From: Pseudodesulfovibrio mercurii
GTDB taxonomy: Bacteria; Desulfobacterota; Desulfovibrionia; Desulfovibrionales; Desulfovibrionaceae
Length of the DNA: 32,000 bases
NCBI RefSeq assembly: GCF_000189295.2
Contig: NC_016803.1
Span: forward strand, 3,570,001-3,602,000
Direction of reading: 5' to 3'
Below the pieces are notes generated by a model. That model was not told the origin of the DNA. It did not search any database and saw only the letters and a program-made list of their open reading frames with translations. Positions 1 through 32,000 of the stretch are shown one piece after another. The translations under genes and the position numbers were made by a program. The first letter of the stretch is position 1. Every line of letters begins with the position of its first letter.

Positions 1-92
1 GACAACCGTAGCGGGGAGCCCGAAAAGAAGCAATGATAAAACGCCGTCCCGCCAAGGATAAACTCCTCGTCCTCGGGCGCGGAGGTGTTCTC

Positions 93-1748
93 CTAGCGGC
101 CCGGCTGGGGTTTGCGGCGCTGGGTGCGCGGGGCCTTGCCCGCGGGCTTCCACCCTTTTTGGGGGAACTTGCGGCCGGGGGGCTTGCGCCGCGACTCGTC
201 CCTGGTGACCAGGGTTTCTCCCTCGCGGCTGTTGACCCGCTCCATGACCCGGTCGGCCTCGGCGGCCGGGACCGTGAAGGTGGTCCGGTCGTTCTGCACC
301 CGGACGTGCTGGATGGCCCACTGCTTGACGTTCGCGGCCGAGGCGATGAAGTCCACGAACCGCTTGGGGTTCATGCCGTGGGCGCGGCCCAGGGCGCAGG
401 TCATGTCGGCCCGGCCCCGTCCGGCCGGTCCCACGGGCTCGATGCGGCGGTAGCCGGACTCGACCAGCTCTTCGCCGAAGGCGCTGCGCAGCAGGGCGGC
501 GACCACCTCCTCGGCGGGCCTGTCGTGGAGCAGTTCCCCGGCCATGGCCAGATAGGCGCCGTGGCCTTCCGCCTCCAGGATGGCGTTCAGTTCATCCACC
601 ACCTTGCGCTTCTTGGAGTGGATGACGTCCTCGATGCGCGGCAGGGGCTCCTTGGCGATGTCGATGCCGGTGCTCTTGGCGATGTACATGAGCTTGCGGA
701 ATTCGTTCGGCGTGATCAGGGTGATGGCCACGCCCTGCTTGCCCGCGCGGCCCGTGCGTCCGGTGCGGTGCACGAAGGTCTGCGGGTCCTGGGGCAGGGC
801 GAAGTTGACCACGTGGGTCAGGTCCGGCACGTCGATGCCGCGCGCGGCCACGTCCGTGGCCACCAGGATGGTCGCCTTGCGCTCGCGGAAGCCGCTCAGG
901 ATCTTCTCGCGCTGGGCCTGGTTCAGGTCGCCGTGGATGGGCTCGGCCGGGTAGCCGCGCTGGGTCAGGCGGGCGGCCACCAGGTCGGCGTCGGCGCGGG
1001 TGCGCACGAAGACCAGGCCGTAGAAGTCCGGCCGGGCGTCGATGACCCGGCACAGGGCCTCGAAGCGGTCGGAGTCGGCGATCTCGTGGAAGACCTGGCG
1101 AGTCAGGGGCGCGTCCGAGACCTCGGGCTTGACCCGGACCACGTCGAAGTCGCCCATGAATTCCCTGGCGATGGCCATGACCTCGCCGCCCATGGTGGCC
1201 GAGAACATGAGGGTCCGCCGGTCCGCGTTGGCCGAGGCCAGGATGGCGCGGACGTCGTCCACGAAGCCCATGTTGCACATCTCGTCCGCCTCATCGAGGA
1301 TGAAGTAGGTCAACTGGTCGATGCGCAGGGAGCCGCGCTCCAGGTGGTCCATGATCCGGCCGGGGGTGCCCACGACCACGTCCACGCCCTGGCGCAGGGC
1401 CTTGAGCTGCATGTGGATGGCCTGGCCGCCGTAGACCGGGAGCACGCGGATGCGTTTGCCGCCCTTGAGGGAGTCGATCTCCTCGGCCACCTGGATGGCC
1501 AGCTCGCGGGTGGGGGCCAGGATGAGCGACTGGACGCGGCGCGCCCCCTCCTCGGCCGCTTCGATGACCGGCAGGCCGAAGGCCGCGGTCTTGCCCGTGC
1601 CGGTCTGTGCCTGGCCCACGATGTCGCGGGTGCCGGAGAGCAGTCGGGGAATGGTCAGGGCCTGGATGGGGGTGGGGGCGGTGAACCCCTTGGACGTCAG
1701 GGCGTCCAGGGTGGATCCGGAAAGCCCCAGTTCCTGGAAACTGGTCAT
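93..1748 (-). CDS. deaD: DEAD-box ATP-dependent RNA helicase (DeaD/CsdA-like) with C-terminal DbpA-like RNA-binding domain and basic tail
   Basis: Helicase motifs are present in order in the 93..1811 ORF: Q motif GFTAPTPIQ, motif I AQTGTGKT, DEAD (ILDEADEM), SAT, HRTGRTGRAG. Start moved to the ATG at 1748 (MTSFQELGL), the usual N-terminus for this family. The upstream 21 codons look like read-in. Confidence 0.93.
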   Translation of the reverse strand: MTSFQELGLSGSTLDALTSKGFTAPTPIQALTIPRLLSGTRDIVGQAQTGTGKTAAFGLPVIEAAEEGARRVQSLILAPTRELAIQVAEEIDSLKGGKRIRVLPVYGGQAIHMQLKALRQGVDVVVGTPGRIMDHLERGSLRIDQLTYFILDEADEMCNMGFVDDVRAILASANADRRTLMFSATMGGEVMAIAREFMGDFDVVRVKPEVSDAPLTRQVFHEIADSDRFEALCRVIDARPDFYGLVFVRTRADADLVAARLTQRGYPAEPIHGDLNQAQREKILSGFRERKATILVATDVAARGIDVPDLTHVVNFALPQDPQTFVHRTGRTGRAGKQGVAITLITPNEFRKLMYIAKSTGIDIAKEPLPRIEDVIHSKKRKVVDELNAILEAEGHGAYLAMAGELLHDRPAEEVVAALLRSAFGEELVESGYRRIEPVGPAGRGRADMTCALGRAHGMNPKRFVDFIASAANVKQWAIQHVRVQNDRTTFTVPAAEADRVMERVNSREGETLVTRDESRRKPPGRKFPQKGWKPAGKAPRTQRRKPQPGR

Positions 1749-1814
1749 GGTGTGCCTTTGGTAAAACGTGAAAAACGTGGTCTGTCCGGACGGCGCGCCA
1801 CAGGGCGACATCGC

Positions 1815-1924
1815 GGCCCGCCGGAGGTCTCGAAGGGGGAGAGAGGGAGGGGGGAGTCCGGGGGAAGGGGAAGGGAGGAGATTCTCGACTCCTCCATTCC
1901 CCTTCCCCCGGCCGCCGGGGGCGG
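1815..1924 (-). repeat. Intergenic GC-rich repeat element, copy E (long imperfect hairpin 1861-1908 plus 13-mer GGCCGCCGGGGGC ending 2 nt from the infA stop)
   Basis: Hairpin GGGGAAGGGGAA.GGAGGAG / CTCCTCC.TTCCCCTTCCCC (12+7 bp). The 13-mer at 1910-1922 differs by 1 nt from GGCCGCCGGAGGC in copies B, C and D. Confidence 0.6.
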
Positions 1925-2143
1925 CTACCTGGGACGGAAGGTGATGCGGCCCCGGGTGAGATCGTAGGGGGAGAGTTCCACGGTCACGGTGTCGCCGGGC
2001 ATGACGCGGATGCGGAACTTGCGCATCTTGCCGGAGATGTGGGCGAGCACGGTGTGACCGTTTTCGAGTTCAACGCGGAACATGGCGTTGGGCAGGGCTT
2101 CCTCAACCTTGCCCTGGACGACGATTCCTTCTTCTTTTGGCAT
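1925..2143 (-). CDS. infA: Translation initiation factor IF-1
   Basis: 72 aa: [70 protein letters not shown]. Near-canonical IF-1 S1-fold sequence. Confidence 0.97.
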
Positions 2144-2178
2144 CTATTTTTTTACCTCTTGTTACAGGGGACGGGAAA

Positions 2179-2203
2179 AGCCCGCCCCGGGAAAGGGCGG
2201 GCT
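2179..2203 (-). terminator. Hairpin downstream of the RRM protein gene (possible weak intrinsic terminator)
   Basis: AGCCCGCCC / GGGCGGGCT 9-bp stem with 7-nt loop. On the minus strand only a short T run (TTTT incl. stem) follows. Confidence 0.35.
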
Positions 2204-2234
2204 GGGGTATGTCTTCTCTTGACGGGCGGCCGCG

Positions 2235-2498
2235 CTACCAGCGCGGGCGCTCGGGGCGGGGACGGGCTTCGTTGACTTTGAGGTTGCGGCCGCCGAAGTC
2301 GGAGCCGTCCAGGCTTTCGATGGCTGCCAGGGCGCCCTGGTCGTCCATTTCCACGAAGCCGAAGCCGCGCGGGCGACCGGTCTCGCGATCGTTGACCAGT
2401 TTGACGGAAATGACCTCCCCAAAGGTCTCGAACGCAGCGCGTACATCCTCTTCCGTGGCGCTCCAGGGCAGGTTGCCCACATAGATATTCTTAGCCAT
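2235..2498 (-). CDS. Small RRM-type RNA-binding protein (glycine-poor Rbp family)
   Basis: 87 aa. RNP2 IYVGNL and RNP1 RGFGFVEM motifs at canonical spacing. Confidence 0.92.
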   Translation of the reverse strand: MAKNIYVGNLPWSATEEDVRAAFETFGEVISVKLVNDRETGRPRGFGFVEMDDQGALAAIESLDGSDFGGRNLKVNEARPRPERPRW

Positions 2499-2735
2499 TA
2501 CGTACCAAACTCCAAAAAATAGTGAAAAAAACGGCGCCTAACGCCCGGTGAAACCAGATCGAGGAAACGGCGGCGCGTGCGCCCTGCGGAACCTGAAATC
2601 ATTCCACCCATTGTCGGTGCGGACCGGCCGAAACCGGCTGCGTCCCCATGGACGCCACCGACCACTGTAGTAGAGCCCCTTACGTGGGAGAAAGGGGATT
2701 CGTCAAGGGAAAAATGATTTGAGCAGGAATATCTC

Positions 2736-3035
2736 CTAGATAATGGACTCCATATCCGGGAAAATCCTGTCCGGGTCGTACAATCCGGGCCGCTCCTGGG
2801 CCATGGCGTCCATGGTGGCGAAGAATTCGTCCCAGCCCGCCACCTCGGCCACCTTCTTCTTGTCGATGAATATCTTGAAGATGGTCCCGCGCGGGCATCG
2901 GGTCAGGTTGAGTTCGAGCACGCCCTCGCCGGTCATTTCGGTCCAGAAGGCGGACCAGGAGGTGCGGTCGCCCTCGGTCTTCTTGTACTTCTCGAAATAG
3001 GCCTCGAAAATCCGTTTGATGTCGGCGCGTTCCAT
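2736..3035 (-). CDS. Hypothetical 99-aa protein, last gene of the PaaK-like/BNR operon
   Basis: Start taken at the internal ATG (MERADIKRIFEAYFEKYKK...), 4 nt after the stop of the upstream gene. The N-terminal part of the 191-aa track ORF overlaps the BNR gene out of frame and is P/R/G/T junk. I recognise no family. Confidence 0.6.
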   Translation of the reverse strand: MERADIKRIFEAYFEKYKKTEGDRTSWSAFWTEMTGEGVLELNLTRCPRGTIFKIFIDKKKVAEVAGWDEFFATMDAMAQERPGLYDPDRIFPDMESII

Positions 3036-3039
3036 GGTG

Positions 3040-4584
3040 TCATCCTCGCTTGAAGTCGTCCTCGAAGAACCGGGTCCCGGCCACGAAGGCGGTCTTGAGG
3101 GGCTCGTAGCCGGGCTGCGTGGCCCCGCCGTGGTGGTAGGCGCAGAAGAAGCTCCCGTCGGCCAGCCGCGCCCAGCCCGAGTAGCCGAAATCCGGGGCCG
3201 CCGCGTGGCGGTCGTTGCGCAACTCCAGGACGCGCTCCCGGACCCATGCGTCCGGCACCCCGTCCCCGGCGGTCCAATGCCAAGCATACACCCGGCCGTA
3301 GGCGGGTTCAAGGATGTTCAGGGAAAGGCGTCTCCAGGTGCAGTCCACGGCGTTGTCCTCGAAGGGATAGGGCGCGCCGAACAGCACCGGCCGGGTCTCG
3401 GCGTGATCCGGGTCCACCGCGACCACGGCCCGCCGTTCCCCGTCCACGAAGGCCGCGACCCGGCCCGCCGCGTACTCGAAGCGCAGCCGGTGGAACCGGC
3501 CGGGGGCAAGCGGCACGGCCTGGGCGGGGTCCGCGTCCGGGACCATGGCCCCGGGGGTCAGCCGCCACCAGCAGCCCACGCGCACGGCGCAGCCGTTTTG
3601 CCCGGCCCGGTCCACCCGGACCTCGGCCTCCAGGGCCAGGGTCGCGCTGCGCGGGTCGGTCATGGGCCGCAGGGCGTAGCGCACCACGGAGCCGTTGCCC
3701 GCATCGTTGCGCACACGCATGCCCTCGGCGGAGAAGGTCGGGTTGGCCGGGTCCGCGGCCCGGCCGTGGACCCGGAAATCCGAGGCCAGCTCCGCCGCCG
3801 TGCCCAGCCAGGCGCAGGTACCCCAGTCCGGGCCGGTGTTGCGGTAGGTGACCAGCAGCCGCCCGTCGGCGAGCGGCCCCATGGTAGGGCGGTGGCCCAT
3901 GAGCGCGGTGGGCGCGGGGCGCGACCATGTGGCCCCGTCGTCGTCGCTGTGGACCAGGTACATGGGCTCGAATACGAAGCTGTTCTCGCGCAGCAGGGCC
4001 AGGATGCGGCCCGTGGGCAGCCGGGTCATGGAGGCCTCGCACAGGACCAGGTTGCGCTCGGCGGCCATGACCGACAGCCGCGCCCAGGTCCGGCCCCGGT
4101 CCGTGGAGCGGTAGACCACCTGCTCGGTGGGCGGCTGGCGGATGGCCGGGTGCTCCTTGTCGCCCAGATGGCGGTGACCCGTGGTCAGCCAGCCGCCGTC
4201 GTCCAGGACCAGGGCGCGGTCGAGCATGTCGTGGGTCAGCCCCGCGGCCTCGAAGGGACGCCAGGTGCGCCCGTGGTCGGGGCTTTCGAAAAAGAAGCGC
4301 GAGCTGTCCGACAGGACGATGCGGCCATCCGGGAAGACGTTCAGGCGCGGGCTGTGGCTGCGCGGGGAGTCGGGGTACGCGGGCGCGGACCAGGTCCGGC
4401 CGTCATCGCGGCTGGTCCGGATCACGAGCACGCGCCGAGTGGGGCGGACGTGCCGGTCCGCCTCGTTGTAGGCGACGATCAGCGTGCCGTCATGGGCCCG
4501 GATCACGTCCGGGAAGGCCAGGTACCGCCCGTCCCGGCGGTCGATGACCACGTGGCGGTCCGCTTGCTCGGACAGGCTGGGCAT
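3040..4584 (-). CDS. BNR/Asp-box repeat beta-propeller protein (sialidase-like fold), no signal peptide, with a ~170-aa inserted/jelly-roll-like segment
   Basis: Four S-x-D-x-G-x-T-W Asp-boxes: SRDDGRTWS, SPDHGRTWR, STDRGRTWA, SDDDGATWS. The N-terminus MPSLSEQADRH lacks a hydrophobic leader. Confidence 0.8.
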   Translation of the reverse strand: MPSLSEQADRHVVIDRRDGRYLAFPDVIRAHDGTLIVAYNEADRHVRPTRRVLVIRTSRDDGRTWSAPAYPDSPRSHSPRLNVFPDGRIVLSDSSRFFFESPDHGRTWRPFEAAGLTHDMLDRALVLDDGGWLTTGHRHLGDKEHPAIRQPPTEQVVYRSTDRGRTWARLSVMAAERNLVLCEASMTRLPTGRILALLRENSFVFEPMYLVHSDDDGATWSRPAPTALMGHRPTMGPLADGRLLVTYRNTGPDWGTCAWLGTAAELASDFRVHGRAADPANPTFSAEGMRVRNDAGNGSVVRYALRPMTDPRSATLALEAEVRVDRAGQNGCAVRVGCWWRLTPGAMVPDADPAQAVPLAPGRFHRLRFEYAAGRVAAFVDGERRAVVAVDPDHAETRPVLFGAPYPFEDNAVDCTWRRLSLNILEPAYGRVYAWHWTAGDGVPDAWVRERVLELRNDRHAAAPDFGYSGWARLADGSFFCAYHHGGATQPGYEPLKTAFVAGTRFFEDDFKRG

Positions 4585-4596
4585 GCCGGTCCCCGG

Positions 4597-5886
4597 CTAC
4601 TCCTCGGCGCGCGAGTCTTCCACCCGCTTGGTCTTGGAGAAGCTGCGCGGCAGCTCGCCCGGACCGAGGATGGTCACCTCGCCGCGCACCAGGATGTTCT
4701 TGCGGATCTCGTCGGCCAGGGCCTTGGCCAAGTCGTCGTCGCACCCGGACGTCGCGCCGGGCGCGCGTTCAACGTGCACGGCCATGTGGTCCAGGCCGTC
4801 CTTGCGGCTGAGGAAGATCTTGTACTCGGCGGACAGCTCCTTGAAGTGTTCGAGCACGGAGCCGATCTGGCCGGGGTAGATGTTCACGCCCCGGAAGATG
4901 AACATGTCGTCGGACCGGCCCATGATCCTGTCCACGCGGGGCAGGGTCACACCGCAGGCGCACTGGCCGGGGATGAGCCGGGTCAGGTCGTGGGTGCGGT
5001 AGCGGATGAGCGGCGAGGCCTCCTTGCGCAGGGAGGTGACGACCATCTCGCCGACCTCGCCGGGGGCCACGGGCTCAAGGGTTTCGGGGTCGATGATCTC
5101 GGTGATGTAGTAGTCCGCCCAGTAGTGGATGCCGTCGTGGGCGTCGCATTCGAGCCCCGTGCCCGGACCGTACAGCTCGGTCATGCCGATGATGTCGTAG
5201 CTGTCCTCCAGCCCCAGAGCCTCCTCGAACTGGCGGCGCATCTTGGGGGTGTGGGTCTCGGAACCGAAAATGGCCTTTTTCAGGTTGATCTTGTCGGCCA
5301 GCCCCTGTTTCTGGACCTCCTCGCCCATGAGCAGGGCCATGGAGGCCGTGGAGCACATGCAGGTGGGTTTGAGGTCGGTGAGCATCTGGAGCTGAATTTC
5401 CAGCAGCCCCGGCCCCACGGGCAGGGCCATGGCCCCGAACCGCTCGCAGCCGAGCTGGAAGCCCGCGCCCGCGGTCCACAGCCCGTAACCCACGCAGATC
5501 TGGACCCGGTCCTCCACGGTCAGCCCGGCCATCTCGTAGCAGCGGGCGAACATGTCCTTCCAGACGTCGATGTCGTTCTGGGTGTAGGCCAGTATCTTGC
5601 GCTTGCCCGTGGTTCCGCTGGAGCCGTGGATGCGGACCACGTCCCTTTCGGGCACGGACAGAAGCGGCATGGGGTAGCCGTCCTTGAGGTCCTCGGCCGT
5701 GGTGAAGGGAAGCTTGCGCAGGTCGTCCAGGGACGTGACGTCGCCCGGCTCCACGCCCAGCTCCTTGAAACGTGCCCGGTAGAACGGGCTGTCGGCATAC
5801 ACATGACCCACGGTCCACTTGAGGCCTTCGAGCTGGATGTCGGCGATCTGTTCCTCGGTCAAATGCGGTATGAAACGGTGGTCCAT
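4597..5886 (-). CDS. Phenylacetate-CoA ligase family / coenzyme F390 synthetase-like adenylate-forming enzyme
   Basis: PaaK-family signature: HGSSGTTGKRK P-loop-like AMP motif, YGLWTAGAG, GMTELYGPG, IRYRTHD, FIFRGVNIYP. Start placed at ATG 5886 (MDHRF...), preceded by GGAG 6 nt upstream. ATG 5898 is an alternative. Confidence 0.88.
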   Translation of the reverse strand: MDHRFIPHLTEEQIADIQLEGLKWTVGHVYADSPFYRARFKELGVEPGDVTSLDDLRKLPFTTAEDLKDGYPMPLLSVPERDVVRIHGSSGTTGKRKILAYTQNDIDVWKDMFARCYEMAGLTVEDRVQICVGYGLWTAGAGFQLGCERFGAMALPVGPGLLEIQLQMLTDLKPTCMCSTASMALLMGEEVQKQGLADKINLKKAIFGSETHTPKMRRQFEEALGLEDSYDIIGMTELYGPGTGLECDAHDGIHYWADYYITEIIDPETLEPVAPGEVGEMVVTSLRKEASPLIRYRTHDLTRLIPGQCACGVTLPRVDRIMGRSDDMFIFRGVNIYPGQIGSVLEHFKELSAEYKIFLSRKDGLDHMAVHVERAPGATSGCDDDLAKALADEIRKNILVRGEVTILGPGELPRSFSKTKRVEDSRAEE

Positions 5887-6017
5887 GTGCGGCTCCATTG
5901 ATGCGTGTGCGACGGCGCGTCTCTTGTGCCGGAAGGGGAAATCCGGTAACTTCAATACTGTTGCGCCAGCGGTATTCATGCAGCAAAAGCCGCGAATCTT
6001 CAAGCCCCAAGGACGTT

Positions 6018-6800
6018 ATGGACATCATCCCCACCTGGGCCTTCTACCTCGCCGCCGCCGTGGCCGGACTCGAACTCGGCGGCCTGTCCACCATCTTCAT
6101 CCAGCGCTGGATCGACGAGGAGCCCATCTGTCGGCCGGGCGGCTCCAAGTGCCCTTCGTGCAACGCGCGGCTGGCCTGGCGGGAGACCATCCCCCTGGTC
6201 AGCTTCCTCCTGCTCCGGGGCCGCTGCCGACACTGCGGCGCGCCCATCGGGGTGCAGTACGTGCTGGCGGAAGTGGCCTGCATGGCCTGGGCCCTGGCCT
6301 CGGCCCACACCTTCGGGCTGAGTCCGGAGTGGGGCGTGTACCTGATCCTCGGGGTCATGCTCATCGCGGGCAGCCTCATCGACTTCGAGACCTTCCTGCT
6401 GCCCGATCGCATCACCCTGGGCGGCACGGCCATGGCCCTGGCGGCCAGCTTCTTCCTCCGGACAGGCCCCACCTGGCAGGAGGCCCTCCTGGGCGCCGCC
6501 GTGGGCGCGGGGCTGTTTTGGGTCCTGCAACAGCTCTACCGGCTGTGGCGCGGACAGGAGGGGCTGGGCACCGGCGACGTCAAGCTCATGGCCATGATCG
6601 GGGCCATGACCGGGCTGAGCGGGCTGGCTCCGACCATCCTGGTGGGCAGCGTGACCGGGGCGCTCGGCTCCGTCTACTACATGCTCCGTCCGGGCAGGGG
6701 CGGCATCCGGGGGCGCGTGCCCTACGGCCCGTTCCTCAGCCTGGGCTGCCTGCTCTACCTGCTCTACGGCCCGCAGCTTCTGCGCTGGTGGCAGCACTAG
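6018..6800 (+). CDS. pilD: Prepilin (type IV leader) peptidase / N-methyltransferase, A24 family
   Basis: CPSC...CRHC zinc-type cysteine pairs, then a polytopic region with LIDFETFLLPD and GTGDVKLMAMIG (the two catalytic Asp contexts). ATG at 6018 follows AAGGA. Confidence 0.88.
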   Translation: MDIIPTWAFYLAAAVAGLELGGLSTIFIQRWIDEEPICRPGGSKCPSCNARLAWRETIPLVSFLLLRGRCRHCGAPIGVQYVLAEVACMAWALASAHTFGLSPEWGVYLILGVMLIAGSLIDFETFLLPDRITLGGTAMALAASFFLRTGPTWQEALLGAAVGAGLFWVLQQLYRLWRGQEGLGTGDVKLMAMIGAMTGLSGLAPTILVGSVTGALGSVYYMLRPGRGGIRGRVPYGPFLSLGCLLYLLYGPQLLRWWQH

Positions 6801-6830
6801 GCCTTTCGCCTCCGGTTCCGGCGGGCACGA

Positions 6831-6859
6831 AAAAACCGCCCGATGCGGTCGAGCGGTTT
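6831..6859. terminator. Possible bidirectional hairpin between convergent pilD and BON-lipoprotein genes
   Basis: AAACCGC / GCGGTTT stem flanked by an A-run upstream and TTT downstream. The loop is long (about 12 nt), so it is weak. Confidence 0.3.
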
Positions 6860-6898
6860 CGGGGAATCGGGCCTTTGGCCGATTGGAGGGTGGGCGGA

Positions 6899-7714
6899 TC
6901 ACCGTCCCCGGTCGGGGTTGGTGACGGCCAGCACGGGAAGGGTTTCCTGTGCGGCCTTTTTTTCGACCTTGGGCCTGGTCTTCTGGGTTTTGGACTTGGT
7001 CTTGGGCGCCGGCGGGATGTCCCTGGACGGCACGGACGAGGGCTTGGGCGCGGGGGCCAGCTGGGCGGTCATGATCTGGGGCTCGGGTCCGGCGTTCTCC
7101 TGGTGGTATAGGTAGGAGACCACCCGGTTGATGCCGTCCATGCTCATGGCGTGGGCCACGATGCGGTCGCGCTCGGTCTTGTCGTGGATGACCCCGAGCA
7201 AGATGATGTCGCCCTGGACGATCTGCACCTCCACGGGCGTGGAGGTGACCTCGAAGTCGGCCATGAGCTGGGTGCGCAGCTCCGCGTACTTGGCCTGGTC
7301 CGAGAAGAAATCGTTGTCCTCGTTCTCGTCGTGCAGGTACAGGCGGCTGATGATCTCGCGCTTGCCGTCCACCTTCTCCATGCACTGGTAGATGGACTTG
7401 AGCTGCTCCTGGGAGTCGTATTCGCCCACCAGGTAAAGCTTGCCGAAATAGCAGTAAGTGGTGATCTGGTTCGCCCGAATCTGCTTGTCCCGGTACAATT
7501 CGGCCTGGGCGTGCCCGGCCACGATGGCGTCGAGCATCTGCTGCTCGGTGGTCCGCTCGTCCATGGCCGTCTCGTACACGGACTGTCCGCTGCCGATGAT
7601 CGACGAGACGTAGGCGGGCGCTCCGGGAATGAGCCCGATGCCGAAGGGCACCATGGCGCAACCGGGCAGCAGCAGGACCCCTGCGATCACGATAAACAAT
7701 TTGAGTCTGAACAT
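6899..7714 (-). CDS. Lipoprotein with BON-like domains and a Pro/Lys-rich C-terminal tail
   Basis: Signal peptide plus lipobox MFRLKLFIVIAGVLLLPGC. The internal VEVQIVQGDIILLGVIHDKTERDRIVAHAMSMDGINRV segment resembles the BON (OsmY-like) pattern. The tail is low complexity: APAPKPSSVPSRDIPPAPKTKSKTQKTRPK. Confidence 0.7.
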   Translation of the reverse strand: MFRLKLFIVIAGVLLLPGCAMVPFGIGLIPGAPAYVSSIIGSGQSVYETAMDERTTEQQMLDAIVAGHAQAELYRDKQIRANQITTYCYFGKLYLVGEYDSQEQLKSIYQCMEKVDGKREIISRLYLHDENEDNDFFSDQAKYAELRTQLMADFEVTSTPVEVQIVQGDIILLGVIHDKTERDRIVAHAMSMDGINRVVSYLYHQENAGPEPQIMTAQLAPAPKPSSVPSRDIPPAPKTKSKTQKTRPKVEKKAAQETLPVLAVTNPDRGR

Positions 7715-7938
7715 TCGTACCGTCCCCCCATAATTTGGCGTTCAGGCTCCACCCTGCGCAAGAAACAGCAAGAACCCTGCCAGAAAGGTCGGGAACGGGG
7801 ACATTTCTCCTTGGCCCTAGAGGGGCGAAGGTTTCGTAAAGACAGTAGTTTTCGTTGGGGAAAAGGATGATCCACTAATCGTGGATTAATCGCCGAACCA
7901 GGGATCGAACGGTCCAGTAAAAGTGGACTCCGGCCGGT

Positions 7939-9522
7939 CTAGAACTTGCCCGCACGGCGGGGCCAGTACCCGGTGAACCCCTTGCAGACGATGATGGTGA
8001 ACTTGCGGCCCTCGCCGCCCTTGAAGGAGGACTGGTAGAAGATGGGTTCGCTTACGGAGGTGAACATCTTGTCCAGTTCGGGCACGGGCTGGTCGCGGAA
8101 CCGCTTGCGGACCATGATCGCATTCCAGCCGAGCTTGTCCTGGCCGGGAACGGGCCAGAGGTCGTACTGGTTCATGCGCCGGTCCTCGCTCCATGTGCAG
8201 AAGGTGATGGGCTTACCTTCGAGGTAGAAGGCGAGCTCCGAGGTGAAGCCGTAGTTGTCGGACATGGCGAAGACCCGCGCGGGATCATCGAACTCGGCGC
8301 GGATGACCTCGTCCACCTTGTGGCCAAGGTCGGCCCAGCCCTTGAGCCGGAGGGTCGGGTTCAGGGAGTCGGGCAGGGGCAGGAGCGGGGAGACGAAGAT
8401 GGCCAGGGTCAGGACGGCGGCCACGCCCGCCAGGATGATGCGACCGCGCGGCCGGCGATTCGGGGCGTCCCACCAGGCCTTGAAGGCCATGCCCGCCAGG
8501 ATGGCGCCCGTGGCGAAGGCGGCGGCGGTCCAGTTGGCCTCCACCTTGGAGAAGAGGGCCTTGAGGGTGATCAGTCCCCACAGGGGCCAGAAGAAGAGCA
8601 GGGTCAGCAGGTCGCGGCGGTAGTCCGCGTCGAACCGGCCCACCGGGCCGACCCAGGCCTTGCGCGCCGCGCCCGCGGTGGCCGCCAGGATGAACCAGAA
8701 CCACCACGGCGAGAGCAGGCCGATCTGCGCGCCGAGCATCTCGAAGAACGGGCCGATGCGGTCGGGCAGCCAGTCGCTGCCGCCCACGCCCGAGGTCAGC
8801 TTGGCCACGTGCTTGTAGGCCACCCAGCCGTTGTCCATGTTCCAGATGACGATGGGCGCGAGCCCCACGGCCGAGCCGATGAGCCCGGCGACGATGAAGC
8901 GTAGCCAGAACCGTTCGGGCAGCTGCCCCCGGAATTGCAGGATGACCGCGTAGAGCACGGCCACGCCCAGGAAGGCGAGCATCATGTACTTGGCCAGGAT
9001 GCCCACGGCCATGCACAGGCCCAGGACCGCGAAGGGGAGGTTGGATACCCCGCGCTCCGTGTCGTGGCGCGTGGCCGAGGCCAGGGCGAAGAAGGCCACG
9101 GTCCAGCACAGGATCAGCGGGCAGTCCGTGGTGGCCAGGATGCCCAGCCCGTTGAGCAGGGGCATGGTCGCGGCCGCGAAGAGCACGAACACGGCCAGCC
9201 GGTACTCCCGCCAGACCCGCGACACCCCGAGATAGAGCGCGGCCTGGATGCCGGTCATGCCCAGGATGGACCCGAAGCGCACGCCCAGCTCGGTGTTCCC
9301 GAAGACCCAGGTCCACAGGCTGATGATCCAGGCGATGAGCGGCCCCTTGGAATAATAGGACAACTGCGGCCGCCTGATCCAATCCCAATACTGCGCCTCG
9401 TCCTGCACCAGGTTCAGCTGCCCGGAGGCCACGAACCAGTAGCGCACGGCGAAAGACACCAGAATGATGAAAAAGGCGAGGACATCCAGCCTGGGTGAGT
9501 ATGTGTCTCTGGGCATCGTCAT
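7939..9522 (-). CDS. Polytopic membrane glycosyltransferase, GT39/GT83 (ArnT / PMT-like) family
   Basis: Many predicted TM helices. N-terminal loop VQDEAQYWDW...YSKGPL is typical of ArnT/PMT-like lipid-carrier-dependent transferases. A soluble C-terminal domain is present. The track start at 9534 is TTG; ATG 9522 or 9516 is more likely, so the start is uncertain. Confidence 0.75.
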   Translation of the reverse strand: MTMPRDTYSPRLDVLAFFIILVSFAVRYWFVASGQLNLVQDEAQYWDWIRRPQLSYYSKGPLIAWIISLWTWVFGNTELGVRFGSILGMTGIQAALYLGVSRVWREYRLAVFVLFAAATMPLLNGLGILATTDCPLILCWTVAFFALASATRHDTERGVSNLPFAVLGLCMAVGILAKYMMLAFLGVAVLYAVILQFRGQLPERFWLRFIVAGLIGSAVGLAPIVIWNMDNGWVAYKHVAKLTSGVGGSDWLPDRIGPFFEMLGAQIGLLSPWWFWFILAATAGAARKAWVGPVGRFDADYRRDLLTLLFFWPLWGLITLKALFSKVEANWTAAAFATGAILAGMAFKAWWDAPNRRPRGRIILAGVAAVLTLAIFVSPLLPLPDSLNPTLRLKGWADLGHKVDEVIRAEFDDPARVFAMSDNYGFTSELAFYLEGKPITFCTWSEDRRMNQYDLWPVPGQDKLGWNAIMVRKRFRDQPVPELDKMFTSVSEPIFYQSSFKGGEGRKFTIIVCKGFTGYWPRRAGKF

Positions 9523-9760
9523 GACGCGCTTCAAGTATATTATTCGGAGGAAGGTGGCAAGTTACGGGCGGCGGCTTGGGATAGCGGGCCATCTGTACAT
9601 TTGGAAATGCACAGCTGACCCATTCTCCCAAGCCTATTCCGGGCGCGGGGGAGAGAGTCGCTGTCGGGTGGCTCGCACCCGAATCGTTCCAGGAAGAGGA
9701 AGAATAAAGGCCTTTGACTCGATGTTGAGTCGGAGGCCTTTTGTTGTGAACAGCCCCGCG

Positions 9761-9810
9761 AAGCGGCGACAAAAAGTTTAGGAAGGGAGAGGGGATGGGG
9801 GGCCGGAGGC
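9761..9810 (-). repeat. Intergenic repeat element, copy A (module 1 CCCGCGAAGCGGCGACAAAAAGTTTAGGAAGGGAGAGGGGATGGGGGG + CCGGAGGC), 9 nt from the methyltransferase stop
   Basis: Direct sequence identity with copies B, C and D over CCCCGCGAAGCGGCGAYAAAAAGTT and over AAAAAGTTTAGGAAGGnAGAGGGGATGGGGG (copy D). Confidence 0.75.
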
Positions 9811-9819
9811 ATTCTTCAA

Positions 9820-10413
9820 CTATACGGCCTCGAAGCAGATGAGGTTGGCGTGGCCGGTGTCGAGGGTGGAGGTATGGGAGAAGCCGTGGGGTTGGACCAG
9901 GGCGCGGACATCGGCATCGGACAGGCGGGAGTGCAGGGGCGGGCCGAAGTCGGCCTCGACCTTTTTGCATTCGAGCACGGCCAGGACGGCGTGGGGGCGC
10001 AGGACGCGGTGGAATTCGCGGAACATCTCGGGCGCGCGGTCGCGGACCTTCTTGATATGCAGGACCGTGGACAGGAAGACCGCGTCCACGGAGTGCGGGT
10101 CGATGGGCAGAGTGTCGATGATGTCCCCGGCAAAGGCGGTGATGGGGGCCTCGCCGGGCCGGGCGGGCAGGTTGTTCAGGGCGTCGGTGGACAGGGCGAT
10201 ATTGTCCACGGCGATGACCCGGCCGGTCTCGCCGAGCAGGCGCGCGGCGTACAGGGAATATTCCCCGGCCCCGCACCCGGCGTCCAGGAAGACCTGGCCC
10301 GGCCGGAGGTCCAGGTGCGCGAAGACCGGAGCCGGTTCCTGCAACCAGAAACTGGTCGGCCCATACCCCTTGCGGGGCCCATCGTCCGTTTGCAAGGATT
10401 TCGTGTTACTCAT
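9820..10413 (-). CDS. Class I SAM-dependent methyltransferase
   Basis: Motif I VFLDAGCGAGEYS, acidic post-I residue (VIAVDN), and a later VLRPHAVLAVLE motif. Substrate unknown. Confidence 0.8.
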   Translation of the reverse strand: MSNTKSLQTDDGPRKGYGPTSFWLQEPAPVFAHLDLRPGQVFLDAGCGAGEYSLYAARLLGETGRVIAVDNIALSTDALNNLPARPGEAPITAFAGDIIDTLPIDPHSVDAVFLSTVLHIKKVRDRAPEMFREFHRVLRPHAVLAVLECKKVEADFGPPLHSRLSDADVRALVQPHGFSHTSTLDTGHANLICFEAV

Positions 10414-10460
10414 TTAAATAAAGTAACACCACCCGTTCGCCCCGTCAATCGACCGATAAC

Positions 10461-10550
10461 CCACCCCGCGAAGCGGCGATAAAAAGTTCTGGAGGGGGAG
10501 TCCAGAGGGGGAACCTCTTTCAAGAGGTTCCCCCTCTGGCCGCCGGAGGC
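10461..10550 (-). repeat. Intergenic repeat element, copy B (module 1 + 18-bp palindromic hairpin 10502-10539 + GGCCGCCGGAGGC overlapping the trpA stop codon)
   Basis: CCCCGCGAAGCGGCGATAAAAAGTTCTGGAGGG...CCAGAGGGGGAACCTCTT/AAGAGGTTCCCCCTCTGG...GGCCGCCGGAGGC. The last base is the first base of the CTA (TAG) stop of trpA. Confidence 0.8.
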
Positions 10551-11311
10551 TACTTCCAGGGCTCCATGAAGGAGTCGCTGGAGCGGCCGGATTCGATGTG
10601 GGAGATGAGGGCGGAGCCGAATACGGCGGCGTCCATGAGGCCCTCGAATTCCTTGAGCTGGTCGGGATGTTTGATGCCGAAGCCCAGGGCCACGGGGATG
10701 TCGAAGACCTCCTTGGCCTCCTTGAGCTTCTCCTTGATGCGCGCGGGCAGGGCGTCGCGCTGGCCCGTGGTGCCGAGCACAGACACGAAGTAGCAGAACC
10801 CCTGCGCACCGTCGGCGTAGAGCTTCATGCGTTCCTTGGTGGTGTTCAGGCCGACCAGGGGGACCAGAGCCACGCCGTGCGGCTCGACCGCGTCCTTGAC
10901 GAACTGGGACTCCTCGTGGGGCATGTCCGCGATGATCAGGCCGGACACGCCCGCGGCCTCGCAGTCCGCGCCGAACTTGTCGAGCCCGTACTGGTAGACC
11001 GGGTTGAGGTAGCCCATGAGCAGCAGGGCCGCCTTGAACTGGCCCTTGCGCTTCTTGAGCTCCGTGAGGATCCAGGTCAGGTTGATGCCGTCTTCGAGGC
11101 ACTTAAGGGACGCCTTTTCCACCACCGGGCCGTCGGCCACGGGGTCGGAGAAGGGCATGCCGATCTCGATGACCGAGGCCCCGGCCGCGTCGAGTTCCGC
11201 CAGCTCCTTCCAGAACCGCTCACGGTTCGGGAAGCCCGCGGGCAGGAAGGGGATGAGGCCGACCTTGCCTTTCTTGCGGGCCTCTTCAATATGTATCTGC
11301 ATGGGATTCAT
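10550..11311 (-). CDS. trpA: Tryptophan synthase alpha chain
   Basis: 253 aa. IPFLPAGFP, EIGMPFSDPVADGP (catalytic Asp region), GFGI. Immediately follows trpB. Confidence 0.95.
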   Translation of the reverse strand: MNPMQIHIEEARKKGKVGLIPFLPAGFPNRERFWKELAELDAAGASVIEIGMPFSDPVADGPVVEKASLKCLEDGINLTWILTELKKRKGQFKAALLLMGYLNPVYQYGLDKFGADCEAAGVSGLIIADMPHEESQFVKDAVEPHGVALVPLVGLNTTKERMKLYADGAQGFCYFVSVLGTTGQRDALPARIKEKLKEAKEVFDIPVALGFGIKHPDQLKEFEGLMDAAVFGSALISHIESGRSSDSFMEPWK

Positions 11312-11320
11312 GACGATCTC

Positions 11321-12484
11321 CTAGAGTATCTGGTCGAGGATGCCGAGGTCCTTGTCGCCGCGCCCGGACAGGCAGACGAGCACGGACTTGCCTTGCAACT
11401 GCTCGCGGTTCTCGATGGCGTAGGCCACGGCGTGGGAGGATTCCAGGGCCGGGATGATGCCTTCGCGTCGGGACAGGACCTTGAAGGCGTTGATGGCCTG
11501 GGCGTCGTTGATGACCGTGTAGTCCACCCGGCCGATGGCGTCGAGGTGGGCGTGTTCCGGTCCCACGCCGGGGTAGTCCAGGCCAGGGGCCACGGAGTGG
11601 GAGGGCTCGATCTGGCCGTCCGGGGTCTGCAGCAGCTTGGTCTTCATGCCGTGCAGCACGCCTTCGGTGCCGTGGTCGATGGGCGCGGAGCTGTAGCAGC
11701 CCGGCTCGCCCGTGCCCGCCGCCTCGACGCCCACGATCTTCACGGACTCGTCCGGGATGAAGTGGTGGAACATGCCGATGGCGTTGGAGCCGCCGCCCAC
11801 GCAGGCCACGACCACGTCGGGCAGGTCGCCCCCGTTGCGCTCCATGAACTGGGCCCGCGCCTCCTTGGAGATGATCTGCTGGAACTCGCGCACCAGGGTG
11901 GGGAAGGGGTGCGGTCCGGCGGCGGTGCCGAAGCAGTAGTGGGTGGTCTCCTGGTCCGCGATCCAGCGGCGCAGGGCCGCGTTGATGGCGTCCTTGAGGG
12001 TCTTGGTGCCCGACTCCACGGCGATGATGTCCGCGCCCATGAGGCGCATGCGGCCCACGTTGGGGGCCTGGCGGACCACGTCGGTGGCGCCCATGTAGAT
12101 GACCGCCTTCATGCCGAGCATGGCGGCGGCGACCGTGGTGGCCACGCCGTGCATGCCCGCGCCGGTCTCGGCCAGGAGGACCTCCTTGCCCATCATCTTG
12201 GCCAGCAGCCCCTGGCCCAGGGTGTTGTTGATCTTGTGCGCGCCCGAGTGGTTCAGGTCCTCGCGCTTGAGCCAGAGGTCCAGGCCGAGGTCCTTGGACA
12301 GGTTCGGGCAGTAGGTGATGGCCGAGGGGCGGCCCACGTTTTCCTTGAGCATATTGGTGAAGCGGGTCTGAAACTCCTCGCTGGGGAGGATGGTTTTCAT
12401 GGCCTCTTCAAGCTCGATGAGCGGCGGCATGAGCAGCTCGGGGATGAACTGGCCGCCGAAGTCGCCGAAGTATCCTTTCTTCAT
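11321..12484 (-). CDS. trpB: Tryptophan synthase beta chain (TrpB1 type)
   Basis: GDFGGQFIPE, LKREDLNHSGAHKINN (PLP lysine), GAGMHGVATT, GGGSNAIG, SGRGDKD. Confidence 0.97.
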   Translation of the reverse strand: MKKGYFGDFGGQFIPELLMPPLIELEEAMKTILPSEEFQTRFTNMLKENVGRPSAITYCPNLSKDLGLDLWLKREDLNHSGAHKINNTLGQGLLAKMMGKEVLLAETGAGMHGVATTVAAAMLGMKAVIYMGATDVVRQAPNVGRMRLMGADIIAVESGTKTLKDAINAALRRWIADQETTHYCFGTAAGPHPFPTLVREFQQIISKEARAQFMERNGGDLPDVVVACVGGGSNAIGMFHHFIPDESVKIVGVEAAGTGEPGCYSSAPIDHGTEGVLHGMKTKLLQTPDGQIEPSHSVAPGLDYPGVGPEHAHLDAIGRVDYTVINDAQAINAFKVLSRREGIIPALESSHAVAYAIENREQLQGKSVLVCLSGRGDKDLGILDQIL

Positions 12485-12493
12485 GGTGATTCC

Positions 12494-13120
12494 TTATTCC
12501 ATTTCCGCGAGAATCCGGAAGATTTCCCGCAGCTTGGTTTCGTCCTTGATGCCCGGCGCGCGCTCCACGCCGGAGTTGAAGTCCAGGCCGGAGGGATTGG
12601 CCGTCAGGGCGTATCTGACGTTGTCCGGCCCGAGGCCCCCTGCAAGGAACCAAGGTGTTTGTATTTCAATATGTTGCAGTATCTCGATATTAATCGACTT
12701 GCCGGTGCCGCCCTGGCCCCTCACGCCCGCGTCCAGGAGGAAGTGGCCACAGACCTCGGAGTAGGCCTCCAGGTCGCGCTCCAGGGCGCGGGGGGAGGCG
12801 TAGGTCTCGGGCCAGAAGGCCCGGATGACCCGGTCGGGGCCGATCTTCCAGCAGAAGTCCACGTTCTGGCCGCCGTGCAGCTGGGCCGCGTGCAGTCCGC
12901 AGCGGTCCATGGTCTCGATGACCTCGTCGGCGGTCTGGTTGACGAACACGCCGACCTTGGAGACCTTGCCGGTCTTGACCGAGGCCACGAAGTCCGGGTC
13001 CGCGTTGCGCGGGCTGCCGGGATGGAAGATGAAGCCGATGAGGTCCACGCCAAGATCGACGCAGAGTTCGACGTCCTCCATGCGGGTCATGCCGCAGACT
13101 TTGACCAGGGGGCGCGCCAT
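12494..13120 (-). CDS. trpF: N-(5'-phosphoribosyl)anthranilate isomerase
   Basis: VKVCGMTR N-terminus, GVFVN, LHG, FLLD, LAGGL pattern. Position between trpC and trpB. Confidence 0.93.
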   Translation of the reverse strand: MARPLVKVCGMTRMEDVELCVDLGVDLIGFIFHPGSPRNADPDFVASVKTGKVSKVGVFVNQTADEVIETMDRCGLHAAQLHGGQNVDFCWKIGPDRVIRAFWPETYASPRALERDLEAYSEVCGHFLLDAGVRGQGGTGKSINIEILQHIEIQTPWFLAGGLGPDNVRYALTANPSGLDFNSGVERAPGIKDETKLREIFRILAEME

Positions 13121-13121
13121 G

Positions 13122-13892
13122 CTACTTCACTCCCGCCAGTTCGGCCAGCTTGGCGCCGGGATCGTCGGCCTCCATGAGGGAGGTGCCGATGAGCACGGCG
13201 TCGAAGCCCAAGGAGGCCATCTCCTCCACCTGGGCGCGGGTGGACACGCCGCTGGCGCAGATCCACAGCTCGCCGTCGCGCTTCTGTTTGATGAAGCGTC
13301 GGCCCTGGTCCAGGGTGGTGGTCAGGGTGTCCAGGTCGCGGTTGTTGACCTGGATGATGTCCGCCCCGGCCTCGCGGGCCCGGTCCAGGTCCGCCTGGTC
13401 GAATATCTCGACCACCGGGGCCAGGCCGGGCATGCGGGCGATGTCGATGAGCTGCTTCAGGTGGGCGGCGTCGTCGCACATGCGGGCGATGAGCAGCACG
13501 GCCGAGGCCGGGCTGGACGCGGTCATGGCCACCTGGAGCGGGTCGAAGATGAAGTCCTTGCGCAGCAGGGGCAGCCCCGGCCCGTTCATCATGAACAGGA
13601 AGTCCGGGGTGCCCTTGAAGTACTTGTGCTCGGTCAGCACGGAGATGGCGGCGGCGCCGTTCTTGGCGTAGGTCTCGGCCACCTCCATGGGGTCGAGATC
13701 CGTGCGCAGCACGCCCTTGCTCGGGCTGGCCGGCTTGAACTCGGCGATGATCGCCCCCGGCCCCTTGGACCGGATGGCCTCGGTGAAGGAGGGGCGTTCA
13801 CCCTGGTACATGGCGGGGATGCGCCCCTCCATGAAGTCCTTGCGCAGCGACTCGATCTCGAGCTGCTTGGCCTCGCGGAACTTATTCAGCAT
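13122..13892 (-). CDS. trpC: Indole-3-glycerol-phosphate synthase
   Basis: IAEFKPASPSKG, LTEHKYFKG, PLLRKDFIFD, VEIF, IQVNNRDL, SGV. The canonical IGPS motif order. Confidence 0.95.
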   Translation of the reverse strand: MLNKFREAKQLEIESLRKDFMEGRIPAMYQGERPSFTEAIRSKGPGAIIAEFKPASPSKGVLRTDLDPMEVAETYAKNGAAAISVLTEHKYFKGTPDFLFMMNGPGLPLLRKDFIFDPLQVAMTASSPASAVLLIARMCDDAAHLKQLIDIARMPGLAPVVEIFDQADLDRAREAGADIIQVNNRDLDTLTTTLDQGRRFIKQKRDGELWICASGVSTRAQVEEMASLGFDAVLIGTSLMEADDPGAKLAELAGVK

Positions 13893-14889
13893 AGGGGATT
13901 CCTTTGGTCAGTCCTTTGTTCACCACGTCGCGGGCGATGTCGGCGCATTCGGCCATGGTGCCCTTGTCGAGCAGGTTGAGGCAGGCGGCCAGGTTGAGGG
14001 CGACCATGTCCATCATGGCCTCGGGGCCCTTGCCCGCCAGGATCAGGCGGAGCTTGTCCACGGCGTCCTCCTTGCCGGTGACACGCACGTCCTCCGGGGC
14101 GTGGCGCGGGAAGCCCAGGGCGGCGGAATCGACCACGGCCTTGTCCATGCGGCCGTCGTCGATGACGTAGCCCCGGTTCACTCCCCAGGTGGTCAGTTCG
14201 TCGAAGCCGCCCGCGCCCGCGAAGATGAGCGCCCGTTTCACGCCGGTCAGGAGCAGGGTCTCGCCCATGAGGAAGAGCCGCTCCGGGTCGCCCACGCCGA
14301 GGAGCTGGTGGGACGGCCGGGCCGGGTTGGTCAGCGGGCCCATGAAGTTGAACAGGGTACGGATGCCGAGTTGCTTGCGCACGGGCATGATGTACTTGAA
14401 GGCCGGGTGGTAGGCGGGCGCGAACAGGAAGGCGAAGTGGTATTTCTCGAATCCCGCGGCGGCCTCCTCCGGGGTCTGCTCCAGGGGGATGCCCAGGGCC
14501 TCCAGGGCGTCGGCCGAGCCGCAGGAGGAGGACAGGGCGCGGTTGCCGTGCTTGGCCACGGTGTAGCCCATGTCGGCCAGGAACAGGGACACGGCCGTGG
14601 AGCAGTTGAAGGAGCACTGGCCGTCGCCGCCCGTGCCGCAGGTGTCGATGACCGGCTCGGGACGGTTGCCGTCGAAGCCGGGAATTTTGCGCGCGTGGGA
14701 GATGACGGCGCGCACGCCCGCGGCCAGGTCCGTGGAGTCCTCGCCCTTGGCGCGCAGCCCCATGAGGAAGGCCCCGGCCTGGGCCTCGGTCAGGTTGCCG
14801 GTCATGAGTTCTTCGAACATGAAGTCCGCCTGGTCGTCGGTCAGGGCGCGTTTCTGGGCCAGAATCTCGAGAATTTCCGCTATGGTCAT
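13882..14889 (-). CDS. trpD: Anthranilate phosphoribosyltransferase
   Basis: DTCGTGGDG, KHGNRA, GPLTNPA motifs. Overlaps the trpC start by 11 nt. Confidence 0.96.
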   Translation of the reverse strand: MTIAEILEILAQKRALTDDQADFMFEELMTGNLTEAQAGAFLMGLRAKGEDSTDLAAGVRAVISHARKIPGFDGNRPEPVIDTCGTGGDGQCSFNCSTAVSLFLADMGYTVAKHGNRALSSSCGSADALEALGIPLEQTPEEAAAGFEKYHFAFLFAPAYHPAFKYIMPVRKQLGIRTLFNFMGPLTNPARPSHQLLGVGDPERLFLMGETLLLTGVKRALIFAGAGGFDELTTWGVNRGYVIDDGRMDKAVVDSAALGFPRHAPEDVRVTGKEDAVDKLRLILAGKGPEAMMDMVALNLAACLNLLDKGTMAECADIARDVVNKGLTKGIPYAE

Positions 14890-14893
14890 GATA

Positions 14894-15446
14894 TTATCCT
14901 TTTATGTTCAAGAAGTTGGCAAGGAGTTTGGGGCCTTCGGGGGTGAGGATGGATTCCGGGTGGAACTGCACGCCGTGCCAGGGGCGGTCCTTGTATTGCA
15001 GCCCCATGACCTCGCCCTGCTCGGTGCGGGCCGTGACCTCAATCTTGTCCGCGGCCTTTTCCGCCGGGACGATGAGGGAGTGGTAGCGGCAGACCGTGAA
15101 CGGGGAGGGCAGCCCGGCGAACACGCCCCGGCCCTCGTGGAAGACCTCGGAGGTCTTGCCGTGCATGATCCGCCCGGCGCGCTCCACCGGGGCGCCCGCG
15201 AAGTGGCCCAGGGTCTGGTGGCCCAGGCAGACGCCGAGCACCGGGATCTCCTTGGGCAGCCGGGCCAGGAATTCCAGGCAGAAGCCCGCGTTCTGCGGGT
15301 TGCTCGGGCCGGGGGAGAGACAGACCCGTTCGAGTTCGCCGCTCACGGCCAGTTCCAGGACCTCTTCGCGGTCGTTGCGGATGACCACGGGGTCGGCCCC
15401 GAGCTGCTGGAACGCCTGCACCAGGTTGAAGGTGAAGGAGTCGAAA

Positions 15447-15466
<20 letters not shown>
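14894..15466 (-). CDS. trpG: Anthranilate synthase component II (glutamine amidotransferase)
   Basis: MFLLIDNFDSFTFNLVQ, PGPS, GVCLGHQ (catalytic Cys), FHPES (His/Glu). Confidence 0.95.
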
Positions 15467-16913
<1,447 letters not shown>

Positions 16914-17078
16914 TGTCTATCCTTCACAACCGTTGTCGGCGAGGCGGGAGCCCCGCGCGCAATGGTCGTCGTTGAAGCTGTTATCCTTAATGATATGGCC
17001 TGGGTATGACCTGCCATCCCTTGATCTTCTTGCGATTTTCCGATTTCTTTCACGTACCGTTCATCACTGTTCTCCTTG

Positions 17079-17116
17079 AAAAAACGAAGCCGCATCCCGG
17101 ATCGGGGTGCGGCTTC
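17079..17116 (-). terminator. Intrinsic terminator (candidate Trp attenuator) between tyrA and trpE
   Basis: Minus strand: GAAGCCGCACCCC-GAUCC-GGGAUGCGGCUUC (12 of 13 pairs), then G + UUUUUU. Sits 44 nt after the tyrA stop and 166 nt before the trpE ATG. Confidence 0.75.
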
Positions 17117-17148
17117 GGTTACGGTTGTAATCGTGTGCCCGGCGAAAC

Positions 17149-17158
17149 GCCGCACCCC
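17149..17158 (-). promoter_or_regulatory. Candidate antiterminator segment GGGGUGCGGC, 1 nt after the tyrA stop codon
   Basis: Perfect 10-nt complement of GCCGCACCCC (17104-17113), which is part of the 5' arm of the terminator. The two pairings are mutually exclusive. Confidence 0.6.
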
Positions 17159-17159
17159 A

Positions 17160-17930
17160 TTAATAAGACTTTTCGTTACGCCACCACCACTGGGCCCGGT
17201 CGGCCAGCAGGTCGAGATCGCCGCCGGCGGCCAGGCTGAGATAGGACATGAACTTGCGGCTGACTTCCTGAAGGAAGGGATTGGCCTCGGAGATTATCTC
17301 GAACAGCTCCGTGTCCTGGGTGAGCATCTTGGCCGCCGCGTCGAGCCTGCGGCGGAAGGACGGGGTGACGAAATTCCCGATGCCCTCCACGTCGCGGGCC
17401 GCCGCCAGGAAGGCCACGGTGGAGGTGTAGTTCAGACCCTGGATGTAGGCCATGGCACGGTCGTGCGCCTCGGGGGTGGAGGCGAAGCATTCGTAGCCGC
17501 AGCGGGTGAACAGGTCGGCCACCCGGTCCGCCGCGTCGGCGTCCCGGTCGCGGCCGGGCATGACCGCCACGCGGGGCGTAAAGCCCTCGGGGATGACCGC
17601 GCCGAACAGGGGGTGGGTGCCGACCACCGGGCCCGAGTAGCGGGCGAGCATGGCCTTGACGGGCAGGACCTTGACCGAGCCCACGTCGCACAGGATGGTC
17701 GGTTCCTTGAGGTGGGGCGCCATGCGTTCGAGCACGGCGTTCATGGCCGTGACCGGCACGCTGAGCAGGAGCAGGTCGCACCCGGTCAGGGCCGCGCGCA
17801 CGTCCTCGTCCGAGGAGCGCCGACCCAGGCCGGTGACGGAAAGGCCGAGCCCGGCGAAGTCCGCCGAGAAGCGTCCGCCCATCTGTCCGCCCGCACCCAC
17901 GATGGTGATATGCTCGATTGCCGTTGCCAT
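17160..17930 (-). CDS. tyrA: Prephenate (or arogenate) dehydrogenase; C-terminus ...DRAQWWWRNEKSY
   Basis: N-terminal Rossmann motif ITIVGAGGQMGG and the conserved HPLFG segment. Placed between aroA and trpE. Confidence 0.88.
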   Translation of the reverse strand: MATAIEHITIVGAGGQMGGRFSADFAGLGLSVTGLGRRSSDEDVRAALTGCDLLLLSVPVTAMNAVLERMAPHLKEPTILCDVGSVKVLPVKAMLARYSGPVVGTHPLFGAVIPEGFTPRVAVMPGRDRDADAADRVADLFTRCGYECFASTPEAHDRAMAYIQGLNYTSTVAFLAAARDVEGIGNFVTPSFRRRLDAAAKMLTQDTELFEIISEANPFLQEVSRKFMSYLSLAAGGDLDLLADRAQWWWRNEKSY

Positions 17931-17948
17931 TGCCTTACCGCGTCGGGA

Positions 17949-19289
17949 TCAGCCGACGATCTTTTTCCATTCCTCGAAGAAGCCCGGGAATGATTTGCCG
18001 ACGCAGGCCGGATTGTCAAGGTTGACCTTGATTCCGGCCAGCTCGAACAGGGACATGGACATGGCCATGCGGTGGTCGTTGTAAGTGGTGAAGTTGACCT
18101 CGCTGTCGCGCGGTAGGGGAGCGGGCCGAATGATCAGCGAGTCCACGGTGGCCTCGGTTCCGCAGCCCACGCGGGCCAGCTCGTTCGCGCAGGCGGCCAG
18201 CCGGTCCGTCTCCTTGAGGCGCAGGTGGGCGACGTTGCCGATGGTCGTGGGCGTGGCGGCGAAGGCGGCCACGGCGGCCACGGTGGGCACCAGGTCCGGG
18301 CAGCGGCCCATGTTCACGTTGATGCCGCGCAGGGGGCCGGGCTCCACCAGGATGCCGTCGAAATTGACCTTGATGGACGCCCCCATCTGGCTGAGGATGT
18401 CCATGATCGCCCGGTCGCCCTGGAGGGAGTCGGCGGCCAGCCCCTTGAGGAGCACCGGCCGCGTGCCCACGGCCCCGGCGGCCAGGAAATAACTGGCGTT
18501 GGACCAGTCGCCCTCCACCTGGTAGCCGGTGTTCTCGTAGCCCATGGGCTGGACGATGAACCGGACCTTGCCCGGCTTGACGCCCTTGACCGAGCGCCAG
18601 GGCACCGCCTTCCACTCCCTGCCGTCGAGGATCTCCACGGCGAACCCGGCCTTGAAGTCCTCCATGATGCGCAGGGTCAGGGCCACGTAGGGCCAGGACA
18701 CGGCCTTCTCGCCGATGACCGAGATGGTCGTCTCGTGGTCGGCCAGGGGCGCGCCCAGGAGCAGGCCGGACAGGTACTGGCTGCTCTCTTCCAGGGTGAT
18801 CTCCACGCTTTTTTTCTTGTAGCCGTTCGCGGTCATGACGAAGGGCAGGTAGCCCTCCTGTCCCTCGAAGGCGAACTTCGCGCCAAGGGCGGCCAGGGCG
18901 GTGGTCAGCTCGGCCATGGGGCGCTCGTGCATGCGCGGCGCGCCGTGGACCCGGAAGGTGCCCTTGCCCGCGGCGGCCACGGCGGTCATCAGCCGGCAGG
19001 TGGTCCCGGACTCGTGCATGAACAGCTCGTGCGGAGTCTCGTCCTTGTGCTTGCCGTCCGCGTTGCCCCCCTTTGGCCCGTCCGACATGCCCGTGACCAC
19101 GAGCACGCCGTCCTTTTCCACGATGGACGCGCCGCAGGCGGTCAGGCAGTCGCGGGTCCGGGTGATGTCGTCGGACTCGAGGACCGAGGAGATGTTGGAC
19201 ACCCCCCCGGCCAGGGCCGCCGCGATCAGGGTGCGGTGGGACAGTGACTTGCTGGCCGGTGCGTTGACGATGATCGGATTCTTGCTCAT
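17949..19289 (-). CDS. aroA: 3-phosphoshikimate 1-carboxyvinyltransferase (EPSP synthase)
   Basis: Only the C-terminal 446 codons of the 1089-aa track ORF are EPSPS-like: PASKSLSHRTLIAAALA, ESGTTCRLM, GDWSNASYFLAAGA, LRLKETDRL, NDHRMAMS. The ATG at 19289 overlaps the pheA stop (ATGA). Confidence 0.94.
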   Translation of the reverse strand: MSKNPIIVNAPASKSLSHRTLIAAALAGGVSNISSVLESDDITRTRDCLTACGASIVEKDGVLVVTGMSDGPKGGNADGKHKDETPHELFMHESGTTCRLMTAVAAAGKGTFRVHGAPRMHERPMAELTTALAALGAKFAFEGQEGYLPFVMTANGYKKKSVEITLEESSQYLSGLLLGAPLADHETTISVIGEKAVSWPYVALTLRIMEDFKAGFAVEILDGREWKAVPWRSVKGVKPGKVRFIVQPMGYENTGYQVEGDWSNASYFLAAGAVGTRPVLLKGLAADSLQGDRAIMDILSQMGASIKVNFDGILVEPGPLRGINVNMGRCPDLVPTVAAVAAFAATPTTIGNVAHLRLKETDRLAACANELARVGCGTEATVDSLIIRPAPLPRDSEVNFTTYNDHRMAMSMSLFELAGIKVNLDNPACVGKSFPGFFEEWKKIVG

Positions 19290-20392
19290 TGCAGTTCCTC
19301 CTGGGTGGGGTAGGTGCCCAGCACGCGCAGCGTAAGGCATTGGTGGCGGATGTCTTCCAGCACGTCCTCGTACCGGCCGCCGCCCAGGTCGCAGGCCAGG
19401 TCGGCGAAAAAGACGTATTTCCATTTCTCGCCCCGGAAGGGACGGGATTCGAGCTTGGTCACGTTGATGCCCTGGTGGGCCAGGGTGGTCAGCACCCGGG
19501 CCAGGGCACCCGGCCGGTTGGGCGTGGTGAACAGGATGGAGGTTTTGTCGCGCTTGTCCTCCTGGGACGGGGCCGCGCCGATGACGACGAAGCGGGTCCA
19601 GTTGTCCGGCAGGTCCTCGATGGATTCGGCCAGCACGTTCATGCCGTGCATGTCCGCGAGCTTGCGGTGGCCGATGACCGCGGCGGCCTTCTTGCCCGCG
19701 ACCACCTCGGCGGCCTCGGCCGTGGACTCCATGGGGATGGTCGGCACGTCGCGCAGGTGGGCGTGCAGCCATTCGCGGCACTGGCCCAGCGGCTGCGGGT
19801 GGGAGTAGATGACCTCCACGTCGTCCACCTTGTCGGCGTGGGAGATGAGGCAGTGGCTGATGCGGCTGAAGACCTCGGCCTGGATGTAGACCTTGTACTT
19901 CATGAACAGGTCCACCACCTGGCCCACGGTGCCCTCGATGGAGTTCTCCAGCGGGATGACCCCCAGTTCGGCCCCTTCCTCGGCCACGGCCCGGAATATC
20001 TCCTCGAAGTTGGACTTGGGCGTCAGCGAGGCGGACGAGCCCATGTGCTCGATGGCCGCGAAATAGGAGAAGGTGCCCTCGGGGCCGAGGTAGACCACCC
20101 GCTCGGGCCGCTGCAGGTGGCGCGACGAGCTCATGATCTCGCGGTAGATGGTCCGCAGGTGCTTGTCCGGCAGGGGGCCGGGCGAGGAGTCGGCGATCTT
20201 GTCCATGACCTCCTGCTCGCGGAAGGGCTTGTAGATGGCCTCGCCCGTGGCGGCCTTGTAACGGCCCACGCTCAAGGACAGCTCGGCCCGTTTGTTGAGC
20301 AGGTCCACGATCTGCTTGTCCAGGACGTCTATGGAATCGCGCAGTTCCCCGAGATCGGGGATGTCGGTCTGGTCTTTGGTCTGGTCGGCCAT
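19286..20392 (-). CDS. pheA: Bifunctional chorismate mutase / prephenate dehydratase (P-protein) with ACT domain
   Basis: CM region LGELRDSIDVLDKQIVDLLNKRAELS. PDT region VVYLGPEGTFSY...IPLENSIEGTV...TRF. ACT region TSILFTTPNRPGALARVL...ESRP. Start chosen at ATG 20392 (MADQTKD) with GGAGAG upstream; ATG 20434 is an alternative. Confidence 0.92.
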   Translation of the reverse strand: MADQTKDQTDIPDLGELRDSIDVLDKQIVDLLNKRAELSLSVGRYKAATGEAIYKPFREQEVMDKIADSSPGPLPDKHLRTIYREIMSSSRHLQRPERVVYLGPEGTFSYFAAIEHMGSSASLTPKSNFEEIFRAVAEEGAELGVIPLENSIEGTVGQVVDLFMKYKVYIQAEVFSRISHCLISHADKVDDVEVIYSHPQPLGQCREWLHAHLRDVPTIPMESTAEAAEVVAGKKAAAVIGHRKLADMHGMNVLAESIEDLPDNWTRFVVIGAAPSQEDKRDKTSILFTTPNRPGALARVLTTLAHQGINVTKLESRPFRGEKWKYVFFADLACDLGGGRYEDVLEDIRHQCLTLRVLGTYPTQEELQ

Positions 20393-20477
20393 GGTCTCTC
20401 CAGGTTTGCCTCCGGCTGCCGGGGCGCCGTTCACTCGTATTCCTACTGTCTTGCTTCATTGCCCGCATTTTCTCAAC

Positions 20478-20530
20478 CCCCGCCGCGCGGAAGCGGCGGG
20501 AACGTCGAGGCGGGGGAAGGAGATGGGGGG
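20478..20530 (-). repeat. Partial copy (G) of the intergenic repeat family inside the operon, directly after the aroB' stop
   Basis: CCCGCCGC-GCGGAA-GCGGCGGG hairpin resembling module 1 (CCGCGAAGCGGCG). GGGGGAAGGAGATGGGGGG resembles GGAAGGGAGAGGGGATGGGGGG of copy A and abuts the stop codon at 20531. Confidence 0.5.
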
Positions 20531-21514
20531 CTAGCCCTCCTTGATCTCCTCCTTGATGCGCATGCCGAAGTGGCGTCCGGCCTGGTCGGTGCGCACCAGG
20601 ATCTTGTCGCCGACCTTGAGGGTGACCACGGACACGGGGTCGCCCTTGTCCGAGACCACGCGGATGGTTTCGGCGTTCTGCAGGAAGACCTGGCCGGTCT
20701 TGACGCCGGAATCGGTCTTGACCTCGGCGGTGAGGAGCAGCATGGGCCGGACCTCGACCTTGACCCGGCCCACGGTGGCCAGGGAGGTGGACCCGTCCGC
20801 GCCGACGATGAGCACGTCCGTGCCAGCGGCCAGCTCTTCGAGATAGGTGGTCTTGTCGCCCGGCATCTGGGTGTAGGCGTGGACCGCGCCCGCGTTGACC
20901 CGGAAGGGGCGGGCGGCCACGTAGGGGTTGGACTCGGTCTCGGCGTGGACCAGGAAGGAAAAGGCGCTGGAGTTGCCGACGAGCATGCCCTGGCCGCGTT
21001 TGAGCATGGAGATGGTGTCCACGCAGACGCGGTGGCCCAGTCCGGTGGGTTCGATGGCCGTGACGGTGGCGGTCTGAAGTTCCATGGTTCCCTGGGAGAG
21101 TTTGAGTTCGGCGACGATCCGCTTCAGGTCGGCGGCCCCTTCGGGCAGGACCACGATGGTGTCGCAGCCGCGTTCGAGGATGCCCGCGGCCAGGACCGCG
21201 CGGTCCAGGGATTCGCATTCCAGGGCCAGGCGGTCCACCTGGGCCAGGATGTTCTCCACCGGGATGATCTCCCAGCCTTTCTTAAGGACCACGTCCTTGC
21301 CCGCCTGGATCGCCTTGACGGCCACGTCCTCGTCGGCCTTCTTGGTCAGCTCGACCACGGGCATGTCCTCGGGGGTGATGACGGTCACGCGGCCCAGGGC
21401 CCTGACGTCCGCGGCCCGGTCCTTTTCGACCATGACGGCGTCCACGCCGGATTCCAGGGCCAGGGTGATCAGGTTCTTGTCGAAGGGTACGGATTTGAAG
21501 ATGACTTTTTTCAT
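20531..21514 (-). CDS. aroB': 3-dehydroquinate synthase II (archaeal-type, AroB')
   Basis: 327 aa, no similarity to the bacterial AroB motif set. The N-terminal KKVIFKSVPFDKNLITLALESGVDAVMV and overall layout match my recollection of the DHQS-II family. It directly follows the AroA' aldolase-family gene. Confidence 0.8.
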   Translation of the reverse strand: MKKVIFKSVPFDKNLITLALESGVDAVMVEKDRAADVRALGRVTVITPEDMPVVELTKKADEDVAVKAIQAGKDVVLKKGWEIIPVENILAQVDRLALECESLDRAVLAAGILERGCDTIVVLPEGAADLKRIVAELKLSQGTMELQTATVTAIEPTGLGHRVCVDTISMLKRGQGMLVGNSSAFSFLVHAETESNPYVAARPFRVNAGAVHAYTQMPGDKTTYLEELAAGTDVLIVGADGSTSLATVGRVKVEVRPMLLLTAEVKTDSGVKTGQVFLQNAETIRVVSDKGDPVSVVTLKVGDKILVRTDQAGRHFGMRIKEEIKEG

Positions 21515-21524
21515 GACGGCTTCG

Positions 21525-22322
21525 CTAGGCGTTGAGGTGTTTGAGGGCGGCCTCGACGGATTCGTCGCCGTGGACGATCATGTTCAGGGCCTCCACCAGG
21601 CGGGTGGGATTCTCGTGCTGGAAGACGTTGCGGCCCACGGACAATCCCGCGCCGCCCGCCTCCAGGGAGTCATGGACCATCTGAAGGAATGCCTCGGTGC
21701 TGTCAAGCTTGGGGCCGCCCGCGATGACCACGGGGATGCAGCAGGCGTCGCACACGCGGGCGAAGGTCTCCTTGTCGCCGGTGTAGTTGACCTTGACCAC
21801 GTCCGCGCCGAGCTCGGTGCCGACCCGGGCGCAGTGGGCCACGACGGCGGGATCGTATTCGTTCTTCACCTTGGGGCCGCGGGCGTAGACCATGGCCAGG
21901 AGCGGGATGCCCCAGTTGGCGGCCTCGGAGGACATCCGGCCGAAATCGCCGAGCATGGCGGCCTCGGTCTCGTCGCCGAGGTTGCAGTGGATGGACACGG
22001 CGTCCGCGCCCAGGCGGATGGCGTCCTCCACCGAGGCGACCAGGGATTTGGCGTTGGGGAAGGGGGACAGGGAGGTGGAGGCGGACAGGTGGACGATGAG
22101 CCCGATGTCCTTGCCCTGGGCGCGGTGGCCGCAGCGGACCAGCCCCTTGTGTTCGATGACGGCGTTGGCCCCGCCGTCCACGACCCGGCCCACGGCCTCG
22201 CGCATGTCGACAAGCCCGTCGATGGGGCCCACGGTCACGCCGTGGTCCATGGGGACGATGATGGTCCGGCCGGTGTTGCGGTTGAAGATGCGCTCCAGCC
22301 GGATGGCTTTACCGATGTGCAT
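21525..22322 (-). CDS. aroA': 2-amino-3,7-dideoxy-D-threo-hept-6-ulosonate (ADH) synthase, class I aldolase (DhnA/FbaB) family (AroA')
   Basis: [18 protein letters not shown], the VKVNY Schiff-base lysine context, [18 protein letters not shown]. Start set to ATG 22322 ([13 protein letters not shown]), preceded by AAGGAGAG. Confidence 0.82.
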
Positions 22323-22380
22323 GGTTCTCTCTCCTTTTGCGGTTGTTGCCCTCAAGGAGCGGCGGGTCCGGCGGCCGATG

Positions 22381-22418
22381 AAAAAAACAAGGGCCGCCGG
22401 CTTTCGCCCGCGGCCCTT
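22381..22418 (-). terminator. Intrinsic terminator in the 5' leader of the aro-trp supraoperon (candidate attenuator)
   Basis: Minus strand: AAGGGCCGCGGGC-GAAA-GCCGGCGGCCCUU (12 of 13 pairs, GNRA loop), then G + UUUUUUU. Lies 58 nt upstream of the aroA' ATG. Confidence 0.8.
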
Positions 22419-22456
22419 GAAGAAGTTCTTTTTCGCTTGTGTGATCCACCAACAGG

Positions 22457-22552
22457 TTACACAGCACCTCTTCCAAGCCCGCGGGCATGGCTAAACCAAT
22501 ACCAAAAATAAAAGTTGGAAAAGTATGCGTTGGAAACGGTGGTGGAGTTCAT
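22457..22552 (-). CDS. Candidate 31-aa leader peptide [31 protein letters not shown] (aromatic-rich)
   Basis: Hand translation of the minus strand. ATG at 22552-22550, TAA at 22459-22457. Residues 10-20 are 9/11 aromatic (4 Phe, 3 Tyr, 2 Trp). All 4 Phe codons are TTT and 2 of 3 Tyr codons are TAT, unlike the TTC/TAC seen in flanking genes. No clear SD. Confidence 0.6.
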
Positions 22553-22810
22553 GGCCAATAGAGCTACACGGTTGCGGCCGTGGTGTCAACAAAAACTTTT
22601 TTCACGATTTCAAGGAGATAGCGTGAATCGCATGATTAATTTGCGACCGGCGGTCATTTTTAGGGTGTTTTGACAATTTTTTACATATTGACAATTTTGG
22701 GGTAATTTTCACCCTGCAAAAATGTACTTTATCACAAAAATGAAAAAATGTGACCATCTGAAACCGCCTGCGAGCGGCGATTTTACGTGAATAGCAATGA
22801 AAACCGTGAT

Positions 22811-22826
22811 TGGCACGACTCTTGAT
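22811..22826 (+). promoter_or_regulatory. Sigma54-type (-24/-12) promoter candidate for amtB-glnK
   Basis: TGGCAC-GACTC-TTGAT versus consensus TGGCAC-N5-TTGCW. Only the -12 C is off. Ends 50 nt upstream of the amtB ATG. Nitrogen genes are classical sigma54 targets. Confidence 0.5.
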
Positions 22827-22875
22827 AGAGGGAGGGCAGGTTAGAAACGCATTCCATTCAAAGAGGAGTATTGCA

Positions 22876-24210
22876 ATGTTTTCGAGAAAGTCCCCGACCC
22901 ATGTTTCCAAGAGGCTCGCCATAGGCGTGGCCGCTTTGGCAGCAGTCCTGGCCCCCACCTTCGCCCACGCCCAGGAAGTGGAGGTCCTCACCCAGTCCAA
23001 CGCCAACATTCTGTGGACGTTGATCGCCGCCGCCCTGGTCATGCTCATGCAGGCCGGCTTCGCCTGCGTCGAGTGCGGCTTCACCCGCGCCAAAAACGCC
23101 GGCAACATCATGATGAAGAACTTCCTGGACTACGCCGCCGGTTCCATCATCTTCTTCCTGTTCGGCTACGCCATCATGTTCGGCGCCGACGCCGGCGGCT
23201 TCATCGGCACCTCCGGCTACGCCCTGGCCGGCATCACCGAGGCCGACCTGCCCTGGACCTACACCTTCTGGTTCTTCCAGTCCGTGTTCGCCGCCACCGC
23301 CGCCACCATCGTCTCCGGCGGCATGGCCGAGCGCACCAAGTTCGGCACCTACGTCATCATTTCCATGGTCATCTCCGGCGTGATCTACCCCATCTCCGGC
23401 CACTGGGTCTGGGGCGGCGGCTGGCTGGCCAACCTCGGCTTCTGCGACTTCGCCGGTTCCTCCGTGGTCCACTCCGTGGGCGGCTGGATCGCCCTGGCCG
23501 GCGCCCTGGTGCTCGGCCCGCGCATCGGCAAGTACTCCGAGGACGGCAAGGCGCGCGCCATTCCGGGCCACAACATCCCGCTGGCCGGTCTGGGCGTCTT
23601 CCTCCTGTGGTTCGGCTGGTTCGGATTCAACCCCGGCTCCACCGTCGAGGCCAATGACGCCATCGGCCTGATCGCCATGAACACCACCCTGGCCGCCTGC
23701 GGCGGTACGCTCGCCGCCATGGTCTTCGCCTGGTTCCGCTTCGGCAAGCCCGACATCTCCATGTCCATGAACGGCGCCCTGGCCGGCCTGGTCGGCATCA
23801 CCGCCCCCTGCGCCACCGTCACCCCCGGCGCGTCCATCGTCATCGGCCTGATCGCCGGTGTCCTGGTGGTCCTGTCCATCGAGTTCATCGACAAGGTCCT
23901 CAAGATCGACGATCCGGTCGGCGCCTCCTCGGTCCACGGCGTTTGCGGCGCCTGGGGCACCATCGCCGCCGGTCTGTTCAACGTTGACGGCGGCCTGTTC
24001 TACGGCGGCGGCGTCCACCTCCTGGGTGTGCAGCTGCTCGGCGTCGGCGCCATCTTCATCTGGGCCTTCGGCTGCGGCTTCATCCTGATGAACGTCCTCA
24101 AGGGTGTCGTCGGCCTCCGCGCCTCCAAGGAAGAGGAGCTCAAGGGTCTGGACATCGGCGAGCACGGCTCCGAGGCCTACAACGGCTTCCAGCTCTTCAG
24201 CAACGAGTAG
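22876..24210 (+). CDS. amtB: Ammonium transporter (Amt family) with cleavable signal peptide
   Basis: Signal-like N-terminus ...AALAAVLAPTFAHAQE. Amt motifs: LMQAGFACVECG, DFAGSSVVH, GWFGFNPGS, VHGVCGAWGTI. GAGGAG lies 7 nt upstream of the ATG at 22876. Confidence 0.95.
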   Translation: MFSRKSPTHVSKRLAIGVAALAAVLAPTFAHAQEVEVLTQSNANILWTLIAAALVMLMQAGFACVECGFTRAKNAGNIMMKNFLDYAAGSIIFFLFGYAIMFGADAGGFIGTSGYALAGITEADLPWTYTFWFFQSVFAATAATIVSGGMAERTKFGTYVIISMVISGVIYPISGHWVWGGGWLANLGFCDFAGSSVVHSVGGWIALAGALVLGPRIGKYSEDGKARAIPGHNIPLAGLGVFLLWFGWFGFNPGSTVEANDAIGLIAMNTTLAACGGTLAAMVFAWFRFGKPDISMSMNGALAGLVGITAPCATVTPGASIVIGLIAGVLVVLSIEFIDKVLKIDDPVGASSVHGVCGAWGTIAAGLFNVDGGLFYGGGVHLLGVQLLGVGAIFIWAFGCGFILMNVLKGVVGLRASKEEELKGLDIGEHGSEAYNGFQLFSNE

Positions 24211-24256
24211 TCGACGCGTCGAAGTAACCAGAGATCATTCTTAAGGAGAATATACA

Positions 24257-24589
24257 ATGAAGCTCATCATAGCATACATCAGGCCCGAAAAGCTGAACGA
24301 CGTGAAGCAGGCACTTTACGCCAAGGAGATCTACTCCCTGTCCGTGACCAACATCCTGGGCTCGGGCCGCCAGAAGGGATTCACCGAAACCTACCGCGGC
24401 GTGCAGATGGAAGTGAACCTGCTCAAGAAGGTCCGCCTCGAGATCGGCGTCAACGACGACTTCGAACAGAAGGCCATCGACGCCATCCTGTCCTCCGGCC
24501 AGACCGGAAGCGAAGGCGACGGCGTGATCTTCGTCACCGAACTGACCAAGGCCCTGCGCATCAGGACCGGTGAGGACGGCATCCTCTAG
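24257..24589 (+). CDS. glnK: P-II nitrogen regulatory protein (GlnK-type by linkage to amtB)
   Basis: 110 aa. [14 protein letters not shown]-loop [12 protein letters not shown] with the modifiable Tyr, and GDGVIFV at the C-terminal part. Confidence 0.93.
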
Positions 24590-24613
24590 GATGGATTGCG
24601 ACTGCATAGGAGC

Positions 24614-24641
24614 GCCGGGGCGGCGGGATCGCCGCCCCGGC
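24614..24641 (+). terminator. Perfect 12-bp GC hairpin after glnK (no U-tract)
   Basis: GCCGGGGCGGCG-GGAT-CGCCGCCCCGGC. No T run follows, so it may be a partial terminator or an mRNA 3' stabiliser. Confidence 0.4.
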
Positions 24642-24703
24642 CCCATGCGACGGATTCGGGCACTGGGTGGATAAACGTAACGGCCGACTGGCAAGGTATT
24701 TCA

Positions 24704-25948
24704 GTGTTGACCGCAGTGCCCGACATACAGAAGATCATTGAAAACCGTTCGTTGATCACGCACTTCCAGCCCCAGGTATCGCTCAAGCGGAAAGCGGTCG
24801 TCGGACTGGAGGCGCTGAGCAGGGGGTTCGACCCCCAAAGCGGAGAAATCATACCTCCAACCCTGCTGTTCGAGCAGGCCCGGGACAGGGCATCCCGGCT
24901 CGCACTGGACCGGGCCTGCCGAACAAATGCAGCGGAATCCTTCGCCGCCCTGCACAGAAAAGACAAGAGCCTGATGCTCTCCATGAACATCGACGCCTCT
25001 TGCATCAACGAGGAAACGCGCGGCTCCTGCCACGTCCTCAACCTGGTCACCCGCTGCGGCATCAGCCCGAGCAACGTGATCATCGAGATCATAGAATCCC
25101 GGTGCGAGGACATGGACGCCCTCATGGCCTTCGTCCAGTTCTATCGCGAGAACGACTTCCTCATCGCCCTGGACGACGTGGGCGCGGGCTTCTCCAACCT
25201 CGACCGCATCCCCCTGCTCAAGCCCGACGTCATCAAGCTGGACCGCACGCTCATCAACGGCGTGGACCGCCACTTCCACAAGCTCGAGGTGGTCCGCAGC
25301 TTCGTCCAGATGTCCAACCGGCTGGGCTGCCTGGTCCTGGCCGAGGGCGTGGAGACCGCCGAGGAGGCCATGTGCCTGCTCAGCAACGGGGTGGACGTGT
25401 TCCAGGGGTTCTATTTCGCCCGGCCCGCGCCCGGACTCGACGCCGTGCCCGGCATGGCGGGCAAGGTGGACGCCCTGGCCGAACGCCACCGGGCCAACCG
25501 CACCCAGCAGATCGCCGACGACAAGCGGCTCTATTCCAGCTACGACCTGACCGTGTTGACCATGTGCCAGGAGCTGGCCGAGACCCTGGCCAAGGACATG
25601 GGCCAGGTCCTTTCCAATTTCGTCGATACCTACGACGGCGTGGAGTGCCTCTACGTCCTGGACATGCGCGGCAACCAGATCACCGACACGGTCTGCGACC
25701 CGACGCGCCTCAAGACCTGCAAGCGGTTCCTGTACGAACCCGCCAGCGTGGGCGCGGACCACTCCCTCAAGGAATATTTCCTGCCCATCCAGGCCGGGCT
25801 CGAGAAGTTCACCACCCGGCCGTACATTTCGCTCGCCTCGGGCAACCTGTGCATCACCATTTCCCACGTCTTTTACCATAAGAGCAGCGGCCGTCATCGC
25901 ATTCTGTGCGTGGACATGATCCGGGCCGAAGAGGGAGGCCCCCGATAG
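24704..25948 (+). CDS. EAL-domain c-di-GMP phosphodiesterase with C-terminal Cache/PAS-like (PDC-fold) module, no TM segments
   Basis: EAL residues are intact: EALSR, MNID, EIIES, DDVGAGFS, IKLD, AEGVET, QGFYF. The C-terminal ~190 aa show a Cache-like pattern: LYVLDMRGNQITD...DHSLKEYF...TRPYISLASGNLCITISHVF...ILCVD. The start is uncertain. There is no in-frame ATG before the domain, so GTG 24704 (AAGG 8 nt upstream) was chosen. The track start at 24596 is TTG. Confidence 0.8.
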   Translation: MLTAVPDIQKIIENRSLITHFQPQVSLKRKAVVGLEALSRGFDPQSGEIIPPTLLFEQARDRASRLALDRACRTNAAESFAALHRKDKSLMLSMNIDASCINEETRGSCHVLNLVTRCGISPSNVIIEIIESRCEDMDALMAFVQFYRENDFLIALDDVGAGFSNLDRIPLLKPDVIKLDRTLINGVDRHFHKLEVVRSFVQMSNRLGCLVLAEGVETAEEAMCLLSNGVDVFQGFYFARPAPGLDAVPGMAGKVDALAERHRANRTQQIADDKRLYSSYDLTVLTMCQELAETLAKDMGQVLSNFVDTYDGVECLYVLDMRGNQITDTVCDPTRLKTCKRFLYEPASVGADHSLKEYFLPIQAGLEKFTTRPYISLASGNLCITISHVFYHKSSGRHRILCVDMIRAEEGGPR

Positions 25949-25971
25949 GGTTGGCCGCACGCTCAAAAGGG

Positions 25972-26007
25972 AACCGCCCGGTTCGGCATATGCCGGACCG
26001 GGCGGTT
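25972..26007. terminator. Bidirectional intrinsic terminator between convergent EAL gene and metK
   Basis: AACCGCCCGGTTCGGCAT/ATGCCGGACCGGGCGGTT (17 of 18 pairs). TTTGTTTT follows on the plus strand and CCCTTTTG on the minus strand. Confidence 0.75.
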
Positions 26008-26030
26008 TGTTTTCGGAACGGGGCGCGGAA

Positions 26031-27200
26031 CTAGATCTTGCAGGCGGTGCGCAGATCGTTCACGGCGTCGGTCTGCTCCCAGGTGAACTCGGGCAGCTCG
26101 CGGCCGAAGTGGCCGTAGTTGGTGGTCTTCTGGAAGATGGGCCGACGCAGCTTGAGGCGCTCCTGGATGAAGTAGGGGCGCATGTCGAAGACCTCGGTCA
26201 CGGCCTTGGTCAGGGTCTCGTCGTTGACCTGGCCGGTGCCGCGCGAGCTGACGACCACGGACACGGGCTGGGCCACGCCGATGGCGTAGGCGATCTGGAC
26301 CTCGCAGATGTCGGCCAGACCGGAGGCGACCACGTTCTTGGCCACGTAGCGGGCCATGTACGCCCCGGAGCGGTCCACCTTGGACGGGTCCTTGCCGGAG
26401 AAGGCGCCGCCGCCGTGGGCGCCCGCGCCGCCGTAGGTGTCGTTGATGATCTTGCGGCCGGTCAGGCCGCAGTCGCCCACCGGGCCGCCGATGACGAACC
26501 GGCCCGTGGGGTTGATGTAGGTCTTGAGGTGGTCGTCGAGCAGCTCCTCCGGGAGGGTCTTCATGATGACTTCCTGGAGGATGGCCTCCTTCAGGTCGGA
26601 GTAGGCGATGTTGGCGTCATGCTGGGAGGAGACGACCACGTTGTCGATGCGCACGGGCTTGCCGCTGTCGAACTGGACGCAGACCTGGGTCTTGCCGTCC
26701 GGGCGCAGGAAGTCGAGGATGCCCTCCTTGCGCACGTAGGTCAGGCGGCGGGAGAGCTTGTGGGCGTAGTAGATGGGGGTGGGCATGAGCGTCGGGGTCT
26801 CGTTGGTGGCGTAGCCGAACATCATGCCCTGGTCGCCAGCGCCCTGGTCCTCGGGCTTGACCCGGTCAACGCCCTGGGCGATGTCCGGGGACTGCTTGTC
26901 GATGGACGAGATGACCGCACAGGTCTGCCAGTCGAAGCCCATGGTGTCGGAACTGTTGTAGCCGATGTCCTTGATGGTGGCGCGGACGATCTCCGGGAAA
27001 TCCGCGAAGGCGGTGGTGGAGATCTCGCCGGCGATGAAGGCCAGGCCGGTGGTCACCAGCGTCTCGCAGGCCACGCGGGCGTTCGGATCCTGGCCGATGA
27101 TGGCGTCCAGGATGGCGTCGGAAATCTGGTCGGCGACCTTGTCCGGGTGGCCTTCGGTCACGGATTCGGAAGTGAACAGGTATTTGCCTTCAATCTGCAT
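26031..27200 (-). CDS. metK: S-adenosylmethionine synthetase
   Basis: [50 protein letters not shown]. Canonical MAT motifs. Confidence 0.97.
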
Positions 27201-27236
27201 CGGACCCTCCTTGGGGGTTGTGCTGCTTGCTGACGT

Positions 27237-27617
27237 CTAGAAATCCGGGTTGATGAGTTCGCACTCAAGGATTTCGTCGACGGTATTGTTCTTGCCGGCG
27301 ATGACCACCCGGGGCTTGCGGGTCTTGGCCTCGTTTTCGTCCAGCCACATGTATGCGGCGATGATCACTCGCTGCCCGACCCCGCCCTTGTGGGCGGCCG
27401 CGCCGTTCAGGCAGATCTCGCCCGGTGCGCCGGGGATGGCGTAGGTGGTCAGCCGCTCCCCGTTGTCCAAATTGTACACGTCCACCTGCTCGTAGGGCAG
27501 CAGTCCCACCGTCTTCATCAGCTTGGTGTCGATGGAGATGCTGCCCCGGTATTCCAGGTTCGCACAGGTGATGGTCGCGCCGTGGATCTTGGCGCTCAAA
27601 AAACATCTCTGAGCCAC
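27237..27617 (-). CDS. panD: Aspartate 1-decarboxylase proenzyme (pyruvoyl-dependent)
   Basis: KIHGATITCANLEYRGSISID with the Gly-Ser self-cleavage site, TYAIPG, and NGAAAH. Confidence 0.95.
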   Translation of the reverse strand: MAQRCFLSAKIHGATITCANLEYRGSISIDTKLMKTVGLLPYEQVDVYNLDNGERLTTYAIPGAPGEICLNGAAAHKGGVGQRVIIAAYMWLDENEAKTRKPRVVIAGKNNTVDEILECELINPDF

Positions 27618-27622
27618 GAGTA

Positions 27623-28471
27623 TTAACCCTCTATCAATATATTGTCTATGAGCCGGGCCTTGCCCATGCGCACGGCCACCGCGGCCAGGGCGGAGCGGGC
27701 AACGGTCTTGACCGGCGAAATCTCGTCAGGGTCCACGATCTCGATGTAGTCCACCTGGCCCATGGGCAGGGTCACGGCGAACTCGTCGGCCAGAAACCGC
27801 TTCAGGACCTCGCAGTCGCGCTCACCGTTGCGGGCCTTTTCGGCCAGCTTGAGCAGCCCCTTGCGGATGTTCGGGGCCGCGGCCCGCTCGGCCTCGGTCA
27901 TGTAGGCGTTGCGGGAGCTCAGGGCCAGGCCGTCCGCCTCGCGGACGATGGGGTGGCCGATGAGTTTGACCGGCATGTTCAGGTCGCGGACCATGCGGCG
28001 CAGGACGGCGAGTTGCTGCCAGTCCTTTTCGCCGAACACGGCCACCTCGGCCTGGGTCAGCATGAACAATTTGGTGACCACCGTGCACACGCCCCGGAAG
28101 TGGATGGGCCGGGTGGCACCGCACAGGTTCGCGCCCAGTCGGGGGACCTCCACCCAGGTGGCGTGGTTGTCCGCGTACATGACGCCGGGTTCGGGCGCGA
28201 AGAGCAGATCCACGCCGTGCGCCTCGGCCTTGGCGCGGTCGCTGTCGAAGTCGCGCGGGTAGGTGGACAGGTCCTCGTTCTCGCCGAACTGGGTCGGGTT
28301 GACGAAGACCGAGACCACCAGCCGCTCGCACTCGGGCCGGGCCCGGTCGATGAGCGAGGTGTGGCCGTGGTGCAGATAGCCCATGGTCGGCACAAGGCCG
28401 ATGGTGTGCCCCTGCCTGCGCCAGGTCAGGCACTGGCGCTGCAATTCTGTCGGATCGGTGATGATGTTCAT
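27623..28471 (-). CDS. panC: Pantoate--beta-alanine ligase
   Basis: GLVPTMGYLHHGHTSLI (HIGH-like), VSVFVNPTQFG, FGEKDWQQ, LALSSRN. Confidence 0.96.
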   Translation of the reverse strand: MNIITDPTELQRQCLTWRRQGHTIGLVPTMGYLHHGHTSLIDRARPECERLVVSVFVNPTQFGENEDLSTYPRDFDSDRAKAEAHGVDLLFAPEPGVMYADNHATWVEVPRLGANLCGATRPIHFRGVCTVVTKLFMLTQAEVAVFGEKDWQQLAVLRRMVRDLNMPVKLIGHPIVREADGLALSSRNAYMTEAERAAAPNIRKGLLKLAEKARNGERDCEVLKRFLADEFAVTLPMGQVDYIEIVDPDEISPVKTVARSALAAVAVRMGKARLIDNILIEG

Positions 28472-28672
28472 GGTTCGCCTCGGAGCTTGGTGAACACCTG
28501 ACAGATTTACCGGGGGGAGTCAAACAAAATGTTTATATCTGGATGTATTGATATAGTCGTCGGCGTCCCGCCCGGAAGGGGCCGGATTCGGTGGAAAAAA
28601 TAGCTTCCGCGACGCCCCTTCGGCCAAAGTTTTGTTTGAGAAAAAACGGTCCCCGTTGTACCGTCGGCCATT

Positions 28673-31096
28673 ATGAGGACAAACAAGGACATCTTCGCGG
28701 ACCGGACCGTGTCGCTCACTCCCCAGGAGCTGATCGACTTCGAACACACCATCAAGGACTGCATGGCGGAGTTCGTGCCCTTCACCTCCTACAGCCTGTT
28801 CTTCCCCAGGGAGAAGGCGGCCGTCGTCCCCGAGCCGGAGTTCCGGGCCGAGGACAACGAGCTGATCCTGCCCATGGTCTTCAAGGGCGAGATGCTGTGC
28901 TTCTTCATCGCCAAGGGCGTGCGCCTCAAGGCCCCGGCCACGGCTCCGAAGTACCTCATGGCCCTGGCCACCTCCGTGCTCGAAAAGCTGGCCCTGTACA
29001 AGAAGGCGGTCACCGATCCCCTGACCGGCCTGTACTCGCGCAACTTCTTCTTCGAGGAGCTGGAGCAGGCCATCGAGCAGGTCCAGGACTGCCTGGCCAC
29101 GGGGTCCTGCCGGGCGGGCATGGAGGCCCGCGAGCCCGAGATCACCTTCTCCGGGACCTTCGGGGTCATCTTCCTCGACCTGGACACCTTCCAGCCCATC
29201 AACGAGCGGTACGGCTACCTCAAGGGCGACGACATCCTGAGCGAAGTGGGGCGGCTGCTCCACATGGTCTGCCCCAAGTACACCACCGTGGCGCGCTTCG
29301 CCAACGACAAGTTCGCCATCCTGGTGCCCGACGCCAAGCCGCACGCCTGTTTCCAGCTGTCCGAGGTCATCCGCTCGGGCCTGAGCAAGCTGTCCTTCAC
29401 CGACGACATCACCAACGACACCATCACGATCACCGGCAGCCTGGGCTACGTCTGCTATCCCCAGGGGCTGGAGGGCGCGCAGTTCCGGCGCACCCCGTCC
29501 GAGCAGGCGCGCATGATCGTGCGCAAGGCGCGCAAGGGCGTGGCCGTGGCCAAGGACCAGGGCCGCAACCGGGTCTTCGGCTACGCCGACATCCTGTCCA
29601 AGGGCGGCCGGGTCCTCGAGACCCTGCCCATGAACCGCATGGTCGTGTCCCTGGGCGAGGCCTCCGGGGCCAAGGTGGGCCAGCGTTTCCTGGTCCGCTC
29701 GCCCAAGTCCGGCGGCATCGCCTCCGCCTCCCTGACCGAGGACGAGCGGCTGTCCGGCCGCTACCCGGCCCTGTACAAGGGCGAGGTGGTCCTGGTCGAG
29801 GTCCAGGACGACATCGCCTTCGCCGAGGCCCTGCACCTGGGCGACGCTGCCTGGGCCGTGGAGCCCGGCGACCGCCTCAACCTCATCGAGGGTGACGAAA
29901 GCCTGTTCTCGCCCGAACAGGAAATAAAGGACGACTCCATGCCGAGCCATGACGGCGCGACCCAGCTTTTGCGATACGGCGAATTCGTCTCCTGGTTCGC
30001 CAAGGCCCGGCTCAAGCCCGAGTCCTTCGGCCTGTCCCTGATTCGTATCCTGGACCAGCCGGAGGAGAGCGACCGCTACCAGGACGGCATGGACCACATG
30101 GCTCGCGACGTGGCCCGCCTGGCGCGCGGCGTGTTCGGCGACGCGGCCACCGGCGGCCGATTCGGCCTCAACGGCATGATCTTTTTCACCAAGGGCGCGG
30201 ACCGGCAGACCCTCATGGACCGCTCCCTGGAGCTGGTCGCCATGGCCGCCGAAAACCTCGGCCTCAAGCTGTCCGTGGGGTCGGCCCGCTACCCGTTCCT
30301 CAATTTCGACCGGGCCGACATGCTCGACAACTGCCGCAAGGCCCTGGAACACGCCCTGCTTCTGCCCGAGCCGCGCGTGGCCGTGTTCGACTCCATTTCC
30401 CTCAACCTTTCGGCCGACCGCCGCTTCATGGACGGCGACATCTACGGGGCCATCGAGGAGTTCAAGCTGGCTCTGCTCGACGACGAGAACAACCTCCTGG
30501 CCCGCAACTCGCTCGGCATCTGCTACGCCCAGCTGGGCCGCTTCCAGGAGGCCCGCCACGAGTTCCAGCACGTGGTCGAACTCGACAAGAAGGACGTCCT
30601 GGCCCTGTACAACCTGGGCTGGGCCAACCACCGCCTGGGCGACCTCAAGTCCGCCGAAAAGGCCTACCGCCAGTGCCTCAAGGCCGAGCCCGGCCACGTC
30701 TATTCGCTCATGCGCCTGGGCTCCATCGAGGAAAAGGCCAACCACCTCAAGAAGGCCGCTAACCTCTACAAAAAGGCCGCCGAACAACCCGGCGGCGAAC
30801 GGCTGGTCTTCCGCCCACTGGCCCGCGTGGCCTACAAACAGGGCGACATCGAGGCCACCCGCGAATACCTGCACCTGGCGCTCAACGCCGACCACAACGA
30901 CCACCAGGCCATGCACATGCTCGCCAAACTCTATCTCGACCAGGGCGAAGACCCGCAGATCGCCGAGGTCCTGGCCCGCCAGTCCTCGGCCCTGGCCCCC
31001 GGCGTGGACGGCTACTGGGATACCCTGGTCGAAGCCCTCGAAGCCCAGGGCAAAGGCGAAGAAGCTGCCATCGTCGCCGCGAGAGCGGCGGGGTAG
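28673..31096 (+). CDS. Multidomain signalling protein: GAF-like N-terminus, degenerate GGDEF domain (ANDKF), unassigned beta-rich middle, second degenerate GGDEF-like domain (GLNGM), C-terminal TPR repeats
   Basis: The GGDEF scaffold is recognisable: DPLTGLYSRNFF, FLDLDTFQPINERYGY, GDDIL, AKDQGRNRV. The active-site pentapeptide reads ANDKF. The second copy has GRFGLNGMIFF. TPR-like repeats run from about aa 600: LGICYAQLGRFQEARHEFQHVVELD, LYNLGWANHRLGDLKSAEKAYRQCLKAEP and others. Confidence 0.8.
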   Translation: MRTNKDIFADRTVSLTPQELIDFEHTIKDCMAEFVPFTSYSLFFPREKAAVVPEPEFRAEDNELILPMVFKGEMLCFFIAKGVRLKAPATAPKYLMALATSVLEKLALYKKAVTDPLTGLYSRNFFFEELEQAIEQVQDCLATGSCRAGMEAREPEITFSGTFGVIFLDLDTFQPINERYGYLKGDDILSEVGRLLHMVCPKYTTVARFANDKFAILVPDAKPHACFQLSEVIRSGLSKLSFTDDITNDTITITGSLGYVCYPQGLEGAQFRRTPSEQARMIVRKARKGVAVAKDQGRNRVFGYADILSKGGRVLETLPMNRMVVSLGEASGAKVGQRFLVRSPKSGGIASASLTEDERLSGRYPALYKGEVVLVEVQDDIAFAEALHLGDAAWAVEPGDRLNLIEGDESLFSPEQEIKDDSMPSHDGATQLLRYGEFVSWFAKARLKPESFGLSLIRILDQPEESDRYQDGMDHMARDVARLARGVFGDAATGGRFGLNGMIFFTKGADRQTLMDRSLELVAMAAENLGLKLSVGSARYPFLNFDRADMLDNCRKALEHALLLPEPRVAVFDSISLNLSADRRFMDGDIYGAIEEFKLALLDDENNLLARNSLGICYAQLGRFQEARHEFQHVVELDKKDVLALYNLGWANHRLGDLKSAEKAYRQCLKAEPGHVYSLMRLGSIEEKANHLKKAANLYKKAAEQPGGERLVFRPLARVAYKQGDIEATREYLHLALNADHNDHQAMHMLAKLYLDQGEDPQIAEVLARQSSALAPGVDGYWDTLVEALEAQGKGEEAAIVAARAAG

Positions 31097-31275
31097 GGCC
31101 TCCGGCGGCCGGGGGAAGGGGAGAAGGGAACCCTTTGAGAAAAGGGTTCCCTTCTCCCCTATCGCTGCTGTCGCCATCTCTAAGGCTCGCGGACTCGCCA
31201 AGAGCTGCCGCTCCCCCGGACCCCCATCCCCTCTTCCTTCCTAAACTTTTTATCGCGCCTTCGGCGAGGTGCGGA
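31097..31275 (+). repeat. Intergenic repeat element, copy D (inverted orientation relative to A/B/C; 13-mer GCCTCCGGCGGCC 1 nt after the stop, perfect 19-bp hairpin 31118-31159, module 1 at the far end)
   Basis: GCCTCCGGCGGCC at 31098-31110. GGGGAGAAGGGAACCCTTT-GAGA-AAAGGGTTCCCTTCTCCCC. ...CCCCCATCCCCTCTTCCTTCCTAAACTTTTTATCGCGCC is the reverse complement of module 1 as in copy A. Confidence 0.8.
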
Positions 31276-31327
31276 CTCGCGAAATCGACTGTTTCGCGGT
31301 CTGTGCATGCCAAAATGAACGCCCTCG

Positions 31328-31429
31328 CACCCCGCGAAGCGGCGACAAAAAGTTTTGGAGGGTCCAGGGAACCTTTTTCAAAAGGTTCCCTGGTCTCCCC
31401 GAAGGGGCCCCCGGAGGGCCGCCGGAGGC
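31328..31429 (-). repeat. Intergenic repeat element, copy C (module 1 + 14-bp hairpin 31364-31393 + GGCCGCCGGAGGC ending 4 nt from the M48 protease stop)
   Basis: CCCCGCGAAGCGGCGACAAAAAGTTTTGGAGGG, CCAGGGAACCTTTT/AAAAGGTTCCCTGG, GGCCGCCGGAGGC at 31417-31429. Confidence 0.8.
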
Positions 31430-31433
31430 CCGC

Positions 31434-32000
31434 CTACGACAGGGCGCGGATTCTTGCCAGGACCGGGGGGTGGCTGTATTCGAGCCAGACGGTGAGCGGG
31501 TGCGGGGTCGGGTTGGACAGGTTGGAGACCGACAGTTTTTTCAGGGCGGAGATCATGGTTTCGGGGCGGCCCGTGGTGCGGGCGGCGAAGGCGTCGGCCT
31601 CGAACTCGTGCTTGCGGGACATGGCGTTGGCCGCCACGGACAGGATCAGGGAGAGCGGGGTGTAGAGCAGGACGAAGAAGACCAGCCCCGCGTAGAGGGA
31701 CATGTCCTGCATGCCAAAGGCCGCGAACAACCCTTCGGAGTCCAGGAACAGGGACATGAGGTAGAAGATCGCCCCGGCCTTGAGGACGCCCGTGACCAGC
31801 CGCTTCTTGATGTGCCCGAGTTTGGCGTGGCCGACCTCGTGGGCCAGCACGGCCACGATCTCGTCCGCGTCCATCTCCTTGATGAGGGTGTCGAACAGGG
31901 CGATGCGTCGCCGCTTGCCGAACCCGGTGAAAAAGGCGTTGCCCTTGGTGGACCGCTTGGAGCCGTCCATGACGAAGATGCCGGTCAGTTCGAACCCGGC
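31434..32000 (-). CDS. M48-family zinc metalloprotease (Ste24/HtpX-like), C-terminal part; N-terminus lies beyond the window
   Basis: HEVGH zinc motif (VLAHEVGHAKLGH), downstream EFEAD third-ligand region, and the conserved DGSKRSTKGNAFFTGFG segment. The frame stays open to position 32000. Confidence 0.88.
   Translation of the reverse strand, partial: AGFELTGIFVMDGSKRSTKGNAFFTGFGKRRRIALFDTLIKEMDADEIVAVLAHEVGHAKLGHIKKRLVTGVLKAGAIFYLMSLFLDSEGLFAAFGMQDMSLYAGLVFFVLLYTPLSLILSVAANAMSRKHEFEADAFAARTTGRPETMISALKKLSVSNLSNPTPHPLTVWLEYSHPPVLARIRALS

What the first reader, a model, noticed from the sequence alone, without database searches (positions are those of the whole stretch)
17079..17192. Second, internal attenuator: WWW at the extreme C-terminus of tyrA, with a stop-adjacent antiterminator that competes with a terminator in front of trpE
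**Seen directly**
- tyrA ends ...CAG TGG TGG TGG CGT AAC GAA AAG TCT TAT TAA. The three tandem Trp codons are at 17181-17189, six codons before the stop.
- One nt after the stop comes GGGGTGCGGC (17158->17149).
- 35 nt later comes GCCGCACCCC (17113->17104), its perfect complement.
- That second segment is also most of the 5' arm of a terminator (GAAGCCGCACCCC-GAUCC-GGGAUGCGGCUUC, then G+U6; 17116->17079).

**Inference**
- A ribosome terminating at the tyrA stop would cover the first segment, so the terminator forms.
- A ribosome stalled at WWW, 22 nt upstream, would leave it free to sequester the terminator arm, giving read-through into trpEGDCFBA.
- This uses the 3' end of a full-length enzyme gene as the leader peptide. 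Alternatively it uses an internal restart, e.g. Met at ...FMSYLSLAAGG.... Either is unusual compared with classical stand-alone trpL leaders.
- Together with the upstream F/Y/W leader it would give two-tier control: the whole pathway by any aromatic amino acid, and the trp branch by Trp alone.
Basis: partly seen in the sequence, partly recalled or inferred. Interest (0 to 1): 0.82.

Follow-up and report, generated by a model that had tools for sequence, protein, structure and literature searches.

The report
Tryptophan attenuator using tyrA's own tail
The last codons of the enzyme gene tyrA (three tryptophans in a row, then the stop) most likely serve as the leader peptide of a tryptophan-sensing transcription switch in front of trpE, and this layout is shared across the sulfate-reducing order Desulfovibrionales.

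Summary
The window is Pseudodesulfovibrio mercurii. The minus strand carries aroA'-aroB'-pheA-aroA-tyrA-trpEGDCFBA.

- **Layout in the window.** TyrA ends QWWWRNEKSY-stop. One nt after the stop lies GGGGUGCGGC. It is the perfect complement of the 5' arm of a hairpin-plus-U6 terminator.
- **Folding.** In co-transcriptional snapshots the antiterminator is the best fold until the terminator's 3' arm is made.
- **Comparative evidence.** Sixty-three loci (the window plus 62 relatives) keep WWW, a terminator and a competing antiterminator.
- **Geometry.** The antiterminator strand starts about 15 nt after the last Trp codon and lies under a ribosome sitting on the stop codon. This holds whether the strand is after the stop (short tails) or inside the coding tail (long tails, G-rich Gly codons).
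- **Covariation.** The pairing co-varies, including in a 41%-identical AT-rich relative.
- **Ancestral motif.** Outgroup TyrA proteins end in x-W-[Y/F]. Six xWW loci have no terminator.

Verdict: a ribosome-mediated Trp attenuator whose leader ORF is a full-length enzyme gene. It is a new variant of a known kind, supported by sequence evidence only. Exceptions exist: WWW without a canonical terminator, or without trpE. No description was found in the searchable literature.

The parts
17160..17930 (-). tyrA (prephenate dehydrogenase, 256 aa), which acts as the leader ORF of the attenuator
   Evidence: 100% identical to P. mercurii prephenate dehydrogenase; NCBIfam prephenate dehydrogenase models and Pfam PF02153.
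17181..17189 (-). Three tandem Trp codons (regulatory codons); the only Trp residues in TyrA
   Evidence: WWW is kept in all 120 closest homologues and in about 70 of 78 related loci.
17163..17180 (-). Tail codons RNEKSY: a spacer that keeps strand 2 outside a ribosome stalled at WWW
   Evidence: The tail varies in sequence and length (2-14 codons among loci with a terminator). The distance from WWW to strand 2 stays at a median of 15 nt.
17160..17162 (-). tyrA stop codon UAA; a terminating ribosome here covers strand 2
   Evidence: Across loci a median 92% of strand 2 lies within -15..+12 nt of the stop codon.
17143..17158 (-). Strand 2: 5' strand of the antiterminator (GGGGUGCGGC, extended by UUCG after a 2-nt bulge)
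   Evidence: Isolated helix -22.6 kcal/mol; extended duplex -26.9 kcal/mol, z = -4.2 against shuffles.
17135..17157 (-). Local hairpin overlapping strand 2 (GUGCGGCGUUUCGCCGGGCAC); possible pause or holding structure when the terminator wins
   Evidence: -11.4 kcal/mol. An equivalent hairpin lies between strands 2 and 3 in the other short-tail genera (read from alignment A2). Its role is inferred.
17104..17117 (-). Strand 3: 3' strand of the antiterminator and also the 5' arm of the terminator (shared, so the two folds are mutually exclusive)
17086..17098 (-). Strand 4: 3' arm of the terminator
17079..17085 (-). G plus U6 tract of the intrinsic terminator
   Evidence: U-runs follow the hairpin in 61 related loci (plus L003 read by eye).
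16987..17077 (-). Lies in the same spacer but is not shown to belong to the switch. SD plus a conserved micro-ORF, M-N-G-T-UGA-KKSENRKKIKGWQVIPRPYH-UAA (AUG at 17064, in-frame UGA at 17052-17050)
   Evidence: The codon-position pattern of variable columns is 5/5/18 over the 20 codons after the UGA in 9 Pseudodesulfovibrio loci.
15447..16913 (-). trpE, first gene of trpEGDCFBA and the regulated target
   Evidence: NCBIfam anthranilate synthase component I; trpE follows tyrA in nearly all related loci.
22381..22552 (-). First-tier leader upstream of aroA'. The ORF is [31 protein letters not shown] (22552-22457). A terminator hairpin with a U-run lies at 22418-22381
   Evidence: fold z-score -4.06. 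An attenuator ahead of aroA' in D. vulgaris is listed in PMC1173090.

Best explanation
This is a ribosome-mediated, tryptophan-sensing transcription attenuator placed inside the aromatic supraoperon, between tyrA and trpE. The sensor ORF is tyrA itself.

- **Setup.** RNA polymerase transcribes the end of tyrA with the lead ribosome following it (inferred).
- **Charged tRNA-Trp plentiful.** The ribosome runs through WWW to the stop codon. Its footprint, about 12 nt past the stop, covers strand 2 (17158-17149). Strand 3 then pairs with strand 4, the terminator with its U6 forms, and transcription ends at about 17079 before trpE.
- **Trp scarce.** The ribosome stalls with a UGG in the A site. Strand 2 begins 22 nt past the last Trp codon, so it is free. 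It pairs with strand 3 as soon as that is made. The terminator cannot form and polymerase reads on into trpEGDCFBA.
- **Two tiers.** Together with the Phe/Tyr/Trp-rich leader upstream of aroA', this gives whole-pathway control by the aromatic amino acids and separate control of the Trp branch by Trp.

Shown here: the sequence elements, their mutually exclusive pairing, their conservation, covariation and geometry. Inferred: ribosome stalling, transcription-translation coupling, and Trp dependence in vivo.
For: **In the window**
- All elements are present exactly as described.
- A 10-bp perfect inverted repeat is rare by chance, reached in 3 of 1000 shuffles.
- Co-transcriptional snapshots: with strand 2 free and the RNA ending anywhere from 17104 to 17090, the antiterminator is the MFE fold (-26.6 to -30.6 kcal/mol, against -14 for local hairpins). 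The terminator wins only once its 3' arm is complete.

**Across related loci**
- Of 80 loci from Desulfovibrionales, nearly all have trpE directly after tyrA.
- Sixty-three loci including the window have WWW, a terminator with a U-run, and an upstream strand complementary to the terminator's 5' arm. Mean duplex energy is -24.4 kcal/mol against -23.0 for the terminators. In 59 of 63 the duplex beats 95% of shuffles.
- Cognate strand pairs bind better than non-cognate ones (-24.3 vs -19.7 kcal/mol; permutation p < 1e-4).

**Geometry**
- Strand 2 starts a median 15 nt after the last Trp codon.
- A median 92% of it lies within the footprint of a ribosome on the stop codon.
- The first Trp codon to the end of the U-run spans 97-125 nt. 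All of this holds although the stop codon lies before the strand in some genera and after it in others.

**Covariation**
- In the MAFFT alignment of 34 short-tail loci, the antiterminator is 97.4% paired. Two columns switch A-U/G-C and C-G/U-A (20:14 and 19:13). One of these strand-3 columns also co-varies with its strand-4 partner.
- L081 (41% identity, AT-rich, WWWW) pairs AAAGGGAAGGA in the tail with UCCUUCCCUUU in the terminator.

**The WWW motif**
- Distant TyrA proteins end in x-W-[Y/F].
- The six xWW loci have no terminator, and two of them overlap trpE. Fisher p = 2e-5, not corrected for phylogeny.

**Need for read-through**
- In most genera only 20-40 nt separate the U-run from the trpE start. 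Reading the sequences, I see no room for a promoter, so the trp genes must be expressed by read-through.

**RNA evidence**
- In D. hydrothermalis, trpE/G/D changed about 6-fold between 0.1 and 10 MPa while aroA'-tyrA did not (PMC4162548).
- A transcriptome contig (P0018) spans tyrA, the terminator and the spacer.
Against: - There is no experimental evidence for Trp dependence, for 3' ends at the U-run, or for stalling at WWW.
- At equilibrium the full-length RNA always prefers the terminator, so the model depends on kinetics and on transcription-translation coupling over a 770-nt ORF. Coupling is unknown in these organisms.
- No convincing 1:2 (anti-antiterminator) hairpin exists. A lagging ribosome for any reason would also give read-through.
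- Nine WWW loci lack a canonical U-run terminator: L014, L023, L029, L031, L035, L037, L043, L044 and L046.
- WWW also occurs in TyrA proteins not followed by trpE (L082, L085). The middle W and an aromatic third position are ancestral. WWW conservation alone is therefore not proof.
- The compensatory changes in clade A trace to few independent events, and all statistics ignore phylogenetic relatedness.
- The D. hydrothermalis TyrA sequence was not checked for WWW.
Confidence: 0.78

Rival explanations
1. The terminator/antiterminator switch is real and translation-dependent, but it reports the general distance between the lead ribosome and RNA polymerase rather than Trp specifically. That distance depends on overall translation rate, any amino-acid shortage and polymerase speed. 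WWW would be mainly a structural motif of TyrA.
For: - No 1:2 hairpin protects against a lagging ribosome.
- The middle W and an aromatic third residue are ancestral.
- WWW persists where no trpE follows.
- rph-pyrE shows that a full-length ORF can work as a pure coupling sensor (PMC2784333).
Against: - The regulated genes are exactly the Trp branch.
- The first W is clade-specific and is lost in all six loci without a terminator.
- The 13-21 nt spacing from WWW to the core of strand 2 is held constant while the tail length varies 2-14 codons. A pure coupling sensor would not require that.
Confidence: 0.1
2. The switch is set by a trans-acting factor (an RNA-binding protein like TRAP, uncharged tRNA as in T-boxes, or a small RNA) that binds strand 2 or the region between strands 2 and 3. 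The ribosome plays no part.
For: A conserved hairpin lies between strands 2 and 3 in the short-tail genera and could be a binding site. B. subtilis regulates trp inside its aromatic supraoperon with a protein.
Against: - No Rfam family matches, including T-box and known leaders, even at E = 10.
- No (G/U)AG repeat array appears in 17159-17104 (read).
- The inter-strand region is not conserved in sequence between clades.
- In half of the loci strand 2 lies inside the translated tail, where ribosomes must pass over it.
Confidence: 0.08
3. It is an ordinary, constitutive partial terminator that sets a fixed ratio between the aro/tyr genes and the trp genes. The upstream complementarity is incidental.
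For: Equilibrium folding always gives the terminator. Intercistronic terminators that tune stoichiometry are common.
Against: - Complementarity to the terminator's 5' arm is kept in 63 loci through sequence change, including G-C to A-U shifts. It extends into terminator loops that the terminator itself does not need.
- Chance expectation in the window is 0.3%.
Confidence: 0.04

Closest known systems
E. coli trpL leader-peptide attenuator (classical ribosome-mediated attenuation)
   Same: Tandem Trp codons. The stop codon lies close to strand 2. Strand 2 starts about 15 nt after the Trp codons. The 2:3 antiterminator excludes a 3:4 terminator with a U-run. The Trp codons lie about 80-110 nt from the U-run. 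The target is trpE. The E. coli figures are from my own knowledge of the system.
   Different: There is no dedicated 14-codon leader ORF; the sensor ORF is a 256-codon enzyme gene. There is no clear 1:2 pause/anti-antiterminator hairpin. The element sits inside an operon, five genes from the promoter. It does not match Rfam leader models.
E. coli rph-pyrE intercistronic attenuator
   Same: A full-length upstream protein gene plays the leader-peptide role, and the position of its stop codon relative to the attenuator decides read-through (PMC2784333).
   Different: In rph-pyrE the ribosome itself hinders the terminator, and the signal is UTP-dependent polymerase speed. No regulatory codons or RNA antiterminator are involved (my own knowledge). 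Here there is an explicit RNA antiterminator and cognate regulatory codons, and a ribosome reaching the stop promotes termination.
B. subtilis aromatic supraoperon with the internal TRAP-controlled trp attenuator
   Same: The Trp genes are embedded in a larger aromatic operon. Transcripts arriving from upstream are subjected to a second, Trp-specific terminator/antiterminator decision just before trpE (PMC3064811 abstract, for the TRAP mechanism; the supraoperon context is from my own knowledge).
   Different: TRAP protein binding to (G/U)AG repeats is the sensor there. Here no such repeats exist and the sensor is inferred to be the translating ribosome.
Chlamydia trachomatis YtgCR WWW motif
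   Same: A triple-Trp motif inside a long functional ORF acts as the Trp sensor through ribosome stalling and changes downstream transcription (PMC7755916).
   Different: By my reading of that work, stalling there reduces expression of the downstream domain through termination or polarity. Here stalling is predicted to prevent termination through an RNA antiterminator.

Membership tests
Leader-peptide (ribosome-mediated) amino-acid attenuators | Tandem codons for the pathway's end product in a translated ORF just upstream of the regulated genes | tested here: met
   UGG x3 at 17189-17181, six codons before the stop. Kept in 120 of 120 close homologues and about 70 of 78 loci.
Leader-peptide (ribosome-mediated) amino-acid attenuators | Intrinsic terminator (G+C hairpin plus U-run) before the first structural gene | tested here: met
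   17116-17079, -22.7 to -24.8 kcal/mol. Present in 62 related loci, counting L003 read by eye.
Leader-peptide (ribosome-mediated) amino-acid attenuators | Antiterminator that shares a strand with the terminator, supported by covariation | tested here: met
Leader-peptide (ribosome-mediated) amino-acid attenuators | Geometry: a stalled ribosome leaves strand 2 free, and a ribosome at the stop codon masks it | tested here: met
   Median 15 nt from WWW to strand 2; median 92% of strand 2 lies within -15..+12 of the stop. The footprint sizes are from general knowledge.
Leader-peptide (ribosome-mediated) amino-acid attenuators | Short dedicated leader ORF with its own start codon | tested here: not met
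   The ORF is the 256-codon tyrA. No separate small ORF contains the Trp codons.
Leader-peptide (ribosome-mediated) amino-acid attenuators | 1:2 pause / anti-antiterminator hairpin | tested here: inconclusive
   Only a weak, G.U-rich pairing of the WWW codons with the stop region appears in the window. It is not evident in other clades.
Leader-peptide (ribosome-mediated) amino-acid attenuators | Read-through increases when the cognate charged tRNA is limiting | not testable with these tools
   Indirect evidence only: trpEGD regulated apart from the aro genes in D. hydrothermalis RNA-seq (PMC4162548).
Rfam leader and T-box families (for example Trp_leader and T-box) | Score at or above the family gathering threshold | tested here: not met
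   No hit at gathering thresholds in the whole window. At E up to 10 only two sub-threshold chance-level hits appeared.
rph-pyrE-type coupling attenuator | A full-length upstream ORF ends next to the attenuator and its translation controls termination | tested here: met
   The tyrA stop is 43 nt upstream of the terminator stem. Control by translation is inferred.
rph-pyrE-type coupling attenuator | The ribosome itself, not an RNA antiterminator, blocks the terminator; no cognate regulatory codons | tested here: not met
   An RNA antiterminator and WWW are present.
TRAP-dependent trp attenuator | Array of 9-11 (G/U)AG triplets overlapping the antiterminator | tested here: not met
   No such array in 17159-17104 (read). 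Presence of an mtrB gene in the genome could not be tested.

The most novel reading that the evidence does not exclude
One transcript would carry three translated sensors.

1. The Phe/Tyr/Trp leader before aroA'.
2. The C-terminus of the enzyme TyrA acting as a Trp leader peptide. Its tail codons (for example the conserved Gly-Gly) would be selected for RNA pairing rather than for the protein.
3. In Pseudodesulfovibrio, a conserved 25-codon micro-ORF after the terminator. Its conserved in-frame UGA would be read through by tRNA-Trp, making it a further Trp-dependent element.
Probability: 0.1. Interest if true: 0.9.

Novelty: new variant of a known kind. Interest (0 to 1): 0.72.

Why it matters
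Attenuation by leader peptides is textbook material, but the sensor is always described as a tiny dedicated ORF at the 5' end of an operon. Three things are different here.

- **An enzyme gene as sensor.** A full-length enzyme gene appears to have been recruited as the sensor ORF in the middle of an operon, across a whole bacterial order.
- **Dual coding.** The enzyme's C-terminal tail evolves under RNA-structure constraints. This is a clear case of overlapping protein and regulatory codes.
- **Missed by standard searches.** Attenuator searches restricted to 5' leaders and short ORFs would not find such elements.

It also gives a concrete, testable explanation for how Desulfovibrionales regulate the Trp branch separately from the rest of the aromatic supraoperon. 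Suitable genetically tractable organisms are P. mercurii ND132 and N. vulgaris Hildenborough.

Tried and rejected
- **Rfam.** Gathering thresholds on the whole window, and E up to 10 on 16850-17300, gave nothing meaningful.
- **Simple terminator scan.** It missed the hairpin, probably because of its C.A mismatch.
- **Equilibrium folding with ribosome-footprint constraints.** The terminator was always predicted. This test cannot discriminate, so I replaced it with co-transcriptional snapshots.
- **AlphaFold model of TyrA from a 15-sequence alignment.** The C-terminal helix with WWW has low confidence (pLDDT 44-65), so it says nothing about a structural role. No fold search was run.
- **MAFFT alignment of the 28 long-tail loci (A3).** The G-rich and C-rich strands were not aligned in register, so I did not count pairs on it. 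I used duplex energies, shuffles and cognate/non-cognate comparison instead.
- **Literature.** Nine full-text searches and several papers were checked. None describes this element. PMC1173090 lists only the attenuator ahead of aroA' in D. vulgaris. Merino-Jensen-Yanofsky 2008 and Xie et al. 2003 are not held, so prior mention there cannot be excluded. My recollection that Rodionov et al. 2004 discussed it was wrong.
- **Internal restart at the Met of FMSYLS.** Rejected as unnecessary; nothing supports it.
- **The 84-aa ORF at 16901-17155 and the antisense 305-aa ORF at 17076-17993.** Treated as spurious. The frame of the former is poorly conserved when WIN and L007 are compared by eye.
Full report
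**What is in the window.** TyrA is 100% identical to the prephenate dehydrogenase of Pseudodesulfovibrio mercurii. The minus strand carries a twelve-gene aromatic supraoperon. The genes are:
- aroA' (ADH synthase) and aroB' (dehydroquinate synthase II)
- pheA and aroA
- tyrA (17930-17160)
- a 246-nt spacer
- trpE (16913-15447), then trpG, D, C, F, B and A

This is the organisation described for Desulfovibrio vulgaris by Song et al. (PMC1173090).

**The observation.**
- WWW lies at 17189-17181, followed by six codons and UAA at 17162-17160.
- GGGGTGCGGC is at 17158-17149. Its perfect complement is at 17113-17104, 35 nt away.
- That complement is the core of the 5' arm of a 13-position hairpin with one C.A mismatch, followed by G and U6 (17116-17079).
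- A perfect inverted repeat this long appears in 3 of 1000 dinucleotide shuffles of the region.
- The WWW residues are the only tryptophans in TyrA.

**Folding.** At equilibrium the whole region folds into the terminator plus local hairpins, with or without simulated ribosome footprints. That is also how classical attenuators behave, so it decides nothing.

The relevant test is co-transcriptional. I left the 5' end free from just behind a ribosome stalled at WWW and placed the 3' end anywhere between 17104 and 17090. In every case the minimum-free-energy fold is the antiterminator. It consists of GGGGUGCGGC/GCCGCACCCC extended by UUCG/CGAA, at -26.6 to -30.6 kcal/mol. The local hairpins reach only about -14 kcal/mol. 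The terminator takes over only once its 3' arm is complete. As isolated helices the two are equal, at -22.6 and -22.7 kcal/mol. The pairing is therefore competitive.

**Comparative evidence for WWW.**
- All 120 closest TyrA homologues (58-100% identity) keep WWW, while the residues after it vary.
- A scan of one genome per species returned 80 loci from Desulfovibrionaceae, Desulfomicrobiaceae, Desulfohalobiaceae and Desulfonatronaceae.
- trpE follows tyrA in almost all of them. WWW is present in about 70 of 78 readable loci.

**Comparative evidence for the switch.**
- In 62 of these loci, as in the window, WWW is followed by a strong hairpin with a U-run, 17-47 nt after the stop (L003 by eye).
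- In each, the best duplex between the stretch after WWW and the terminator's 5' arm plus loop is strong. The mean is -24.4 kcal/mol, against -23.0 for the terminators.
- The duplex beats 95% of dinucleotide shuffles in 59 of 63 cases.
- Each upstream strand fits its own terminator better than those of other loci (-24.3 vs -19.7 kcal/mol; permutation p < 1e-4). Relatedness among loci inflates this figure.

**Two layouts, one geometry.**
- *Short tails (2-6 codons).* These occur in Pseudodesulfovibrio, Humidesulfovibrio and Desulfocurvus. Strand 2 begins at or just after the stop codon (UAA-U-GGGGUGCGGC; UAG-GGACGCGG).
- *Long tails (8-14 codons).* These occur in Desulfomicrobium, Desulfohalobiaceae, Desulfonatronum, Nitratidesulfovibrio and Oleidesulfovibrio. 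Strand 2 lies inside the coding tail. It is made of the G-rich codons of a conserved Gly-Gly (GGGGGA, GGGGAGG) and pairs with UCCUCCCC of the terminator arm and loop. The loop plays no part in the terminator itself.
- *What stays constant.*
  - Strand 2 starts a median 15 nt after the last Trp codon (13-21 nt for the core).
  - A median 92% of strand 2 lies within -15..+12 nt of the stop codon.
  - The first Trp codon to the end of the U-run spans 97-125 nt.

From general knowledge of ribosome footprints, this is what the classical model needs. A ribosome waiting for Trp-tRNA leaves strand 2 free. A ribosome at the stop codon hides it.

**Covariation.** I used an unsupervised MAFFT alignment of 34 distinct short-tail loci.
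- The antiterminator is 97.4% paired, against 38-49% when the partner columns are slid.
- Two columns change on both sides between clades: A-U 20 / G-C 14, and C-G 19 / U-A 13. A third column changes in one locus.
- One of these strand-3 columns also co-varies with its partner in strand 4: G-C 20 / A-U 11. A shared strand should show exactly this three-way pattern.
- These changes go back to few independent events.
- The most independent case is L081, a 41%-identical TyrA from an AT-rich genome. It has the same pheA-aroA-tyrA-trpE order and four Trp codons. Fifteen nt after them, the tail holds AAAGGGAAGGA. The terminator arm and loop read UCCUUCCCUUU and are followed by U7.

**Is WWW regulatory or structural?** Both.
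- Distant TyrA proteins (34-42% identity) end in x-W-[Y/F] (QWY, KWF, RWY and others). The middle W and an aromatic third residue are therefore ancestral.
- Three tryptophans are the rule in the clade whose tyrA is followed by trpE.
- Six loci have K/Q/T/A/G at the first position. None has a terminator, and in two of them trpE overlaps tyrA. Fisher p = 2e-5, uncorrected for phylogeny.

Exceptions go the other way too.
- Nine WWW loci lack a canonical U-run terminator.
- Two divergent WWW TyrA genes are not followed by trpE (L082, L085).

WWW alone is not diagnostic. The argument rests on the combination with the switch and its geometry.

**Need for read-through, and RNA evidence.** In most genera the U-run is only 20-40 nt from the trpE start, which is preceded by GGAGG. 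Reading those sequences, I see no room for a promoter. The seven trp genes must then be expressed by reading through the terminator, which argues for a conditional terminator.

In D. hydrothermalis RNA-seq, trpE, trpG and trpD fell about 6-fold between 0.1 and 10 MPa. The upstream aroA'-tyrA genes were not significantly changed in that comparison, although the whole cluster fell at 26 MPa (PMC4162548). This fits a separate control point between tyrA and trpE. I did not verify that species' sequence.

One database protein (P0018) comes from a eukaryote transcriptome assembly. It is a Pseudodesulfovibrio-like TyrA translated on through the spacer, past the terminator. Transcripts crossing the terminator therefore exist.

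**Rivals.**
- A general coupling sensor without Trp specificity is possible. No good 1:2 hairpin is seen. It does not explain the fixed WWW-to-strand-2 spacing, or the loss of the first W wherever the terminator is absent.
- A trans-acting factor is not supported. There are no Rfam hits and no (G/U)AG array. In half of the loci strand 2 is translated.
- A plain constitutive terminator does not explain the conserved, co-varying upstream complement.

**Comparison with known systems.**
- It works like the E. coli trpL attenuator. It fails one defining feature of that family, a short dedicated leader ORF, and it matches no Rfam leader model.
- Using a full-length upstream gene as the leader has a precedent in rph-pyrE (PMC2784333). 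There, however, there are no regulatory codons and no RNA antiterminator.
- An internal, Trp-specific attenuator within an aromatic supraoperon is known from B. subtilis, where TRAP is the sensor.
- A WWW motif inside a long ORF as a Trp sensor is known from Chlamydia YtgCR (PMC7755916), with the opposite outcome.
- I found no description of the tyrA-WWW attenuator in the searchable library. Two relevant reviews are not held.

I classify it as a new variant of a known kind.

**Verdict.** Confidence that this is a ribosome-mediated, Trp-sensing attenuator with tyrA as the leader ORF is 0.78. What is missing is any direct measurement of termination, stalling or Trp dependence.

Noticed in passing
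window 17077-16987 (minus strand); also L001-L003, L007, L008, L010-L012, with variants in L004-L006: Directly after the terminator lies a Shine-Dalgarno sequence and a conserved micro-ORF: M-x-x-T-UGA-KKxENRKK[IL]KGW[QE]VIPRPYH-UAA. The frame continuous with the AUG and the in-frame UGA shows a coding pattern: variable columns by codon position are 5/5/18 over 20 codons, and pairwise codon differences are 263 synonymous against 112 non-synonymous. There is no in-frame start after the UGA, and I saw no obvious SECIS-like hairpin. Possible explanations are UGA read-through (tRNA-Trp?), selenocysteine, or something else. In L004-L006 only the SD-AUG-N6-ACR-UGA-AAG core is shared.
   Followed up: partly
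window 22552-22381 (minus strand): The upstream leader [34 protein letters not shown], holds 5 F, 3 Y and 2 W. It is followed by a strong hairpin with a U-run before aroA'. The region folds far better than shuffles (z = -4.06). This fits the attenuator listed ahead of aroA' in D. vulgaris (PMC1173090). Its conservation in relatives was not examined because the fetched flanks do not reach it.
   Followed up: partly
L025, L036, L045-L050, L054, L057-L070, L072-L080 (tyrA tails): In long-tail genera a Gly-Gly about 7-9 residues after WWW is conserved, and its G-rich codons form the antiterminator strand. The terminator loops are unusually C-rich and take part in that pairing. The protein tail therefore looks shaped by RNA constraints.
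   Followed up: partly
L052, L056 (Desulfolutivibrio-like), L040, L055, L071, L075; also L023: These lineages have T/A/K/Q/G-W-W instead of WWW and no terminator. In L052 and L056 trpE overlaps the end of tyrA. L023 keeps WWW but also overlaps trpE. These look like secondary losses of the attenuator.
   Followed up: partly
L029, L037, L043, L044 (a Desulfovibrio sp. sub-clade); L014, L031, L035, L046: WWW is present but no canonical U-run terminator was found. G+C-rich hairpins with weak or absent U tracts occupy the spacer. This could be a degenerate terminator, Rho-dependent termination or a different mechanism.
   Followed up: no
P0018 (EukProt transcriptome protein, 334 aa): A Pseudodesulfovibrio-like TyrA appears in a eukaryote transcriptome assembly and is translated through its stop (read as Q) into the spacer. 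Likely causes are bacterial contamination or a symbiont, perhaps translated with a ciliate-type genetic code (my guess). It is incidental RNA evidence for transcripts crossing the terminator. L011 is a Pseudodesulfovibrio MAG labelled as a Pygsuia isolate.
   Followed up: no
L005 (P. pelocollis), spacer of 743 nt between tyrA and trpE: The spacer is three times longer than in its relatives. It contains several long G+C-rich hairpins and a second terminator-like element, possibly an inserted element.
   Followed up: no

Follow-up and report, generated by a model that had tools for sequence, protein, structure and literature searches.

How transcription of a single operon can be matched to the supply of three amino acids is the question raised by the minus strand of the window analyzed here, a 32,000-nucleotide stretch of Pseudodesulfovibrio mercurii DNA (NC_016803.1, positions 3,570,001 to 3,602,000), which carries a 12-gene aroA'-aroB'-pheA-aroA-tyrA-trpEGDCFBA cluster. 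A first-pass annotation, made from the sequence without database searches, had interpreted the region ahead of aroA' as a candidate attenuator. This interpretation is supported by a conserved open reading frame (ORF), terminator, and antiterminator, by a covarying pairing, and by a rare-codon bias that extends to the relatives. The aro-trp operon leader of P. mercurii and its Desulfovibrionales relatives is very probably a classical ribosome-mediated (leader-peptide) transcription attenuator, a degree of confidence that reflects retention of the module in every one of the 53 related aroA'-aroB' operons surveyed. Sensing of Phe, Tyr, and Trp by this leader is very likely, as indicated by the comparative evidence. 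Beyond the earlier annotation, we describe a new W-W-W-terminator element at the end of tyrA.

The leader open reading frame and its promoter

The ORF reported by the first-pass annotation was found both in the sequence and in the list of open reading frames. It consists of 31 codons and a TAA stop codon on the minus strand (22457..22552; ATG at 22552, stop codon at 22459-22457), is unannotated, and lacks a Shine-Dalgarno sequence. Residues 10-20, encoded by the regulatory codon run (22493..22525, minus strand), include nine aromatic residues of 11 (four Phe, three Tyr, and two Trp), as had been noted. This stretch ranks first among the 53,661 stop-free 11-residue windows in the six frames of the whole window, and in 20 shuffles of the window the best 11-residue stretch contained only four to six aromatic residues. 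The aromatic codons of the run are TTT (four), TAT (two), TAC (one), and TGG (two), so that TTT is used for all four Phe and TAT for two of the three Tyr residues. The preference of the flanking genes for TTC and TAC, previously judged by eye, amounts to 139 TTC vs 6 TTT and 65 TAC vs 8 TAT codons in the 12 operon genes.

The same inversion of the genomic codon bias was observed among the relatives, where TTT makes up 73% of the Phe codons in the leaders vs 12% in aroA' (TTT 194/TTC 70 in the leaders vs 37/261 in the neighboring aroA' genes, Fisher p 7e-52; for Tyr, TAT 97/TAC 49 vs 26/191, Fisher p 2e-27). Aromatic codons constitute 27.5% of the leader codons in frame vs 10-12% out of frame, and Phe, Tyr, and Trp are all present in 55 of 60 related leaders. 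The frame remains open, leader lengths differ by whole codons, and the aromatic run varies in order, length, and composition, with F, Y, and W being exchanged for one another yet staying aromatic. An exact look-up in a collection of 15 billion proteins showed that eight of ten leader peptides were absent from it and that none was named, while a Pfam and NCBIfam profile search with four representative leaders returned 0 families at E<=10.

The putative leader promoter described by the first-pass annotation was likewise recovered, with a -35 box TTGACA (22584..22589, minus strand) and, 17 nt past this box and 8 nt ahead of the ATG, the -10-like hexamer TAGCTC (22561..22566, minus strand). The hexamer is a poor match; 'TA' recurs at this position in related loci, the sixth T is not conserved, and no promoter was called at the -35/-10 site by a consensus promoter scanner. 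In 56 of 60 loci as scored, the leader ATG lies 30-32 nt past the end of a TTGAC[A/T] box, and re-reading of L043 (32 nt) and L067 (31 nt, first in-frame ATG) raises this to 58 of 60; among the metagenomic leaders the box-to-ATG distance is 29-34 nt in 49 of 61. Shine-Dalgarno-like motifs were observed in only four of the 60 related and seven of the 61 metagenomic leaders. Both the fixed distance of 30-32 nt and the missing Shine-Dalgarno sequence agree with the earlier suggestion of a transcript beginning very close to the ATG, and transcription would then start at the ATG or within ~3 nt of it. A literature search for leaderless translation or leaderless mRNAs in the Desulfovibrio lineage returned nothing relevant.

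Distribution of the leader module

The first gene under the proposed control is aroA' (21525..22322, minus strand), which encodes a 2-amino-3,7-dideoxy-D-threo-hept-6-ulosonate synthase (NCBIfam TIGR01949, 4e-118) and has its own AAGGAG Shine-Dalgarno sequence. The same combination of ORF, terminator, and U tract was identified in 59 of the 80 loci recovered with AroA'. All 53 of the 53 aroA'-aroB' operons carry the module with an F+Y+W leader, in the order TTGACA box, ATG without Shine-Dalgarno sequence, F/Y/W-rich ORF, antiterminator strand, terminator, and U tract. Of the stand-alone aroA' paralogues, 19 were scored without a leader and four, a count that includes L002, with a Phe-only leader. 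A scan of metagenomes for the terminator motif gave 120 loci, 92 of which have AroA' downstream, and an aromatic leader was present in 88 of these 92; this set adds 63 further distinct leaders, and contigs of human-gut Desulfovibrionaceae carry the same module. Phe-only or Tyr-rich versions of the leader on the same RNA scaffold precede aroA' paralogues, and a sodium:solute symporter operon (L110) carries a Phe-rich version.

Alternative structures of the leader RNA

The terminator hairpin (regions 3:4; 22388..22419, minus strand) is AAGGGCCGCGGGC-GAAA-GCCGGCGGCCCUU, with a GAAA loop, 12 of 13 possible pairs, and one G.G mismatch. It begins 38 nt past the ORF stop codon and is followed by G and a U7 tract (22387->22381, minus strand), 58 nt ahead of the aroA' ATG (22322), and in all these respects agrees with the earlier description. 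The segment GCCCGCGG (22486->22479), which had been proposed as one side of an antiterminator, is perfectly complementary to CCGCGGGC within the terminator 5' arm, and this pairing covaries among the relatives. The antiterminator is far longer than the 8-bp pairing. Its 5' strand (region 2; 22457..22486, minus strand) comprises GCCCGCGG, CUU, GGAAGAGG, UGCUGUG, and the stop codon, i.e., the last 10 codons of the ORF and the stop codon, and its 3' strand (region 3; 22406..22440, minus strand), delimited by folding and covariation, overlaps the terminator 5' arm. This extended antiterminator (fold of nt 61-148) has a predicted energy of -40.8 kcal/mol, compared with -29.6 kcal/mol for the terminator.

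In an alignment of orthologous regions upstream of aroA', the aromatic run was kept and compensatory changes were observed in both the terminator and the antiterminator. The terminator is present in 60 of 60 loci with 96% of cells paired and seven pairs showing compensatory changes, and in stem A, formed between leader GCCYGCGG and the terminator 5' arm, 98.5% of cells are paired. The covarying position of stem A (columns 117/201: UA 32, CG 19, UG 4, and AU 3) is exactly the one that is unpaired in the terminator, and 22 sequences have changed on both sides. Since the codon at this position switches between Cys, Arg, and Ser, the constraint lies on the RNA and not on the peptide; outside the aromatic run, the peptide is constrained at the RNA level and not at the protein level. 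Across the relatives, the 2:3 helix has a mean energy of -37.1 kcal/mol vs -28.4 kcal/mol with the spacer shuffled. These features of the sequence were observed directly, as were the conservation and covariation.

Two further pairings were examined. Region 1 (22512..22530, minus strand) pairs with region 2 in the predicted terminated fold (MFE fold from the ATG to the terminator) and would act as an anti-antiterminator; in the relatives it is usually formed by the first codons of the ORF, with the start codon among them. Codon shuffling of the window's own ORF gives folds as stable as the native 1:2 fold (z -0.2), and the ORF-only folds of the relatives have a mean z of -2.0, with 93% below the shuffled mean. 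In truncated transcripts at equilibrium, 2:3 outcompetes 1:2. Region 1 and stem B were assessed sequence by sequence because the MAFFT alignment was too gappy here for column counts. Region 5, GGCCGCCGG (22368..22376, minus strand), is complementary to the terminator 3' arm and gives a duplex energy of -23.1 vs -15.1 for shuffled sequences (z -2.8) in the window. Most loci have it, and L026, L028, L054, and L076 show compensatory changes. In alignment A1 the 4:5 helix is 74% paired, and shuffling gave no decisive result. A simple consensus terminator scanner missed both this terminator and the tyrA-trpE terminator described below, since both contain internal mismatches. Rfam covariance models, including the amino-acid leader families (Trp_leader, His_leader, Leu_leader, Thr_leader, and others) and the T-box, gave no family at gathering score in the whole window; at E<=10 only unrelated sRNA terminator look-alikes and no T-box were recovered within 22000-23000.

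Ribosome position and proposed mode of action

When the full-length leader was folded at equilibrium with a masking ribosome placed on each codon in turn, the terminator had a probability of 0.96-0.99 throughout. Masked full-length folding therefore cannot discriminate between ribosome positions, as the terminator wins everywhere, and control must be kinetic. It was replaced by folding of transcripts cut ahead of the terminator 3' arm. With the ribosome on the aromatic codons, stem A forms in these transcripts (mean P 0.85), in line with the earlier claim that stalling there frees the antiterminator segment, and with the ribosome on region 2 the minimum P of stem A is 0.00 in 57 of 58 sequences, the exception being L025 (0.86). 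The companion claim, that a ribosome at the stop codon masks the segment, needs revision. With the stop codon in the A site (footprint -15..+12), the 5' strand of stem A is uncovered and ends 13-28 nt upstream (median 19); in the window GCCCGCGG itself, ending 19 nt upstream, lies outside the footprint, whereas the rest of the strand is covered. If no steric rule is imposed, the folding predicts that stem A pairs again once the ribosome has moved on to the stop codon (mean P 0.76).

From these features we deduce where transcription starts, that the leader is translated, and that stalling and termination occur; the switch would operate as follows. The 5' end of the RNA would lie at the ATG or a few bases from it, and the 31-codon ORF would be read from a leaderless mRNA. 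A shortage of charged tRNA-Phe, tRNA-Tyr, or tRNA-Trp would halt the ribosome within the run of nine aromatic codons, most of them the rare TTT and TAT. The last ten codons of the ORF (GCCCGCGG...GGAAGAGGUGCUGUG) would then be available for pairing with both the spacer and the terminator 5' arm as a long antiterminator (-41 kcal/mol), and RNA polymerase would continue into aroA'-aroB'-pheA-aroA-tyrA. When Phe, Tyr, and Trp are all ample, the ribosome would cross the antiterminator strand and reach the stop codon, leaving the 5' arm unpaired; the terminator (-30 kcal/mol and U7) would form, and transcription would end at about 22381. In untranslated RNA, region 2 would be paired with the first half of the ORF, and termination would again be favored.

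A second candidate attenuator at the tyrA-trpE junction

A further predicted terminator/antiterminator follows tyrA, so the leader is probably not the sole switch controlling the trp genes. The C-terminal tail of tyrA contains three successive Trp codons, TGG TGG TGG (W248-W250; 17181..17189, minus strand), six codons ahead of the stop codon. An antiterminator strand, GGGGUGCGGC (17158-17149), starts one base past the tyrA stop codon TAA (17162-17160; stop codon and strand together 17149..17162, minus strand) and forms a predicted duplex with the 5' arm of the terminator hairpin (-25.8 vs -11.2 shuffled, z -5.1). The hairpin, CGAAGCCGCA.CCCG-AUC-CGGG.UGCGGCUUCG (17117-17085), is followed by U6 (17084-17079; hairpin and U tract 17079..17117, minus strand), 165 nt ahead of the trpE ATG (16913), and the terminator region has an MFE of -40.4 (z -2.9). 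The junction combines Trp codons near a stop codon, an antiterminator strand that a terminating ribosome would cover, and a terminator before trpE; elements of this layout are not known to form a named family. No Rfam match was obtained in the tyrA-trpE spacer.

Among the relatives, a terminator with U tract was identified at 16 of 18 tyrA-trpE junctions. The window and the 16 loci with a downstream terminator have WWW or WWWW 4-11 codons ahead of the tyrA stop codon, and in 16 of 16 a strand complementary to the 5' arm is located within -18..+19 nt of this stop codon. The strand and arm sequences differ by lineage yet stay matched (mean z -3.1), and the last Trp codon lies 17-25 nt ahead of the strand whether this is inside or past the coding region. 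When the RNA was masked by a ribosome on the tyrA stop codon, the predicted antiterminator pairing dropped partially, from 0.89 to 0.45, in the window. WWW is present in 119 of 120 TyrA homologues (58% identity or more), the tail past it is variable in both length and sequence, and two loci with overlapping tyrA and trpE retain WW. Because WWW is invariant across the sampled TyrA clade, it could be partly structural; PDB homologues do not align past TyrA residue 216, and the available structures are therefore silent on such a role.

The tyrA-trpE element looks like a second, Trp-specific attenuator that has no separate leader peptide. Ribosomes starved of Trp would halt at WWW and RNA polymerase would proceed into trpE, while a terminating ribosome would cover the antiterminator strand adjoining or spanning the tyrA stop codon. 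The genes of the common pathway and for Phe and Tyr would respond to shortage of any aromatic amino acid, and the trp genes only if Trp is short too, since the second attenuator would govern read-through into trpEGDCFBA. With fair rather than high confidence, we thus propose that the Desulfovibrionaceae aromatic supraoperon is run by two attenuators in series, a leaderless tri-aromatic peptide followed by the tyrA tail (...W-W-W-x4-11-stop), and that the leader scaffold has been re-used before aroA' paralogues and a symporter. The aroB'-pheA spacer was also considered as a third attenuator and was rejected, as it has a hairpin and no U tract.

Alternative explanations

The leader could be a genuine switch in which a protein, uncharged tRNA, or metabolite bound to the RNA makes the decision, the aromatic codons being a by-product of a U-rich sequence. 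The U-rich run does yield some aromatic codons out of frame (10-12%), the ATG has no Shine-Dalgarno sequence, and the conserved C-terminal 'SRACGLG' of the peptide is clearly constrained as RNA. However, the synonymous bias toward rare TTT and TAT belongs to the codons as such and would not be expected of a binding site, the frame stays open with length changes in whole codons, F, Y, and W interchange while remaining aromatic, and the promoter-to-ATG distance is fixed. With Phe-only, Phe-rich, and Tyr-rich versions preceding different genes, and no Rfam match including the T-box even at E<=10, we regard this explanation as very unlikely. Tryptophan-rich arrest peptides are known, and the leader peptide is extremely aromatic and hydrophobic, which would suit TnaC-like arrest, in which the nascent peptide stalls the ribosome in response to the free amino acid and not through shortage of charged tRNA. 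Such peptides have fixed key residues, whereas the run here varies in order, length, and composition; the slow-codon bias fits tRNA-limited decoding, and the operon would be switched on when amino acids are abundant, the wrong sign for biosynthesis, making peptide arrest a still slimmer prospect. Least probable of all is an independent gene for a small hydrophobic peptide, with aroA' transcribed from a separate downstream promoter. The ORF does have a strong -35 box and a strong terminator of its own, but aroA' begins just 58 nt past the U tract, and the consensus scanner found no promoter-like site in this interval. Moreover, the module is tied to aroA'-aroB' in 53 of 53 operons, a covarying antiterminator over the terminator arm would be purposeless at a simple gene end, and the peptide outside the aromatic run is constrained as RNA and not as protein.

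For the tyrA-trpE junction, a plain reading deserves more weight: the hairpin would end the aroA'-tyrA unit, trpE would have its own promoter, WWW would be structural, and the complementarity at the stop codon would be non-regulatory. A promoter-like ATGGCA-16-TATCAT between the terminator and trpE, the invariance of WWW in 119 of the 120 homologues, and the WW kept where tyrA and trpE overlap all point in this direction. They are set against a strand complementary to the 5' arm close to the stop codon (-18..+19 nt) at all 16 terminator-bearing junctions, its match to the arm despite lineage differences (mean z -3.1), the spacing of 17-25 nt from the last Trp codon regardless of where the strand is located, and a tail past WWW that varies in length and sequence. 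On balance we consider the plain terminator unlikely, without dismissing it, and prefer the Trp-specific attenuator.

Relation to known attenuators

The mechanism proposed for the aro-trp leader is of the textbook kind. pheL has been described (PMC3082878), and the mechanisms of trpL and pheL are summarized in PMC11802643. Like these E. coli leaders, the P. mercurii leader has a short ORF rich in codons for the regulated amino acids and predicted 2:3 (antiterminator) and 3:4 (terminator and U tract) pairings that exclude each other, together with a tentative 1:2 pairing, and the ribosome position would decide between them. It differs from the E. coli leaders in having no sequence or covariance-model similarity to them, in lacking a Shine-Dalgarno sequence, and in a promoter spacing by which transcription would start at the ATG. 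In addition, one leader with 7-10 aromatic codons would sense three amino acids, region 1 of the relatives usually includes the start codon, a fifth segment is complementary to region 4, and the host belongs to the Thermodesulfobacteriota. A 2013 survey regarded leader-peptide attenuators as essentially gammaproteobacterial in origin (PMC3766115).

The aroR leader upstream of aroF in Corynebacterium glutamicum was reported to respond to Phe and not to Tyr (Neshat et al. 2014, as summarized in PMC11802643). Compared by description, it is similar in that a mixed-aromatic leader peptide (Phe-Tyr-Phe) attenuates an operon for the first enzyme of the common pathway. aroR, however, has three aromatic residues and no Trp, where leaders of the P. 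mercurii type have 9-10, and is an actinobacterial leader controlling DAHP synthase, whereas the alternative AroA'/AroB' route is controlled here. Leaderless polycysteine short ORFs of mycobacteria are Cys-responsive attenuators (bioRxiv 10.1101/834739) and resemble the present leader, whose regulatory ORF lacks a Shine-Dalgarno sequence and would begin at the transcript 5' end, with a codon run that would sense amino acids for the downstream operon. They belong to another phylum and sense another amino acid, and an intrinsic terminator and covarying antiterminator are evident here; in contrast to the mycobacterial ORFs, the leaderless status in P. mercurii is deduced solely from promoter spacing. 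In Chlamydia trachomatis, the WWW motif of YtgCR senses Trp through ribosome stalling, with reduced downstream expression (PMC7755916). As in YtgCR, the three successive Trp codons of tyrA are inside a full-length coding gene; unlike in YtgCR, they are 4-11 codons from the stop codon and adjoin an antiterminator strand, and stalling is predicted to raise read-through by means of a hairpin switch and an intrinsic terminator. No description of an amino-acid attenuator using the C-terminal tail of an upstream enzyme was found in the literature.

A structure-only "putative attenuator" of D. vulgaris was listed in 2005 (PMC1173090, Table 7, from Merino's attenuator website). Matched by operon and position, this prior computational terminator/antiterminator call is likewise located ahead of aroA' in an operon of this type. 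The words 'leader' and 'codons' do not occur in PMC1173090, and its entry describes no leader peptide, amino-acid specificity, conservation, or post-tyrA site. Rodionov et al. (2004) was considered as a source of a Desulfovibrio trp attenuator and rejected, as the topic is absent from that paper (tryptophan, attenuator, and leader peptide are nowhere mentioned), and Naville and Gautheret (2010) contains nothing on the Desulfovibrio lineage.

Biological implications

The leader small ORFs are absent from gene calls and constitute an annotation gap. The presence of F+Y+W, Phe-only, and Tyr-rich leaders on one scaffold offers a system in which the link between codon content and specificity can be studied, and the series represents potential sensor parts for anaerobes. 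The Phe-rich leader predicts that the substrate of the uncharacterized sodium:solute symporter is Phe or another aromatic amino acid. Leader-peptide attenuation would be extended to a phylum without previous characterization, and concrete, testable regulatory logic is provided for aromatic amino-acid synthesis in sulfate reducers, including mercury-methylating Pseudodesulfovibrio and human-gut Desulfovibrionaceae. If the tyrA element is true, an attenuator can do without a separate leader peptide, and the amino-acid supply would be read at the tail of an enzyme gene.

Anatomy and operon setting of the aromatic leader

On the minus strand of the window, a TTGACA -35 box (22589-22584) is followed by 17 nt, TAGCTC, 8 nt and the ATG (22552) of a 31-codon leader ORF that ends with TAA at 22459-22457. 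A terminator hairpin, AAGGGCCGCGGGC-GAAA-GCCGGCGGCCCUU (-29.6 kcal/mol), lies 38 nt past the leader stop on the same strand, and the G + U7 tract after it ends at 22381, 58 nt before the aroA' ATG at 22322. The leader segment GCCCGCGG (22486-22479, minus) is complementary to CCGCGGGC in the terminator 5' arm. All Phe codons of the leader (4/4) are TTT and two of its three Tyr codons TAT; the corresponding counts in the 12 operon genes are TTT 6 / TTC 139 and TAT 8 / TAC 65. Nine of the 11 residues at positions 10-20 are aromatic. This stretch is the most extreme of the 53,661 stop-free 11-residue windows in the six frames, and shuffled versions of the window (n=20) reached a maximum of only 4-6 aromatic residues. 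Every statement of the first-pass annotation on the ORF, its aromatic residues and codons, the hairpin, the U tract, the complementary segment and the TTGACA/TAGCTC spacing was correct.

The downstream genes (22322 to 10550, minus) are aroA', aroB', those for chorismate mutase/prephenate dehydratase, EPSP synthase and prephenate dehydrogenase, and trpE, G, D, C, F, B and A. In this member of the Desulfovibrionaceae (Thermodesulfobacteriota), the aroA' product is an ADH synthase (TIGR01949, 4e-118) and that of aroB' dehydroquinate synthase II. The upstream neighbour is a divergently transcribed ammonium transporter gene. In the AT-rich spacer between this gene and the leader promoter, TTGACAATTTT occurs twice without change, the copies being 18 nt apart (22670-22698, plus); they might act as -35-like boxes or as the site of a regulator. 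A GC-rich hairpin, CCCGCCGC...GCGGCGGG, was also observed in the aroB'-pheA spacer (20435-20530, minus), where a third attenuator looks unlikely as the hairpin has no U tract.

Conservation and coding character of the leader

Scanning one genome per species with AroA' gave 80 loci, mostly from Desulfovibrionaceae, with Desulfonatronaceae and Desulfohalobiaceae also represented. In 59 of them, a small ORF with 6-10 aromatics in 10 residues ends 86-156 nt before aroA', and a strong hairpin (mean -27 kcal/mol) with a U tract comes after every one of these ORFs. Conservation of the proposed ORF and its aromatic run was thus confirmed, and an F+Y+W leader was found at 53/53 loci where aroB' follows aroA', a tally by locus type that includes L002, taken from a separate leader survey of genome loci. 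No leader was detected at 19 stand-alone aroA' paralogues, one of which (L057) has a weak Phe-type ORF, while four adjoining a CheY-like gene carry Phe-only leaders such as MNTRTAFSFFFFFFFRNACGSGLTL. An independent metagenome scan, with the terminator motif as sole query, gave 120 loci; AroA' starts 44-158 nt downstream in 92, and 88 of these 92 have an aromatic leader. The metagenomic set contains 63 distinct leader sequences, and human-gut contigs are among its sources.

Related leaders change length in whole codons, and F, Y and W replace one another. Aromatic codons make up 27.5% of the leader frame versus 10-12% in the other frames, frame 0 being open by construction in this comparison. 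Synonymous codon usage is inverted relative to the neighbouring aroA' gene, both for Phe (TTT 194 / TTC 70 in leaders vs 37/261 in aroA'; p 7e-52) and for Tyr (TAT 97 / TAC 49 vs 26/191; p 2e-27). TTT and TTC are read by one tRNA, as are TAT and TAC, and the U-ending codons are therefore wobble-read; their preferential use would sharpen ribosome stalling.

As scored, 56/60 loci have a -35 box that ends 30-32 nt ahead of the leader ATG; the number rises to 58/60 once L043 (outer TTGACA) and L067 (first in-frame ATG) are re-read. Related loci have a 'TA' 17-18 nt past the -35 box, and an SD-like motif occurs in only 4/60. Of 61 metagenomic leaders, 49 show a spacing of 29-34 nt and 7 an SD-like motif. 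The fixed distance suggests that transcription, and hence the leader mRNA, would begin on the ATG or no more than about 3 nt from it. A promoter scanner found no promoter in the leader region, where the -10 hexamer is poor.

Alternative RNA pairings and ribosome position

Numbering the leader RNA strands 1 to 4, 3:4 is the terminator, 2:3 the antiterminator and 1:2 a putative anti-antiterminator. In alignment A1, the terminator is 96% paired, with changes on both sides at seven pairs. The antiterminator pairing proposed from the sequence, between GCCCGCGG and the terminator 5' arm (stem A), held across the alignment with 98.5% pairing and covariation; shifting the partner by 1-3 columns reduced this to 31-43%. 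The central pair of stem A (columns 117/201) is UA in 32 sequences, CG in 19, UG in 4 and AU in 3. As the terminator leaves the base of column 201 unpaired (R.G), the covariation of this base can come only from the antiterminator, and since the leader codon at this pair alternates among those for Cys, Arg and Ser, it is the RNA that is constrained, not the peptide.

An extended antiterminator is predicted in the window at leader nt 61-148, its helix being made up of GCCCGCGG, CUU, GGAAGAGG and UGCUGUG. The 5' strand corresponds to the last ten leader codons, with the stop codon in the apical part. The folding check called for by the first reading gave -40.8 kcal/mol for this antiterminator and -29.6 kcal/mol for the terminator, and across loci the extended helix averages -37.1 kcal/mol vs -28.4 with the spacer alone shuffled. 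The ORF-only fold beats codon-shuffled versions in 93% of leaders (mean z -2.0, -30.0 vs -23.9 kcal/mol), the window's own ORF being an exception (z -0.2). In these predicted folds, the aromatic run lies at the top, and region 1 consists of N-terminal codons, often with the AUG among them, that pair with region 2. Read by eye, region 1 of three related loci (L029, L037 and L052) contains GCCGCUGGC, the 5' arm of their own terminators, both being complementary to region 2 (GCCAGCGG).

Two further elements were observed. An SD-like GAGGUG lies within the antiterminator 5' strand a few nt before the leader stop (22468-22476, minus), with GGGAGAGGUG at its place in many relatives; its partner strand is the anti-SD-like CCUCUUC, and the motif might hold the terminating ribosome or be a coincidence of pairing. 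Region 5, GGCCGCCGG (22368-22376, minus), is complementary to the terminator 3' arm and lies 4 nt past the U tract. It recurs in the majority of related loci, and L026, L028, L054 and L076 show compensatory changes. It cannot influence termination itself, and any role would lie in the read-through mRNA.

At equilibrium the complete leader always folds into the terminator, as classical attenuators do as well, so the choice has to be made kinetically. The state at that moment was represented by folding transcripts that stop just short of the 3' arm. The probability of stem A was about 1 without a ribosome, on average 0.85 with a ribosome on the aromatic codons, which end 6 nt before stem A in most leaders, and at its minimum 0.00 in 57/58 sequences with the ribosome on region 2 (L025, 0.86). 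With the stop codon in the A site the mean was 0.76, because the 5' strand of stem A ends 13-28 nt (median 19) upstream of the stop. For the same reason, the earlier claim that translation to the stop would mask the segment holds only in part: the ribosome covers the remainder of the strand and lies between the helix halves, but GCCCGCGG itself is left uncovered.

A Trp-coded element between tyrA and trpE

The tyrA-trpE spacer of the window (246 nt) appears to hold a second attenuator. The tyrA product, which shares 100% identity with the Pseudodesulfovibrio mercurii protein, ends in DRAQ-W-W-W-RNEKSY (TGG x3 at 17189-17181, TAA at 17162-17160, minus), and one base past the stop lies GGGGUGCGGC (17158-17149, minus), complementary to GCCGCACCCC (17112-17103). 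The latter is the 5' arm of a hairpin (17117-17085, minus) that is followed by U6 (17084-17079) and precedes trpE; this terminator region folds to -40.4 kcal/mol (z -2.9). Among 18 metagenomic loci with tyrA adjoining trpE, 16 have a terminator and U tract 26-46 nt past the tyrA stop. All 16 also have WWW or WWWW 4-11 codons before the stop and, within -18 to +19 nt of it, a strand complementary to the terminator 5' arm. Strand and arm differ by lineage yet stay matched (GGGACGCGGC/GCCGCGUCCC, GGGGAGGUGCG/CGCAUCCUCCCC, GGGGGGGGAC/UUCCCUCCCC), with duplex energies of -18 to -29 kcal/mol (mean z -3.1). From the start of the last Trp codon to the strand there are 17-25 nt, whether the strand lies in or past the coding region, and two spacerless loci where tyrA overlaps trpE have only WW.

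Judged from sequence, the element looks like a Trp attenuator without a separate leader peptide. A ribosome at the tyrA stop would cover the antiterminator strand and let the terminator form, the predicted masking being partial, and one stalled at WWW would free the strand so that transcription continues into trpE. Of 120 TyrA homologues at >=58% identity, 119 keep WWW, which is thus possibly structural too.

Directly past the internal terminator, a strong AAGGAG and a four-codon mini-ORF, ATG AAC GGT ACG TGA (17050-17077, minus), may serve to load ribosomes in the 165-nt stretch ahead of trpE. L186 has a nearly identical mini-ORF, and one can still be recognised in L161 (ATG AAA GGT ACG TGA). 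A promoter-like ATGGCA-16-TATCAT (16990-17017, minus) lies between the internal terminator and trpE, and the trp genes may thus also own a promoter.

Related leaders at other genes

Phe-only leaders (e.g., FFFFFFF) with the same promoter, RNA scaffold and terminator precede a second aroA' paralogue at L044, L050, L063 and L070, where enough downstream sequence showed no aroB' after it, and also at L032, L057, L094, L132, L138 and L183. A Tyr-rich leader, YYYYGY, was seen once (L085). These leaders are reminiscent of the isozyme-specific control of DAHP synthases. At L110 (minus, transporter 3756-5363), L196 and L156, two genes follow the same scaffold, here with a Phe-rich leader (MNTNQNRFSYFFFFSFRFFRSACGLGVCV): one for a 'symporter small accessory protein' (NF045580), the other for a 535-aa sodium:solute symporter (PF00474). 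The latter falls short of the cut-offs of both the PutP and PanF models and is a candidate importer of Phe or aromatic amino acids.

Relation to known systems and operon logic

Rfam models matched neither the leader region, the whole window nor the tyrA-trpE spacer, and no Pfam or NCBIfam leader family matched the peptides. Eight of 10 leaders tested were missing from a 15-billion-protein collection, and none of the 10 was named. The one prior mention found is a 'putative attenuator' before the D. vulgaris supraoperon, taken from Merino's website, in Table 7 of Song et al. 2005 (PMC1173090), the text of which mentions neither leader nor codons. A survey of cis-regulatory RNAs from 2013, which used Rfam motifs only and included ten Desulfovibrionales genomes, viewed amino-acid attenuators as essentially gammaproteobacterial (PMC3766115). 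The closest analogues of the aro leader are C. glutamicum aroR, with an F-Y-F leader (PMC11802643), and the leaderless polycysteine ORFs of mycobacteria (bioRxiv 10.1101/834739); that of the tyrA element is the WWW motif of chlamydial YtgCR (PMC7755916).

The finding is real, and conservation, covariation and codon bias support the attenuator interpretation of the first-pass annotation. The proposed mechanism is that of a textbook leader-peptide attenuator, and the leader is very probably a new, widely conserved example of it with a tri-aromatic and apparently leaderless twist. Less expected are the recurrence of the scaffold before paralogues and a symporter gene, and the putative Trp attenuator embedded in tyrA. 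Under shortage of any aromatic tRNA, the first leader would open both the common pathway and the branch to Phe and Tyr; this would explain why it contains Trp codons although trp would have its own switch. The second gate would let polymerase into the trp genes only under Trp shortage.
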